DNA from: an uncultured delta proteobacterium
GTDB lineage: Bacteria > Desulfobacterota > RBG-13-43-22
Direction: 5' to 3'
DNA: 64,000 nt
Assembly: GCA_963790475.1 (NCBI GenBank)
Contig: CAWBOS010000010.1
Location: forward strand, 1,728,001-1,792,000
Within the stretch, counting starts at the first letter, position 1. Every line of letters starts with the position of its first letter. Both the position numbers and the translations under genes were made by a program. Shown here piece after piece: positions 1-64,000 of the stretch. A model generated the notes under the pieces. The model was given only the letters and a program-made list of their open reading frames with translations. It did not search any database and was not told the origin of the DNA.

Positions 1-1
1 C

Positions 2-958
2 GGTTCCACGGCCGCCGATACAGCGGCCGTGGGCTCGATTCTCATTCCGGCCATGAACCAGGCCGGCTACAGTCCTTCCCGGGCAACGGCCATCGTTTGT
101 GCGGCCTGCGGCATGGGGATCCTGGTGCCACCCTGTATCGCTATGGTCGTTTATGGCGGCATTGCCAATACCTCCATCGGGGCGCTCTTTGCCGGCGGGT
201 TTCTCCCGGCCTTGGTCATGGCCTCAGCCCTGATGTTTCAGCTCAACATTCAGGCGCGAAGCGTGGGCCTGGTGCCGTCACCCTGGCCGGGGATCAGACC
301 CCTCGGCCGGGCATTTAGAGAAGCAATTCTGGCCCTCATTTTGCCCCTCATTGTCTTCGGGGGGATTTTAGGTGGAATCTGCACGCCCACTGAAGCCGCG
401 GTTCTGGCCGTGGCCTACGGCCTGGTGATCAGCCTCTGGGTCTACCGGGAGATCGATTTAAAAAAGCTAAAAGAGGTCCTGGTTGAAACCGGCGTAGTCA
501 CCGGCAAGGTCATGCTTATGGTCGGGATGGCTTCCGTTTTCGCCTGGATCCTGACCCGGGAGCAGGTACCCCAAACCCTGGCCCGCTTCATCCTCTCCCT
601 GGGAGGGGGGAAGATCCTTTTTCTCTTAATTATCAATTTCTCCTTTCTCTTTTTAGGGGCGGTCCTGGAAGGTGTTCCGGCCCTGATCATGACCGTGCCC
701 ATCCTCCTGCCCATCGCCGTCCAGTTCGGAATCGATCCCATCCATTTCGGAATTATTCTGATTGCCAACATGGGAATAGGCCTGTTTATCCCGCCGGTCG
801 GACTCGGGGTCTTCATCGGCTGCAGCATCGGGAAAATTACAGTTTCGGAGGTCGTTCGGCCTTTACTCTCCTACCTGTCCGTAAACTTTGCCACCGTTCT
901 ACTGATCACCTATTGGCCCTGGCTGACCATGGCCCTGCCGAATCTTCTGTTCAAGTAA
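2..958 (+). CDS. dctM: TRAP transporter large permease (5'-truncated by window edge)
   Basis: Hydrophobic ORF open from base 2 (GSTAADTAAVG...), with DctM-type motifs ILVPPCIAMVVYG, TPTEAA, GIDPIHFG and IPPVG. Confidence 0.9.
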   Translation, partial: GSTAADTAAVGSILIPAMNQAGYSPSRATAIVCAACGMGILVPPCIAMVVYGGIANTSIGALFAGGFLPALVMASALMFQLNIQARSVGLVPSPWPGIRPLGRAFREAILALILPLIVFGGILGGICTPTEAAVLAVAYGLVISLWVYREIDLKKLKEVLVETGVVTGKVMLMVGMASVFAWILTREQVPQTLARFILSLGGGKILFLLIINFSFLFLGAVLEGVPALIMTVPILLPIAVQFGIDPIHFGIILIANMGIGLFIPPVGLGVFIGCSIGKITVSEVVRPLLSYLSVNFATVLLITYWPWLTMALPNLLFK

Positions 959-1072
959 TATTTTAGTTTCAGAAAATAAGTTCTCGCTTTTTTTACCAAA
1001 AGACCCCCCCCCGGTCCCTGACAGCAAAATTTTGTGAAAACTGTTTTGAGACCCCTAATAACTTTTACTTTT

Positions 1073-1100
1073 TAACCTTTCTCTTGGGCCGTCGGTCAAA
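1073..1100 (+). promoter_or_regulatory. Putative ECF-sigma promoter TAAC-N18-GTCAAA upstream of Spy-like gene
   Basis: One of eight similar intergenic motifs in 1-26 kb; ends 23 nt before ATG 1124. Confidence 0.55.
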
Positions 1101-1123
1101 AGGAAAAAAGGGGGGCTCATAAA

Positions 1124-1612
1124 ATGAAAGATATGATTAAGATCCGAACAATAGCTTTGATTCCGGCCTTCTTGGCGATCATCTTGTTCTTGGTCCTATT
1201 GCCCGGTTCAGCTCATGCCTTTGGTTCAGGTTTCAGAGATCGTGGTGGTTTTAGCAGGGCGAGTAAATCGGTTGAGAACAAGTCATTAAATCTCTCCCCG
1301 GACCAGGAGATCCAGTTAAAAGGCTTAAGGAATAAATTCCTGGAGGAAACAGCCTATCTCCGAAGCGAGATTCCGATAAAGCTTGAGGAACTCAGGGTTC
1401 TTTGGACCGACCCTAAACCGGATAAGGACAGGATCAATGCCAAAAAAAAGGAAATTATGGAGTTATTCACCGAGCTGCAAATTAAGGTCACTGATAATAG
1501 GATAATAGCTCAGACTTTCTTAACCCCGGAACAGGCGGAAAAATTGCCTGTTTTCGGTCTTCGTTTGAATATAGAAACCAATTTTGGGCTTGCCCCGGAC
1601 CTCCGTCCTTGA
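1124..1612 (+). CDS. Spy/CpxP/ZraP-like periplasmic helical chaperone or metal-binding protein
   Basis: Signal peptide ending AHA, two LTxxQ-type motifs (LNLSPDQ, LTPEQ), helical core. Confidence 0.8.
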   Translation: MKDMIKIRTIALIPAFLAIILFLVLLPGSAHAFGSGFRDRGGFSRASKSVENKSLNLSPDQEIQLKGLRNKFLEETAYLRSEIPIKLEELRVLWTDPKPDKDRINAKKKEIMELFTELQIKVTDNRIIAQTFLTPEQAEKLPVFGLRLNIETNFGLAPDLRP

Positions 1613-1953
1613 ATGGGCGCCCCCCGCGAACGGTCAGGGCCAGGCCGGTCTTTACCGCTACAGCTCTAATTAAAAAGGAATTAAATATGAAAGAGTCCAT
1701 CAAAATAATGCACATAGATGGCGATTACCGGGTTGTATATATTTCGATCAGGGAGGGGGCGCTTGTCGAATCACCCGTTGGTCTGGAAGACGCCATAACC
1801 TTGCTCAAAAATATTAAATTCGATCTGATTTTGTTTGAACCTCAACAGATGGCCATACTGACTCCATGAGCCCCCATCAGAAATATAATAAACCTGAGAT
1901 AGTTGCTTGAAAGAATATCAATCATCTTCTGAAATGCGAAGAGGTGATTTATG
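1611..1953 (+). repeat. Diverged ~340-bp duplicated module, copy 1 (copy 2 at 17239-17580)
   Basis: Colinear shared blocks: AATGGGC-CCCCC..CGGTCAGGGC; ATAATGCA-AT-GATGG-GATTAC-GGGTTGTA; GAACCTCAA; AATCATCTTCTG-A-TGCGAAG. Confidence 0.85.
1687..1869 (+). CDS. Small protein resembling the N-terminal half of a receiver domain (alternative TTG start 1609)
   Basis: AAGGAA RBS; IMHIDGD...LEDAITLLKNIKFDLILFEP; homologous copy at 17313 with synonymous changes. Confidence 0.6.
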   Translation: MKESIKIMHIDGDYRVVYISIREGALVESPVGLEDAITLLKNIKFDLILFEPQQMAILTP

Positions 1954-2225
1954 AACATTTTATTTTTTCATACGAAAAGGATGTGTTGGATTTGGGACTT
2001 TCTTATTTTAATGATCGAGTTAATAATTTCATGCTTCCCCAAAAGACTGAGACTCATTCTGGAACCGACCAACCAATCTTTTCCGATAAATCAAGAATAT
2101 CATATTGCAGAGAACCAATCGGCTGATTTGAATTAGGAAACTGACGATTCAGCTGTCTTTCGGCTTGGTGATTCGGGAGAGGCGGATCTATTTTGTCAGA
2201 TCCCTGGCTGATCTCCGGGGACCAC

Positions 2226-2670
2226 TCAAGTAGACTTGAGGTCATTTCTATTTGACGTTCTCCTCAACCCTTTCAACCGAAGACGGAGTCGGTCAAGAGA
2301 CAGGTACATGACCGGTGTGGTGGAGAGGGTAAGCATCCGACTGGTGACCAGTCCGCCGACGATAGCGATTACCCAGGGGACGGCGGATCTCTGAGCCCAC
2401 GCCTGTTCCCAGGCCAGGGGAAAGGCACCGGGCAGAGCCGCCATGGTGGTCATCATAATCGCTCTAAACCGCAACAGACAGGCCTGGTAGATGGCCTCCA
2501 CCGGGCTTACCCCACTCTTGGGTTCCGCTTCTACGGCGAAGTCCACCATCATGATCCCGTTTTTTTTGACGATCCCGATAAGCAGGATGGTCCCGATAAA
2601 GAAAATGGCGGTCAGTTCAGTACGGAAGATCAGGAGGGCCAGGACCGCCTCTTCACCGGCTGAAAGCAAG
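2226..2670 (-). pseudogene. Degenerate C-terminal fragment of an MdtB/MdtC-like RND permease
   Basis: [35 protein letters not shown] and LTLSTTPVMYL align with the last helices of the adjacent MdtC; N-terminal ~880 aa are absent. Confidence 0.8.
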
Positions 2671-2770
2671 GTGGCACAGTTTTTTTCAAATAGGGCACGA
2701 TGAATAAAAACTCCATTTCTCTCATGAGAAATGAGGTCTAATAATTTTTCAGTGGAATTCCTTGGTCCAA

Positions 2771-4204
2771 TTAAGGCCCGGACGATGCTGATGTCCACCC
2801 GCCGCCCAGAGCCTTGATAAGCAGTACCGTAGCCGTCATTCTTCGTCCGGCAATGTCCACTGCCGCCCTCTCACTCGTCAATGTTGCCGTCTGGGCCACA
2901 ATCACATTGAGATAACTGACCGTCCCCGCCTGGTACTGGTTCATGGTTACCGTCAGAAACTGCTGTGCCGCCTTCACTGCCGCATCCTGCACCCGCGCCT
3001 CCTCTTCAAGGATACGCAGGGCCGCAAGGTTATCCTCAACCTCCTGAAATCCCGTCAGCACGGTCTGGCGGTAAGTGGCCACCGTGCCATCGTAGGCCGC
3101 TCTGGCCTGATCCGTAAGGGCCTGTATCGAGCCGCCGGCAAAAAGCGGCTGAGCCAGGGCAGCCCCCAACGACCAGAAGTGGCTCGGCCAATTAAACCAT
3201 GTTGAGAAATCGCCGCTTTCGTAACCCCCCAATAAGCTCAGGGTGATCCTCGGAAAGAAGGCGGCTTTGGCGACACCTATCTGCGCATTTGCCGCCGCAA
3301 CACGCCGTTCCGCAGCGGCGACGTCGGGCCTTCGTTCGAGAAGCTCAGAAGGCAGGCCTATGGGTACAGCGGGCGGAACCGGTTTAAACGGGGCTGAAGC
3401 AAGGGTAAAAGCAGAGGCGGGCTTCCCGATGAGGAGCGCTATGGCGTGCTCCAACTGTGAGCGCTGCACGCCCAGATCGATCAATTGGGCCTTCGTGGAC
3501 TCCAGCTGAGTCTGCGCCTGGAGGACATCGGCTTTCCCCGCCACACCACCGCCATAGCGGTTCTGAGTCAGATCAAGCGCCTTTTGAAAAGACTTGACCG
3601 TCTCCTCGAAAAGCTGAATCTGGGTATCAACCGTTCGCAATTGAAAATAGGCCTGCGCCAGGCCACTCTGAGCGCTCAGGCGGGCGGATTCGAGGTCTGC
3701 CGCGCTGGCTTCTGCGCTGCCCCGACTGGCCTCGACCGTGCGGCGAATCCTTCCCCAGACGTCGGCCTCCCAGGACAGGTTGACCGGTAAGAGAAAATCC
3801 GAGGCGGGAACGCCACCGGCAGCCTGACTCTTCGCCAGTGTGGAGGAACTCTCAGCCCGGGTATAGGAAGGGTTGGTGGTGATGAAGGGGAAATAACTTG
3901 CTCTGGCAATCTGGACCAATGCCAGGGCCTGGCGGACCTGGGCCTCTGCCCCTATAACGGTCTGGTTCGAGAGGTTTATCTGTTCCTCAAGGTCGTTCAA
4001 CTGGGTGTCCTCGAAAACCTTCCACCAGGCCCCCCTGGCGATTTCATCGGCCGGCTGAGCTATTTTCCAGCCCGCGTTTTCTTTGTAGGCTTCCGGCACC
4101 GGCGCACTGGGCCGTTTATAGTCGGGCCCTAGAGCGCAGGCAGCCAACAACAGGAACAGCGCCATCCCACCCATCACTTTAATCATCCTGACCATGTTAT
4201 TCAC
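2771..4204 (-). CDS. RND outer-membrane factor lipoprotein (NodT/OprM family)
   Basis: Lipobox LLAAC, GPDYKRP, SWEADVWG, LLERRPDVAAAE, C-terminal KALGGGW. Confidence 0.93.
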   Translation of the reverse strand: MNNMVRMIKVMGGMALFLLLAACALGPDYKRPSAPVPEAYKENAGWKIAQPADEIARGAWWKVFEDTQLNDLEEQINLSNQTVIGAEAQVRQALALVQIARASYFPFITTNPSYTRAESSSTLAKSQAAGGVPASDFLLPVNLSWEADVWGRIRRTVEASRGSAEASAADLESARLSAQSGLAQAYFQLRTVDTQIQLFEETVKSFQKALDLTQNRYGGGVAGKADVLQAQTQLESTKAQLIDLGVQRSQLEHAIALLIGKPASAFTLASAPFKPVPPAVPIGLPSELLERRPDVAAAERRVAAANAQIGVAKAAFFPRITLSLLGGYESGDFSTWFNWPSHFWSLGAALAQPLFAGGSIQALTDQARAAYDGTVATYRQTVLTGFQEVEDNLAALRILEEEARVQDAAVKAAQQFLTVTMNQYQAGTVSYLNVIVAQTATLTSERAAVDIAGRRMTATVLLIKALGGGWTSASSGP

Positions 4205-4213
4205 CTCTTCACC

Positions 4214-7200
4214 TCACACATTCTCCGGGGTATTTCCCATCGCTCCCGGACGGCGATTTTCCCTCAACTTTTTCATGCGCAGCCTGAACCGGTCCAGATA
4301 GAGATACATCACGGGTGTCGTATAAAGGGTAAGCATCTGGCTGAATATGAGACCCCCCACAATGGCAATGCCCAGGGGACGCCTAAGCTCGGATCCGATG
4401 CCCCGGCCCAAGGCCAGAGGCAGCCCCCCCAACATCGCCGCCATCGTCGTCATCATGATCGGTCTAAAACGTAAAAGACAGGCCTGGAAAATGGCCTCCT
4501 CCGGGCCTTTCCCTTCTTTGCGCTCCGCTTCCAGGGCGAAATCGACCATCATGATACCGTTCTTCTTGACCAGACCGATGAGAAGGATGATGCCGATGAG
4601 GGCGATCATGCTGAAATCGATACGGAAGAGGAGGAGGGCCAGAAAGGCCCCCACACCTGCCGACGGCAGGGTCGAGAGAATGGTGATCGGATGCACGTAG
4701 CTTTCATAGAGCATCCCCAGCACGATGTAGACCGCAACCAGGGCGGCCAATATAAGCCAGGGCATGTTGGCCAGAGCGGACTGGAAGGCCTGGGCCGTTC
4801 CCTGAAAGCTGCCCCGGATGCTCCCCGGAAGTCCCATCTTCCGGGCGGCCTCCTCCATCTCCTTTACCGCCTCCCCCAGCGCCTTACCCGGCAGGAGATT
4901 GAAGGAGATGGTAACGGCGGGAAACTGACTCTGATGGTTGACCGCCAGAGAAGTCGCCTTGCGCTCGAACCGGGTAAAGGCGGAGAGCGGCACCATGTCC
5001 CTTGTCGCCGAACGCACATAAATGTCCCGAAGTGTGTCCGGTCTCTGCCAGAAAGCCGGTTGAACCTCCATCACCGTATGGTACTGATTGAGATAGGTGT
5101 AGGTGATCGAGACCTGCCTTTGACCGAAGGCGTCGTAAAGCGCATCGTCAATGGCCTGCGGCGTGATGTTGAAACGGGAGGCCGTGTCCCGGTCGATGAC
5201 CAGATTGGCCTCTAGACCCTTATCCTGCTGGTCGCTGTTCACATCCGCGAGTGCGGGGAGACGGCGCATTTGCTGCAGGACTCGCGGCGACCAGCGGTTG
5301 AGGTCGTCCAGGTTCTCTCCCTTGAGCGTATATTGGTACATGGCTCCGCTCAGCCTGCCTCCTATCCGCAGTTCCTGCACCACCTGAAGGTAGGTGGGAG
5401 CCCCGGGCACCTGACCTAATTTCCCCCGCAGTCGGCCGATGACCTCATTGGCCGTACTTTTGCGCTTCTCATTGGGTTTCAGAGCGATAAAGAGGCGGGC
5501 GGTGTTGGTGGTGGCGCCGCCCCCCCCCGAACTCCCTGTAAATCCGGCGACGTTCTCGACGTCCCGATCCGCCTTGATAATGTCCACCACCTGTTTGAGC
5601 TTCGCCCGCATGGCCTGGAACGAGATGTGCTGCTCGGCAATGATGGAACCGGTAATACGCCCGGTGTCCTGTTCAGGGAAAAACCCTTTGGGACTGATGA
5701 TGAAGAGGCCGATGGTGACCACCACACAGGAAACGACCAGACTCAGCATGAACCGGGGATGACCCAGGGCCCAGTGCAGCGTCTGTTCGTATCGAGCGCG
5801 CATCCCGTTGAACAGGCGTTCGCTCATCTTATAAACCCGGCCATGCGCGCCGGTCTTTCCCTGTTTAAGGAGCTTGGCGCACATCATGGGGGTCACCGTC
5901 AGAGAGGCCGCCAGTGAAACAAGCACGGCCACACTCAGCGTCACGGCAAATTCGCGCAGCAGGCGGCCGGGAATGTCCCCCATCAGAAGAAGAGGGATAA
6001 AGACGGCCACCAGAGAAACACTCATGGACAATACCGTAAAAGTGATCTCCCGCGAACCGATGATGGCCGCTTCCATAGCGGATTTGCCCATTTCCATATG
6101 CCGCGTCGAATTTTCAAGGACCACGATGGCGTCGTCGACGACAAAGCCGGTGGCAATGGTGAGGGCCATGAGGGAGAGGTTGTCCAGGTTATAACCGAGC
6201 ATATACATAACGGCAAAAGTGCCGATGAGGGAAAGGACCACGGCTACGGCCGGTATAATGGTGGAGCGGATATTCCGGAGAAAGCCGAAGACGACCAGGA
6301 TAACCAGAAAGAACGAAATCATGAGGGTGATCCCTACATCCCTCAGGGATCCCCGGATAGGCGGGGTGCGGTCCTGCACAACGGTTGCCTTGACTGCGCC
6401 GGGCATGGCCGCCTCCAGTTGAGGGATGAGAGCACGGACCCGGTCCACGGTTTCGATGATGTTGGCCCCGGGCTGGCGGAAGATGATCACCATGATGGCT
6501 GGCTTCCCGTTTACCAGGCCGGTGGCCCTGACGTCTTCCACAGAATCGGTCACCTCGGCCACGTCGAGGAGACGTACGGCCGCCCCCGACCGATAGGAGA
6601 TGATTACCGGCTCGTATTGACTGGCTGTGCGTAACTGGTCGTTGGTCTGTATTTCCCAGGCACGCTCCTTGTCCCACAATTGTCCCTTGGGCCGGTTTAC
6701 ATTGGTGCTGCCCAGCACGCCCCGGATGTCCTCCAGACTGATGCCATATTTGTTCAAGGCCGTGGGGTTGACGTCCACACGAACGGCAGGCAGCGAGCTT
6801 CCCCCGACGATGACCTGGCCCACGCCTTCGACCTGAGACAATTTCTGCTGCATGATGCTCGAGGCGGCATCAAACATCTGCGCCGTGGTGACCACATCAG
6901 AGGTTAGGGCAATCAACAGGATCGGAGCATCGGCCGGGTTGATCTTCCGATAAAAAGGGTTACTCGGCAGATTGGCCGGAAGGTATCCTCGCGCCGCGTT
7001 GATCGCGCCTTGTACGTCACGGGCCGCTCCATTGATGTTACGGCTCAGATCAAACTGCAGCACAATGGAAGTGGAGCCACGGTAACTGGTGGAGGTCATC
7101 TCATTGACGCCCGCTATCCGTCCGAACTGACGCTCAAGGGGCGCGGCCACCGAGGTAGCCATGGTCTCCGGGTCCGCTCCGGGCAGGGCTGAGAATACGG

Positions 7201-7336
7201 CGATGGTGGGAAACTCGACCGGCGGCAATGGAGACACGGGCAGCAGACGAAGGGCCGTCAGCCCTGCCAGGGCGAGGGCGATAGCGAGCAGCGTCGTGGC
7301 CACAGGCCTGTGAATGAAGGTCTCTGAAATATTCAT
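4214..7336 (-). CDS. mdtC: Multidrug RND permease subunit MdtC
   Basis: 1040 aa; [36 protein letters not shown]; second of a tandem RND pair. Confidence 0.9.
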
Positions 7337-10300
7337 GGCCGGTCAGTGGAAACAGTCTCTCCGTCCGGAGCGCCGGAGGTACGGTGCCTGAACCGGCGCG
7401 CCAACCGGTCAAACCAAAGATAGATAACGGGCGTGGTATAGAGGGTGAGCATCTGACTGATGATCATGCCTCCTACGATAGCGATGCCCAGAGGACGGCG
7501 AAGTTCGGATCCTACGCCTCCGCCCAGGGCCAAAGGAAGCGCGCTGAGCAGGGCGGCCATGGTGGTCATCATGATCGGCCTGAAACGCAGCAAGGATGCC
7601 TGGTAAATCGCCTCTTCCGGATTTCTTCCCTCCTTGCGCTCGGCCTCAAGGGCGAAATCAACGATCATAATGCCGTTTTTCTTGACGATGCCGATAAGGA
7701 GGATGATGCCGATGAGGGCGATCACACTGAAATCATTGCGCAGAGCGATCAGCGCCAGGAGGGCGCCTACACCGGCCGACGGTAAAGTCGAAAGGATAGT
7801 GATGGGATGAATGTAACTCTCATAAAGGACGCCGAGAACGATATAAACGGTGATAAGGGCGGCCAGGATCAGAATCGGCTCATTGGCCAGGGAATTCTTG
7901 AAGGCCTGCGCCGTACCCTGGAAGCTCCCCAGGATGCTCCCCGGAAGATTGAGGTCGTGCTCAGCCGCTTCCACCGCTCCCACGGCCTGGCCCAGCGAGG
8001 CCCCCTGGGCCAGATTGAAGGAGACGGTCACGGACGGGAACTGCCCCTGCCGGTTGACCAATAAAGGCCCGGTCGTTTCGCTCACTCGGGTGATGGCGCT
8101 CAAGGGCACTTGTCCGCCGGTGGCGCTACGGAGGTAAATGTTGCTCAACTGGGCCGGGTTTTGCAAAAAATCGGGCTTCACCGCAAGAATGACGCGGTAC
8201 TGGTTGAGCTGCGTAAATATGGTGGAGACAATACGCTGGCCAAAGGCATCATAGAGCGTATCGTCCACATTCTGCGGAGAAATGCCGAAACGTGACGCGG
8301 TTCTGCGGTCGATGTCGAGGGCCAAACGAAGCCCTTGGTCCTGCTGATCACTGCTCACATCGAGAAGCTCCGAGCGTTTCTTCAGGGCCTCGACCAGCCT
8401 GGGGGCCCAATGGTACAGCTCATTGGCATCGGGGTCCTCCATCGTGTACTGGAACTGGGTGCGGCTGACCCGCGCATCCACGGAGAGGTCCTGGACCGGC
8501 TGCATGAAAAGCTGTATTCCGGTAACCTTCGCCAGCTCGGGTTGCAGGCGTCTGATCACCTCGGAGGCATTCACCCCCCGCTCGCTGTGGGGTTTCAGGT
8601 TGATGAGGATCCGTCCGCTGTTTAGGGTGGCATTGGTGCCGTCGACGCCGATAAAGGAAGAGAGGCTTTCTACGGCCGGGTCCTTGAGGATCATCCGGGC
8701 CACAGCCTGTTGTTTTTCAGCCATAGCCGTAAAGGAGGCCACTTGGGAGGCCTCGGATATACCCTGAATAGCCCCGGTATCCTGTACCGGGAAAAATCCC
8801 TTCGGTATTATAATATAAAGGACCACCGTGAGTATCAGGGTGCCGGCGGCCGTCAGGAGCGTGGCTCCCTGCCGTCCGAGCACCCATTTCAGAGAGGTTC
8901 CGTAGGCCCCGATGATGCGGTCAAAGGCCCGCTGAGAGGCCCGGAAGATACGCCCCTGCTGCTCCTCGCGGGTATGTTTGAGCAGACGTGCGCACATCAT
9001 AGGGGTGAGGGTAAGGGACACCACCGCCGAGAGGAGGATGGTGATGCCCAGGGTGACAGCGAACTCACGAAAGAGTCGTCCCACCACATCCCCCATAAAC
9101 AAAAGGGGGATGAGCACAGCGATGAGCGAGATGGTCAGGGACAGAATCGTAAAGCCTATCTGCTTCGATCCTTTGAGCGCGGCTTCGAGGGGTGTGTCGC
9201 CATCTTCAATGAAGCGGGTGATATTCTCAATCATAACGATGGCATCATCGACGACAAAACCGGTGGAGATGGTGAGGGCCATGAGAGAGAGGTTGTTGAG
9301 ACTGAACCCGAGAAGATACATGGCGCCGAAGGTGCCCACCAGGGAAACGGGTACGGCGATGCTGGGGATGACTGTTGCCGAAAGGTTGCGTAAGAAAAGG
9401 AAGATAACCAGCACTACGAGGACCACGGCCAGCATCAGCTCGAACTGCACATCATGCACCGAGGCCCGGATCGTTGTGGTCCGGTCGGTGAGGATCGAAA
9501 CCTCCACCGCGGGGGGCAGGGAGCTCCTGAGCTGCGGCAATAGGGTCTTGACGCGGTTGACAACCTCGATGACATTGGCCCCGGGCTGGCGCTGAATATT
9601 AAGGATGACGGCCGGCGTCGTATCCCTCCAGGCGGCCTGTTGAACGTTCTCGGCGTCGTCTACGGCCTCGGCAACATCGGATAACCTGACCGGGGCCCCG
9701 TTCCTGTAGGCGACGATAAGGGACTGGTACTCAACGCTGGAAAAGATCTGGTCATTGGCCCCGATGATGTAGGACTGCCTGGGGCCATCAAAGCTTCCCT
9801 TGGCCTGGTTGACATTCGCCGTGGTCAGGGCCGAGCGTATGTCCTCCAGGGTGAGGTTGTAGGCGGCCAGGGCCGCCGGATTGGTATGGATCCTCACCGC
9901 CGGTCTTTGTCCCCCGCTGATACTCACCAGGCCCACGCCGGGTAGCTGGGATATCTTTTGCGCGAATCGGGTGTCGGCCAGGTCTTCGACCTTGGGCAAA
10001 GGCAGCGTCTTCGAGGTGAGGGCCAGGGTGAGAATCGGGGCATCGGCCGGGTTTACTTTACTATATACCGGCGGACTGGGAAGATCTCTAGGGAGAAAGG
10101 TAAAGGCCGCATTGATGGAGGCCTGGACCTGCTGCTCGGCCACGTCGAGGGACAGGTCGAGGTTGAACTGCAGTGTGATAACGGAACTTCCGCCGGAGCT
10201 GGTCGAAGTCATCTGGGCCAGTCCGGGCATGAGGCCGAACTGGCGCTCCAATGGAGCCGTGACCGAAGAGGCCATGACGTCAGGGCTTGCCCCCGGGTAG

Positions 10301-10449
10301 AAGGTACGCACCTGGATCGTCGGGTAATCGACCTGCGGCAGTGCAGAGACCGGCAAATAACGATAGGCGACGGCCCCGGCCAGAAGAATCGCAACCATCA
10401 GCAGCGTGGTGGCGACCGGCCGCAGGATGAAAGGGCGGGAAAGGTTCAT
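7333..10449 (-). CDS. mdtB: Multidrug RND permease subunit MdtB
   Basis: [42 protein letters not shown]; stop overlaps mdtC start. Confidence 0.92.
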
Positions 10450-11675
10450 CAGCGAGCCTTTCGAGGCGTTTTGTCGCCGGTTTCGTCGCCCTTTAAATCC
10501 ACTTTTGCCCCGTCCCGCAGTCTCTCTGCTCCATCCGTTACCACGAGCTCGCCTTCTGAGAGACCGGACTTGATCGAGACATTACCGGTCTGGATTTCAC
10601 CCAACTCAACAGGGCGGACGACGGCGGTACGATCAGCCTTCACCACGTAGACGAACGGGCCCTGCGGACCTCGCTGAATGGCAGCCGAAGGGACGATGAC
10701 GACACCCCGCCTTACGTCAATGAGAAGTTTTGCATTGACAAACTGGTTCGGAAACAACTCATGGCCGGTGTTTGGGAACGAGGCCTTGAATTTCACGGTG
10801 CCGGTGTTGGGATCGACCTGGTTGTCGATGGTCAGAAGAGACCCGGCGGCGAGTTGCGTTTTCTGTTCCCGGTCATAGGCCTCAACCGGCATCCGCTCTC
10901 CTTTCTTCAGCCTTTTCAACACCGGCTGGAGATTATCCTCGGGGATAGGGAAGATAACGGTAATGGGCTGAAGCTGGGTGATGACGATTAGACCATTGGC
11001 ATCGGCCGCATGGACAATGTTGCCCGGGTCAACGAGACGCAAGCCGATGCGCCCGCTCACCGGCGCCGTGATCCGGCAATAGGTAAGTTGCAATTTGGCG
11101 CTATCGATCTGGCCTTGGTCGGCCTTTACAATACCCTCATACTGCCGCACGAGGGCCTCCTGAGTGTCGAGCTGTTGTTTGGGGATGGAGTCCTGCTGCC
11201 AAAGACCCCGGTACCGCTCAAGGTCGAGGACCGCGTTCTTCAGAAGGGCCTGGTCGCGGGCCATCTGGCCCTCGGCCTGGGCGAGCTGCACCTCGAAGGG
11301 TCTCGGGTCGATGACGGCCAATACCTCTCCTTTCTCCACGGTCTGGCCTTCCTTGTAGCGAATCTCCATCAATTGCCCGTCCACGCGCGTCTTGACGGTG
11401 ACCGTATTGAGCGGTGTGACCGTACCGAGCCCGGCAAGATACACCGCCAGGTCCCCCTTTTTGGCCTGTTCCGCGGCTACGGACACACTTCGCGTCTGAT
11501 TGGCCGACCTTTGCTTGTCGACCTTCGATTTCATCGCCGGCCTTACAATGAAGAAATATACGCCGACCGCCACGATGCCAACCGCGAGAAGTATCTTCCA
11601 CCAGCGCTTAGGTTTCCTGCCGGCATCTGTAGAATTCGGCAGGTCAGGTTTCTCGGACTCTATCGCAAATGTCAT
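10449..11675 (-). CDS. mdtA: RND periplasmic adaptor subunit MdtA
   Basis: N-terminal TM; [35 protein letters not shown]; first gene of mdtABC-OMF operon. Confidence 0.92.
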
Positions 11676-12234
11676 AATGATAGCCTCTCAAACATTTTAT
11701 TGATCATTTCCGGCGCACTTCAAAGAATACGCCTCTGACCGGCTTCTCGCCGAGAGATCAGGCACATTTTTAGAAAATACCAGACACAAAAATGTTAGTC
11801 AAGGGTGCTCCGCCCAAATTCTACTATCCCCTTGGTAACATTAAATGATGATTCAACTGGTCCCTGGTTATCCTTTTTCATCTTGCCTGCCCCTCCTCGG
11901 AAAATTTTGGTCCCTGAGAAGGTGGGGCATCCATGGGCCGCCCCTTCCCTCTTACTTCTTTTTCAATTATCCCTATACGATTTATCTTTAACATTTTAGA
12001 ATAACTGATCTTTGGGGAACATACAGTGAAGAATGTATTTTTAGAATTTTAAAGCGTCATTTTTCTGATAACAATCTGGAGAATTATAAGGGGAAAGGCC
12101 AAAAAATTTCGTTTCTTCTCTAGACCATTGAGCTATCCTGCCGAAATAAAAAGTCTTTTTTAAATTTCTCATAAGTTCTAATTTCTAAAGATTTCGTTAG
12201 TGGTCTCGACGCAGCTTATTTTATAATTTATCTT

Positions 12235-12262
12235 TTGGACTATAAAAGGTGGCTGAATGTTA
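12235..12262 (-). promoter_or_regulatory. Putative ECF-sigma promoter TAAC-N18-GTCCAA facing mdtA
   Basis: Minus strand reads TTTTTTAAC-attcagccaccttttata-GTCCAA; ~560 nt upstream of mdtA. Confidence 0.4.
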
Positions 12263-12533
12263 AAAAATAAGAAGAGATGGTTTGAACTTTATTTTAAACC
12301 CCCAGATAATTTATAACTAATTGAACACATTTTTAATTTAAGAAGGCCTCTAAGTGGTTTTGTTTTTGGGGATTGTCCAAAAAATATTTACGAGTTTCCA
12401 ACCCGGCCGGGAAGGCTATATTTGATTCGAGGCAGGGTATCTACTAAATCTTCTTTCGGGCAATGCGGTATGCCTCTCCCCAAAAGGAGTTTCAAAATTT
12501 GGCTGGCAGAGAAGCTTACGGTTCGGGGGTGGA

Positions 12534-12953
12534 TCATTTTTGATTGATGGTTATTGCCCCTCCTTTTTTATCGGTTTGAAAAACAACCACGGCCGTCAGA
12601 TCCTTCTTGGTGGCCATTACCGAACTCCCGCTGCCTGCGGTCGTTGTGGTCATAATTTTCCAATCTTTAGCCTTAAGTTCATCGGCATATTTGGCCAGAG
12701 CCCCTTCTTGGGCCTCCTCAATCACCACATTCCAATCCTTTGTTCCTCCGGCGTCAGTCTTATTGACCGCCTTGATCTTTCCCATGGTGAAGTGGGGGAC
12801 ATCACCAGGCATGTCCTGAGGCCAATCGGAGGTAACGTTCATTTCTCCCGTTCCGTCTTTAGTCTGGATCCGTATATTTTTGCCCTGGATATCGACCGTG
12901 GCCTCCTTGCCTGTACTATCTCTTATAACCTTCTCGACGATCTTTCCCGCCAT
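12534..12953 (-). CDS. Hypothetical protein resembling a lipoprotein mature domain, no signal peptide (possibly 5'-truncated)
   Basis: 139-aa ORF with WPQDMPGDVP motif; in-frame TAG six codons upstream. Confidence 0.55.
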   Translation of the reverse strand: MAGKIVEKVIRDSTGKEATVDIQGKNIRIQTKDGTGEMNVTSDWPQDMPGDVPHFTMGKIKAVNKTDAGGTKDWNVVIEEAQEGALAKYADELKAKDWKIMTTTTAGSGSSVMATKKDLTAVVVFQTDKKGGAITINQK

Positions 12954-13186
12954 TTCTGATCGACCCCCCTAATGAAATTTTACTTTAGAAAAATCAGATA
13001 AACCACATGCTTTTGTTTGTCAAATTATTTGATATCCCTTCATTCAGGCCAGACTCTCCCGTCACTTGAATTAAATTAAGTAGTTACACCCTCGCCTCAG
13101 ACTGGGCTTTAATTGTCGTCGGTCTGCGGTTGGGCTTTTCAAAGGTTCATTAATTTTAAATTCGAAAAGAAAATTATTTATTTTTT

Positions 13187-13213
13187 TAACTTACAAAACT
13201 TCCTTCTGTCTAA
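13187..13213 (+). promoter_or_regulatory. Putative ECF-sigma promoter TAAC-N17-GTCTAA upstream of the OMP gene
   Basis: TTTTTTTAAC-ttacaaaacttccttct-GTCTAA. Confidence 0.55.
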
Positions 13214-13553
13214 AAAGACAATCGATAAATATTAAATCGGCCGACGGGGGCCAAGGTCATTAAACCTGCAAGTCTGTTGCCTGCCGTTAACCATGCGAGT
13301 AAGATGATGAAAATCAATGATTCGGGGATGAAAAGATTAGTTCTCATGAGTATATTTCCAGTCGCCTGGATTTTTTTGGTGCTTTACGCTCTTCATTTGA
13401 CCTCGATGATCAATTTTTTTTAATTATATTAAGCGCCAATAAAGACGGCCATAACGTTCATTTAAAATAGTGAAAACTTAATTAATATGTTATACAATAC
13501 CTAATTGGCAATCGGTTTTTATGACCAAGAACTTATTATCCTAAGGAGGACTT

Positions 13554-14177
13554 ATGAAAGGATACTCAAAGTGGATTGGGGTTATTCTCATTTTGTGTTG
13601 CGCATTGGCTTTTTCTTTTCCAGCACAAGCTCAGCAGTATAGGATGCCGAACTATGTAGTCCTAAAGGGCGGCATATATTCACCGCAAAGTGGCGATCTT
13701 GATGGCTTTAACACCGGCTTCAACGGGGAGGCCGCTTTTGGACATTATTTTGACAGGAACTGGGCGATAGAAGCCAGTGCCGGAAATTTTGAAACCAAAG
13801 GGAGAAAAGATCTTTTGCTAGCCCCTGACTCATCCCCAACGTCAGTACGTTTTAGAACGTTTCCGCTGACAGTTGCTTTTAAGGGATTAATTCCTGTGGA
13901 TAAATTTGAATTTTATGGAATAGGCGGTGTAGGGGCTTACTTTTTGGAGACCGACATAGATGACTCAGACAGTTTTCGTAGGCACCGCGATTCCGACACG
14001 GATTCAGAGACTCTATTTGGGGGCTTTCTTGGCCTGGGTGTGACTTTTAATTTTACCCCTAGATTCTTTGTTGGGGTAGAGGGCAAATACCTCTGGACCA
14101 CAACAACCACGGTCATTAATGCCGATACCAACCTTACCGGAATCCAGGCGACTGCTAACATAGGATTCAGATTCTAA
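13554..14177 (+). CDS. Outer-membrane beta-barrel protein (OmpA/OmpW-like small barrel)
   Basis: AGGAGG RBS, signal peptide AQA, amphipathic beta strands, terminal ...NIGFRF. Confidence 0.85.
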   Translation: MKGYSKWIGVILILCCALAFSFPAQAQQYRMPNYVVLKGGIYSPQSGDLDGFNTGFNGEAAFGHYFDRNWAIEASAGNFETKGRKDLLLAPDSSPTSVRFRTFPLTVAFKGLIPVDKFEFYGIGGVGAYFLETDIDDSDSFRRHRDSDTDSETLFGGFLGLGVTFNFTPRFFVGVEGKYLWTTTTTVINADTNLTGIQATANIGFRF

Positions 14178-14190
14178 ATGACCTTTGTCG

Positions 14191-14248
14191 GGCAGAGAGT
14201 AGGCGGAGAGGACTTCGGTCCTCTCCGCCTACTCTCTGCCTTTCTCTT
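14191..14248 (+). terminator. Perfect 23-bp hairpin with cUUCGg tetraloop, likely terminator
   Basis: GGCAGAGAGTAGGCGGAGAGGAC-TTCG-GTCCTCTCCGCCTACTCTCTGCC followed by TTTCTCTT. Confidence 0.8.
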
Positions 14249-14452
14249 GGGCATGATGAATTAGGAATGATGCTTGTTTCTTTCTCAAGAATTCTCTCGT
14301 TTATTCAGTCAGCAAGCCTTGGAAAATAGACTCCTCGTTCAGATTCACCTATTGGAAATGTTCATAAACATAATGGCCCTGCCTTTGTTTGATCATGGAG
14401 ACAGGAGAGGCGCTGAGGGCCGGTATCCATCGTGGCCTTTTCGATAGAACAA

Positions 14453-16042
14453 CTAACCAGAAAGAAGTAACGAATCACACTCGTGAAGAAAGAACCAACT
14501 ATCCGGCGGGATAGAAGCAGTTTGTCTCCTGTAACGCTTCGCTAATGCTTCGCGTAGTTCTATTAGAACAGGTGCTGATGTATTCCGAATGGATTCATAA
14601 GATTGGTTGAACCGAGGCGTATCACCTAATTCACCAGAGGCATGCATAATTAGTGAATGAGCAATTGGTTCAATAGATGGATGAATTGTTTCCTGAACAA
14701 GGGAGAAAACTTCTGGATATCGTTTTTGCCGAACGCGGAGGCTCGCAAGAGCTGTTTTAAAGTAGGCACGTTGAGATACCCAAGGATTCTCTCTCTCTCT
14801 TGCTCCCCATTCGAAAATTTCCTCTGCCCTTTCCAATTTACCAGAACGCAGTTGGGCCATACCCCTAATATGATAAGCAACCCAGTCACTCCGAGTTGCT
14901 GGTAAGTTAGTAGGGAGAATTTTCAAGGCGGTTAAGTAATCACCCATAGCTACCAGCACGGAGGCCTTACCATTTCGAGCACTTGTAGAACGAGGAAAAC
15001 GATTCATGACTTGTTCATAGGTGTCCAGTGCCTCCTGGAGTCTTCCTATTTTCTTGTAAGTTTCGGCAATGCCAACATAGGCCCAAGGGTCCAAAGGGAA
15101 TTTCATAATCGTTTTACTATACTCCTCTACTGCTTCAGAAAAACGTCCTAAATCTCGGAGTATTTTTGCATGTGCGGTTCGTGGTGCTGAAGCCAAAGGA
15201 AAATGCTCGACCATAATAACTAGAGCTTCCTCAGCCTTCTCTATCTTTCCAAGCTCCCGGAGAACTTCTGCGCGCAGAGACTGCAGAATTAAGCCCTCAG
15301 GGTGACTTTTAACAAGTTCACTAAATTCCTCGAGGGCTTCGTCGAGTCGTCCCATGTCTCGAAGTACTTGGGCACGACCACTGATCGTAACTAAATCAAA
15401 GGCTATTTCTCGTAATATTTCGTTGTAAGCATCCAATGCTTGTTGGAGTTTACCATTATAAGCCAATACGGCTGCCCGACCATTGCGGGGAACGAGATCA
15501 GCAGGAAAGTCCCGAATGCATTGATCATAAATTTGAAGGGATTCTTCTATCTGCCCCAAGTCCTTCAATACCTCCGCACGCCCACATAATGCTACACAAA
15601 CATTTCCAAGCACCGCAGAAGTATGATACATCTCCAGAGATTGTTCGAACTCAGCCAGGGACCGGAAAGCGTCTCCAAGGGTAGCATAGGACCAAGCATC
15701 GCCAGGAGCTTCTGCAACTGCCTTTGAAGCGAATTCTAGCTGGAGTTCTTGGTTACCCAATCCCTTAGCGAATTGTGCAAGATCACATAAAGATTTGGCT
15801 ATATGTTCAGGATCACCATTGCGACGTTGGCTGACAATAAGTTCTTTAGTAAATCGCAACGCTAAATCCTGTTTCCCCTCTATAAGATGCTTTTTAATCC
15901 CTTCCTTCTGTTTTTCCACTTGTTGGAAGGTATGGAAACTACTCTTAAAACGTTTTTTGTGTTTAATGTGATTATACCTATCATTTTCAATCTCAGGGTC
16001 GCCCAATCTTCTGGACCGTTCGGTATGTAAAAAAGTGACCAT
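14453..16042 (-). CDS. Tetratricopeptide-repeat protein
   Basis: Multiple 34-aa TPR units (GRAEVLKDLGQIEESL, GRAQVLRDMGRLDEAL, AYVGIAETYKKIGRLQEAL); AT-richer than the flanking operons. Confidence 0.85.
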   Translation of the reverse strand: MVTFLHTERSRRLGDPEIENDRYNHIKHKKRFKSSFHTFQQVEKQKEGIKKHLIEGKQDLALRFTKELIVSQRRNGDPEHIAKSLCDLAQFAKGLGNQELQLEFASKAVAEAPGDAWSYATLGDAFRSLAEFEQSLEMYHTSAVLGNVCVALCGRAEVLKDLGQIEESLQIYDQCIRDFPADLVPRNGRAAVLAYNGKLQQALDAYNEILREIAFDLVTISGRAQVLRDMGRLDEALEEFSELVKSHPEGLILQSLRAEVLRELGKIEKAEEALVIMVEHFPLASAPRTAHAKILRDLGRFSEAVEEYSKTIMKFPLDPWAYVGIAETYKKIGRLQEALDTYEQVMNRFPRSTSARNGKASVLVAMGDYLTALKILPTNLPATRSDWVAYHIRGMAQLRSGKLERAEEIFEWGARERENPWVSQRAYFKTALASLRVRQKRYPEVFSLVQETIHPSIEPIAHSLIMHASGELGDTPRFNQSYESIRNTSAPVLIELREALAKRYRRQTASIPPDSWFFLHECDSLLLSG

Positions 16043-16274
16043 TTTTTCTCCCCTGGGGAGAGGCGGAAACCATCCTGCCTCAAAAATTATTTGTCAAAGT
16101 CCTTTTTGATCCAGTTGTCCTAAAGGAACTCATTCACTGAGAACTCCTTTTTCTTAAAAGTTCCTCTGTCGTGTTGGAACCGTAATCCCCTCCTCAAAAC
16201 TCATAAATTCCCCCCCTTACTTTTATACAAGGGTTAAGAACAATTTTGGGGAGATTTAGAAAATGGCCACGGCT

Positions 16275-16732
16275 CTATGGGCGGCCGCCTGCCCACATTC
16301 TCTGGCGCATATGACCCCTGAGCCATATCTCCTGCCCCCACATCCCAACCTGTGCGGCCTGCTCCGGGGTGAGATAACTCCTGGCTTCCAACCGAGAATC
16401 GATGGCTTTCATTCTTAATTGTGTGGTCAGACCTAAAAGTTCCTCTTGTTTGGCTATGATTTTGTCTTTATCCGGGTTAGGGACAGTCCACAATGTTTTG
16501 AGCTCGAGCCGTTTGACCCTGAGGTCATTGCGTAGAAAACCGTTTCTTTCCGGAAATTTTCCCCCAAGGCTTGGAGTTTGGTCTTTTGTTCCGGGGTAAG
16601 ATTCAATCGGTTACGGTAATGAGCCTTAAATCCTTCTCTTGCCCCTCCATCTTCCGGGACCATGGCATAAACGCTGCCGGCCATTAAAAGTAAAACGAAT
16701 AACAAAACCAAAATTTTAGTTTGACTGATCAT
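16275..16732 (-). pseudogene. Second Spy/CpxP-like gene split by a 1-nt frameshift (pseudogene or sequencing error)
   Basis: LNLTPEQ...FRKETV joins LRNDLRVKRLELKTLWTVPNPDKDKI...LTPEQ if one T is added to the T4 run near 16537; paralog of 1124-1612. Confidence 0.8.
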
Positions 16733-16901
16733 TTCTTCTTCCTTCCTTGGTTTTTTACGAATTTAAGGTTATTTCTTTCCAGTCCCGAAATCTAAAAACC
16801 GTATAATCTTTCGCTGCTTAGCCCATCCCCTTTCCATTTTTCTTTTGATACCCCAAGGTCTTTCTTTAAAACAGCTTCCAAATTTGTATGGTTTATTTTT
16901 T

Positions 16902-16929
16902 TTAGAGAGAAGTGATTTTTGTTAAGTTA
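16902..16929 (-). promoter_or_regulatory. Putative ECF-sigma promoter TAAC-N18-CTCTAA facing the second Spy-like gene
   Basis: Minus strand TTTTTAAC-ttaacaaaaatcacttct-CTCTAA. Confidence 0.5.
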
Positions 16930-17003
16930 AAAATAAAAATGATTTTCTTACGATTTAATGACTTCCTTATGTCGTTTTGTTCGCTGAATGGCTAAGAAGA
17001 AGT

Positions 17004-17031
17004 TAACCTTATAAAATCGCTTCCAGTCTAT
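17004..17031 (+). promoter_or_regulatory. Putative ECF-sigma promoter TAAC-N18-GTCTAT
   Basis: TAAC-cttataaaatcgcttcca-GTCTAT-CCGAGAATAAG; near-identical downstream context at 26162. Confidence 0.5.
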
Positions 17032-17113
17032 CCGAGAATAAGTTGTTTTTCGGTAACATACCTCGTATCGATTCCTGCTGTTACTCCGCCAAGAAACTAT
17101 TAAAAGATAATTT

Positions 17114-17140
17114 TAACTTTATAAACCCCTACCTGTCTAA
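17114..17140 (+). promoter_or_regulatory. Putative ECF-sigma promoter TAAC-N17-GTCTAA upstream of the module and RND operon
   Basis: TTTTAAC-tttataaacccctacct-GTCTAA. Confidence 0.55.
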
Positions 17141-17238
17141 TAAAGGAGAGTTTTATGCCCTTAATAGGACATACCTTCTATATTTCGCAACTTAGATTAA
17201 CTAAGAGTTAATAAAATGAGAGAAAAAGTTAGGATCCG

Positions 17239-17580
17239 GAAATGGGCACCCCCGAAGAGCGGTCAGGGCAAAGCGGGTGTTCTCTATGCCCCCTAACTAA
17301 AAGGGGAAGAATATGGAAGAGCCAGTTTGAATAATGCATATTGATGGAGATTACAGGGTTGTACATTTTTTGATTGGAAAGGGAGCCCTTATTAAATCAA
17401 CGGTTTCCCTGGCAACCGCCTCGACCATGCTCAAAAAATAATAAATTTGATTTGATTTTATCGGAACCTCAAAATATAGTCATACTTACTCCCCTAGGCC
17501 CATCAAGAAATAAAAGAGCACCTGGTATTTAATTAGAAAAATATTAATCATCTTCTGGAGTGCGAAGGTCTATTTCTATG
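17239..17580 (+). repeat. Diverged ~340-bp duplicated module, copy 2
   Basis: Colinear with 1611-1953 and ends at the ATG of the RND adaptor gene. Confidence 0.85.
17313..17532 (+). pseudogene. Inactivated copy of the small pseudo-receiver gene
   Basis: MEEPV*IMHIDGDYRVVHFLIGKGALIKSTVSLATASTMLK-(frameshift in A run)-NNKFDLILSEPQNIVILTP. Confidence 0.7.
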
Positions 17581-18786
17581 ATAAAAAAGAACAGGAAAGC
17601 GACATTTTTGGGTGCGGCCGTACTGTCTTCCATCGCAGCTATGAGTTTGGTTTTTTTCCTCATGTCCGGCTGCGGAAAGAAGAAAGAGGAGAAGGATTCC
17701 GCTCGGCCCATAGTCCAAGTAGCACAAGTTGCCCGGCAAAATATCTCCGTCTATACAGAATGGATCGGCACAACGGATGGTAAGGTCAATGCCACAATCC
17801 GAGCGCAGGTCCAGGGTTATTTGATCAAACAGAATTACCGTGAAGGCGATTTTGTCAGGAAGGGACAGATTCTTTTCGAGATCGACCCGCGCACCTTCCA
17901 AACAGCCTTGGACCAGGCGAAGGGACAACTGGAGCAACAGCGGGCACGCTGGGCAACCGCCGAGGCGGATCTCGTCAGGATCAAGCCCCTGGCGGAGCTG
18001 AATGCCATCAGCAAAAAAGACCTGGACGATGCCATGGGCCTTGAACAGGCCGCGCGTGCGGCGGTGGTTTCGGCAAAAGCTGTTGTTGAAAAAACAACGC
18101 TGGACGTCGGCTTCACGAAGATTACCTCTCCCGTTGACGGCATCGCCGGCATTGCCAAGACCCAGATCGGAAATCTCGTCGGTCCCGGATTGATCGAGGA
18201 ACTGACAACGGTATCAACTCTTGATCCTATCAAGGTCTATGTGTCCGTCGGTGAACAGGAGTACCTCAAAATGGTCGGAAACGGCGGCCCTAGTTTCAAG
18301 GACATTCCCCTGGAATTGATTCTATCCTCCGGCAGTGTTCATCCCTATAAAGGATACTTTGCCCTTGCCGACCGCCAGGTGGATGTGAAGACAGGCACCA
18401 TAAAACTCGCCGCCTTCTTCAGCAATCCCGGAAATATTATTCGGCCCGGACAATTTGCCAAGGTCCGTGCCAAAAGCAAAATCAAGGAAAACGCACTGCT
18501 GATCCCCCAGCGAGCGGTGAGGGAACTTCAGGGAAGCTATCAGGTAGCCGTCGTAGGTCCCGGTAATAAAATCGATATAAGGTCGGTAAAACCCGCCGAA
18601 CGAATCGACAACCTCTGGGTGATTGATGAGGGGCTTAAGCCGGGAGATAAGGTGGTCATGGAGGGGTTCCAAAAAGTAAGGCAGGGTATGATCGTGAATC
18701 CACAGTCTTACGTTCAGTCCGGGGACGGCACCGCCTCGATGGCCGGAGAACAGAAATCGGTAGAATCCGGGCGAGGACAAAAATAG
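17578..18786 (+). CDS. RND periplasmic adaptor (AcrA/MexA-like)
   Basis: MSGC lipobox-like site, [37 protein letters not shown]. Confidence 0.92.
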
Positions 18787-18791
18787 ACGTC

Positions 18792-21700
18792 ATGTCGAAG
18801 TTCTTCATCAATCGTCCCATTGTTGCCATGGTGATCTCCATTATGTTCGTCATTGTAGGCATCGTGGCGGCGGTCAGTCTGCCCATCGCCCAGTTCCCGG
18901 AGATCGTGCCCCCCGAGATCCAGATCTGGTCGACTTATACAGGTGCGGACGCGCAAACCGTCGAGCAGTCCGTGGCGACCCCTATCGAGCAGCAGCTCAG
19001 CGGCGTGGACAACATGAATTACATGTACTCCGTCAACGCCAACAACGGTAACATGCGGCTGACGGCCAGCTTTGATGTTGCGACCAGTCCGAACACGGAC
19101 CTGGTGCTTACCCAGATCCGGCAGAATCTTTCTCAGCCGCAGCTTCCCGCCGATGTGCGGAATTACGGGGTCACGGTCCAGAAGGCCCGTTCCGCCCCCC
19201 TGATGACCCTTTCCGTTTATTCACCCCACGGGTCCCATGACGCCATCTTTCTGTCGAACTATGCCTACATCAACCTCGTCGATCAGTTGCTCCGCGTGCC
19301 CGGAGTCGGCCTGGCTACGGTCTGGGGCTCCGGTATGTATGCGATCCGCATCTGGGTCAAACCCGATACCCTGGCGAAGCTCGGCATAACCGTTCCCCGG
19401 GTCATTGATGCCGTCCAGAAGCAGAATACAGTTAATCCGGCCGGGCAGATCGGTGGTGAACCCGCGCCTCCGGGCCAGGAGTTCACCTATTCCGTACGGG
19501 CCCAGGGCCGTCTGATCACACCCGAAGAATTCGGCCAGATCGTTCTGCGGGCCAACTCCGACGGATCCGTTGTTCGCCTGAAGGATGTGGCCCGTATTGA
19601 ACTGGGCTCGCAGGTTTATACGTTCAGGGGGCGGCTGGATGGGGAACCTGCAGCTAATATCGGCATCTACCAGTTACCCGGCACGAATGCCATCGAGACA
19701 GCCAACGGCGTCAGAAGGGTCATGGAACAGGCCAAGGGGCGATTTCCGGCTGATCTCGATTATGTTGTCGGTCTCGATACGACCAAGTCCATCACTGAAG
19801 GCATTAACGAGATTGTCAAAACACTCCTGATAGCGCTGGCGTTAGTCATCGTCGTCGTCTTCATCTTCCTTCAGGGCTGGAGGCCGACCCTCATTCCCGC
19901 CCTCGCCGTTCCGGTTTCTCTCGTCGGCACTTTTGCCTTTTTTCCTCTTCTCGGATTCTCCATCAACACCCTGTCTCTTTTCGGCCTGGTCTTAGCCATA
20001 GGCCTGGTCGTGGACGATGCCATTGTCGTTGTCGAAGCGGCCGAACGTCATATCGAGGAGGGCTTGTCTCCCAAGGATGCGGCATTCAAGGCCATGCAGG
20101 AAGTTTCCGGCCCGGTCATGGCCATTGCCCTGGTGCTCTCGGCGGTCTTTATCCCCACGGTGTTCATTCCGGGAATTACGGGCAGGCTTTACCAGCAATT
20201 TGCAGCGACCATTGCCATTTCGGTCCTCATCTCGGCCTTCAACGCCTTGAGTCTCAGCCCCGCCCTTGCCGCTCTTCTCCTCAAGCCCCGGAAAGAGACC
20301 CGCGGCCCCCTGGGGTCCTTCTTCACCTTATTCAACCGCTGGTTCGGACGCGCTACAACAGGATATGTTGGATTCTGCAGAGTCCTGATCCGCAAGAGCG
20401 CCCTCAGTCTTCTGTTTCTTGCAGGGATCACGGTCCTTTCCTTCGGGATCGGAAAAGTCACCCCCGCGGGATTTTTGCCGGAAGAGGATCTGGGCTATAT
20501 GTATGTCAACGTATCATTGCCGGATGCCGCCTCACTGCAGCGCACCGATGAGGCCTGCAAGGAGATCGAAAAAATCATCGCCAGGACGCCTGGTATTAAG
20601 CACTACCAAACCATCCTCGGCGTCAGTTTGCTCAGCCAGGTCCAGAACACCTACAGTGCTTTTGTCTTTGTGAACCTCAAGGAGTGGAAGGATCGGAAAA
20701 CTCCGGACCAGCAATATGACGCGATTATGACCCGTCTGAACAGAGAGCTGGCCAAACTGCCGCAATGCAGCGCCTTCGCCTTTTCTCCGCCAGCCATTCC
20801 AGGCATTGGGACGGCCGGGGGCGTAACGATGGTCCTCGAAGACCGTGCCGGCAAGGACATTAGTTTTCTTTCGGAGAATGTCAACAAATTCATCGATGCC
20901 GCACGGAAGAGACCGGAGCTTGCCTCAGTCAGAACGACCTTCCTCCCGACGGTGCCCCAGGTTTTCATCAATGTCGATCGGGACAAGGTACTCAAGCAGG
21001 GCATCGATCTCGGACAGGTCTATCAAACGCTCCAGGCTTTTATGGGCGGTTATTTCATCAATTACTTCAACCGATTCGGACGTCAATGGCAGGTCTATGT
21101 CCAGGCGGAAGGTGCCTACCGAACCAAAGCGGAGGATGTCGGACAATTTTATGTACAGAACGACCGGGGGGATCCGGTTCCGCTCTCGGCGGTCACGACG
21201 GTCGAATCACGAACAGGACCCGAATTTACAATGCGCTACAACCTGTATCGTTCGGCACAGATCAACGCCATGGCCAACCCCGGCTACAGTTCAGCCCAGG
21301 CCATGAAGGCGCTGGAAGAGGTCTTTGCTCAGAGTATGCCGCGAGATATGGGTTTCGATTACCTGGGAATGAGTTTCCAAGAAAAGAAGGCCCAGGAGGG
21401 TATACCGGCGATGGTCATCTTCGGGTTCTCCTTGCTTTGTGTTTTTCTCATTCTTGCCGCCCAGTACGAAAGCTGGTCCCTGCCCGTCAGTGTTCTACTC
21501 GGAACGCCCGTGGCTGTTTTCGGTGCTTTCACGGCAATCTGGCTCCGCGGCCAGGTGAACAACGTCTATGCCCAGATTGGGCTGATCGTGCTGATCGGTC
21601 TGGCCGCCAAGAACGCCATTCTGATCGTTGAGTTCGCAAAAAGAAGGCATGAACAAGGGAGATCTACGACGGATGCCGCTCTCGAAGGGGCCCGATTGAG

Positions 21701-21941
21701 GCTCCGGCCGATTCTCATGACTTCGTTCGCCTTTCTCTTCGGCACGCTTCCCCTGGCCATATCTACAGGATCCGGAGCCGTGGCCAGACAAATCATGGGA
21801 ACCACTGTTATGGGCGGAGCTGCAGCAGCCTCCTTGATTGCTATCTTCCTGATTCCGGTGACCTTCTACGTCGTTGTCAAAATGACGGAAAAACGCAGGA
21901 ATAAAAAAAAGCCGGAGAGCGAGGAAGGAGATCATGTATAA
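18792..21941 (+). CDS. RND efflux permease (AcrB/MexB/BepE-like, HAE1)
   Basis: [51 protein letters not shown]. Confidence 0.93.
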
Positions 21942-23322
21942 GATCCTTTTATCTTTTCTGCTGGCGCTTATTCTTTCCGGCTGCATGATGGGTCCCGACT
22001 ATCGGAGGCCAGATATCGAGATCCCCGGCGCCTGGCGTTTTGAAGAGAAGGAGGCCCGAGAAATCAGCAACGTGTCCTGGTGGGAGCAGTTTAACGATCC
22101 CGTTCTCAACGAACTCATCGGGGTGGCCCTGAAAGAAAACAAGGATCTCAAGATAGCCACGGCCAGAGTTGAGGAATTCATGGGACGATACGGGACGACA
22201 CGGGCGGCCCTGTTTCCGCAGGTTTATGGGGAGGCCAGTGCGGGCCGAAGCCAGGTGACTGGGCTGGGGCCTACTCCGCTTTCATCGGCGACTCAAAATC
22301 CCGCATATAACTATTTGGCTTTGCTGAACGGAAGCTGGGAGCTCGACCTGTGGGGCAAGCTGCGGAGGGGGACAGAGGCCGCCCGCGCCGATCTTCTAAG
22401 CCAGGAAGAAGGGCGGATTAGCGTTCTTCTTACGCTTGTTACGTCTGTGGCCAGCGCTTATGTGAATCTCGGCAATCTCGACAAGCAGCTCGATATAGCC
22501 AAAAGAACCGCGCAGAGCCGTAAGGAATCCTACGATCTTTTTCAACTTCGGTTCCGGGGTGGTGTCATCTCGGAACTTGAACTAAGTCAGGTCAAATCGG
22601 AATACGAGCAAACCTTAGCGACCATTCCGGTTCTTGAAAAGGTGATTTCCCAGCAGGAAAACGCCCTGAGCGAGCTCCTGGGACGGAATCCCGGCCCGAT
22701 TCCGCGGGGCAAAAAGATTGACGATCTTGTCCTTCTGACTGTGCCTGCGGGTCTGCCCTCCATCCTGCTCGCCAATCGTCCGGATATACGCCAGGCGGAG
22801 CAAAACCTGATCGCCGCCAATGCCAGGATCGGTGTGGCAAGAACGCTCTATTTCCCAACGATTTCTCTGACGGGTTCGTTCGGTGTCTCAAGCATTGACC
22901 TGTCGAATCTCTTTACCGGGCCTGCGGGGGCCTGGAACTGGGCCGTTCCGCTGGTGGCCCCGATATTTACGGGTGGCGCCATCAGGGGACGGATTAAAAC
23001 GGCTGAAGCACAGCAGCAACAAGCCTTATTTCGCTATCAGCAGACTATCCAGACGGCATTCCGGGAAGTCGAGGATGCCCTGATCGACCAGAAGCGCTCC
23101 AGAGAAGAACTCGAGATTCAGGACCGGCAGATTGAATCCCTGCGGAAATATGCTCGTTTCGCCCGCCTGAGATTTGATAATGGCTATACCAGTTATATCG
23201 AAGTGCTCGATTCGGAACGCAGCTTGTTCAATGCCGAACTGGCCCGCGCCGAGACCAAGGGCGTCCTCTTTCAGGCCCTTGTGAATCTGTACAAGGCGTT
23301 GGGCAGCGGTTGGACGTTCTAG
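21934..23322 (+). CDS. RND outer-membrane factor lipoprotein (NodT/OprM family)
   Basis: LSGC lipobox, [26 protein letters not shown]. Confidence 0.93.
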
Positions 23323-23541
23323 AATATCAGCAAGGACCAGTCACACCCTGAGTCCTCCCCGACGTTTTGCTTCTTATACTCCTTAAATTTCCATTTGGAA
23401 AAAACAGAAGAGTTGAAACCGTAATTACTGACAAACGGCGTTTGATATTTGTCGTACCTATAACCGACAACGGCATGCTTCGCATAAGAAATTAAGAGAG
23501 GTGGTCGGACGGATTGAAAAGAAATTGTCAATACCAAAGAT

Positions 23542-23570
23542 TTGACCCTCTGTTTAATGTTTAATATTAT
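23542..23570 (+). promoter_or_regulatory. Sigma70-like promoter TTGACC-N17-TATTAT
   Basis: Near-consensus with 17-nt spacer upstream of ATG 23652. Confidence 0.5.
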
Positions 23571-23651
23571 GTGGTGAGGTCCCTGGTTTGTCTGACAGAA
23601 ACTCAGTAACTTTACAATAGAACCAAATGGAACATTGATTGGAGCGAGGGA

Positions 23652-24401
23652 ATGAAATTAAGAGGATTAGTAGTAGCCGGTTTTTTGACTTTGACTTTGA
23701 TTTTGGCCTCTCGGGCGTGGTCGGCAACCGGCATGGAAATGGTCCTGGTCAAGGGCGGTTGTTATCAGATGGGTGATACCTTCGGGGATGGATTTACGGA
23801 TGAGAAGCCGGTCCATGAGGTCTGCGTCGATGATTTTTATCTCGGGAAGTATGAGGTCACCCAGGGGCAATGGCAGGCGGTTATGGGGAATAACCCGGCT
23901 GATTTTAAAAATGGGGACAATTATCCGGTTGAGAATATTAGTTGGAATAATGCCCGGGAATTTATTCAAAAACTAAATCAAAAAGCCGGGAAAAGGTATC
24001 GCCTGCCCACAGAAGCCGAATGGGAATATGCGGCCCGGAGCGGGGGGAGTGGTGAGAAATGGGCCGGGACCAGCAATGAATCAGAGCTTGGGGACTATGC
24101 CTGGTATTACGCGAATTCGGGAAACAAGACCCACTCGGTAGGGGAGAAGAGGCCGAATGGTCTGGGCTTGTATGATATGAGCGGCAATGTCTGGGAGTGG
24201 TGTCAGGACATTTATAATGCTCATGCTTACAAAGAACATTCCCAGACTAACCCTATATATGTGGGTTCAGAGGCAAGCCGTGTGCTCCGGGGGGGAAGCT
24301 GGATCGACAAACCAAGGGGCCTGCGGGTTCCCTGCCGTGGCGACAACGCGCCCGACTTCAAACGCTACGACATCGGCTTGCGCCTTGCAGAACCGAAGTA
24401 A
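23652..24401 (+). CDS. Secreted FGE-sulfatase (SUMF1/C-type-lectin fold) domain protein with DGR-VR-like C-terminus
   Basis: Signal peptide, YEVTQGQW, RLPTEAEWEYAAR, GLYDMSGNVWEWC, RVLRGGSW...IGLRLA. Confidence 0.9.
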   Translation: MKLRGLVVAGFLTLTLILASRAWSATGMEMVLVKGGCYQMGDTFGDGFTDEKPVHEVCVDDFYLGKYEVTQGQWQAVMGNNPADFKNGDNYPVENISWNNAREFIQKLNQKAGKRYRLPTEAEWEYAARSGGSGEKWAGTSNESELGDYAWYYANSGNKTHSVGEKRPNGLGLYDMSGNVWEWCQDIYNAHAYKEHSQTNPIYVGSEASRVLRGGSWIDKPRGLRVPCRGDNAPDFKRYDIGLRLAEPK

Positions 24402-24579
24402 CCTTATGGATTATTACCTTTTTACCTTTTGAAAGTTTTTCCTCCAATTTATACAAAGTGTATATAGGCGTTATTATTTTATGGCGGCATTGTGTGACCA
24501 TGCCCTTCTTCCTCGCTCGTCTCAATTATTAACTACAATATGGCAAGCTGAAATCCTCAGAGCTCCTTAATGAAACTTA

Positions 24580-24607
24580 ACCTTGTCCACTTTTTCGGGG
24601 AAGGTCA
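24580..24607 (-). mobile_element. Isolated IS-like terminal inverted-repeat remnant (IS3-family-like)
   Basis: Minus strand TGACCTTCCCCGAAAAAGTGGACAAGGT resembles IS3-family ends; no transposase or partner end seen. Confidence 0.35.
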
Positions 24608-24761
24608 ATCAATAATCATTAAAACAGATCAATTGCCGAATATACAGGCGGGCATTAAAAATACCTGCCTTTTATCCAAAAAATACTTTGATCACAGTAT
24701 TTACGTAGGCCTATTTTGCGAATAATTATTATTTTAATATCGGATAGGAAAGGGAACCAGG

Positions 24762-24869
24762 ATGAGAATACTTCTACGGGCGAGAATTCCCACCAAGAGT
24801 TCAATGCTGCTGTTCGAGACGGTAGCGTGGGAGGAAAAATAAAATAAATTCTAAGTGAAACAAAGCCTG
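24762..24869 (+). pseudogene. N-terminal fragment of a small conserved hypothetical protein
   Basis: MRILLRARIP-(frameshift)-HQEFNAAVRDGSVGGKIK*ILSETKP after a GGAAAGGG RBS; resembles the ...FNAAVRDG..G.K...IL.E.KP family from memory; truncated. Confidence 0.5.
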
Positions 24870-24921
24870 TACCCTCTATTGGAGATAAAGCGGAGTTTCC
24901 CGGTATGCAGGATATAGATCA

Positions 24922-25680
24922 ATGATTACTATCGACCAATCTGGTTTTATTGGGAAGGGATTTCATAGGGAATGCTATAGACACCCCGAGAATAAGAATC
25001 GCTGCATCAAAGTGATTTGGGCCGGTCACCCCAAAGAAAGCCAACGCGAGAAAAGGTACTACAGACACCTTGAAACAAGAGGAATTTCCTGGGATATGAT
25101 TCCCAGGTATTATGGTGACATTCAAACAAATCTGGGTCCAGGTTCTGTTTTCGATTTGATTGTCGATCACGACTTTGTAGTATCAAAAAGTTTGGAATAT
25201 TACTTGTCCTCAGAAGAGAAAACAAAAACATATTATGACAGCCTGTCAAATTCATTATATTTACTGAAAGACTATTTATTTCAAAATCTGATCATAACAC
25301 AAAATCTGGCACTTAGTAACATTCTGTGTCGAAAGACTGAGTTTGGAATTTCTCGATTATTTATTGTCGATAACATAGGTAATACGGATTTCATCCCGAT
25401 TTGCACTTACAATAATTATTTTGCAGTGAGAAAAATATCCAGAAAATGGCAACGCTTTGAGGACAGCATGTTGAATTCCTACAAGCATAACAATGCGCTG
25501 CATCGGATGCTCACAAGTTTGCAACACAGAGCTCTACCGATATCACCGTCACTTCATCCAATTTCAATGAAATCACGCTACAAAGATGCTCATTTGGCGT
25601 CAGACTCCCTCTGCCAATATGTGAAGTTTAGCCGGCAATCTTTAAGGCTGAATTATACGCAGCCTCATTTCTCGGACTAA
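24922..25680 (+). CDS. YrbL-family (PhoP regulatory network) kinase-like protein
   Basis: IGKGFHRECYRHP, CIKV, PRYYGDIQTNLGPG, IVDNIG. Confidence 0.8.
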   Translation: MITIDQSGFIGKGFHRECYRHPENKNRCIKVIWAGHPKESQREKRYYRHLETRGISWDMIPRYYGDIQTNLGPGSVFDLIVDHDFVVSKSLEYYLSSEEKTKTYYDSLSNSLYLLKDYLFQNLIITQNLALSNILCRKTEFGISRLFIVDNIGNTDFIPICTYNNYFAVRKISRKWQRFEDSMLNSYKHNNALHRMLTSLQHRALPISPSLHPISMKSRYKDAHLASDSLCQYVKFSRQSLRLNYTQPHFSD

Positions 25681-26009
25681 GCGGCTGTTTTGTAAAGCAC
25701 GGAGGAAACGATCTCCTGGATTTCCTTCGGAGTAGTGGCACTGAGGGCCTCCTTGGCCAGGGCTTCCGCCCGGTCTATTGTAATCTGACGGATGGCGTGA
25801 CGTACGCCCGCAACTTGGATTTTTCTTTCCATCCAAGACGCCAGTCCGATCGGTATCAAATACAGGAGGGGAAAGCGGATATCTCGCCCTGTGGTAAAGT
25901 CAACGAGCAAGGTGACCAGAGTAATGAATATGCAAATAGTCGATGGGTTTTTTCGGGTAATCTGGACCACAAATCGCATAGGTCGTTTCATGGGCGCACT
26001 CCTCTTCAT
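25677..26009 (-). pseudogene. Chimeric remnant: membrane-sensor-like N-terminus fused to a PTS enzyme I-like C-terminal tail
   Basis: LLVDFTTGRDIRFPLLYLIPIGLASW followed abruptly by VRHAIRQITIDRAEALAKEALSATTPKEIQEIV. Confidence 0.45.
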
Positions 26010-26046
26010 ACTTCACAGGGCCGACTTATTTGTTTAGATTGCTCTA

Positions 26047-26074
26047 TCAGACAGAAAAAAATTTTGTTAAGTTA
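26047..26074 (-). promoter_or_regulatory. Putative ECF-sigma promoter TAAC-N18-GTCTGA
   Basis: Minus strand TTTTTAAC-ttaacaaaatttttttct-GTCTGA, 37 nt before ATG 26009. Confidence 0.55.
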
Positions 26075-26139
26075 AAAATATAAACCTTTTGCTTCCGATT
26101 TTATAAAGTTCTTTTGTTCCACAAACAGGTTAATAAATT

Positions 26140-26167
26140 TGACTTAACAAAATCACATCCGGTCTAT
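26140..26167 (+). promoter_or_regulatory. Putative ECF-sigma promoter TGAC-N18-GTCTAT
   Basis: TGAC-ttaacaaaatcacatccg-GTCTAT-CCGGGAATAAG. Confidence 0.45.
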
Positions 26168-26249
26168 CCGGGAATAAGGCTCCCCTAAAAGCCAGCAGGA
26201 GTCCGGTTTTACCATCTACAATGAACGAATCCTCAAGGAAATTGATGCC

Positions 26250-26539
26250 ATGTCTCAACTAAGAATGAATAAACTTCTTGAAGAGATATTTGCATCCACC
26301 TTTTTCCCATATCAGCCGCCATGGTCGGGGTATGCCTGACGGTAATCGGACTTATCCGCGTTTTTATTTCCGTCCAGAAGATCGATACCTTGGCCGACGA
26401 TCTTCTGGCTGTAGAGGCCCTTCTCTTTCTCTGTTCCTGTCTTTGTGCTTATTGGGTCTTACCGATGCGTAGTATTCGTAGAAGGCAACGCCTGGAAGCG
26501 GTTGCCGACCTCTTTTTTGTGAGATGGATTCGGGACTGA
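26250..26539 (+). pseudogene. Small conserved membrane protein, frameshifted and probably 3'-truncated
   Basis: Adding one base near 26285 gives ...EEDICIHLFPISAAMVGVCLTVIGLIRV...DTLADDLLA. Confidence 0.6.
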
Positions 26540-26573
26540 AAAAGTCTGAATCTCCCCTAATGGAATCGAAATC

Positions 26574-28106
26574 TCAATCTAATTGAAAAGTCACATAGTA
26601 GAGTTTTGTCCCCCGTTCCACTTGTAGAACCAAGTAACTACCGGGTTTCAGATGATGCAATGCAGAATTAAGCGACTCGATGTTGTTGATGGCGACTCCA
26701 TTCAGGGCATGAATGATGTCCCCTGGGAGCAGGGGGTTCTTAGCCCCTCCCACCGAGGCGATTTTGGCTACCACGATGACTCCGGAGTCCAACCGAATCC
26801 CGGGAAGTAGCGGAAGGACCTTGGGATCGACATTGAGGCCCACAATCCCCATTCTTCGCACCCGGTTTTTCTCAGGGTCCGCCATGTCAAACAAGCGATC
26901 TACATTTTCATGCTGTTCGGTGACCCTGACTTCGAAGGACAACTTCTCAGTTCCTCTAAGGACTTCCATTTTAAGGTTCTCCCCGGGGGTGACCAGAAAG
27001 AAACTGATCCCGAAAAGAGGAAGATTGTCGACCGGTCTCCCCTTGACCGTCAGTATGATGTCCTGAACTTTAAGTCCCGCCTCATCGGCGGGAGATCCAG
27101 GGAAAACATCGCTGATAATGACCCCCCAGTCTCTGGGAAGGCCGAGGGCGGTAGCCATCCCCGGTGAGATGGATTGAACCTTAATGCCGATTACTCCACG
27201 GTGTAGGTGACCGTATTGACGGAGTTGAGGATAGACGAAGCTGACGATGGCACTGGGAATGGCGAATCCCAAGGCCTCATTTCCTCCGGACTGAGAAAGG
27301 ATGAAAGTATTGATCCCCATCAGTTCTCCATTCACGTTTACCAGCGGACCACCGCTATTGCCGGGATTGATGGCGGCGTCTGTTTGAATGAAAACCAATG
27401 GACTGTCGGGATCGAGTTGACGGGCGACCGCACTCACCACCCCCATCGAGACGGAGTTCCGCAGTCCGCTGGGACTGCCAAAAGTGAAAACGATCTCTCC
27501 CTGCCTAAGACTTTCGTAATTTCCAATGGGCAATGCCGGCAGTCCCTTGGCCTCCACCTTCAGTAACGCCAGATCCAATTCGTTTGAGACTCCAATTACC
27601 CGCGCATCAAGGGTGCGCTCCAGCAAGGCAGAGCGTGAAAAGGCGGAATCCCCCTCATCCCCCAAAGAGGTCAAAACCACCTGGACCCGGTGCTCACCAC
27701 TGATGACATGGGCATTGGTTACGATATATCCATCAGAATCGATGATAGCCCCGGATCCGATGACACGCTGCATTCCAAAAACCAAATTTGCCTCTCTATG
27801 ACTTTGTTCATCCAAAGGTCTGAATCCTGTGACCAGCACCTGCACCACACTCGGGGAAACTTTTTTTACAAGGGCCTCCACAGAATTATTGAATTGATTG
27901 AGGGCGTCAGGAGCCTGAGCCTTCAGGGCAGATTGGGCCTGTATTTCTCCCGCCAGGAGGCCACAACACAAAAGGCTGATTACCATTGGTCCAGGTCGAA
28001 TATTCCGCAGTCGAAACAAAAGTCCTTGAACCTGGTTCCACATAAAATTGCCAATGTTTCGATCTGAATTCTCTACATTATTTTTATCTATATTTTTATC
28101 TATCAT
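26574..28106 (-). CDS. degP: HtrA/DegP/DegQ-family serine protease with two PDZ domains
   Basis: Catalytic triad motifs TNAHV, DLALL, INPGNSGGPL; two PDZ-like C-terminal domains. Confidence 0.92.
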   Translation of the reverse strand: MIDKNIDKNNVENSDRNIGNFMWNQVQGLLFRLRNIRPGPMVISLLCCGLLAGEIQAQSALKAQAPDALNQFNNSVEALVKKVSPSVVQVLVTGFRPLDEQSHREANLVFGMQRVIGSGAIIDSDGYIVTNAHVISGEHRVQVVLTSLGDEGDSAFSRSALLERTLDARVIGVSNELDLALLKVEAKGLPALPIGNYESLRQGEIVFTFGSPSGLRNSVSMGVVSAVARQLDPDSPLVFIQTDAAINPGNSGGPLVNVNGELMGINTFILSQSGGNEALGFAIPSAIVSFVYPQLRQYGHLHRGVIGIKVQSISPGMATALGLPRDWGVIISDVFPGSPADEAGLKVQDIILTVKGRPVDNLPLFGISFFLVTPGENLKMEVLRGTEKLSFEVRVTEQHENVDRLFDMADPEKNRVRRMGIVGLNVDPKVLPLLPGIRLDSGVIVVAKIASVGGAKNPLLPGDIIHALNGVAINNIESLNSALHHLKPGSYLVLQVERGTKLYYVTFQLD

Positions 28107-28374
28107 CGCCCACCTCTTTGGTAACTTCTTGTCCGAAAGTGCAAGTAAGAGTTAAGAGCAGACGCCTTAATTTATGATCTACCTTTATTGCTTTCTCCCG
28201 TTCTCTTTATATTCTTCATAGCTGGGGAGTTTTTGGGACACCAGCTCATTGGAAAGATTGACAATCTGTTCCCGTTGTTTTAAGACTTCGTAAACCCCTT
28301 CATAAACCTTTTCTTTGGATGCGGACTCGGCCACTATGAAAATAAAGAAAAGTATGGGATTAATTTGAAGGTGC

Positions 28375-28566
28375 TCATATTTTGAATTCCGGCAACTTAT
28401 ATTTTGCCCGGATCTCAGCTCCTTTATCCTCAGGGATGGATTTCATATAGGCCTTCCAGCCTGGGCACCAATTGATATGCCACCGCCAGAAACGACCCAG
28501 GAATGATTTGGGATTTCGATCAAATTTTGCCCGCCAGGAACATTGATCGCATTTGGGGTCGGCCAT
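28375..28566 (-). CDS. Small Trp/Cys-rich conserved hypothetical protein
   Basis: AAGGAG RBS, CDQC...WRWHINWCPGW, own strong promoter. Confidence 0.75.
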   Translation of the reverse strand: MADPKCDQCSWRAKFDRNPKSFLGRFWRWHINWCPGWKAYMKSIPEDKGAEIRAKYKLPEFKI

Positions 28567-28608
28567 GTCGAAGTCTCCTTTCTCTGTATACGATTATGAG
28601 GATAGAAA

Positions 28609-28637
28609 ATTATAAGAAATGGATCAAGGGTGGTCAA
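28609..28637 (-). promoter_or_regulatory. Sigma70 promoter TTGACC-N17-TATAAT
   Basis: Near-perfect consensus 42 nt upstream of ATG 28566. Confidence 0.65.
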
Positions 28638-28767
28638 GGAAAATTCCAAATGAAAAAATCTTCGTATTACTTTTTTTAACTTTTAGTAGAAAATTCTGAT
28701 ATGTTAAAAAGCTAAAAAACGATTGAGGACTCGGAATAAGTCGTCACCCCTCTATGTTGAAAACCGG

Positions 28768-28901
28768 TCCCGCCAAAGGGCGGGATGGATACCGGCTTTC
28801 GCCGGTATGACGGCGTTGATGGCACTTCCAGGAATTGCGACACAGCCTCCTCGCCGGAATGACAAGGACAGGCCTTTGGCGGCTTTTTACAAGTCCATCA
28901 A
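28768..28901. repeat. Cluster of REP/MITE-like palindromes
   Basis: Hairpins TCCCGCC-AAAG-GGCGGGA and ATACCGGC-TTTC-GCCGGTAT(GAC), second half-site CGCCGGAATGAC, ends CTTTTTACAAGTCCATCAA. Confidence 0.5.
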
Positions 28902-28973
28902 GATTAAAAGTTCCCCCCAAAAAACACCGATCATCGGTTTCGGATTACAACCGATCTGATGAAAAGGAGAAAT

Positions 28974-31401
28974 ATGTCTAATAGAGCCTTAGAAGGTATT
29001 AAGGTGGTGGAATATGCCACCATGGTTTCCGGCCCCTATTGCGGAAAATTATTAGCGGACCTGGGGGCCGATATCATCAAAGTGGAACCGCCTGAAGGCG
29101 ATCCCTCCCGCCGCTGCGGCCCTTTTCCTAAAGAGGGAAAACACCCGGAAAAAAGCGCCCTCTTTCTCTATGCCAACACCAGCAAGCGCGGCATGACCCT
29201 GGATCTTGAAAAGCCGGAAGGACTCGAGGCCTTTAAAAAACTCCTCTGCTGGGCAGACGTTTTCATCGATAATCAGCCTGTCGGTTTTTTCGATCAGTAT
29301 AATCTTGGCTGGGAGGAAATTCACCGATTAAACCCCCGGCTTATTTATGCCTCCATCACCCCTTACGGCCGGACCGGCCCCAGGGCCAAGGCCAAAGGGG
29401 ATGAGCTGACGCTCATCCAGGCCGGTGGTGAGGGCAATCTCATACCGACCCGTTCCTTCGATTTGTCATTCCCTCCGGTCAAGTTCGGGGGATACCAGGT
29501 CGGCTATCACGGGGCCTTGAACGCGGCTGTGGGCATCATGGCCCTGATTTTAGGCGGAATGAAGACCGGTAAAGGACACCTGCTGGATATCTCTCTGCAG
29601 GAATGTGTTATCAACCTGCTCCCCGGAACTTTGCACAACCACCGCTACGACGGTTTCAACTGGGGCCGGGTCCCGGACCGGCCCCCGGCCATGGGCCGTA
29701 TGGAAACCAGTGACGGATATCATTACTCTGGGGGCCAATGACGATCACCATTTCCGGGCCCTGCGGGAACTGATGGGCAAACCGGACTGGCTGGCCGACG
29801 ACCGTTGGGATAACCGCGTTTATCGGGCCAACCATCTGATGGAAATCGCTCCTCAGTTGGATGCCTGGATGAAGCAACAGAAGAAACAGGATATCTACCA
29901 TAAGTTGGCCAAAGCGGGCATCCCGGTGGGGCCGATCAACTCAGCCGAAGAAGTCATGAACAATGAACAGTACAAAGCGCGAGGGTACTTCACCGAGGTC
30001 GACCATCCTGTAGCCGGTAAATACCAATATGCCGGTTGGCCTTACCGGTTGTCCGCTTCCCCGCCCAGGGTCTTCAGACCGGCCCCGCTCCTGGGACAGC
30101 ATAACGAAGAGGTCCGTCGGGAAATCCTCGACCAGGCCATAGAAGGGGCTGAGAAACCCGGCCAGGGCGCACCAGACCTGAAACTCCCTCTGCAGGGCCT
30201 GAGGGTCCTGGATTTTTCCTGGGTTTGGGCCGGTCCCTACGCCACCATGATGCTGGGCAATCTCGGGGCTGAAGTAATCAAAGTGGAAGGGCACGCCGAA
30301 CGGATATTGTTCGCCGGGCCGTCATGTGGCCCAGGTGGGAGCCGGAACCCCATCAGGTGCCGCCCAACCAGGGTTTGAGCTACAATTCCGTCAATCGGGA
30401 CAAGAAGAGTCTGACCCTGGACTTGAGCAAACCGGAAGGCATCCAACTGGCCAAGAGGCTGGCGGCTATGAGCGATATCGTCATCGATAACATGCGACCG
30501 GATGCCATGACCAAAATGGGTTTGGGTTACCAGGACCTGATCAAGATCAAACCGGACCTGATTGTGGTTTCCTCCTCCGGACGGGGTCATAATGGACCGG
30601 AAACGAACTATCTCGGTTTTGCCCAGATTCACCAGAGCGTCTCGGGTGTGGCTTATATATCCGGTTATCCGGAAGATCATCCCACCTTCGGGTCCCTGGG
30701 TCACACGGATATCACCAACGCCGTTACCACGGCCTTTGTCACCCTGGCCGCGATTCATCACCGGGAAAAGACGGGGGAAGGACAGTTCATCGATTATTCC
30801 CAGTGCGAAGGTTCGACCTGTCTGATCGGGGAGCAACTGCTCGGCTACCTGATGACCAACATTATTCCCGAACGCCAGGGCAACCGCCATCCCGAATATG
30901 CCCCGCATAATATGTATCAGTGCTGGGGCGTTGACCGTTGGCTGGCCCTGGAGGTCCATACCGATGAAGAATTCCGGGCCCTGACCCGGGTCATGAACAA
31001 ACCTGAGTTAGCCGACGATCCTCGGTTTGCCCGGCAGGTCCCCCGAAAGAAAAATGAAAAAGAACTGGATGGCATCATCGGGGAATGGACCCGCCAAAGA
31101 GACCGGGATTGGATGGTCGAGGAAATGTTAAAAGCCGGTCTGGCCGCCGCACCCTCACGGGACGCCGAAGATATTTATGCCGATCGTCACCTGAAGGCCC
31201 GGAATTTCTTCCTCAAGATTCAACATCCCGAACTGGGAGAACTGGAATTGGCCGGATTGCCCTGGAAAATCAGCGACACCGAATTGACCAGCCGGTCATG
31301 CCCCTTTGCTGGGGGAGCATAATCAATACGTGCTGCAGGGACTCCTGGGCTTAAGTGAATCGGAAATAGTCACTCTTCGTGCCAAAGATATTATCATGTA
31401 A
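28974..31401 (+). CDS. Tandem two-domain class III CoA-transferase (CaiB/BaiF) interrupted by three single-base indels
   Basis: Domain 1 ALEGIKVVE..GPYCGKLLADLGADIIKVE; domain 2 PLQGLRVLDFSWVWAGP..LGAEVIKVE; indels near 29721, 30294 and 31295 join the pieces through APLLGEHN to TAA 31399. Confidence 0.82.
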
Positions 31402-31480
31402 AGGAAGTGGGAGAATACCGTTCGTCGGACAGCTAGAAAAACCTGAACATAACCACATAAACGTGATATAATCTGACAAT

Positions 31481-31753
31481 ATGAAAATCGAATGGGACCC
31501 AAGAAAGGCTAAATCCAATATAAAGAAACACGGAGTTTCATTTGAGGAGGCAGCAACCGCCTTAAGTGATCCCATGGCCGCAACTGGTGTCGATCCTGAC
31601 CATTCCATAAGTGAAGAACGTTATATTACCTTCGGTATTTCAGAAAAAGGTCGACTTGTGGTGGTATCTCACACCGAAAAGGACGAAGCAATTCGAATCA
31701 TAAGTACCCGCAAGGCGAGCAAAGGAGAAAGAGAACTCTATGAAGAAGGATAA
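31481..31753 (+). CDS. brnT: BrnT-family toxin
   Basis: EWDPRKAKSNIKKHGVSFEEA...EERYITFG...IRIISTRKA. Confidence 0.9.
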   Translation: MKIEWDPRKAKSNIKKHGVSFEEAATALSDPMAATGVDPDHSISEERYITFGISEKGRLVVVSHTEKDEAIRIISTRKASKGERELYEEG

Positions 31754-32006
31754 AGGACTTGATAAAGACGAATTGCGGGCTGAGTATAAGCGCTCTGATT
31801 TTAAAGGCGGCTTTGTACGAGGGAAGTACGCAAAACGTTTAAAAGAATCATCTAACGTGATTGTCCTCAGGCCGGAAGTCGCTCAGGCATTCCCGAATGA
31901 AGAAGCAGTGAATAATGCCCTTCTTACACTTATTGATATTGCTAATAAAACAACACGGCCCAAAAGACGCTCTACCGGGTCAAATGGAAATCGGGCTTCC
32001 CGGTGA
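31740..32006 (+). CDS. BrnA-like antitoxin
   Basis: Overlaps brnT; LRAEY..DF...RGKYA...VAQAFPNEEAVNNAL. Confidence 0.8.
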   Translation: MKKDKGLDKDELRAEYKRSDFKGGFVRGKYAKRLKESSNVIVLRPEVAQAFPNEEAVNNALLTLIDIANKTTRPKRRSTGSNGNRASR

Positions 32007-32010
32007 TCTT
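31958..32010 (+). repeat. Degenerate attC-like remnant at the 3' end of the antitoxin gene
   Basis: GCCCAAA-agacg-CTCTACCGG...CCGGTGATC; R' core missing. Confidence 0.3.
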
Positions 32011-32073
32011 TTCCTTCCCCAGCCAGCTACAGCACCCTTTAGAAAAAGGAGAGAGATATTTTTATTATTAACC

Positions 32074-32442
32074 ATGCCAAATCCCATTAAAATTATCATC
32101 GGACAGACAAATTTAAACGCCGAACTCTTCGATTCTCCCTGTGCCCGGGCCGTTTTCTCTTGCCTACCCATTGAAACCCGGCCCAATGAGTGGGGCGATG
32201 AGTTCTATTTTGGGATTCCGGTCAATATGCCTTTGGATGAATCGGCCAACCGGAAAGTGAAGGCCGGGGATATCGGCTATTGGCCGCCGGGCAAAGCCCT
32301 GGCCATATTTTTTGGCCCAACCCCGATGAGCACCGGTCCCGATCCGGTCCCAGCCAGCGAGGTCAATCTGGTGGGTCGGATCATCGATGATCCGACCCTC
32401 TTAAGGAAAGAAAAAGGCGCCGCCAAGATCAGATTGGGATGA
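32074..32442 (+). CDS. Cyclophilin-like fold protein (DUF369-like)
   Basis: WGDEFYF, GDIGYWPPGKALAIFFGPTP, VNLVGRI. Confidence 0.82.
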   Translation: MPNPIKIIIGQTNLNAELFDSPCARAVFSCLPIETRPNEWGDEFYFGIPVNMPLDESANRKVKAGDIGYWPPGKALAIFFGPTPMSTGPDPVPASEVNLVGRIIDDPTLLRKEKGAAKIRLG

Positions 32443-32504
32443 AGAAGGCACTCCGGGATCAAAATCCTTAAGTATAATAGAGAAAATCTCGGGAAAAATC
32501 CCTT

Positions 32505-33698
32505 TTATGGGGTCTGCTCCTTAAAACTTCCCAAGAATTGAACCTGGCCTTTCCCCGTGATCATACTGAATGATACCGGTACAGTCATATGATTCTTGAT
32601 ACCATAGGTTTTTTCACCGCCGGCTCGTACCGGAATTTTATGAAAGCTTTTAAATTCCGCGGTCCGGAGCACTTTCAGGATTTCGTCGGGGTCTAAGCTC
32701 TGGGCCTTTTCAATGGCCTGCAATAGAATGTGCGGTCCCATGGAATAGGCCAGATCCGTGACTTGAAAATTCGGACAATCCTTCTTAAAATATTTTATAT
32801 TCTCCTCACCTATCGGGCTGTCGTCGTCCGGCGAAACCATGATCCCGATATATCCTTTGGAGGCTTCGACTCCGGCAATAGCTTGCCATTTTTCCAAATC
32901 CCCCGGCATGGAGCTGGGATTGGTGATGTACCCCTTGTAGCCCAATTCTCGAGATTGTTTTACAACCATGGCCACGGAACCCGGTGGTAGTTTGCAGTAT
33001 ACGAAATCCGGATTGGTCTTTAGGGTCTTGCTTAAAAAGGGATAGAAATCGGTTGTCCCAGGAGGGACCATGAGGAAATCTTTTATTTCCATACCTCTTT
33101 GCTTGGAATGTTTGATGGTATTTTCCTTAACCTGTTTGCCGTCATTGTCATCCGCCAGTACATATAAGACACTTTTAGATTTGAACTTTTCTCTCATTAA
33201 AGTATATAAAGCTTCACTTCTTTCGTCATTACTGGCGGAAACCCTGAAAAGATAAGGCCATTCCGGTTTGGGAACCCATATCGGCCCTCCGATGACAGCC
33301 AGTTTCTTTTCTTTGGTGGACAAAGGAGCCCACCCGGAAATAGATTCGGCACCGAAAGCCCCCACCAGAAAATCAACCTTATCGTTATAGATCAGCTTTT
33401 CACCGGCAGCCCTTCCACCGGCTACGGTATACTTGTCATCGGCAAAAAACATTTCGATCTTATAATTTTGTCCCTTAACCGTAATCCCTCCCCGGTCATT
33501 AAAGAATCGTTTTAAAGATTCCATGCTGCACTTGACACTCAAACCCCACTGTCCGGCCGGACCGGTCAAGGGAATGGGGGCACCCAATTTAAGAATTTTA
33601 CTTTCCGCCCCGGCTTCTTTGAGTCCTCCCACTACCAAGAGAACTGCCAAGGCAACGCCCCCTGCTACTGTCTTAAACCAGAAAATTTTCTTTCTCAT
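32505..33698 (-). CDS. ABC transporter substrate-binding protein, branched-chain amino-acid (LivK-like) family
   Basis: AGGAGG RBS before ATG 33698; signal peptide, LGAPIPLTGPAGQWG, NDRGGI, DDKY, TDFYPFL. Confidence 0.88.
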   Translation of the reverse strand: MRKKIFWFKTVAGGVALAVLLVVGGLKEAGAESKILKLGAPIPLTGPAGQWGLSVKCSMESLKRFFNDRGGITVKGQNYKIEMFFADDKYTVAGGRAAGEKLIYNDKVDFLVGAFGAESISGWAPLSTKEKKLAVIGGPIWVPKPEWPYLFRVSASNDERSEALYTLMREKFKSKSVLYVLADDNDGKQVKENTIKHSKQRGMEIKDFLMVPPGTTDFYPFLSKTLKTNPDFVYCKLPPGSVAMVVKQSRELGYKGYITNPSSMPGDLEKWQAIAGVEASKGYIGIMVSPDDDSPIGEENIKYFKKDCPNFQVTDLAYSMGPHILLQAIEKAQSLDPDEILKVLRTAEFKSFHKIPVRAGGEKTYGIKNHMTVPVSFSMITGKGQVQFLGSFKEQTP

Positions 33699-33711
33699 GG
33701 AAAACCTCCTT

Positions 33712-34869
33712 TTACCGTTGATTGAACCGTCGTCCCAGCATGGCCCCGGCGATGTTGATGCGCTGGATTTGAACCGTCCCCCCGGCCAGGGGCCAGCCGC
33801 GGCTGTCGCGCAGCATTCGTTCAATGGGATACTCTTTGGAATAGCCATAACCTCCGAAAACCTGCAGGGCCATGTCCGTAACCTCCTTGGCCATTTCATT
33901 GGAAAAACATTTGGCCACCGAGGATTCGAATACCGAAGGCAATCCGGTACCGGCATTGGTCGCCGCGCGGTAAATGAGCAATCTGGCCGCTTCAACCCTC
34001 ATAGCCATATCGGCCAGGAGGAATTGGATGGCCTGAAATTCGCAAATGGGTTTACCAAAGGCGTTCCGTTCCTGGGCATATTTCTTGGCCGCCTCCAGGG
34101 CTCCCCAGGCAATCCCCAGGGACATGGTGGCATTCCCGCAGCGTTCCACATCAAAGGCCTGCATCAATTTGGCAAAATCACCCTGAGGAATGACCAGATT
34201 CTCCTTGGGCACCAGGCAGTCTTCAAAGATCAGATCGGAGCTGGGCATTCCCTGAAGCCCCATGAACTCCTCCTGCTTCCCGAAGGAAAGACCGGGAGTA
34301 TTTTTTTCAACAACGATGCCGCCGATACCCTTGGCCCCTTTGATCTCATTGAACCGCACATAGACCATATAAAGATCGGAATGTCCCCCCCCGGAAATAA
34401 ATCGTTTTTGCCCGTTCAAAACATAATGCTCTCCCTTGAGCACGGCTTTGGTGCTCAAATCGGTAAGGGCTGATCCGGCCCCCGGCTCGGTCATAGCCAC
34501 GGACATCAGTTTTTCCCCTTTGCAGGCCGGAGGAATAAAACGTTGTTTCTGTTCTTCCGTTCCGAACTGGTCCACTACCCGAATAGGCCCCACGCTGGTT
34601 TCAAAAACAGGGAAGGCGATGATCGGGCTGACCCGGGCCAGTTCTTCAATGGCCAGGACAGCCTCAAAGGCCGTCTGTCCCCCGCCGCCGAAGCGTTCGG
34701 GCAAACAAATGCCCAAGAGACCCATCTCCGCGTACAGGGGCATTACCTTCAGGTCCAGGAACTCTCCCGATTTTTCCAATGCCGGAACCAGCGGAGCCAG
34801 ACGTTGATCGGCAAAATCATGGACCATCTTTTTGAAAATCCGTTGTTCTTCGTTTAGCTGAAAATCCAT
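33712..34869 (-). CDS. Acyl-CoA dehydrogenase
   Basis: MTEPGAGS, LNGQKRFISGG, RNAFGKPI..FQAIQF, QVFGGYGYSKEYPIER. Confidence 0.95.
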   Translation of the reverse strand: MDFQLNEEQRIFKKMVHDFADQRLAPLVPALEKSGEFLDLKVMPLYAEMGLLGICLPERFGGGGQTAFEAVLAIEELARVSPIIAFPVFETSVGPIRVVDQFGTEEQKQRFIPPACKGEKLMSVAMTEPGAGSALTDLSTKAVLKGEHYVLNGQKRFISGGGHSDLYMVYVRFNEIKGAKGIGGIVVEKNTPGLSFGKQEEFMGLQGMPSSDLIFEDCLVPKENLVIPQGDFAKLMQAFDVERCGNATMSLGIAWGALEAAKKYAQERNAFGKPICEFQAIQFLLADMAMRVEAARLLIYRAATNAGTGLPSVFESSVAKCFSNEMAKEVTDMALQVFGGYGYSKEYPIERMLRDSRGWPLAGGTVQIQRINIAGAMLGRRFNQR

Positions 34870-35119
34870 TTTCCTCCTCCTTTCAAAATCCCAATAGGTC
34901 TTTCTACTGATTCAGATTTTATTACAATTTACTAAAATGGGACATCTTCCTTCTACCTGTTAATAAAATGATAGTAAAGAAGATTAAACCACCAATTTGG
35001 CTGGAGTGAACCCGATAGGCGCTGTCTGCCAAGCGTATTATTCAAAACCAATTATAATGAACTTAGGTAGTTACGTTTAGGTGATTTTATATTTTATTGA
35101 ATAAGCTGAAACTTCCTGA

Positions 35120-35154
35120 TATTATCCAGAAAACAGTTCAATAATATGTTAGGC
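35120..35154 (+). other. attI-like site (GTTAGGC core without an attC palindrome)
   Basis: AT-rich ATTATCCAGAAAACAGTTCAATAATAT-GTTAGGC before the first cassette gene; core matches the complement of the cassette-1 R'' at 6/7 positions. Confidence 0.5.
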
Positions 35155-35219
35155 GTCCTGTTGGAGGGAACAAGGAAGTGAATGGGGCATGCGAAAATGA
35201 TTATTATAGGGAGAGCGCT

Positions 35220-35654
35220 ATGAACGAATCGAAAGTAGAGAAAAAGGCGTCGGAGCCGTTAGTCGGCAAGGAGCGGGTTCAGATTCTGCTCCACGAATAC
35301 AACGGCCTCCGCAACGAAATCATCCACCGGACGAACAACTTATTCCAGGTTATCGGCGTCGGGGTGATAGTTCTCGGTTGGCTTACGAATAGTCGTGATT
35401 TTGACTGTAAACTTATCATCTCGCTGCTTGTAGGCTTAGTGACACTTGCCTGTCTTCTCTGGTTAATCCATCGCGATATAGACAAGGCCGCGGAAAGATT
35501 GGCAGAGATTGAGGATTATGTGGACAAGGAAACCGGTGAGTGGTATCTGTTGCGGTGGGAGAGGCTGTGGGGCGGACGAAAGACTGGATACTGGTTACGA
35601 GCGCGTCCTTTGCCAGTTCCTCCTCCCAGACCCAAACCGTCAGATGGTGCATGA
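35220..35654 (+). CDS. Cassette gene: hypothetical two-TM membrane protein
   Basis: LLHEYNGLRNEI helix followed by two hydrophobic segments; flanked by att sites. Confidence 0.75.
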   Translation: MNESKVEKKASEPLVGKERVQILLHEYNGLRNEIIHRTNNLFQVIGVGVIVLGWLTNSRDFDCKLIISLLVGLVTLACLLWLIHRDIDKAAERLAEIEDYVDKETGEWYLLRWERLWGGRKTGYWLRARPLPVPPPRPKPSDGA

Positions 35655-35742
35655 ACTGGGCAAAGCGGCCGGAAGGGCGAAGAGGACGTTGGTGAAATAT
35701 TGAAATTTGATGAGGACAACCTATTGATTTGTAATACGAATT

Positions 35743-35803
35743 TCCTAACCAGCGCGTTCAGCGAATCCGCGCCATGCGCTTCTCGCTGACGCCTATGTTA
35801 GGT
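35743..35803 (+). repeat. attC site (61 bp)
   Basis: R'' TCCTAAC, arms CGTTCAGCGA/TCGCTGACG with one extrahelical base, R' GTTAGGT. Confidence 0.85.
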
Positions 35804-35821
35804 CCTTGATGGATAGCAACC

Positions 35822-36610
35822 GTGCGTCTTGAGATATCGTGTAGCAAATGCTCGGATCAGATCGCCCCCGGTGAATCACGCACCGTTTATTCGCGCATAT
35901 GCTCGGTGTGCAACGACGGAGTCTACGAAATCGAATGTCCGCAGGGGCATCGCACGATAACGGTCCTTCGCACCCCTAAGCATGAGGTACTTTACACCAT
36001 CGGAGCCAATGCCCTTCTAGACGGATATTTCAGAGACGCCATTGCTTCGTTTGCAGGAGCCTTGGAAAGGTATTACGAATTTGCTCTGAGGGTCATCTCA
36101 CGACAAAAGGAGATCGCGCCTGATGCATTGGAGTCTATTTGGAAAGTGATGTCGAGGCAATCAGAAAGGCAATTCGGTGCGTTCATCGTTGTCTGGTTGC
36201 TGGAAACCGGCAAACCGTATACTTCGCTACCGCAAGCACAGATTGATAAGCAAACCACTCTACGAAATGATGTCGTGCATAAAGGGAAGATCCCTACCCT
36301 TAAAGAATGCGTAAAGTATGGTGAGTACGTTTTGGATGTAGTAGCGCCCATCGAGCAGGTGCTACTTGCTAACTACGCCGCAGCACATAAAGACGAGTGT
36401 TTCGCCCACGCCCGGGACGTTAGCAAGGCCAAGTCTTCGCCAATCACTGTGCTAAGTATATTTTCCGTGTTCAATGCTGCACTGCAGAGCGCCCATAAGC
36501 TGGAACCGGCCCTGGCTAGGCTCCGTAAACTTCGGGAGCGTGATGGCTATCCGATCGTTGGGTCAGAGTATTCGAAGAGCCGGGTTGTTACTCATCTAAT
36601 AAAGTCGTGA
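35822..36610 (+). CDS. Cassette gene: N-terminal Zn-ribbon plus HEPN-like domain protein
   Basis: CSKC..CSVC..CPQGH; DGYFRDAIASFAGALER helix; Rx4H motif LRNDVVH. Confidence 0.65.
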   Translation: MRLEISCSKCSDQIAPGESRTVYSRICSVCNDGVYEIECPQGHRTITVLRTPKHEVLYTIGANALLDGYFRDAIASFAGALERYYEFALRVISRQKEIAPDALESIWKVMSRQSERQFGAFIVVWLLETGKPYTSLPQAQIDKQTTLRNDVVHKGKIPTLKECVKYGEYVLDVVAPIEQVLLANYAAAHKDECFAHARDVSKAKSSPITVLSIFSVFNAALQSAHKLEPALARLRKLRERDGYPIVGSEYSKSRVVTHLIKS

Positions 36611-36617
36611 CAACATG

Positions 36618-36678
36618 GCCTAACCCATTACTCCAGGGGACGCTCCTATCGTCGCGCCCCTAAGTTCAGGCGTTGCCT
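36618..36678 (+). repeat. attC site (61 bp) with non-canonical R'
   Basis: R'' GCCTAAC 7 nt after the stop; arms ACTCCAGGGG/CCCCTAAGT; GTTGCCT. Confidence 0.75.
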
Positions 36679-36808
36679 CTAACGGGTCCATGTCCCGGTC
36701 GGCGCCGCCGCAGCGACACCAACCAGGCCATTGGACACCGATGTCATTCGTTTGCATGGGCCTTCGGCACCGCAAGCTTCGTGCCAGGGGTCAACGCCGC
36801 ATTGGGCG
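36669..36808 (+). repeat. ~140-bp long attC-like element, copy A
   Basis: Colinear with 38380-38516; ends GGTCAACGCCGC-ATTGGGC. Confidence 0.7.
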
Positions 36809-36827
36809 TATTACAAAGGAGGTATCT

Positions 36828-37196
36828 ATGGGAGATGCTCAGTTTGAGTTCGTATGGCCAGGGCTACCTGTTGCAATCCCAGGACTAATCATTGTTTTAG
36901 TGTTGCCAGCGTGGCTGATGTGGATTGTCTTTAAGCACATGTCGTTTTCAACTTGGAAGAAGGTGTTTCTGGTACCGGTTTGTTTTATTGGTCCTTTCCT
37001 CGTTACGGCATTATGGCCTTTAGCTCTGAAGGTAAGCGGAATCATCGGGTTCACAGGCCCCGGGGACTACCAACCTCCATATGGTTGGTATGCCCAAGAA
37101 TTGTTTGGCCGTTTCAGCGACTACGTTTGGGCGAGCCTCACAGGCTTGGCAATCTTGGGCTTTCGGGGCCTCGTCAAATCGAAAACCAGGCATTAG
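36828..37196 (+). CDS. Cassette gene: small three-TM membrane protein
   Basis: AAGGAGG RBS before ATG 36828; three hydrophobic segments. Confidence 0.75.
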   Translation: MGDAQFEFVWPGLPVAIPGLIIVLVLPAWLMWIVFKHMSFSTWKKVFLVPVCFIGPFLVTALWPLALKVSGIIGFTGPGDYQPPYGWYAQELFGRFSDYVWASLTGLAILGFRGLVKSKTRH

Positions 37197-37225
37197 CCAC
37201 CGGTGGCTGAACTCTATCGTTAGCC
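37180..37225 (+). repeat. Short degenerate attC overlapping the gene end
   Basis: Palindrome AGCCACCGGTGGCT then GAACTCTATC-GTTAGCC. Confidence 0.55.
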
Positions 37226-37299
37226 CTCAATATGGGTAATGGGAATGCTCTTTAATAATTTAATTGGCACCATATTTGTAGGAGATTAATAATCATGAT

Positions 37300-37352
37300 A
37301 TGCCAAGGACAGCAAGATTGATGCTCCCGGCTCTTTTCGCCATGTAACGGGA
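37300..37352 (+). mobile_element. N-terminal remnant of a REP-associated/Y1 tyrosine transposase
   Basis: MPRTAR-(frameshift)-DAPGSFRHVTG resembles the MPRxARIDAPGxxHH start of RAYT-like transposases. Confidence 0.5.
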
Positions 37353-37480
37353 TCGGATTTTCTGCGGAGGGGGGAGAATCAATCGAAAAGTGGAATATTA
37401 TGCTTGCAGGTTATGTTAATAAATTTTAAAAGAGCGTCTCGCCTTGATTCCATTGGGAGACACGAGGCTACACAAGACGT

Positions 37481-38326
37481 ATGGGCGATCATTACATTCC
37501 ACAATACTATCTCAGGGGGTTCTGTCGAGGATTTGGTCGCCGGCTGTGGGTGTACGATAAGAAAGAGAACCGTAAATTCCCGACCCAGGTAAAGAGCATT
37601 GCCAATATATGTGGTCTTTACCCGCAGGATCTCGAGAAATACCTTTCGGAGGACATTGAGAATCCTGCGAACCGGGTGCTTGATAAGATCCATAACCGAA
37701 AGCCTCTAACTTCAGATGATAAAATTATCCTTTCGAACTACATTGCAGTGATGTGGAAAAGGGTTCCAGAAGGCAAGACTCGTTTAAAGGAGCGTGCACC
37801 CAAGATTGCCGAAGATTTGCGTACAGCATTGCACCGACAGTTAGATGAGGCTCTCTTAAAAAGCCCCGAAAAGGAAACCATCGCTCAACGCCGAAAAGCA
37901 GAAATTGATGAGATTCTTGATAGATTCTCCTGTGATCCTCCAGAAGAAATCTGGCACAACGTAATACCTATTGACCGAACGCCTCGAATGGCTCAGAGTA
38001 TTGCCACGATGACATGGCAGTTCATTACATTTGATGAAAAGCCCGTCTTCCTAACAGGAGACAACCCTGTATTCTATTTTCGTTCTCTTGGAATTGGGAA
38101 GATCGAATCTGAGTTGTCTTTTCCTGTTTCTAGCTATGTGACCCTCTGGGCAACCCGAAGGATTGATCTCCCAGAAGGTTATTTCCCCACAAGTATGGCA
38201 ATCGTTAAAGAAATGAACCGCAGAATAGCAAGTATTTCTACGAGGTATGTCTTTCATGCAGAAGAAGAGGATTGGATTCTCCACTTCCTTGCAAAGAAGA
38301 ACTGGAAGCTCAATAGAGTTGTATAA
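37481..38326 (+). CDS. DUF4238 domain protein
   Basis: HYIPQYYLRGF N-terminal motif, FLTGDNPV, FPVS. Confidence 0.82.
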   Translation: MGDHYIPQYYLRGFCRGFGRRLWVYDKKENRKFPTQVKSIANICGLYPQDLEKYLSEDIENPANRVLDKIHNRKPLTSDDKIILSNYIAVMWKRVPEGKTRLKERAPKIAEDLRTALHRQLDEALLKSPEKETIAQRRKAEIDEILDRFSCDPPEEIWHNVIPIDRTPRMAQSIATMTWQFITFDEKPVFLTGDNPVFYFRSLGIGKIESELSFPVSSYVTLWATRRIDLPEGYFPTSMAIVKEMNRRIASISTRYVFHAEEEDWILHFLAKKNWKLNRVV

Positions 38327-38351
38327 GGTACTTCCAAAGGAAAGATAGGTG

Positions 38352-38516
38352 GCGACAACATCGTCGTTCGCCGATGCGGGGTTGTCCTACCGGGTTCATC
38401 CCCCGGTCGGCACCAGAGCATCTGCACCATCCTGGCATTGGATACCAATATCACTTGTTTGCATGGGTTCTTCGGCCAAAAAAGCTTCGTGCTAAGGGTC
38501 AACGCCGTATTAGCCG
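38352..38516 (+). repeat. Long attC-like element, copy B
   Basis: Starts GCGACAAC just after the DUF4238 stop; colinear with 36669-36808; ends GGTCAACGCCGT-ATTAGCC. Confidence 0.7.
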
Positions 38517-38633
38517 TCTTGATTTACCGAGGAGAGATGCACAGCTCGGGGGAGAAATGTTCTGCCCGGACCATCTTGCTTCCAAGACAGGGCGCTCATC
38601 TTTGCATTCGGTTCAATCATTCGGAGGTATGTA

Positions 38634-38918
38634 ATGCTGTTCATGGTCATTGAACGTTTCAAAGACAACGACATGGTGCCCATCTATCGGCAGGTGCGGG
38701 ATGGATCAAGGCTTCTTCCCGGCGGGTTAAAGTACATCGATAGCTGGGTCGAGCCAAACTTCAGCCGATGCTTTCAGCTCATGGAGTGCGACGACGTTCG
38801 CCTCTTTCAGCAATGGGTGCTCGAATGGCGCGGATTCGGCGTGACCATAGAGATAGTTCCTGTTGTCGGCAGCGCAGATACGCAGGCCGTCGTGGCGCCT
38901 TACCTCGACAAAACGTGA
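38634..38918 (+). CDS. DUF3303-like small protein
   Basis: GGAGG RBS; MLFMVIERF...GLKYIDSWVEPNFSRCFQLMECDD...EIVPVV. Confidence 0.78.
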   Translation: MLFMVIERFKDNDMVPIYRQVRDGSRLLPGGLKYIDSWVEPNFSRCFQLMECDDVRLFQQWVLEWRGFGVTIEIVPVVGSADTQAVVAPYLDKT

Positions 38919-38991
38919 AACCGGTCGCCGTATTGCTCTCGGCATTGGGTAATGGAAAATCTCTTTAATAATTCAATAGGAATAACCATAT

Positions 38992-40317
38992 ATGAACCCT
39001 ATCTGTATTGTAGACGATGAATCTTTCATCTGTTCCACAGTAGCGAGCATCCTGAAAGACGAGGGGTATCAGGCCATCGTATTTCCTGACGCAGAGAGCT
39101 TCTGGCAGGGGCTCGATACAATGGAGCCCTCTCTCGCCCTGCTGGATATCTGGCTCCCGGGCATAGATGGAATGCAACTCCTGAAAAATCTGCATGGCCG
39201 ATTCCCGGCACTCCCCATTATCATGATGAGCGGACATGCCGGCATCGAGACGGCGGTAGCCGCGATAAAGGCCGGTGCCTACGATTTTCTGGAAAAACCG
39301 CTGCATCTGGAGGTTTTACTCGACAAGGTGAAGTCTGCCCTTAATCATCGATCTTCCGGGGGCGGCGCAACCCTGCCTTCGGATACGAGGCTTGAGATCG
39401 CCAGTGCGGACCTTTTGATGCCTCCCGGCATGGTGGAGGTAGTGAATTCACCCCAACCTCAACGCGCCCTCAGGGGGAATGTTGTCCTTAACGGTATAGG
39501 GCTTATGAGCGGCCGGAACACAGGTATCATCCTGAGTCCCCTGGGAATAGACGAAGGGATCGTCTTTCAAACTCTTGACGGTCAAACCATCCGTGGACAT
39601 ATCACCTCCCTGGGGAATTTTTCCCAAACGGTCTCATCGAAGACCTTCTCTGCCAACTCCACCACCCTGGACAACGGCAGGCAGCGGGTGCGCACGGTTG
39701 AACACCTGATGGCGGCTCTTTCCATGTTCGGCATAACCAACGTGCTCATAAAGGTCGACGACGAAGTACCGAACATTGACGGCTCCGCCAAGGACTTCAG
39801 CGACCTCATAGCACAGGCAGGGATAGAGGAACAGCCAGCCTTCACCAGGGTCGCTGTCATCCGCCAGAAGCTCGGAGTGGGCAGCGAGGAGAGGCAAGAA
39901 AAGCATCTCTATGCGGAGCCCTTTGAAGGGTTTGAAATATCAATGAGGGTTGACTACCCTCCACCCATAGGGGAACAGATTCTCACTTTCAATCCTGAAA
40001 AAGGATCTTTTGCCAATGATATAGCCCCTGCCCGCTCATTCAACACCTTTGAGAATATCGAAATGGCCCAGAAGCTGGGAAAGGTCGGTGGCGGGTATCT
40101 CCATTCCCACATCATCATGTACGACGGCAAGGTCATCAATACGGAACTCCGTTATCCCGACGAATTCGTGCGTCACAAGATATTGGACCTGATCGGAGAC
40201 CTCTACCTCCTCGGTTTCTCCATCAGAGGACGCATTACGGCCAACATGACCTCTCACGGTTACAATCAGGCCCTGGTGGAACGCTTATACCAGGCTATTC
40301 AGAGCAGCTCCAAATGA
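38992..40317 (+). CDS. lpxC: Fusion of a response-regulator receiver domain with UDP-3-O-acyl-GlcNAc deacetylase LpxC
   Basis: Receiver: D8/D9, D52 (LLDIWLP), S80, K102. LpxC: QRAL..GIGL.SG, TVEHLMAAL, EVPNIDGSA, IAPARSF, LRYPDEFVRHKILDLIGDL, SHGYN. Confidence 0.9.
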   Translation: MNPICIVDDESFICSTVASILKDEGYQAIVFPDAESFWQGLDTMEPSLALLDIWLPGIDGMQLLKNLHGRFPALPIIMMSGHAGIETAVAAIKAGAYDFLEKPLHLEVLLDKVKSALNHRSSGGGATLPSDTRLEIASADLLMPPGMVEVVNSPQPQRALRGNVVLNGIGLMSGRNTGIILSPLGIDEGIVFQTLDGQTIRGHITSLGNFSQTVSSKTFSANSTTLDNGRQRVRTVEHLMAALSMFGITNVLIKVDDEVPNIDGSAKDFSDLIAQAGIEEQPAFTRVAVIRQKLGVGSEERQEKHLYAEPFEGFEISMRVDYPPPIGEQILTFNPEKGSFANDIAPARSFNTFENIEMAQKLGKVGGGYLHSHIIMYDGKVINTELRYPDEFVRHKILDLIGDLYLLGFSIRGRITANMTSHGYNQALVERLYQAIQSSSK

Positions 40318-40370
40318 AGGCGATAAAAGAACTTAATCGGAAATATGCGGCAGGATCTTACAGCTAGGAA

Positions 40371-40560
40371 ATGAATCGGTCCATTGTGCATGTGGCGATA
40401 GTGGTTGAAGACTACGACGAGGCAATCGACTTTTATACCACGAAGCTGGGTTTCGAGCTGATTGAGGACACCTACATCCCGAAACAGAACAAACGTTGGG
40501 TATTGGTTTGAGGACCTGTATGGTAACCTCTGGGATCTGTTGGAGCACAAGGACGGACAC
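40371..40560 (+). pseudogene. VOC/glyoxalase-family gene with an internal deletion
   Basis: MNRSIVHVAIVVEDYDEAIDFYTTKLGFELIEDTY..KRWVLV joined out of frame to the C-terminal FEDLYGNLWDLLEHK. Confidence 0.8.
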
Positions 40561-40602
40561 CGTTTTTCACAAAAGAGATCACAACCGTGCGTGCCGCTAA
40601 TC

Positions 40603-40661
40603 GACGAACAAGCAGGCTCTACAACGACGGTCCCTGACCAGGCGTGAACGACCGCTTGGGA
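40603..40661 (+). repeat. Possible degenerate attC
   Basis: GACGAAC-AAGCAGGCTCTACAACG...GCGTGAACGACCGC-TTGGGA between the VOC remnant and the TA pair. Confidence 0.3.
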
Positions 40662-40715
40662 TAAGTTGAAGTCGGCTCAGTTTAGTGCTATTCTATGAAA
40701 AAAGGAGGGAATACT

Positions 40716-40904
40716 ATGTCGATAATCATGGAAAAGGAGGAAGCCCATAGGATCATCGATCGGATGCCGCCAAATGCTACTTGGGATGATTTGATGCGAG
40801 AGATTTATGTCCGAGAGGCAGTTGAGCGCGGGTTGGCTGACAGCAATGCAGGCCGGACCAAGGACGTGAAAGAGGTCCGGGCGAAGTACGGTTTACCGGA
40901 ATGA
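40716..40904 (+). CDS. Putative antitoxin
   Basis: GGAGG RBS; IDRMPPNATWDDLM..IYVREAVERGLAD..AGR; ATGA overlap with the toxin; TTGAAG-N17-TATTCT promoter at 40666-40694. Confidence 0.78.
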   Translation: MSIIMEKEEAHRIIDRMPPNATWDDLMREIYVREAVERGLADSNAGRTKDVKEVRAKYGLPE

Positions 40905-41197
40905 AAGTCCACTGGACTGACACCGCTGAAGGTCATCTTGACGCAATCCATTATTACATTGCTCAGGATTCGCCCGAATACGCCAGGCGCATGGTAGATC
41001 GACTTACCCGAAGATCTCAGCAAATTGCCAAATTCCCTTTCTCAGGCCGAAGAGTTCCCGAAAATGATGTTGACCAGATTCGAGAAGTGATTTAAGGTTC
41101 CTTCCGTATCATTTACAACATAAAGTCAGACCAGATTGATGTACTGGCTGTCATCCATGGAGCCATGGATTTGCTGGGTACATCTGAAAAAGAATAA
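40901..41197 (+). pseudogene. RelE/ParE-family toxin with an in-frame nonsense codon
   Basis: MKVHWTDTAEGHLDAIHYYIAQDSP..FPFSGRRVPE..IREVI*GSFRIIYNI..IDVLAVIHG; TAA at 41093-41095. Confidence 0.82.
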
Positions 41198-41218
41198 ATA
41201 GGAAGGAGAAAAACAACA

Positions 41219-43105
41219 ATGATACACTGGATTCTCTATTGGGTCGTTGCTTTTATCGCTTTGATTTTTATCCTTCGAGGTTTTTGTTTGATTGGCCCCA
41301 ATCAAGTCGGCATCCTTACTAAAAACATGTTTGGCAAAAAAATGCCGGCGGGACAAATAATCGCCCGTCAAGGGGAAATAGGGGTTCGGGCCAGGACTCT
41401 GATGCCCGGGCTCTACTGGAGGTTACCTATCATTTGGACCTTTACCAAAGTTCCGGTGGTGACGGTAGAGGTTGCCAGTATCGGTATCGTCGAATCCATC
41501 GACGGTGAACCACTCCCTAAGGGCCGGGTCTTAGCCGACGAAGTCGAGTGTAATCAATTTCAAGACGCGGAGATGTTCTTAGCCAACCATGGGAGGAAGG
41601 GACCGCAGGTTGGAATTCTACGCCCGGGCACCTACCGGATCAATTCCAAACTGTTCAATATCACCAAAGCCCCCGCGGTAAAAATAGATGAGAATACTAT
41701 TGGTATCGCCGTTGCTAAAGATGGCATTCCCTTACCGACCGGCTATGTCATCGCCCCTAAGGCCCTAAAAGATGACGGGTCCGAAGCAGACCACAAAGCT
41801 TATCAAAACGGACAGCTCTTTATCGATAGCCAAGGATACCGGGGACCGCAGTTGGATACCCTGCAGCCGGGAATATATTTCATCAATCCGAACTTATTTG
41901 ATATCAAAATTGAAGACGTAGCCGAGGTCCTTCCGGGATATGTGGCCGTAATCAGGTCCAACGTGGGTTTGGAGTTGGAGAGAGCACTCGAAGGGCCCGA
42001 GGGAACTACTAAAGAAGGGAGAATGGGTGGTCCGATCCATGAAGATGTTGAGAAGATACTGATAACCGATAAATACACCCGCGGCATTTGGAGAGAGCCG
42101 ATAGCCCCAGGGAAATACAATCTGAATACGATTGCTTTCTCACCCTATCAAGTGCCTACTTCCGCCGTTACCATCGATTGGGCAAGCGAGGGAAGAATCG
42201 GGACGGAAGTAAAGGGAGTTAAACCAACGGAGGCTATGGCTGCTGGGGTCCTGTACAGTTTTGATCCCTTGAAGGTGACTTCTAAAGACGGCTTTCAACT
42301 GGAAGTCAATGTTCGAATGGTGATTCGAATTCAGCCGGGCAACGCGGCCTACATCATAGCCAGATTCGGGTCGGTGGCCAATCTGATCGATCAAATCGTA
42401 CATCCGCTGATCGATTCATCTTTCAGGAATAAAGCCGGCGAGAAAAAAGCGATTGATTTTTTCCAAAGCCGGACGGACCTGCAAACCGAAGCGCTGGTAC
42501 ACGCCAAGGAAAGATTTTCCGAGTACAACGTCGAGGCTCAAAACTTACTCATTGCTTATATCGATATACCTAAGGATTTGTTGGACACTCAAACTAAGAA
42601 GGAGATTGCCAATCAGCAGCAAGCTCAGTATGACCAGGAAGCCATGGCTCAAGAAAAACGCATTGCGGTCATGGAGAAATCGTCCCGGGCGGATAAACAG
42701 AAAGATGTTATTGATGCCAAATTATCCATAGACATCAACAATGACCGGGCTGAGGCCAAAGTTAAGGAAGCGGACGGTAACAGGCGCTCTATGATTCTCC
42801 AAGCTCAAGGGACCAAAGAATCTACCATACTGGTGGCTGATGGCAATTCTTACAAAAGCAAGATCGAGGGCGACGGTGTTGCCGCCGCCTACAATGCCCA
42901 GAAGGAGGCCATTGGTCAGCAGAATGTGGCCATCATCAAACTCATTCAAGAGATAGCGGCTGGTAAGATTCAGATTGTGCCCCAGGTCCTGGTTGGAGGT
43001 GGGGATGCCTCAGCCAGCGGAAACCTTTTCAATGCCTGGATGTCGCAGATGATTTCTCAAAACGTACCGAAAAATGAGGGGAAAGAGATAAAAACGAGCG
43101 GCTGA
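41219..43105 (+). CDS. Long SPFH/flotillin (band 7) family protein
   Basis: N-terminal TM, repeated GPQ..LxPGxY.IN units, TSKDGF.LEV.V, FGSVANL, C-terminal coiled coil. Confidence 0.85.
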   Translation: MIHWILYWVVAFIALIFILRGFCLIGPNQVGILTKNMFGKKMPAGQIIARQGEIGVRARTLMPGLYWRLPIIWTFTKVPVVTVEVASIGIVESIDGEPLPKGRVLADEVECNQFQDAEMFLANHGRKGPQVGILRPGTYRINSKLFNITKAPAVKIDENTIGIAVAKDGIPLPTGYVIAPKALKDDGSEADHKAYQNGQLFIDSQGYRGPQLDTLQPGIYFINPNLFDIKIEDVAEVLPGYVAVIRSNVGLELERALEGPEGTTKEGRMGGPIHEDVEKILITDKYTRGIWREPIAPGKYNLNTIAFSPYQVPTSAVTIDWASEGRIGTEVKGVKPTEAMAAGVLYSFDPLKVTSKDGFQLEVNVRMVIRIQPGNAAYIIARFGSVANLIDQIVHPLIDSSFRNKAGEKKAIDFFQSRTDLQTEALVHAKERFSEYNVEAQNLLIAYIDIPKDLLDTQTKKEIANQQQAQYDQEAMAQEKRIAVMEKSSRADKQKDVIDAKLSIDINNDRAEAKVKEADGNRRSMILQAQGTKESTILVADGNSYKSKIEGDGVAAAYNAQKEAIGQQNVAIIKLIQEIAAGKIQIVPQVLVGGGDASASGNLFNAWMSQMISQNVPKNEGKEIKTSG

Positions 43106-43183
43106 TCTGAATTGGCTAGGCAAGGCTACTGAAAAAACCGATAGCAAAAATCAACCCAAACTGTAAAAAAAAGATTGGATCGA

Positions 43184-43217
43184 TCAACAACCTCGCAGCA
43201 AGCTACGAGGTTGTTGA
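43184..43217. repeat. Palindromic hairpin between convergent genes (REP-like or terminator)
   Basis: TCAACAACCTCG-CAGCAAGCTA-CGAGGTTGTTGA. Confidence 0.6.
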
Positions 43218-43277
43218 CTAAAGGAGGATTGCTAAAATACTTAAACCCTCGAATTCCTGGGTCCTCGATTCTTCTTT

Positions 43278-44813
43278 TTAATAACTGGTCGGCCAATTAT
43301 GCATGAGATGTTGTCCGATCCCTTTGGAGAGACGGTTGGTATAGCGCTTCAGCATCTTAATCAAAAAATCCCTGGTCTCGGAAGGATCGATGATGTCCTG
43401 CAACCCAAACCCACCCGCGGCATTCCAGGGTTCGGTGTTCAGTGCCATTTCTTTTGATAGCTTTTCAAATCTTTCCGGGTCGTCTTCCTTCTTGAGATTA
43501 TAGACCACGTTGATGGCCGGTTCCGGATCCATGAAACTGATGTCGGCCGTGGGCCAGGCGACCAAGAGATCCGAATTTCTTCCACCGCCCATATTGAGAA
43601 AGGCCTGCCCGTAGATTTTCCGGACAATGACGGCCAGTTTCGGAACCGTCACCAACTGCAGGGCATTCATCCAGTTCATAATTTTGGCGGTGACTTTTTG
43701 GCGCTCTCCAGCCTTGCCGATTAAAAACCCCGGGGTGTCCATCAGGGTGATAATCGGAAGATTATAAGAATCGCACAAAACCAGAAAGTTGGTGATCTTT
43801 AGACAGCAATCCGCGTCCAGGGCGCCTCCCCCAAAATAGGGATTGTTGGCAATGATTCCGATGGATTGACCGCCGAGCCGTGCAAAACCTGTGGTGCAGG
43901 GCCGGCCGAACAGGGCCTTGACTTCGGTATAATCCTCCCCGTCAACTATGGTCCGTATAATTTTTCTGATGTCGTAAACCCTGTTCCGTTGTTCCGGAAG
44001 ATAATTCAAAATGTTTGGCATGTCTTTGCCGGAATTATTGGGAACCTCCGCCAGAGGAGGCGTCTCGTTCATATTCGTGGGCAGGTAGCCGAGCAATTTT
44101 TTGGTCAGGTCAATGCAGTGCTCGTCCGATTCCCCCACGAAATCGGCCAGCCCGGAGATTTCGGCATGAACTTTCCAGCCCCCTAATTCTTCAGGATCGA
44201 CCTTTTCACCGGTGGAGATTTCTATTACTTTGGGACTGGAAACCGCTGTCACCGCTCCTTTCTGCATAATCAGGATATCAGACATGGCCGCATACCAGGA
44301 CGAACTGCCGTAACAGGGCCCCATGAGAACGGAAATCCAGGGTGAGGTTCGTAGCCGCCGGTACTGGGTAGCGCTCGCCCCCCCCTGGGACATCCGCCCT
44401 GACCCCATGGCATCGGGCATCCGCTGCCCGGAGGATTCCCCGAAAAAGACCAAAGGCAACCCGTTCTGGACCGCGTAGGTTTTGATATATTCCAACTTTC
44501 TCGTGTTGGTGGCCGAACTGGAGGCCCCCAGGATGGTGATATCATTGGCCGCTATGGCCACCGGCCGTCCGTTGACCTCACCGTATCCGATGATCTTGCC
44601 GTCGGTGGGCGTTTTTTCGGCCATTCCCCGGGCCGCCGAATGGCCGAAGAGTCCCAACTCCGAAAAGGTGCCGGGGTCGAAGAAATACTCAATCCGCTCC
44701 CGCACATTGAGCCCTCCTTTTTCTTTTAAGGCCTTGAGCTTCACCTCTCCCCCCATGGTGAGCTGATGTTTTCGCTTCTCATAGAATTGTTTCATCTTCT
44801 CTTCGTGGCTCAT
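43278..44813 (-). CDS. Acyl-CoA carboxylase/decarboxylase carboxyltransferase subunit
   Basis: LNVRERIEYFFDPGTF, EELGGWKVH, DTPGF, IIDPSETR. Confidence 0.9.
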   Translation of the reverse strand: MSHEEKMKQFYEKRKHQLTMGGEVKLKALKEKGGLNVRERIEYFFDPGTFSELGLFGHSAARGMAEKTPTDGKIIGYGEVNGRPVAIAANDITILGASSSATNTRKLEYIKTYAVQNGLPLVFFGESSGQRMPDAMGSGRMSQGGASATQYRRLRTSPWISVLMGPCYGSSSWYAAMSDILIMQKGAVTAVSSPKVIEISTGEKVDPEELGGWKVHAEISGLADFVGESDEHCIDLTKKLLGYLPTNMNETPPLAEVPNNSGKDMPNILNYLPEQRNRVYDIRKIIRTIVDGEDYTEVKALFGRPCTTGFARLGGQSIGIIANNPYFGGGALDADCCLKITNFLVLCDSYNLPIITLMDTPGFLIGKAGERQKVTAKIMNWMNALQLVTVPKLAVIVRKIYGQAFLNMGGGRNSDLLVAWPTADISFMDPEPAINVVYNLKKEDDPERFEKLSKEMALNTEPWNAAGGFGLQDIIDPSETRDFLIKMLKRYTNRLSKGIGQHLMHNWPTSY

Positions 44814-44932
44814 ATACTTCCTCCTATTTTACTTAATGTCCAACGGAAACACCGAATATGAAACTATGGTTTATCATTGGGGGGATTTATAGATATCATT
44901 CAATCCCGACATTCCAAACCTGATCCAGACCC

Positions 44933-46498
44933 TTAAACCTTTCGATCATATCCCTTCCAAAAGGGTTCCTTCAACTCCTTACGGAGGACTTTCCCATTAT
45001 CGTTTTTAGGAAGCTCGGAGATAAAAACGAGGCTTTTAGGTTTTTTGTAGCTGGCCAGATTTTCTTTACAAAACCGGATCAGGGATTCCTCGTCCAGGGT
45101 CGAACCCTCCTTTTTGACCACAAAGGCCTTAACGGATTCGCCCCAGAGCTCATCCGGCACACCGACAACTCCGGCCTCGAGGACCTCCGGATGGGCCAAG
45201 AGAACCTCTTCCACCTCTCGGGGATAAATATTAAATCCACCGCTGATGATCATATCCTTTTTTCGGTCCATGATAAAAATAAAGCCTTCTTCGTCAATCG
45301 TGGCCATGTCCCCGGTGTGAAACCAGCCTCCCCGGAAGGCTTCGGCCGTTTCTTCCGGTAATTTCCAATACTCTTTGAAGACATGGGGGGCCCGGACCTG
45401 AATCTCTCCAATTTCGCCGGGCCGGACGGGGCTACCGTCTTCCTTTATGATTTGGAGAGAAACGCCCAGGGCCGGCCGGCCGGCGGAAGCCAGGCGTCTG
45501 ACTTCTTCTTCGCTTCCCTTTATTTTATGGTCCTCGGGTCCCAGATAAGCCAGGGGCTGGGTGGCTTCGGTCAACCCGTAATTTTGCCGGAAGACAGGCC
45601 CGAAGATTTCAATCGCTTCTTTTAACTTCTCTTTGGGCATCGGAGCGGTGCCGTACCAGATCCTTTTCAGGCTTCTCAAATCATAGGCATGCAGGTTGGG
45701 CACGGCCAGCAGCCGGATCAACATGGTGGGGACCAGGAGGATACTGGTAACGCGTTCTCTTTTAATCGTCCTTAGGATCTCCTCCTCATCAAATCCGGTC
45801 AGGATAATATTGGTGGCGCCCTTGATGTTATAGACCCCATTCATCAGGCCGGCCGCATGGGCCAGGGGACCGACCACCATATTGACATCCGAGGGCAGGA
45901 TCGGTTGATCCAGGTTAATGAGGACGTTGATGATCCGGTTATAAGAGAGTAATGAGGTCGAAACCGCACCCTTGGGTCTCCCGGTCGTTCCTGAGGTATA
46001 TTGGATCCGGTCGATGTGATCGTCTCCCGTTCCGGCCGTCGGTGCCGACTCCGGTTGACCCTCAACCAGTTTTTCATAGGCCAGCATTCCTTGCGGTTCT
46101 CCCCCTTTTGCGCCCATGACGATCACCTTCTTCAGAGTCGGTACAGAAGGCAGGATTGGAGATATGGAATCAATGAACTCCGCGCTCATGATCAGCGCAT
46201 CCGCTTCGGCATTGTTCAAAATATATTCTTGTTCACGGGGGCTGTGCCGGGGATTCAGCGGGATAGTGGTCAAACCGACCCTCCCGATCCCCCCTTGACA
46301 ATCCAGGGTATCGATCCTGTTGCCCAGAAGAATGGCCATTTTCTGTCCCTTGCGCAATCCGATCGAACGAAGACCGTTGGCCACTTTGCCGGACCTGGCA
46401 AACATTTCACCAAAGGTAAGGCGTTTGTCACCATAAATGAAGGCCGGTCGATTGGCATATCGATAATTGGCCCAGGCCCGTAAATTTCCTCTATTCAT
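44933..46498 (-). CDS. Acyl-CoA synthetase (long-chain fatty acid-CoA ligase-like)
   Basis: YTSGTTGRPKG, YGLTE, FHTGD, DRKKDMIISGGFNIYPREVE, PKNDNGK. Confidence 0.93.
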   Translation of the reverse strand: MNRGNLRAWANYRYANRPAFIYGDKRLTFGEMFARSGKVANGLRSIGLRKGQKMAILLGNRIDTLDCQGGIGRVGLTTIPLNPRHSPREQEYILNNAEADALIMSAEFIDSISPILPSVPTLKKVIVMGAKGGEPQGMLAYEKLVEGQPESAPTAGTGDDHIDRIQYTSGTTGRPKGAVSTSLLSYNRIINVLINLDQPILPSDVNMVVGPLAHAAGLMNGVYNIKGATNIILTGFDEEEILRTIKRERVTSILLVPTMLIRLLAVPNLHAYDLRSLKRIWYGTAPMPKEKLKEAIEIFGPVFRQNYGLTEATQPLAYLGPEDHKIKGSEEEVRRLASAGRPALGVSLQIIKEDGSPVRPGEIGEIQVRAPHVFKEYWKLPEETAEAFRGGWFHTGDMATIDEEGFIFIMDRKKDMIISGGFNIYPREVEEVLLAHPEVLEAGVVGVPDELWGESVKAFVVKKEGSTLDEESLIRFCKENLASYKKPKSLVFISELPKNDNGKVLRKELKEPFWKGYDRKV

Positions 46499-46530
46499 AT
46501 CTGTTTTCCTCTTAGACCAAATGGCCTTTC

Positions 46531-48081
46531 CTATGGACGCATTGTTCGCCTGACAGGCCCCACCTGGTTCCGGGTTACCTCATGGGCCTCCTCTATCCAA
46601 TCGCAAAGCAGGGGCCGCGTATCCCGGGGGTCAATAATATCGACAATACCGAATTTTTCGGCCGTTCGAAAGGGGGAGGTAAACTGCTCGTAGTAGGCCT
46701 CCAATTCCGCCAGACGGGCTGCCGGGTCCTTCGAGGACGCGAGCTCTTTCTTATAGGCCGCCGAGATCCCTCCCTCCAGGGGAATAGATCCCCAATAGGC
46801 CGACGGCCAGGCAAACCTCAGGTTGATCGACCCCTTTCTCCCGTGCATCCCTCCTCCGACACCAAAAGCCCTCCTGACCATTATAGATATCCAGGGAACC
46901 TCACTTTGTTCGATGGCCCCGATCGCTTTCATGACTGCCCGAAGCGTGCCGGCCTTTTCAGCGGCCACACCAGGCATCACTCCGGGCTGATCCACAAAAT
47001 TGATGATCGGAATATGGAAGGTGTCGCACAAATCCACAAATTTTTCCGTTTTTTCGGCCGCGGTACGGGTCATGGCCCCGCCCAGGGAAAGAACATCGTT
47101 GGCCATCACGCCCACCGCGTACCCATTCAGACGGGCCAGACAAGTGATCAGGGACGGCCCGTTATGAGGGCCTATCTCAAATATGGTATCTTTATCCAGC
47201 ACCATTCTCAGGATCTGCCGGGCCTTATAAACCCGGCGTTTATCCGTTGGAACGATAGTCAGGAGCCCTTCTTCCCGCCTTTGCGGATCATCTTTTGAGG
47301 ATTCTCGTGCTGGAACTTCAAAAACATTCTTCGGCATGTAGGAGAGGAACCTGCGGGCCTGGTTAAGGGCTCCCTCCTCGTTCTCCGCAGCATTCATGAC
47401 TGCCCCGCCGTCCCCCGTCTGGACTCTCCAACCCCCGAGATCCTCTTTATCGATCTCCTGAGCAAAGGCGGCTTGCACCACCGGTGGACCCGCGGCGAAG
47501 ACCTGGCTCGTTCCTTTGACCATAACGGAAAAATGAGAAGCACAGACCTTCACCGCACCCAACCCGGCACAGGAACCCAGGGCCACACCGATCACCGGGA
47601 CGGCGCCCATCAACTGCATCACCGGCCAGGTCGGGTACCCCGGGATCTTGGAGGAGCCGGATTTTTCCAGCAACCGAACGCTTCCTCCTGCGGTATCTAC
47701 CAGTCTGACGAGAGGCATTTGCATTTCGTGGGCATAGCGTTCGGCATAGACCCATTTATCCGAGATGGTCGATTCGGATGATCCGCCCCTGATAGTAAAA
47801 TCGTCTGCGGAAACGACCACTTTTCGTCCGTCAATCCGTCCTTTCCCGATAACGGCATTGGTGGGGGTAAAGGACAACAGGTTCCCCTGGTCATCATAAG
47901 CAGCGCTTCCAGCGGTCATCCCCAGTTCGGAAAAGGAACCCTGGTCGAGCAGCAACTCGATCCGCTCCCTGACCGTCAGTTTCCCCAGTTTGTGCTGATA
48001 AGAGACGGACTGGTCTCCCCCAAGCTTGCGAGCCCATTCCTGCCGGCGCTTCAGTTCATCGACCTTTTCTTTCCAGCTCAT
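46531..48081 (-). CDS. Second carboxyltransferase-family subunit
   Basis: GKLTVRERIELLLDQGSF, DFTIRGGS, VDQPG, IIDPRDTR. Confidence 0.9.
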   Translation of the reverse strand: MSWKEKVDELKRRQEWARKLGGDQSVSYQHKLGKLTVRERIELLLDQGSFSELGMTAGSAAYDDQGNLLSFTPTNAVIGKGRIDGRKVVVSADDFTIRGGSSESTISDKWVYAERYAHEMQMPLVRLVDTAGGSVRLLEKSGSSKIPGYPTWPVMQLMGAVPVIGVALGSCAGLGAVKVCASHFSVMVKGTSQVFAAGPPVVQAAFAQEIDKEDLGGWRVQTGDGGAVMNAAENEEGALNQARRFLSYMPKNVFEVPARESSKDDPQRREEGLLTIVPTDKRRVYKARQILRMVLDKDTIFEIGPHNGPSLITCLARLNGYAVGVMANDVLSLGGAMTRTAAEKTEKFVDLCDTFHIPIINFVDQPGVMPGVAAEKAGTLRAVMKAIGAIEQSEVPWISIMVRRAFGVGGGMHGRKGSINLRFAWPSAYWGSIPLEGGISAAYKKELASSKDPAARLAELEAYYEQFTSPFRTAEKFGIVDIIDPRDTRPLLCDWIEEAHEVTRNQVGPVRRTMRP

Positions 48082-48126
48082 AGTGCTCCTATCCTTTTAA
48101 TTAAATATTTTCTAGATGTATATTCG

Positions 48127-48635
48127 TCAACTGACTAACAAGGGGATAAAGGCCCCCGACGAAGGTAAAGATTTCAAAAGACTCCTTCTTGATTTGTTTA
48201 AAAGTTTTTTGACGACATTGACATGAACCGTACAAATATTTTGCTTTAATCCTTTGTTGCCGAAATGGTTCCGGTGCAGCCAGCTCCAGTCTTTACGACG
48301 TTTTATCTTGGGAACTTTGGGATACCCTTTTTGCCGCCCGATGAGTGCCATGGCGGCGAGTTTATATTCCTCCGTCAGACCGAGCAGTTTTTCCACCGCC
48401 ACCTGGTCTTCACCCCACAGCTCCGAAACAATTTCTGGTTCTGTTGGTACTTGTGCTCGGCAATTTTTTCGATGAGCCCGGGATCATCCGCCAGGATAAA
48501 CTCCCACGGTTGCGAATTCATTGGTGAAGCCGCCATAGAACCAGCCATGATGATCCGTTGCAGTGCTTCCGCTGAAGCAGGTTTAGTAAAACCCGTAATG
48601 GTCCTCCTTCTGGCTATGGCTTCATACAAGTCCAT
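48127..48635 (-). pseudogene. Nitroreductase-family gene with an internal deletion and frameshift
   Basis: MDLYEAIARRRTI..AASPMNSQPWEF then, in another frame, IVSELWGEDQVAVEKLLGL..AMALIG; the central helix is missing. Confidence 0.75.
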
Positions 48636-48745
48636 AAGTCTTCTCCTTTTTCAATGGGAAAATAATATTAGAAAAATTTAACGGAAACACAAGATGAAAA
48701 GTGAGGGGAAGCGATCTCTTTTCTTCCTGACCGTACCCCCCTACC

Positions 48746-49455
48746 CTATGATCCACTTTTCCAATCCTTTTCCTCCCGCAGGTAAACCGTTCGGTGCGGA
48801 TAGGGGATCTCCAGGTCTTCCGCTTTCAACCGTTCGAAAATCCTTTTTCTCAGTTCATGCTGCACCGGATATTGATCCCCGAATTCCTCCACCTGGCAGA
48901 TCAGGGTAAAATCTAATGAACTGTCCCCGAAGCCCGGAGTAACCCGCACCAAAGGTGCGGGATGGCCCAGTAACCCGGGGATGTTCCCAATGGCTTTTTT
49001 GACTTCATCCACTAAAACCCTTTCCACCTTTTCCGGATCGGCCTGATAACTGACCGAGACGGGGATCGACACGGACATCCTTTTATCCGGCAGAGAAAAG
49101 TTGGTCACAATACTTTCGATTTTTGAAAATAATGGATGAACAACTTCCCCGCCAGATTGGCGCAGGCCAAGGTAATGGAAAGAATCAAGAGGAGGTGGAT
49201 GGTACGGCTTAAATAAAATAAATATTTTCCGGAATAATCCGAAAGATCAATTCCAACATACAATCCGATAGCCAGGCACCAGAAAACGGAGGGGACCTTA
49301 ATGGCCCGAACGATCAGATCCTCAAGGTGAGATTCGCTCTTTACCGCCCAGCGGTGAAAAATTCTAAAGAAGATGGTTCGGCCAACCAAAAGCAATCCGG
49401 CAATGAGGAATGTTGAACCCAACAGAACCAGCAGTTTTTCGAGATGACTTGGCAT
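48746..49455 (-). pseudogene. MscS mechanosensitive channel with a large internal deletion
   Basis: N-terminal TMs (49455-49120) fused out of frame to SIVTNFSLP..VSVSY..FGDSSLDFTL..IPYPHR; pore TM3 and middle beta domain absent. Confidence 0.8.
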
Positions 49456-49654
49456 TCGTTCTCCTGACCAAGGGAAAACTATAAGGCTATCCTGGAAAAA
49501 ATGGTAACATAATTGGATAAGATTGCAACTATCATATTAACTTCAGGCCTTTTCAGTTGAAGAAATCCTGATCCGGTGTTACCCTGAAAACGGAAAGGAA
49601 GAAAATCCCTGACGGGTCTGACCCGGAATTTTGATAGGCCCTGATTTTTATGAT

Positions 49655-50989
49655 ATGGAATCTCTTCGCTCCCTTGCAATAAAAATATTCAAAGCTGCTC
49701 TGGCCGGGACGGATGCTTATCAAGCCGTCTTAGAAAACCTTTCTCTTAAAGGAAAAATTCTTCGGCTCAGAGACGGATCATCTTCTTCCAAAGAATTTGA
49801 TTTAACCCCATTCCAAAAAATTATCTTATTAGGGGCGGGAAAATCCGCGCTCCCGATGGCTGCCGCCGGCGAAGACCTTTTGAAAGACAAATTGTCTGAC
49901 GGCCTGACCATTACCAAATATGGTCATGCCGGCCGGCTGTCGAAGATAGGCCTCGTTGAAGGCGGACATCCTCTGCCGGATCAAGCCGGTTGTCGGGGCA
50001 CCCGGCAAATCGTTTCCTTTCTCCAGGCCGCTCATTCTGACACTTTGATTATTTTTTTGACCTCCGGAGGTTGTTCAGCTTTATTTACCTCCCCACCGGC
50101 GTCCATTTCCTTAAAAGAAAAACAGAGAACAATTCATCTCCTGCTCAATGCCGGAGCACCGATCCAGGAACTGAATACGGTGCGCAAACACCTTTCTTTG
50201 GTCAAGGGGGGCCGTTCAGCCCTGATGGCTTCTCCGGCAACAGTGATCAATCTGGTCTTGTCCGACGTTATAGACGACCCTTTGGACATCATCGGATCCG
50301 GCCCTTTTTTTCCGGACAGTTCTTCTTTTCAAGATGCCATAGATATTCTCGGGAAATATCAGCTGATAAAAAAAGTGCCTGCCTCCGTTACCCATTTTCT
50401 AAAAAGGGGGATCCAGGGATTGATCGCGGATACCCCCAAACCGGGTTCAACCTGTTTTGAGAAAGTGACCCACCGGATCGTTGCCAATAATCAGATGGCC
50501 CTTAAGGCTGCTGTAAAAGAAGCCCGGACTTTGGGATTCAAGCCTTTTATTTTAAGTTCTCAAATCCAGGGGGAAGCCCGGGAACTGGCTAAATTCTATG
50601 GGGCCATCGCCAAAGAGATGATCCAATCCCATGGCCCTTCAAAGAAACCGCTTTGCCTTTTAGCCGGAGGGGAAACCACGGTGACCGTTACCGGGGAAGG
50701 GAAGGGAGGCCGCAACGCCGAACTGGCTTTGGCTATGGCCGTCGAACTTAAAGGGCGAAGATTTCTTTTCCTAAGCGCCGGTACCGACGGTACCGATGGG
50801 CCTACGGATGCGGCCGGAGCCCTGGTTAACGGCCGGACTTACAACCGGGCCGTTCAGAAAGGAATCTCTCCAGAAAAGCATTTGAAAGATAATGATTCCT
50901 ATAATTTTTTTAAAAAGGCCGGGGGACTGTTTATGACCGGTCCAACCGGGACGAATGTCATGGATCTTCATATCCTGTTGTTCGACTAG
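49655..50989 (+). CDS. Glycerate 2-kinase / TtuD-like (MOFRL family)
   Basis: GAGKSA, GGHPLPD, SGGCSAL, VRKHLSLVKGG, GGETTV, GTDGTDGPTDAAG, TGPTGTNVMD. Confidence 0.92.
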   Translation: MESLRSLAIKIFKAALAGTDAYQAVLENLSLKGKILRLRDGSSSSKEFDLTPFQKIILLGAGKSALPMAAAGEDLLKDKLSDGLTITKYGHAGRLSKIGLVEGGHPLPDQAGCRGTRQIVSFLQAAHSDTLIIFLTSGGCSALFTSPPASISLKEKQRTIHLLLNAGAPIQELNTVRKHLSLVKGGRSALMASPATVINLVLSDVIDDPLDIIGSGPFFPDSSSFQDAIDILGKYQLIKKVPASVTHFLKRGIQGLIADTPKPGSTCFEKVTHRIVANNQMALKAAVKEARTLGFKPFILSSQIQGEARELAKFYGAIAKEMIQSHGPSKKPLCLLAGGETTVTVTGEGKGGRNAELALAMAVELKGRRFLFLSAGTDGTDGPTDAAGALVNGRTYNRAVQKGISPEKHLKDNDSYNFFKKAGGLFMTGPTGTNVMDLHILLFD

Positions 50990-51070
50990 GCGAAAAGTTG
51001 TCCGAAACCTAGGGAAGATACTCGAAGAATTTGGAGATTAGAAAAAAAATTTTCTGAAAGGGGAACGGGT

Positions 51071-52108
51071 ATGCAACAACAAATTACCGAACCGTGTGAT
51101 CTGCTCGACAATAACGGGTTGTTGACCAACCCCGGGTATGCCACCAGGGCCCTCTGGCGATATGATAGAGAAAAAATCAAAGCCGGTTGGTATCGGATCA
51201 AAGAATGGGATTATTATGCCATTCTTTCCATGGAAGATGGGTTCGGCATAACGTTTACTATGGCCGATTTGGGATATATCGGTTCGGCTGCCGTCTGCTG
51301 GCTTGATCTTAAGGAAAGAACCTGCAAACAACTCGGTGCGATGTCCGGCCTCCCCATGGGGAAAATGGGGTTTCCGGCAACTCCGGACCAGGGAGAGGTA
51401 GCCTTCGCCGATAAAAAGATCAAACTCAAATACATCGTCTCCGGCCCAGAGAGGATTATCCAAATCGACGCCCCGGATTATGTCGATGAAAAAGGGGGTA
51501 AGGGTTTAAAAGGCGAGTTGGTCCTGTATCAAGACCCTGATATGGACAGCATGGTTATCGCCACCTCCTGGAAGGAAAATCGGAGGGCCTTTTATTACAA
51601 CCAAAAAACAAATTGTATGCCGGCCCGGGGACCCATTACCTTGGGTGATCGGAGATACGAATTCAACCCAAAGTCATGTTTCGGGGTACTGGACTGGGGA
51701 CGAGGATACTGGACCTATAAAAACAGGTGGTATTGGGGATCGGCCTCTGGTTTGCTTAATGGTCACCCCTTCGGTTGGAACATCGGTTATGGATTCAGCG
51801 ATCGTTCACCGGCCAGTGAAAATATGTTGTTTTATAAACATAAAGCCCACAAACTGGAAGAGGTGACTTTCCATATCAATACCGGGGATTACCTGGCCCC
51901 CTGGAAGTTTACCAGCAGCGACGGGCGTTTTGAAATGGATTTCAACCCCATCCTCGACCGGCAAACCCATACGGAAATAATGTTTCTAAAGTCGGTTCAA
52001 CACCAGGTCTTCGGAACCTTCACCGGAAAGGTGGTCCTGGATGATGGAACTGAGCTTCAGGTCGATAACTTTCTCGGGTTCGCGGAAGACGTGTTGAACT
52101 GGTGGTAA
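51071..52108 (+). CDS. DUF2804-family protein
   Basis: RIKEWDYY, FYYNQK, LDWGRGYW, WYWGS, GYGF, SEN, QHQVFG.F.G. Confidence 0.8.
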   Translation: MQQQITEPCDLLDNNGLLTNPGYATRALWRYDREKIKAGWYRIKEWDYYAILSMEDGFGITFTMADLGYIGSAAVCWLDLKERTCKQLGAMSGLPMGKMGFPATPDQGEVAFADKKIKLKYIVSGPERIIQIDAPDYVDEKGGKGLKGELVLYQDPDMDSMVIATSWKENRRAFYYNQKTNCMPARGPITLGDRRYEFNPKSCFGVLDWGRGYWTYKNRWYWGSASGLLNGHPFGWNIGYGFSDRSPASENMLFYKHKAHKLEEVTFHINTGDYLAPWKFTSSDGRFEMDFNPILDRQTHTEIMFLKSVQHQVFGTFTGKVVLDDGTELQVDNFLGFAEDVLNWW

Positions 52109-52247
52109 TCGTTTATGAGGAAAGGGCCGGATCGACCGCAGGTTTGTCGTCGCCTTTTCTTGGCTTATTTTATTATTTTTGGTTTACATTTGAGCGGGTC
52201 TCATCTATTTTGTTCCCAACGTTTTTAAGGAGTGTTAGAGAATCCAA

Positions 52248-53036
52248 ATGATCGGTATTTTTGATTCAGGGATAGGCGGGTTGACGGTGGTGCGGGAGGT
52301 TCTGGAAAAACTTCCCCAGTACCGCATCGTCTATTTCGGCGATACGGCCCGCTTTCCATATGGGACTAAAAGCCAAAAGACTATTATTGAATACGCCACT
52401 GAAGATACGGAATTCCTGTTATCTCAGGGGGCCAAGATTATTATTGTAGCCTGCAACTCGGCTTCGTCGGTAGCTTTTGAATCCTTAAGGGAGCGATTTA
52501 CCATTCCCGTTTTTGAGGTGATTCGCCCGGCAGTTGAAAAGACCCTTCGGTTGACTCAGAAACAAAGGGTAGGAGTCATTGGAACCAGGGCGACCATCGG
52601 AAGCGGAATTTATGAGCGGTTGCTGAAGAAGGCCCGGGCTGAGATCCAGGTCTTTTCGCAGGCTTGTCCCCTGCTGGTCCCTCTGGTGGAAGAGGGCTGG
52701 CTGAAAAGACCGGAGACCAAGAGGATCGTCCGCAAGTATTTATTTTCCTTAAAAATGAAACAGATTGATACCCTGGTCCTGGGTTGTACCCATTATCCGC
52801 TGCTCAAACCCATTATTCAGGCCAAGATGGGCCGCCGGGTGGCGGTAATTGATTCTTCGCAGGAAGTGGCTCTGCTGCTAAAGGCATACCTGGAAAAGAA
52901 TCCGGAAATTGCCGGAAGTTTAACCCCCGCCGCCGAACAGGACGGGCATCGTTTTTTTGTCTCCGATCTGACCCCGGCTTTTGAAAATATCGCCAGTCAG
53001 TTTTTAGGACGCTCCATCCGGCTGGAACTACCCTAA
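52248..53036 (+). CDS. murI: Glutamate racemase
   Basis: IGIFDSGIGGLTV, PYGTK, ACNSAS, LGCTHYP. Confidence 0.96.
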   Translation: MIGIFDSGIGGLTVVREVLEKLPQYRIVYFGDTARFPYGTKSQKTIIEYATEDTEFLLSQGAKIIIVACNSASSVAFESLRERFTIPVFEVIRPAVEKTLRLTQKQRVGVIGTRATIGSGIYERLLKKARAEIQVFSQACPLLVPLVEEGWLKRPETKRIVRKYLFSLKMKQIDTLVLGCTHYPLLKPIIQAKMGRRVAVIDSSQEVALLLKAYLEKNPEIAGSLTPAAEQDGHRFFVSDLTPAFENIASQFLGRSIRLELP

Positions 53037-53177
53037 AGAGGGTCAGGAAGGGGATGACGGGAAAAGGAACTGTCATGTAAGCGGCCTGTGTCTATTATTT
53101 TCCCGCTGGGCCCTGTGACCTCCGGGTTGTGTCAGAGAAAAAGATTTCTTCTTCGGAAAAGATACCGGTTCTGTGTT

Positions 53178-53585
53178 TTAAAACTGGATCTCCATGGCCT
53201 TATAGGCGCAAACCGGCAGACAGGCCTCACAGATGATGCATCGTTCCCGATTGAAAGAGACCTTCATTTCTTCCCGGTCCACTGACAGCGCATTGGTAGG
53301 ACAATGAGGGATACAGGCCGTACAATGGGAACAGCGGTCTTTAAGGTGTCTCACCTCCTGGGCCAAAGGTTCAACTTGAATCCCTATCTTTTTTAGATAG
53401 TCCAATCCATTGCTCACCGCTTCACGACTGCCGTTTAATTCAATGACCAGTCGTCCTTCCGCCTTGGGACGGACCGTAGCCTTCAGGATATTGATCTGGC
53501 AATCATAATTCTTGATCAGGTTATAGGTGATCGGTTCTTCTATTAGGGCTGGTGGAAAAGTTAAGATGACCTTTTTCTTGGCCAT
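53178..53585 (-). CDS. NIL domain plus 2x[4Fe-4S] ferredoxin (MA1822/MJ0099-type partner)
   Basis: INILKA NIL motif; CSHCTACIPHCP and CIICEACLPVCA; adjacent to the DUF39 gene. Confidence 0.88.
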   Translation of the reverse strand: MAKKKVILTFPPALIEEPITYNLIKNYDCQINILKATVRPKAEGRLVIELNGSREAVSNGLDYLKKIGIQVEPLAQEVRHLKDRCSHCTACIPHCPTNALSVDREEMKVSFNRERCIICEACLPVCAYKAMEIQF

Positions 53586-53608
53586 AACAATCTCCTTAAA
53601 TAAATAAT

Positions 53609-53726
53609 AGGTTTAAGGTCTAAGGTACACGGTATAAGGTTTCACCTAATAAATCGAAATTATATTACATTAATCTCCAACTTCAATTCTTTTCCCTTGA
53701 ACCTCAAACCGTAAACCTTGGACCGT
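53609..53726. repeat. Inverted pair of 7-nt periodic tandem arrays
   Basis: AGGTTTA-AGGTCTA-AGGTACA-CGGTATA-AGGT ... CCTTGAA-CCTCAAA-CCGTAAA-CCTTGGA-CCGT. Confidence 0.7.
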
Positions 53727-53732
53727 TCTTTT

Positions 53733-54893
53733 TCAAGCTCCCGGCAACGGGGCCACAGGTTCGGTCAACAGGAATTTTCCTTGAAGCAGCCAACTTTTCA
53801 AGGTTTCGGCTACCTCTCTGGCCTTGCTATAGCTGGACATCCCGCCGGTAGGAATTACTTTCCCTTTAAAGGATATCTTTCCCGATTTTAATTCGGCATA
53901 ATTGACTTCGCCCAGGGTCTTTCCCGTCCCTTGTGGATAGTCATGGCTGTAATCGACAATCGGGGCCCAGATATCTTCATCCCGGACAGAGGTAAAGGCC
54001 ACCATTTCTTCATCCAGGATCGGTATTGGGACCCCGATGCTTACCGCCAGGGTGGGGCCATAACCAGTCATGGAAATTCCCCGCAACCATGGAGCGCTCA
54101 TCTGCTTCAGGTCTCCAATAACAGCTAAGGTCCCTGCGCCTGCCCGGGGGACTTTGTTTTTCCCACGCGGGGCCCCTGGATTATGCTGTGTTCCCGGCCA
54201 GCAGACATAGCCGATTCCTCCTCCCAGAAATATTCTGGTCCCCAGGCCTATGGTCCGATACATAGGATCGTTCATTAGAGGAGATAGCTGACCGGCACTA
54301 CAGTAATTGGCATTACCCATTTTCGGGCGCAGGACTCCCATATAGGTATAAATAACCTTGTCCGATAGGTTTAAGGCCACATTATAATTTTGATAGCCGT
54401 TACGGGGATTGAAAAGCACGGCATCGTTGAAATCCTTAAGGGTCAAGGTTACTTCTCTTTTTCTCAAGGGGTAGCAATCGGTCCCATAACCGGTGGCAGT
54501 CAGAACCACTTTTTTCCCGGCCACCAATTCTTCTATGACGTGGGCCCCGCCGTATAAGAACTGTCCAGGATAGACGGCATTCCGGGGGTCGTCATCGGGC
54601 ATGGCTGTGGCCCCGATAAGGATGTCGGCAGCGGCAAAGCCGGTATAAACCGGGACATTATTTAGATAGGCCTTACCGCCTCCCATCTTCATCTTGGGAA
54701 TGGGTTGTTTGACATTGAAATAGGCTCCGGAAGAACACATGGGGCTGAAGGTGCCGGTGGTGACCACGTCTACTTCCTGGGCCACCTTTTTGGCCCCTTT
54801 CTTTTTGGTCAGCCCGATAATCTCCTCAGCGGTCACCACAACCGCCTTCCCTTTTTTAATTTTTTCGTTTATTTCCGCGATAGTTTTACTCAT
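53733..54893 (-). CDS. Homocysteine biosynthesis enzyme (DUF39/HcyBio, aspartate semialdehyde sulfurtransferase-type)
   Basis: KTIAEINEKI..VVVTAEE, DVVTTGTFSPMCSSG, YGGAHVIEELV, TDCYP, NPRNGYQNY, GTQHNP; no CBS tail. Confidence 0.88.
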   Translation of the reverse strand: MSKTIAEINEKIKKGKAVVVTAEEIIGLTKKKGAKKVAQEVDVVTTGTFSPMCSSGAYFNVKQPIPKMKMGGGKAYLNNVPVYTGFAAADILIGATAMPDDDPRNAVYPGQFLYGGAHVIEELVAGKKVVLTATGYGTDCYPLRKREVTLTLKDFNDAVLFNPRNGYQNYNVALNLSDKVIYTYMGVLRPKMGNANYCSAGQLSPLMNDPMYRTIGLGTRIFLGGGIGYVCWPGTQHNPGAPRGKNKVPRAGAGTLAVIGDLKQMSAPWLRGISMTGYGPTLAVSIGVPIPILDEEMVAFTSVRDEDIWAPIVDYSHDYPQGTGKTLGEVNYAELKSGKISFKGKVIPTGGMSSYSKAREVAETLKSWLLQGKFLLTEPVAPLPGA

Positions 54894-54962
54894 GGTCAAA
54901 TCCCTCGGTGATAATTTATCATCATTATTCTTCGATACACTCGGAAAAATTCATTATTTTTA

Positions 54963-54991
54963 ATAATCCCGCTTTTGATGGATGATGTCAA
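54963..54991 (-). promoter_or_regulatory. Sigma70-like promoter TTGACA-N17-GATTAT
   Basis: Perfect -35 and 17-nt spacer upstream of the DUF39 gene. Confidence 0.45.
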
Positions 54992-55091
54992 GAGAAGAAA
55001 TGGCGTTTGTTTCGGTTTAATCAGGCAGGACCCTGGAATGTTTTTATTATCAATTACCATCAAAAGATCAATTTTTATGCGGCTTCGAGGG

Positions 55092-55737
55092 TCAATCTTT
55101 CCAGCCATGTTCACCGATCAGACTGACAAACCGGACTCCCCCCAAATCTTCTTCCCGGAACCCTTCTTTGGTTCTGGTGATTTTTTCTAGCGTTTGGGAA
55201 TAGCGGTCTCCCACCGGGATGATCATTCGGCCGTTTACGGCCAGTTGTTCCAGAAGGGGCGCCGGGATATCCGGAGAAGCTCGCGGTTACGACAATGGCG
55301 TCAAAGGGACTTTCTTCCGGCCAGCCCTGGGTGCCGTCATACACCTTGAGCACCACGTTTAAATATTTCAATTGATCGAGGATCCTCCGGGCGTTTTGAA
55401 ACAGGGAGCGGATCCTTTCAATGGAATAGACCTTCCGAGAAAGTTCGGCCAGGATAGCCGTCTGATATCCCGAACCGGTGCCGATTTCCAGAACTTTCTC
55501 CTGTCCTTTAAGCTCCAGGGCCTGGGTCATCAAGGCCACAATATAGGGCTGGGAAATGGTTTGCTTTTCCCCGATAGGAACAGGATAATCGCTGTAGGCC
55601 TCGCCCCAAAGGGCCTCTTCCATGAACCAATGTCTGGGGACTTTCCGCATAGCCGAAAGGACCCTCAAATCATTGATCCCCCGGGGGATAAGTTGCTCCC
55701 GGACCATTCTTTCCCGGGCTTGGTTTAAGTCCATCAT
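55092..55737 (-). CDS. pcm: Protein-L-isoaspartate O-methyltransferase with a 1-nt frameshift near 55281
   Basis: [32 protein letters not shown]; removing one base gives [24 protein letters not shown]...[14 protein letters not shown]. Confidence 0.9.
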
Positions 55738-55920
55738 GACCGCCTTTTTATCGAAAGCCTTTGTAAACTTTTTCAAAAATCGAGATCATAATCTATATGA
55801 ATACCCCCCTAAAAAGGCCAAGCCCTCGGCTGATCCTCATCAGGATATCAAACTATTGTCAGACAGGGTGCCTGAACTATATTATCTCAAAATTTTTCAC
55901 TAAAAAAAGGATCTTTATGA

Positions 55921-55949
55921 TATATAGGACTTGTGAGATTAAGTGTCAA
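55921..55949 (-). promoter_or_regulatory. Sigma70-like promoter TTGACA-N17-TATATA
   Basis: Consensus -35 and 17-nt spacer upstream of pcm. Confidence 0.45.
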
Positions 55950-56017
55950 TCAGATTTTAAATCCAGGGGCTATCTGGGCATAACCGCCCGGAATCCGGTC
56001 CAAGAAGGACTTAAAGT

Positions 56018-56245
56018 ATGGCCGAATCATTGAATATAAAAAGGATCGGGAAAAAACTGGGGATAATAATCCTGGCGATGGTTATTTTTCTATTGCTCTC
56101 CATGTGGATCAAAGGGGTAGAAATGAAATTCAGAATTTTCATGGCCCTTTTTGCCGGATTGTCGGCCTGGATGGGAATTGTCTCCCTGGTCATCTGGTTA
56201 TGGAAAGAAAGCAGCCGAAAGGATGCCGAACGAGAAAAAGGATAG
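56018..56245 (+). CDS. Small two-TM hypothetical protein
   Basis: AAGGA RBS, two hydrophobic helices, first gene of a + strand run. Confidence 0.65.
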   Translation: MAESLNIKRIGKKLGIIILAMVIFLLLSMWIKGVEMKFRIFMALFAGLSAWMGIVSLVIWLWKESSRKDAEREKG

Positions 56246-56250
56246 GTCCC

Positions 56251-56595
56251 ATGAAGACGGTAAAAAGAAAATTTAGAAATCCCCTGGAAATGAAAGCGCC
56301 GGATGTCCTTCAAACGTTCATCGGCCTTTTCGAGAGTAAAGGATGGTTGAACCAGACGATTCGAATCAGACGCCGTGAAAGAAGATACCGGATTTCCTGC
56401 TCAGAGATGGGATTCATAGCTTACCGGATAAATGATCACTGCGGGGTTTCTCCGGGCATTCCCGGCTGGCCGGTGTGTTTTGTCACCCAGGAACAAATTA
56501 TGGACGACTCGGATATGTCCAGATTTACATCAACCGAACCCAGCGTCCAGGATTGGTTGCGTTTCATCATGGATGACGATTTAGAATTGATTTGA
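56251..56595 (+). CDS. Hypothetical protein
   Basis: ATG 5 nt after the upstream stop; ends 13 nt before the PfkB gene. Confidence 0.65.
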   Translation: MKTVKRKFRNPLEMKAPDVLQTFIGLFESKGWLNQTIRIRRRERRYRISCSEMGFIAYRINDHCGVSPGIPGWPVCFVTQEQIMDDSDMSRFTSTEPSVQDWLRFIMDDDLELI

Positions 56596-56608
56596 AAGGT
56601 CAAGTTTT

Positions 56609-57535
56609 ATGAATATCATTGTTTCCGGTTCTTTGGCTTATGACAGGATAATGGATTTTCCAGGTTATTTTGAGGAACACATCCTCCCAGAAAAAATTCA
56701 TGTTTTAAATATCGCTTTTACGGTCAATGGTATGAGAGAGAAATTCGGCGGCACGGCCGGCAATATCGCCTACGCCTTGGCCCTGATGGGGGAACAACCT
56801 GAAATATCCGCTACCATTGGCAATGATTATCATCGATATCTGGCCTGGCTGACCCAAAACGGGCTCTCCACCAAAAATATCAAAATCATAGAAGAAGAAT
56901 TCACCGCCGGTGCCTACATCACCACCGATCAGGCCGACAACCAGATCACCGGGTTCAACCCCGGGGCCATGAAATTTTCTTCCTGCCTGGATTTCGACCG
57001 ACTCAACCCGAAAGAAACCTTGCTCATTATTTCTCCCGGCAACCTGGAGGACATGATAACCTATCCGCGGGCCTGTAAAGCCAAAGGGATCGACTATATA
57101 TTTGATCCCGGACAATCCATACCCATGCTGGGTGCCGAAGACCTCCTCCAGGCCACAGAAGGATGCCGGATTCTAATCTCCAACGATTATGAACTGGAAT
57201 TAATCATGAGCAAAACCGGATTAAACAAAGAGGACCTCCTTAAAAAAGCCTCGGCCATTATTGTCACTCTGGGGGAAGCGGGTTCACGAATTTACACACC
57301 GGAAAATGAAATCACCATTCCTGCCGTCAATCCGAAAAAAGTGGAAGACCCAACGGGCGCCGGCGATTCTTACCGCGGGGGATTGATCAGCGGTCTAGTC
57401 CGGGGTATGAGTATCGAACGGTCCGCCAGGATTGGAAGTGTTTGTTCCTCTTTTGCGGTCGAATGCTATGGAACGCAGGACTACCGATTTAGCCCTGCGG
57501 AATTTGAGGAGAGATTTAAGAACTGCTACGAATGA
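56609..57535 (+). CDS. PfkB-family kinase (adenosine/nucleoside kinase-like)
   Basis: SGSLAYD, GGTAGNIAY, FDPGQ, SNDYE, VTLGEAGS, DPTGAGDSYRGG. Confidence 0.92.
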   Translation: MNIIVSGSLAYDRIMDFPGYFEEHILPEKIHVLNIAFTVNGMREKFGGTAGNIAYALALMGEQPEISATIGNDYHRYLAWLTQNGLSTKNIKIIEEEFTAGAYITTDQADNQITGFNPGAMKFSSCLDFDRLNPKETLLIISPGNLEDMITYPRACKAKGIDYIFDPGQSIPMLGAEDLLQATEGCRILISNDYELELIMSKTGLNKEDLLKKASAIIVTLGEAGSRIYTPENEITIPAVNPKKVEDPTGAGDSYRGGLISGLVRGMSIERSARIGSVCSSFAVECYGTQDYRFSPAEFEERFKNCYE

Positions 57536-57544
57536 GTTACTGCA

Positions 57545-57739
57545 TTATAAGGAACTCTTTTTCTTTCCGACCCTTGCCGCTCTACGAAGAGAATTCAGAT
57601 TACCTTTGACCGGACAGGGTATCCCTTTTTCAACGACTTTGCCAAGTATCCCGCAAAACACGCCGTTGGCCGCCAGGCAGGCGGCATGTTGGGCTTTTTT
57701 ATTATCGGCCTTGTCACACATGAATGAACAAAATTTCAT
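57545..57739 (-). CDS. Small Cys-rich protein with a basic tail
   Basis: MKFCSFMC...ACLAANGVFCGILGKVVEKGIPCP; five Cys; fills the gap downstream of the tRNA. Confidence 0.55.
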   Translation of the reverse strand: MKFCSFMCDKADNKKAQHAACLAANGVFCGILGKVVEKGIPCPVKGNLNSLRRAARVGKKKSSL

Positions 57740-57852
57740 CCTGTTGCCTTAATTTGTTGAGGATCTTAAAATAATCTTGACCTAAGACTTAAGATCTCTC
57801 AGTAGAGGAGACCGGAGGGTCAATAATTTTTTGAGACCCTTGATAAGTAGAA

Positions 57853-57885
57853 AAGGGGTAATCCGCCACAACCGAATTACCCCTT
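57853..57885 (-). terminator. Terminator downstream of tRNA-Pro
   Basis: AAGGGGTAAT...ATTACCCCTT hairpin followed by T residues on the minus strand. Confidence 0.65.
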
Positions 57886-57893
57886 AAAATTTC

Positions 57894-57970
57894 TGGTCGG
57901 GACGACTGGATTTGAACCAGCGGCCCCCTGAACCCCATTCAGGTGCGCTACCAGACTGCGCTACGTCCCG
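57894..57970 (-). tRNA. tRNA-Pro (GGG)
   Basis: CGGGACGTAGCGCAGTCTGGTAGCGCACCTGAAT-GGG-GTTCAGGGGGCCGCTGGTTCAAATCCAGTCGTCCCGACCA; cloverleaf with encoded CCA. Confidence 0.96.
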
Positions 57971-57979
57971 ACAGGTTGA

Positions 57980-58008
57980 TTTCTACCACTTTCAGTAAAA
58001 CCTGTCAA
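57980..58008 (-). promoter_or_regulatory. tRNA promoter TTGACA-N17-TAGAAA
   Basis: Consensus -35, TG-extended -10, 9 nt before the tRNA 5' end. Confidence 0.6.
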
Positions 58009-58136
58009 GTTTTCCATTATTTTTTTCTAATGACATTCATTGAAAGAAAGACCGCACCAAAGGAAATCGATATCTTTCTGTTGCAGGTTGCGGGTTTTCG
58101 GAGGAATGGTATCGTTTTTTACCCCCCCACCCGCTT

Positions 58137-59528
58137 TCAAGCAGCCTTTCCACAATACGGGCAGGCCTTCCAGGAATCCTGAAGCTTTTTTCCGCAACCC
58201 GAACATTTCAAGATCAATGGGTAAGCGCAACTGGGGCAGTTAGCAAAAAAATGTTCTACCGGGTGAAGACAAACCGGGCAGCAGCGGGCGCCAACTTCAT
58301 AAGGGACGACACGCATCATTTCTTCCAGACTGATCATGGAGGCCATGGCTTTCCTGATTCCGCAGGCCAGCAGGGTTTCCATCCCTTCCTCCACGGCCAG
58401 ACGCCGCAATTCCGTCTCCGGGGCCTTCGTCTGGATCGCCTCCCGAAAAGTAGGGGTCACGGTCAGTAATTCAAAAACTCCCTCCCGGCCTTCATACCCC
58501 TGCCCCCGGCAGGCGGTACAGCCCTTTCCGTGGTAAAAAATATTCTCCTTCGGCAAATGTAAATGATACCGCTCCAAAACTGAAAGATCGGGCTGATAAG
58601 GATTCAGGCACTGGGAGCAGTTTTTTCGAATCAACCTTTGCGACAAGATCCCCAACAAACAGGAAGAAAGGACATAAGATTCCAATCCCAGGTTATATAG
58701 ACGGGTGATGGTGGAAACGGCATCATTGGTGTGCAGGGTACTGAGGACCAAATGCCCGGTAAAGGCCGCCCGTAAGGCAATTTGGGCCGTCTCTTCATCC
58801 CGGATTTCTCCGACCAGAATGACATCCGGGTCCTGTCGGAGAATGGAACGCAAGGTATTGGCAAAAGTCAGTCCGACCTTGTCAAAAACCTGAACCTGAT
58901 TTATCCCCTCCAGGGCGTACTCGATGGGATCTTCGACGGTAATGATATTAATACCCTCCCGATGGATGGTTTGAAGTATGGAGTACAGGGTGGTGGTCTT
59001 TCCGCTGCCCGTAGGTCCGACAACCAGGATCAATCCCTGGGGACGTTCAATCATGGCCGAGAGCCGTTCTAACTGGACCCCAGGCAGCCCCAAATGATCC
59101 ACTCCCAGAAAGGGCTGATGGGTGTCCAGAATGCGAACCACGACCTTTTCCCCCCACAGGGTAGGAAGAAAGGACACCCTGAGATCAATGCCCTTCCCCT
59201 GATATCGGATCCTAAAGCTTCCATCCTGAGGGATCCTTTTTTCACTGATATCCAAATTGCAGCTAATCTTATAGCGAGAGGCCAAAGACTCCAGGGCAGA
59301 GCGGGGAAAGATCGGCCCCTTGATTAACCAGCCATCAATCCGGTAGCGTATCTGAACCGTCTTTTCAGTAGGCTCGAAATGGATATCACTGGCTTTCAGG
59401 CGAATGGCCTCCTCCAATATTTCTTTTTGTATCCGCACTGCCGGGGATTGCTCCGATTCCCCGGAAATCTTGTCCAATAGAACTTCTTTTTTAACCAGGC
59501 TGATACTTTGTCGGATATCGGCGGCCAT
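58137..59528 (-). CDS. PilB/GspE-family assembly ATPase with a C-terminal double zinc ribbon and no N-terminal MshEN domain
   Basis: ASDIHFEP, RIPQDG, GPTGSGKTT, TVEDPIEY, LRQDPDVILVGEIRD, GHLVLSTLH; tail CPVC..CPSC..CSGC..CPYC. Confidence 0.9.
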   Translation of the reverse strand: MAADIRQSISLVKKEVLLDKISGESEQSPAVRIQKEILEEAIRLKASDIHFEPTEKTVQIRYRIDGWLIKGPIFPRSALESLASRYKISCNLDISEKRIPQDGSFRIRYQGKGIDLRVSFLPTLWGEKVVVRILDTHQPFLGVDHLGLPGVQLERLSAMIERPQGLILVVGPTGSGKTTTLYSILQTIHREGINIITVEDPIEYALEGINQVQVFDKVGLTFANTLRSILRQDPDVILVGEIRDEETAQIALRAAFTGHLVLSTLHTNDAVSTITRLYNLGLESYVLSSCLLGILSQRLIRKNCSQCLNPYQPDLSVLERYHLHLPKENIFYHGKGCTACRGQGYEGREGVFELLTVTPTFREAIQTKAPETELRRLAVEEGMETLLACGIRKAMASMISLEEMMRVVPYEVGARCCPVCLHPVEHFFANCPSCAYPLILKCSGCGKKLQDSWKACPYCGKAA

Positions 59529-59582
59529 TTATCATTCTCCTTAGGGTCAGGTCGGAAAGAATTATTTTTTCAAGAATTTAAA

Positions 59583-59598
59583 AGCAAAATTTGTACCA
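59583..59598 (-). promoter_or_regulatory. Sigma54 (-24/-12) promoter for the PilB-like gene
   Basis: Minus strand TGGTAC-AAATT-TTGCT matches TGGCAC-N5-TTGCW with GG/GC intact, 54 nt upstream of the ATG. Confidence 0.6.
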
Positions 59599-60410
59599 TC
59601 GGGAAGGACCCATAAATGTTTCTTCTCCAGTTGGCGCAGCCCTGCAGGGGAAAAGTCTTGAGGGCCTTATGGAAGCCTGTTTCGCCGACCGCTGAGGACC
59701 TGTCCTAAAATATTTCTTCACCATGAAATGCGGGGAGAATCCGGAACAAGAGTTTCCGGAAAATGTAAAGTTTGTTTTCGATTAAGGACCCATTCAATAT
59801 CATCCTGCGGATTAAATTTCTGGAGGCGGTCTTGGGTTACAAGATTACTTGTCCGGGAGGGTTCAATCCCAGGACCAGACACTCTCCCTGTGAAGTTTTT
59901 CTCCATTGATTTTTTATTTTTCCCTTGACTCGCTATTAAAAGTATAATAAGTGAAAATTAAAACTTTAGACTTTTGTTCAATTAACTAAAAACGGCTATT
60001 GCCGATTTCCGTTGTTTGGCAAATAAATTGGACCAGGCATTCAAAAATCGAATCAAAAACTTAAATTCCTTTCTATTATCCACTCTATGTAACGATGGAT
60101 TTCCCATCCAAGATCGTAAAAAATCCCCCTGTCGGCCTGCCGGGTGCACAAGGAATCAACTTACTTTAACTACAGAAAAAGGTGAGGTGAAGGGATTTTG
60201 AGCGTTATTCAATCGACTAAAGGGGCACTTAACTTCTTTTCCCCTTATCATTGCATGTCAGTTAATTTTTTCATTGACCACTAGGAATAAAAGTCTTTTC
60301 TTGAAACCGAAATTGACCCTTTGAGTAATATGGTTCCAAACCGGTCATCATTGACGATATTGGAGCGTATCTGGAAATATCTTAACCATATTTTACTAAA
60401 GGAGGGTAAG

Positions 60411-62081
60411 ATGCAAAAGGCAAGAAAGAATTACTTTACAGGTTGGTCCATGTGGCCCATGGTGTTTTCAATCATTCTTTCCCTGGTTCTGGTCTCCACG
60501 GCACCCGCCCAAATGAAAAAGGCTCTGAGGGATAAAGCAAAAAAGGTTGAGAAGACTCAGGAGGCAAAGAAACAAAAAACAACCGTAAAACCTCAATATG
60601 GGGGAATCTACCGGAGCGTCATGCAGGCTGACCCGAGATCCCTCGACGCCCACCAGGAAACTTATGGGGCGACCACTGTCATCACCGGTAATACCAATAG
60701 CACACTGCTAAGGACCAACCCCGAGATGACCGGATGGGAGCTGGATCTGGCCGAAAGCGTGAAGCAGATCGACGACACGACCTATGAATTCAAGATTCAT
60801 AAGGGGGTGCGTTTTCACAACGTCCCCCCGGTCAACGGCCGAGAGTGCACCTCGGCGGATGTCAAATACAGCATCGAACGGGCCATGGGCATGTACGGTC
60901 GGAAATCCGACTTTAAACACTATTATTATTTCGACAAGATCAAATCCATCGAAACGCCGGACAAGTACACGGTTATATTTAAATTAAGCCAGCCCCTCGC
61001 CCCCTTTCTCAAGTACATTGCCACACCCTGGGCGGCCATTGTGGCCAAGGAGGTGGTCGACAAGTACGGGGACTTGAAAACAGTGGCCATCGGCACCGGT
61101 CCTTTCATCCTCAAGGAATTCGTCAAGGGCTCCCACATCACCCTGGTGAAAAACCCTAATTACTTTAAAAAAGGCCTGCCCTATCTGGACGGTATTAATT
61201 TTAAAATCATGCCCGATCCGGCCAGTATATTGTCGGCCTTTATTGCCGGAAGACTGGATGGCTGCGGGCTCTCCTTCTACCAGTTGGATACCGCCAAAAA
61301 AGAAGCCCCGGACGCCCTCATCGATGAATATCCCGGCACCCACATGTGGGTCCTGCGAGTGCAGCCCTGGATCGAAGGGACCAAACCCCTTAAAAAGCCC
61401 CTTGATGACAAGAGGGTCCGCCAGGCCATCTCCATGGCCATTGACAAGCCCAGGTTGTTGAAACTGGCCTGGGGTGGTTTCGGCACTGTCGCCACCGGAC
61501 CCGTTCCCCCGGTTTATGATGATGCCCTTCCTCCTGCCGATCAGGTGAAATACAATCCTGAACAGGCCAAAAAGCTTCTGGCCGAAGCCGGGTATCCCAA
61601 CGGCTTCCCCATCGAGCTTCTGACCTGGAACCTGGAATACATGACCAAGCCGGCCCAGGTCCTGAAAGAAATGCTCAAGGAGGTCGGCATCGATCTCAAA
61701 TTGACCCTATTGGAACAACCCCAATACTTCAACCGCGCCTATCACTTCGATTACGAATTATCTCTTCATATCATGACCGCCGGGGTAGACCCGGAAGAGT
61801 GGATGATCCCCTACTTCGGTCCTCTGAATGAATCCACCTTTTATAAATGGAGCAATCATGAGCTTTGGAAGCTGATCATGGATCAGCAGAAAATTATGGA
61901 TGTGACGAAGCGCAAGGCCCTGCTTAGAGAGATCCAGTTAAAGATCATGGACGACGCCACCCACACCTTTCTCTATACCCAGATGCGATTCACCATCCGG
62001 AGGCCCTATGTTCACAGGACCTTTTACCTCCTTGATTATCAACCCATGATTGCGGAAACCTATTGGATGGAAAAACATTAA
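60411..62081 (+). CDS. Peptide/nickel ABC transporter substrate-binding protein (family 5)
   Basis: AAGGAGG RBS; PQYGG, DPRSLD, GVRFHN, DVKYS, IGTGPF, NPNYF..GLPYLD, AKKLLAEAGY. Confidence 0.92.
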   Translation: MQKARKNYFTGWSMWPMVFSIILSLVLVSTAPAQMKKALRDKAKKVEKTQEAKKQKTTVKPQYGGIYRSVMQADPRSLDAHQETYGATTVITGNTNSTLLRTNPEMTGWELDLAESVKQIDDTTYEFKIHKGVRFHNVPPVNGRECTSADVKYSIERAMGMYGRKSDFKHYYYFDKIKSIETPDKYTVIFKLSQPLAPFLKYIATPWAAIVAKEVVDKYGDLKTVAIGTGPFILKEFVKGSHITLVKNPNYFKKGLPYLDGINFKIMPDPASILSAFIAGRLDGCGLSFYQLDTAKKEAPDALIDEYPGTHMWVLRVQPWIEGTKPLKKPLDDKRVRQAISMAIDKPRLLKLAWGGFGTVATGPVPPVYDDALPPADQVKYNPEQAKKLLAEAGYPNGFPIELLTWNLEYMTKPAQVLKEMLKEVGIDLKLTLLEQPQYFNRAYHFDYELSLHIMTAGVDPEEWMIPYFGPLNESTFYKWSNHELWKLIMDQQKIMDVTKRKALLREIQLKIMDDATHTFLYTQMRFTIRRPYVHRTFYLLDYQPMIAETYWMEKH

Positions 62082-62089
62082 TTTAAGAA

Positions 62090-62180
62090 AGGCGATAGGC
62101 TATGGGCAATAGGCTATAAGAAATAAAATCAAAAGTACCATCATCTTAGCCCATAGCCTATCGCCTGGTGCCTATAGCCT
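62090..62180. repeat. Inverted pair of 7-nt periodic tandem arrays
   Basis: AGGCGAT-AGGCTAT-GGGCAAT-AGGCTAT ... AGCCCAT-AGCCTAT-CGCCTGG-TGCCTAT-AGCCT. Confidence 0.75.
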
Positions 62181-62206
62181 GTTTTTAATCTAAAAGGAAA
62201 ACATCC

Positions 62207-63154
62207 ATGCTGCGCTGGTATATTCTAAGGAGGGTTTTACTTCTGGTGCCGACCCTCCTGCTGGTTTCGTTTTTTATCTTTAGTATCGTACGACTTCTGC
62301 CCGGAGACGTCGTCACGATTATGATCTCGGAACAGGGCTATGCGAACGATGAAACCGAACTGAGAAAAACCCTGGGGCTGGACAAACCGCTGGTCATCCA
62401 GTATGTCCTGTATATGAAAAATGTATTCAGGGGCGACTTGGGGAAATCCCTCTGGAGCGGGAAACCGGTCACGGAAGAACTCGCCAGGCGTCTGCCCACC
62501 ACCCTTCGTCTGGGTCTTATGGCCCTGTTTTGGACCATCCTGATGGGTGTGCCTATCGGGGTCCTCTCTGCACTCTACCAGGACCGATGGTCCGATTATC
62601 TGCTGCGCAGTGCGGCCATTGGCGGATTATCCATCCCAGGGTTCTGGATCGCCACCCTGATATTGGTCTTCGGTGCCATCTGGTTCCGATGGGTCCCTCC
62701 AATGGATTATGTCCCCTTCATGGAGAACCCCATAAAAAGTCTTTCCCAGCTTGTGGTTCCTTCTTTTATCATGTCCATCGCCCTTTCGGCCGGGATCATG
62801 CGTATGACGCGGACCATGATGCTGGAGGTCATGAAAGAAGATTATATCCGGACCGCCCGGGCCAAAGGACTGGCCGGCTGGGTGGTGGTGGTCCGTCATG
62901 CCCTGAAAAACGCCCTGATACCGGTCTTGAGCATTATGGGCATCCAGATAGCCGTGCTCATCGGGGGCACGGTGATCATGGAACAAATTTTCGTCCTGCC
63001 GGGCGTGGGGAAATACCTCATTGATGCCATCTCCTGGCGGGATTATCCGGCCATCCAGGGAATCAATCTTTTTATCTGCACCTGGATTATAAGCATCAAC
63101 CTCATCGTGGACTTGATGTATGGGTTATTTGACCCCAGAATCCGGTATCGTTAA
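62207..63154 (+). CDS. Peptide ABC transporter permease (DppB/OppB-like)
   Basis: LGLDKPL, GDLGKS, DYIRTARAKGL, RHALKNAL, DPRIRY. Confidence 0.93.
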   Translation: MLRWYILRRVLLLVPTLLLVSFFIFSIVRLLPGDVVTIMISEQGYANDETELRKTLGLDKPLVIQYVLYMKNVFRGDLGKSLWSGKPVTEELARRLPTTLRLGLMALFWTILMGVPIGVLSALYQDRWSDYLLRSAAIGGLSIPGFWIATLILVFGAIWFRWVPPMDYVPFMENPIKSLSQLVVPSFIMSIALSAGIMRMTRTMMLEVMKEDYIRTARAKGLAGWVVVVRHALKNALIPVLSIMGIQIAVLIGGTVIMEQIFVLPGVGKYLIDAISWRDYPAIQGINLFICTWIISINLIVDLMYGLFDPRIRYR

Positions 63155-63266
63155 TAAAAAATCCCGTTTGTCGTTCGGTGAAACACAATTTTACTGTTTC
63201 GTGCCCCCCCCGATCTAAGCGGGCCAAGAGCACTTAATATGATTTATTGCCACAATAGGGGAAATT

Positions 63267-64000
63267 ATGGAATCCAGTTCTCAAGAAAAAATCATCGACC
63301 CCGAATCCGTACGTGTGGAAGAAATCATCGCCCCCCCGAAGAGGCATCACTGGCTTCTGGATTTATTTATCCAGTTGGTGAAGACCAAACCTCTCGGGGC
63401 CTTCGGCGGACTCTTAGTCCTGGGCATGGTCCTGGTGGCCATTTTGGCCCCGGTCATATCCCCTTATAATCCGGACACCATGCATGGAGAAAAAATCGTC
63501 GCCCCGCCCAGCAGTACCTTTTACTTAGGAACCGACGCCCTGGCCAGGGATATGTTTAGCCGAATTGCCTATGGGGCCAGGGTATCCATGACCGTGGGGC
63601 TTGGCGCTGTGGGCTTGAGCACCCTTTTGTCCACGATCATCGGCATTCTGTCCGGTTACTTCGGAGGGCTGTTCGACACGATCATGCAGAGATTTGTGGA
63701 CGCCATCATGTCCTTCCCCTGGCTGGTGATTATGCTCACGGTAATGGCTATATTGGGACCGGGGCAGTTGAACGTCATACTGGCTTTGGCCCTCGCCGGA
63801 TTTGCCGGGGCCTCACGGGTGGTCCGCAGTGCGGTCCTGGCTATCAAAGAAAGTGATTATGTAATGGCGGCCAAATCCGTTGGATGCCGTGATATTACCA
63901 TCCTGATCCGCCATATCTTCCCGAACGTAACCGCGCCCATCATTGTAATGGCCACTCTCGGTCTGGGTAATGCCATCCTGGCCGAGGCCTCTCTCAGTTT
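63267..64000 (+). CDS. Peptide ABC transporter permease (DppC/OppC-like), 3'-truncated by window edge
   Basis: Read by eye: MESSSQ...LGTDALARDMFSRIAYGARVS...DYVMAAKSVG...RHIFPN...AILAEASLS. Confidence 0.9.
   Translation, partial: MESSSQEKIIDPESVRVEEIIAPPKRHHWLLDLFIQLVKTKPLGAFGGLLVLGMVLVAILAPVISPYNPDTMHGEKIVAPPSSTFYLGTDALARDMFSRIAYGARVSMTVGLGAVGLSTLLSTIIGILSGYFGGLFDTIMQRFVDAIMSFPWLVIMLTVMAILGPGQLNVILALALAGFAGASRVVRSAVLAIKESDYVMAAKSVGCRDITILIRHIFPNVTAPIIVMATLGLGNAILAEASLS

Follow-up and report, generated by a model that had tools for sequence, protein, structure and literature searches.

A phosphorylation-sensing receiver (REC) domain and LpxC, the enzyme that commits a cell to making the lipid A of its outer membrane, are joined in one intact reading frame in the genome of an uncultured delta proteobacterium (GTDB lineage Bacteria; Desulfobacterota; RBG-13-43-22). 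The gene lies in a stretch of 64,000 nucleotides (the window; assembly GCA_963790475.1, contig CAWBOS010000010.1, positions 1,728,001 to 1,792,000). Such fusions are common in sulfate-reducer relatives and suggest a direct kinase switch on membrane lipid synthesis. We found no paper on such a fusion in the literature, although its listing in response-regulator censuses or in a supplementary table cannot be excluded. The observation made in an earlier note from the sequence alone, namely an uninterrupted 441-aa protein with a complete receiver and a full LpxC domain, is confirmed. Its interpretation as direct two-component gating by a possibly acquired second lpxC is only partly supported.

Architecture and genomic setting of the fused gene

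The features of the locus are summarized in the table below. All residues and motifs that the earlier note had listed (D8, D9, D52, S80, K102, TVEHL, HKILD, TSHGY and ARSFNT) are present in the translation, but the linker comprises about 43 residues by Pfam borders and not about 35. Both Pfam matches are well above their cut-offs (27 bits for PF03331 and 30.2 bits for PF00072). The NCBIfam model TIGR00325 (lpxC) is passed only narrowly (199.6 bits, cut-off 187.25). The best named match of the receiver is NtrX (NCBIfam NF051870), but the protein does not qualify as a member of this equivalog family since only residues 3-118 match (109.1 bits, cut-off 600). In a single-chain AlphaFold2 model both domains are confident, but the model says nothing on how they touch. 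A homodimer prediction with two copies returned no answer (score 0.00) and nothing is concluded from it.

Features of the locus and the evidence for each (positions refer to the window)
Position	Strand	Feature	Evidence
38992..40317	+	CDS of the 441-aa REC-LpxC protein (type B), stop codon included	One uninterrupted ORF with ATG start; two Pfam domains
39001..39330	+	REC domain, residues 4-113; acidic pocket D8/D9 (39013-39018), phospho-acceptor D52 (39145-39147), switch residues S80 (39229-39231) and F99, K102 (39295-39297)	PF00072 Response_reg, 96.4 bits, E 1.5e-27, profile 1-110 of 111; these residues never vary among 81 type-B copies (counts of 78-81 because of gaps; D52 in about 79); closest solved chains are NtrX receivers 4d6x (E 2.3e-24) and 5m7n (E 1.4e-23)
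39331..39459	+	Linker, residues 114-156; 120-140 predicted disordered	AlphaFold2 pLDDT 30-37 for residues 120-140; mean identity to the window 62% here, against 83% (REC) and 85% (LpxC) among 81 copies
39460..40290	+	LpxC-type zinc deacetylase domain, residues 157-433; E237/H238 (39700-39705) and H395-K396-x-x-D399-x-x-x-D403 (40174-40200) hold the zinc ligands, Lys and Asp; H422 (40255-40257) is the catalytic His	PF03331, 242.8 bits, E 6.1e-72, profile 1-267 of 268; aligns to P. aeruginosa LpxC chain 4fw3_A, E 8.5e-42; these residues invariant in 81 of 81 type-B copies
40030..40047	+	ARSFNT in place of the usual ARTFGF, plus M172 (39505-39507) where canonical LpxC has His, and N355 where others have Asp/Glu: pocket signature of the type-B clade	ARSFNT invariant in 81 of 81 type-B copies; other LpxC groups have T, then G/A/C and F/L, at these columns, His at the M172 column in 126 of 134, and D/E/Q/H at the N355 column
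34889..40701	.	Strain-specific segment that carries the gene; its other ORFs are an unknown 262-aa ORF, a 122-aa ORF, DUF4238, DUF3303 and a glyoxalase fragment	No strong DNA match in 13 genus relatives, apart from dispersed repeats; Pfam of the ORFs
40371..40511	+	Truncated glyoxalase/VOC gene fragment (46 aa) just downstream	PF00903, 39.9 bits, profile positions 2-38 of 121 only
40695..41197	+	Small antitoxin-position ORF (40695-40904, no Pfam match) and a ParE-type toxin gene broken by an in-frame stop at 41093-41095	ParE_toxin profile 1-58 before the stop and 63-88 after it

The zinc ligands His79, His238 and Asp242 of E. coli LpxC (PMC10254716) correspond by alignment to H238, H395 and D399 of the window protein. 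The catalytic residues Glu78 and His265, together with Asp246 and Lys239, correspond to E237, H422, D403 and K396, which are also invariant in all groups of the tree described below. From their sequences both the receiver and the deacetylase look functional.

The substrate pocket, in contrast, is not the canonical one. At the columns of Thr191, Gly193, Phe194, Lys262 and His19 the window protein has S349, N351, T352, M419 and M172. N351 and T352 mark the whole type-B clade (all 17 rows of the tree alignment), the Thr191 column is S in 16 of these 17 rows, the His19 column is L/M, and D/E197 is N. A review places Phe194 in the hexose pocket and Lys262 in the phosphate/uracil site of E. coli LpxC (PMC10254716, section ‘Structure of LpxC’). 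These changes at otherwise near-invariant positions mean that the substrate may not be the standard one, and type B might be a neofunctionalised deacetylase which keeps the zinc chemistry and the acyl tunnel but acts on a different acylated sugar nucleotide or glycolipid, still under receiver control. In that case it would not be a second LpxC in this genome. The Pfam scores of type B (243-252 bits, against 322-358 for the canonical copies in the same genomes), the narrow pass of TIGR00325 and the coexistence of type B with another LpxC in 6 of 10 other genomes searched and in the window's genome agree with this view. We nevertheless regard it as unlikely. Type B is the only LpxC-family hit in the remaining 4 of these 10 genomes, three of which hold LpxB, so it must supply LpxC activity there unless the assemblies miss a gene. 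The residues aligned by hand to the acyl-tunnel positions stay hydrophobic (F353, I356, L370, I375), the Asp-aromatic pair of the nucleotide site is kept as D-Y, and M at the Lys262 column is also the commonest residue in the main fusion clade (25 of 62). Type B thus likely works as LpxC.

No kinase or lpx gene was found among the ORFs of 110 aa or more that were scanned between 26.5 and 52.1 kb of the window (not every ORF was included), which agrees with the earlier note. Its assignment of the gene to a mobile cassette region is borne out only in part: the gene lies in a strain-specific segment, flanked by the truncated glyoxalase gene and the interrupted ParE gene, but not in a demonstrable cassette array. 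No integrase or transposase was found there among the ORFs scanned. The 135-nt repeats of the region are dispersed (12 copies in the genome, many in genus relatives), do not flank the gene and have end motifs of opposite polarity to those of an attC site (5' RYYYAAC ... GTTRRRY 3'), so the idea of an integron gene cassette was rejected. A search with Rfam detected only a tRNA in the window.

Decayed neighbours and an estimated contamination of the genome bin of 9.68% could point to an assembly chimera or a decaying pseudogene. This possibility, of which the earlier note had named only the chimeric join beforehand as a refutation, is refuted by the intact frame, by the same fusion in 80 independent assemblies and by a REC-fused paralog on the same contig. 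Short, low-depth contigs of other sequencing runs cover the REC-linker-LpxC border and no joints were reported, but they show no expression, and no RNA run was found to contain the gene.

Distribution and relationships of fused LpxC proteins

The fusion is not a singular oddity. The same architecture is found in all 120 best database hits (83-93% identity), and at least 80 species-level genomes hold the type-B protein at 74-95% identity, including, by record title, the cultured strains Desulfoprunum benzoelyticum DSM 28570, Desulfopila sp. IMCC35006 and Desulforhopalus sp. IMCC35007. About 100 of 401 sampled genomes of the phylum carry REC-LpxC or REC-AAA+-(HTH)-LpxC. The fusions form a large family in Thermodesulfobacteriota, whose members are also labelled Nitrospirota, Nitrospinota and Entotheonellia. 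The databases name these proteins either ‘LpxC’ or ‘NtrX’, never both, which hides the architecture from users. Some of the long fusions are automatically named NtrX by JGI.

Proteins with the order REC-Sigma54_activat-AAA_lid-LpxC exist, some of them with HTH_8 before LpxC, and the fused protein P0127 equals P0128 minus its AAA+ part, with 73-78% identity on both sides of the deletion. Like NtrX, the AAA+ part of the long fusions lacks GAFTGA (0 of 21). In the phylogenetic reconstruction the fused LpxC domains fall outside the canonical stand-alone clade (support 98), with the main fusion clade (95) and the type-B clade (100) both separate from it. The window protein thereby belongs to a REC-(AAA+)-(HTH)-LpxC family, defined here by an NtrC/NtrX-like receiver N-terminal to an LpxC domain that groups outside the canonical clade. 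The join of the type-B clade to the main fusion clade is only weakly supported (46), so one origin of all fusions is not shown. In our best explanation the family began as a whole NtrC/NtrX-type regulator (REC-AAA+-HTH) joined end to end with LpxC and repeatedly lost the AAA+ and HTH parts, leaving REC-linker-LpxC.

The genome has no canonical stand-alone lpxC. Its only other LpxC, the housekeeping ‘type A’ elsewhere on the same contig, is also REC-fused. The window copy is a divergent accessory paralog found in 2 of 21 family genomes. It is 73-84% identical between genomes whose canonical LpxC is 41-51% identical, with the exception of two related strains (68% canonical against 79% type B). 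Together with its position in a strain-specific segment this speaks for horizontal acquisition, and the suggestion of the earlier note that the gene is an acquired extra lpxC is supported. No neighbour is conserved across 80 type-B loci: the commonest neighbour family is an ABC ATPase in 15 loci, and a hybrid kinase occurs in 8.

The REC and LpxC domains are equally conserved among the type-B copies, and D52 is kept in 57 of 59 other, diverse fused proteins, whereas two (P0141 and P0157) lack the acceptor Asp. These two, and the lack of a conserved kinase neighbour, could indicate that the receiver is a phosphorylation-independent module, i.e. a permanent dimerisation or folding partner left over from the ancestral regulator on which no kinase acts. 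This is very unlikely, because all five phosphorylation residues and the Phe switch residue are invariant across type-B copies that have diverged to 74% identity, while pseudo-receivers usually lose some of these residues.

Fused LpxCs have very short C-terminal tails after the LpxC domain (median 7 aa for 48 REC-LpxC and 6 aa for 17 REC-AAA-LpxC, against 26 aa for 69 stand-alone proteins). In E. coli, where LpxC is turned over by FtsH with LapB and YejM/PbgA, the C-terminal end is needed for degradation by FtsH (reference listed in PMC3333781), and another handle for turnover would therefore be needed in the fusions. The receiver might then control the amount or place of the enzyme rather than its catalysis, with phosphorylation marking REC-LpxC for proteolysis, protecting it or recruiting it to the membrane. 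This alternative appears doubtful, since 27 of 69 stand-alone LpxCs also have tails under 15 aa, so that a short tail is not special to fusions, and none of our data speak to stability or location. A search for LapB with PF18073 was uninformative because the model also hits Gram-positive control genomes and the hit in the own genome lies in a 94-aa frame.

Relation to two-component control of lpxC

In D. vulgaris the regulator DVU2934 has lpxC as its single target (PMC3333781), and in D. alaskensis the kinase Dde_3000 signals to the sigma54 regulator Dde_3003, whose only target is lpxC (PMC4045070). This system (Dde_3000 / DVU2931 and Dde_3003 / DVU2934), from the same broad lineage and with an NtrC-family receiver, is one of the closest known counterparts, but there regulator and enzyme are separate proteins and the regulator binds DNA and changes lpxC transcription. 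The same layout is found in sister genera of the window's organism. Genus g3 has the order lpxC-DUF4390-ntrY-sigma54 regulator-NAD kinase, and a sigma54 -24/-12 motif and a TGTG-N10-CACA palindrome lie upstream of lpxC in 4 of 4 loci of genera g2 and g3. The regulator next to ntrY in the sister genus has GAFTGA and both Walker motifs, so it is NtrC-like. The window's genus keeps DUF4390-ntrY-NAD kinase but lacks the regulator in 8 of 8 genomes examined (the own genome and seven of eight loci compared, the eighth being G001 of genus g2), and in 7 of those 8 it lacks lpxC there. No sigma54 motif precedes the window gene, and the DNA-binding and AAA+ parts are gone. The two best matches in the own genome to the receiver of the sister-genus regulator are type A (52%) and the window gene (45%).

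The best explanation, which we hold with moderate confidence, is that the gene encodes an orphan response regulator with an LpxC-type zinc deacetylase as output domain. A histidine kinase would phosphorylate D52, and the switch of the receiver (S80, F99, K102) would change how the receiver sits against or pairs up the deacetylase, whereby the committed step of lipid A synthesis would be turned up or down at the protein level. The best kinase candidate is the intact NtrY-like kinase of the window's genome (G000:C12:823900-826131) which has lost its own regulator, and the guess of an NtrY-like kinase in the earlier note fits this. Such direct action would replace the circuit of kinase, sigma54 regulator and lpxC promoter found in the sister genera and demonstrated experimentally in Desulfovibrio. 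The architecture, residue conservation, distribution, gene-order changes and promoter motifs are shown by the present analysis, whereas phosphorylation and the direction of its effect, the identity of the kinase, and the activity and substrate of the enzyme are inferred from them. The kinase assignment rests on the gene-order history of one family and applies most directly to type A and not to the window copy. DUF4390/NtrY is not a general partner, as it was found in 1 of 5 other genomes with fused LpxC and in 4 of 5 type-B genomes, but in the latter never adjacent. A comparison of receiver helix 1 for kinase specificity was not decisive.

Response regulators with enzymatic outputs such as CheB (REC-methylesterase), PleD/WspR (REC-GGDEF) and RpfG (REC-HD-GYP; RpfG-type proteins are discussed in bioRxiv 10.1101/2021.11.05.467447) share the N-terminal receiver, flexible linker and C-terminal enzyme, and probably the same logic of relieved inhibition or induced pairing. 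Here, however, the output is a lipid A biosynthetic enzyme, an output for which our literature searches found no description. Another natural fusion of LpxC, the bifunctional LpxC-FabZ (NCBIfam NF009667, PRK13188), carries a C-terminal dehydratase of the same pathway instead of a signalling domain, and the window protein matches only its LpxC part (169.8 bits, cut-off 465).

Implications for the control of lipid A synthesis

LpxC catalyzes the committed and most tightly controlled step of lipopolysaccharide synthesis and is a drug target. A more far-reaching view, which remains tentative, is that a dedicated circuit of kinase, sigma54 regulator and lpxC promoter has been collapsed into a single polypeptide in about a quarter of this phylum, so that the kinase now phosphorylates the committed enzyme itself. 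Type B would then be a portable form of this switch that has crossed between phyla, has displaced the canonical LpxC in some Desulfobulbaceae and carries a remodelled sugar pocket. These ideas are directly testable, since cultured strains carry the gene, one of them, Desulfoprunum benzoelyticum DSM 28570, apparently as its only LpxC. The family offers a rare step-by-step record of a transcriptional circuit turning into a post-translational one, from the regulator beside the gene via the regulator fused to the enzyme to the receiver only. The known control modes of LpxC are proteolysis in enterobacteria, which is likewise post-translational but proceeds through a C-terminal degron and not through phosphorylation, and, in Desulfovibrio, transcription through a dedicated two-component system. 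A receiver domain built into the enzyme would be a third, direct mode.

The receiver–LpxC fusion and its occurrence

The gene under study codes for a single open reading frame of 441 amino acids with an ATG start and combines two domains in one polypeptide. Pfam detects a receiver domain (REC) at residues 4-113 (96.4 bits) and a complete LpxC domain at residues 157-433 (242.8 bits, profile positions 1-267 of 268). The lpxC equivalog of NCBIfam is passed only narrowly (199.6 bits against a cut-off of 187.25), and the best named match of the receiver is NtrX, over residues 3-118 only. In comparison with solved structures the C-terminal part aligns to LpxC of P. aeruginosa (4fw3_A, E 8.5e-42) whereas the N-terminal part aligns to NtrX receivers (4d6x, 5m7n). 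The receiver and catalytic residues that the earlier note had named for this fusion are all present, and its observation is confirmed.

The fusion is real. All 120 best hits in a collection of 5.8 billion proteins carry both Pfam domains at 83-93% identity and 98-100% coverage. A scan of one genome per species gave 343 pattern matches, of which 300 encode a relative, and the best 80 were kept, at 74-95% identity over the whole protein; by record title they include cultured strains. Short contigs from other sequencing runs cover the REC-linker-LpxC border without joints, but this is weak support. The genome itself has only two LpxC-family matches, both located on the same contig. The second one (here denominated type A, 455 aa, in contrast with type B for the gene under study) is also a REC-LpxC protein, is 39% identical to the window protein over its full length and keeps the canonical ARTFGF motif. 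There is therefore no stand-alone lpxC in this genome, although LpxB is present.

In a sample of 401 genomes of the phylum, 57 genomes gave a match spanning both the receiver and the LpxC part of the window protein, two of them being cut by contig ends. About 46 more have their LpxC match inside open frames of 450-837 aa, and the remaining stronger matches lie in frames of about 290-380 aa (the matches were counted by eye among the stronger ones). Open-frame length alone is unreliable in the high-GC genomes. The architecture was checked by domain search in 25 loci, and all the long ones are REC-LpxC or REC-AAA+-LpxC. In most of these genomes the fused gene is the only LpxC match at E <= 1e-28. 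The names given by the source databases are either "LpxC" or "NtrX" but never both, and the organism labels reach Nitrospinota and Candidatus Entotheonellia.

Ancestry of the fused proteins and the type B clade

The long forms show the order REC-Sigma54_activat-AAA_lid-LpxC. Three of ten scanned proteins (the metagenomic P0125, P0127 and P0128) possess in addition a Fis-type HTH_8 above the cut-off just before LpxC. The ancestor was therefore a whole NtrC-family regulator joined end to end to LpxC. Whole-regulator fusions exist as REC-AAA+-HTH_8-LpxC and REC-HTH_8-LpxC (these three proteins and the loci L105 and L106), and a protein that keeps a DNA-binding helix-turn-helix next to LpxC might act as both regulator and enzyme. 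P0127 (491 aa, REC-HTH_8-LpxC) is collinear with P0128 (735 aa) except for the missing AAA+ part, at 73% and 78% identity on the two sides. Among 21 AAA+-bearing forms none has a GAFTGA motif, 13 keep a Walker A motif and 1 keeps a Walker B motif, i.e. the AAA+ part is decaying. In a tree of 151 LpxC domains the canonical stand-alone proteins form one clade (support 98), REC-LpxC and REC-AAA+-LpxC are intermixed in another (95) and type B forms a third (100). The join between the last two is weak (46) and a further small REC-LpxC group of 7 sits elsewhere, so a single fusion event as well as several remain possible; moreover the rows were chosen by similarity to the window protein, which biases the sample.

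Among 81 copies of type B the receiver residues D8, D9, D52, S80, F99 and K102 never vary, and the catalytic residues E237, H238, H395, K396, D399, D403 and H422 are invariant. The clade has its own pocket signature with L/M at the His19 column and ARSFNT in place of ARTFGF, both fixed in the 81 copies, and with N at the D/E197 column; in the other groups those columns are almost invariant the canonical way. In E. coli LpxC, a review places Phe194 in the hexose pocket and Lys262 in the phosphate/uracil site (PMC10254716). Two stand-alone proteins, P0123 and P0167 (290 and 283 aa, each with its own start Met), carry the ARSFNT signature without a receiver and group with the type B clade.

Type B is found in 2 of 21 genomes of the window's family, namely in the source genome and in G005. 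It has no conserved neighbour in 80 loci: after the gene's own shadow ORFs the commonest neighbour family occurs in 15 of them. DNA similarity to other loci ends about 14 nt before the start codon and 30-80 nt after the stop. In the window the gene lies in a strain-specific segment whose surroundings and repeats are summarized in the table below.

Features of the window and of the compared regulatory locus (window positions unless stated otherwise)
Feature	Position	Strand	Observation
REC-LpxC gene (type B)	38992-40317	+	
Strain-specific segment	34889-40701		no DNA match in 13 genus relatives among the stronger matches, apart from dispersed repeats; next to a glyoxalase fragment and the broken ParE gene
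DUF4238 gene	37481-38326		281 aa; shares the segment with the REC-LpxC gene
DUF3303 gene	38634-38918		94 aa; shares the segment with the REC-LpxC gene
Dispersed repeat of about 135 nt	36669-36810 and 38378-38520		12 copies in the genome, often in pairs 0.8-2.4 kb apart, and many in genus relatives; 9-nt complementary ends and a long predicted hairpin; 5 of the 12 copies carry an exact sigma54 -24/-12 consensus on the reverse strand at the same position; no Rfam match, not attC-like
Second short repeat of 35 nt	37233-37267 and 38946-38980		86% alike; follows two different small ORFs, each preceded by the 135-nt repeat; second copy ends 11 nt before the REC-LpxC start codon
Dispersed element of about 100 nt	35049-35151		matches at 84-91% in at least five genus relatives (positions 7050-7154 of the query)
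ParE-type toxin gene	40901-41197		in-frame TAA at 41093-41095, after which the ParE profile continues; the upstream 69-aa ORF, in antitoxin position, has no Pfam match
SPFH/Band 7 protein gene	41219-43105		628 aa; just right of the segment; 84-89% DNA identity in six genus relatives
Family III CoA-transferase, apparently split	28959-30378		ORF 28959-29741 matches profile positions 1-226 of 366 and overlaps ORF 29605-30378 in a different frame; intact paralog at 30324-31322; may be a frameshift or a sequencing error
lpxC-DUF4390-NtrY-like kinase-sigma54 regulator-NAD kinase cluster (locus L113)	G005:C17:99500-106500 (contig of genome G005)		conserved cluster, also at loci L114, L115 and L124; sigma54 promoter motif and TGTG-N10-CACA palindrome upstream of lpxC

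By record labels, which are the depositors' own, the 80 loci split into 31 Nitrospirota, 31 Thermodesulfobacteriota, 14 "delta proteobacterium", 2 Myxococcota and 2 Pseudomonadota. In a tree reconstructed from 78 of the 81 copies (three under 430 aa were dropped) the Nitrospirota-labelled rows form the basal grade, and all others, including the window copy, sit in one nested clade (support 97) with two Nitrospirota-labelled exceptions. For five genomes that hold both genes, type B is 73-84% identical where canonical LpxC is only 41-51% identical; the two related strains give 79% and 68%, respectively. We interpret this as a few transfers between lineages plus unusually strong constraint. Of 10 other type B genomes searched, 6 also have a canonical copy and 4 have type B alone (G408, G413, G415 and G417), and three of those four have LpxB. 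G408 holds the locus titled Desulfoprunum benzoelyticum DSM 28570. Unless these drafts miss a gene, type B would supply the LpxC activity there.

The lpxC regulatory locus in related genera

In the sister genus g3 (3 of 3 loci read) the gene order is lpxC, DUF4390, an NtrY-like kinase, a sigma54 regulator and NAD kinase, and this regulator has GAFTGA and both Walker motifs. DUF4390 is present in 20 of 21 family genomes and always lies next to the kinase in the loci read. Upstream of lpxC in 4 of 4 loci of the genera g2 and g3 there is a sigma54 -24/-12 motif, 17-30 nt before the start codon, and the palindrome lies about 112 nt further up. This mirrors what was shown by experiment in Desulfovibrio, where DVU2934 binds only upstream of lpxC (PMC3333781) and where in D. 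alaskensis a kinase mutant raises lpxC alone, with a sigma54 site and a regulator site centred at -101 (PMC4045070).

In the window's genus (g1) DUF4390, the kinase and NAD kinase are kept but the regulator is absent in 8 of 8 genomes examined, i.e. the source genome plus seven g1 loci. Also lpxC is absent there in 7 of those 8. Only the locus of genome G014 keeps lpxC without the regulator, and both upstream motifs are missing in it; a further genome outside this count, G010, also shows a stand-alone lpxC next to DUF4390. The kinase in the window's genome is intact with NtrY_N, HAMP, PAS, HisKA and HATPase_c. The two best matches in that genome to the receiver of the lost regulator are type A (52%, 122 bits) and the window gene (45%, 106 bits), and no sigma54 motif precedes either fused gene. 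The LpxC part of type A is not derived from the local lpxC but groups with fused forms of other families. The kinase and sigma54 regulator circuit at lpxC in the sister genera is the one that the fusion probably replaces.

Proposed mechanism and relation to known proteins

The architecture, the residue conservation, the distribution and the gene-order history are shown, whereas the phosphorylation of D52 by a kinase, the subsequent effect of the receiver on LpxC output and the LpxC activity of type B are inferred. In this view the receiver would alter LpxC output upward or downward, be it by relief of occlusion, by pairing or by stability, and for this genome the orphan NtrY-like kinase is the best candidate, more securely for type A than for the window copy. 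Fused forms lack the long C-terminal tail that is common in stand-alone LpxC (medians of 6-7 aa against 26 aa), but this is only a hint because 27 of 69 stand-alone forms also have tails under 15 aa. The interpretation of the earlier note, which had proposed a direct two-component gating of lipid A synthesis by a possibly acquired second lpxC, is supported in part.

Full-text literature searches found no paper on a receiver-LpxC fusion, although they did not extend to supplementary material or to the response-regulator census literature. The architecture is certainly visible in domain databases since precomputed Pfam pairs list both domains, so what is new is the reading and not the existence of the sequences. 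Response regulators with enzymatic outputs are already known, and here the output is an LpxC domain. We regard the gene as a horizontally acquired member of a large, apparently undescribed family of receiver-fused LpxC enzymes.
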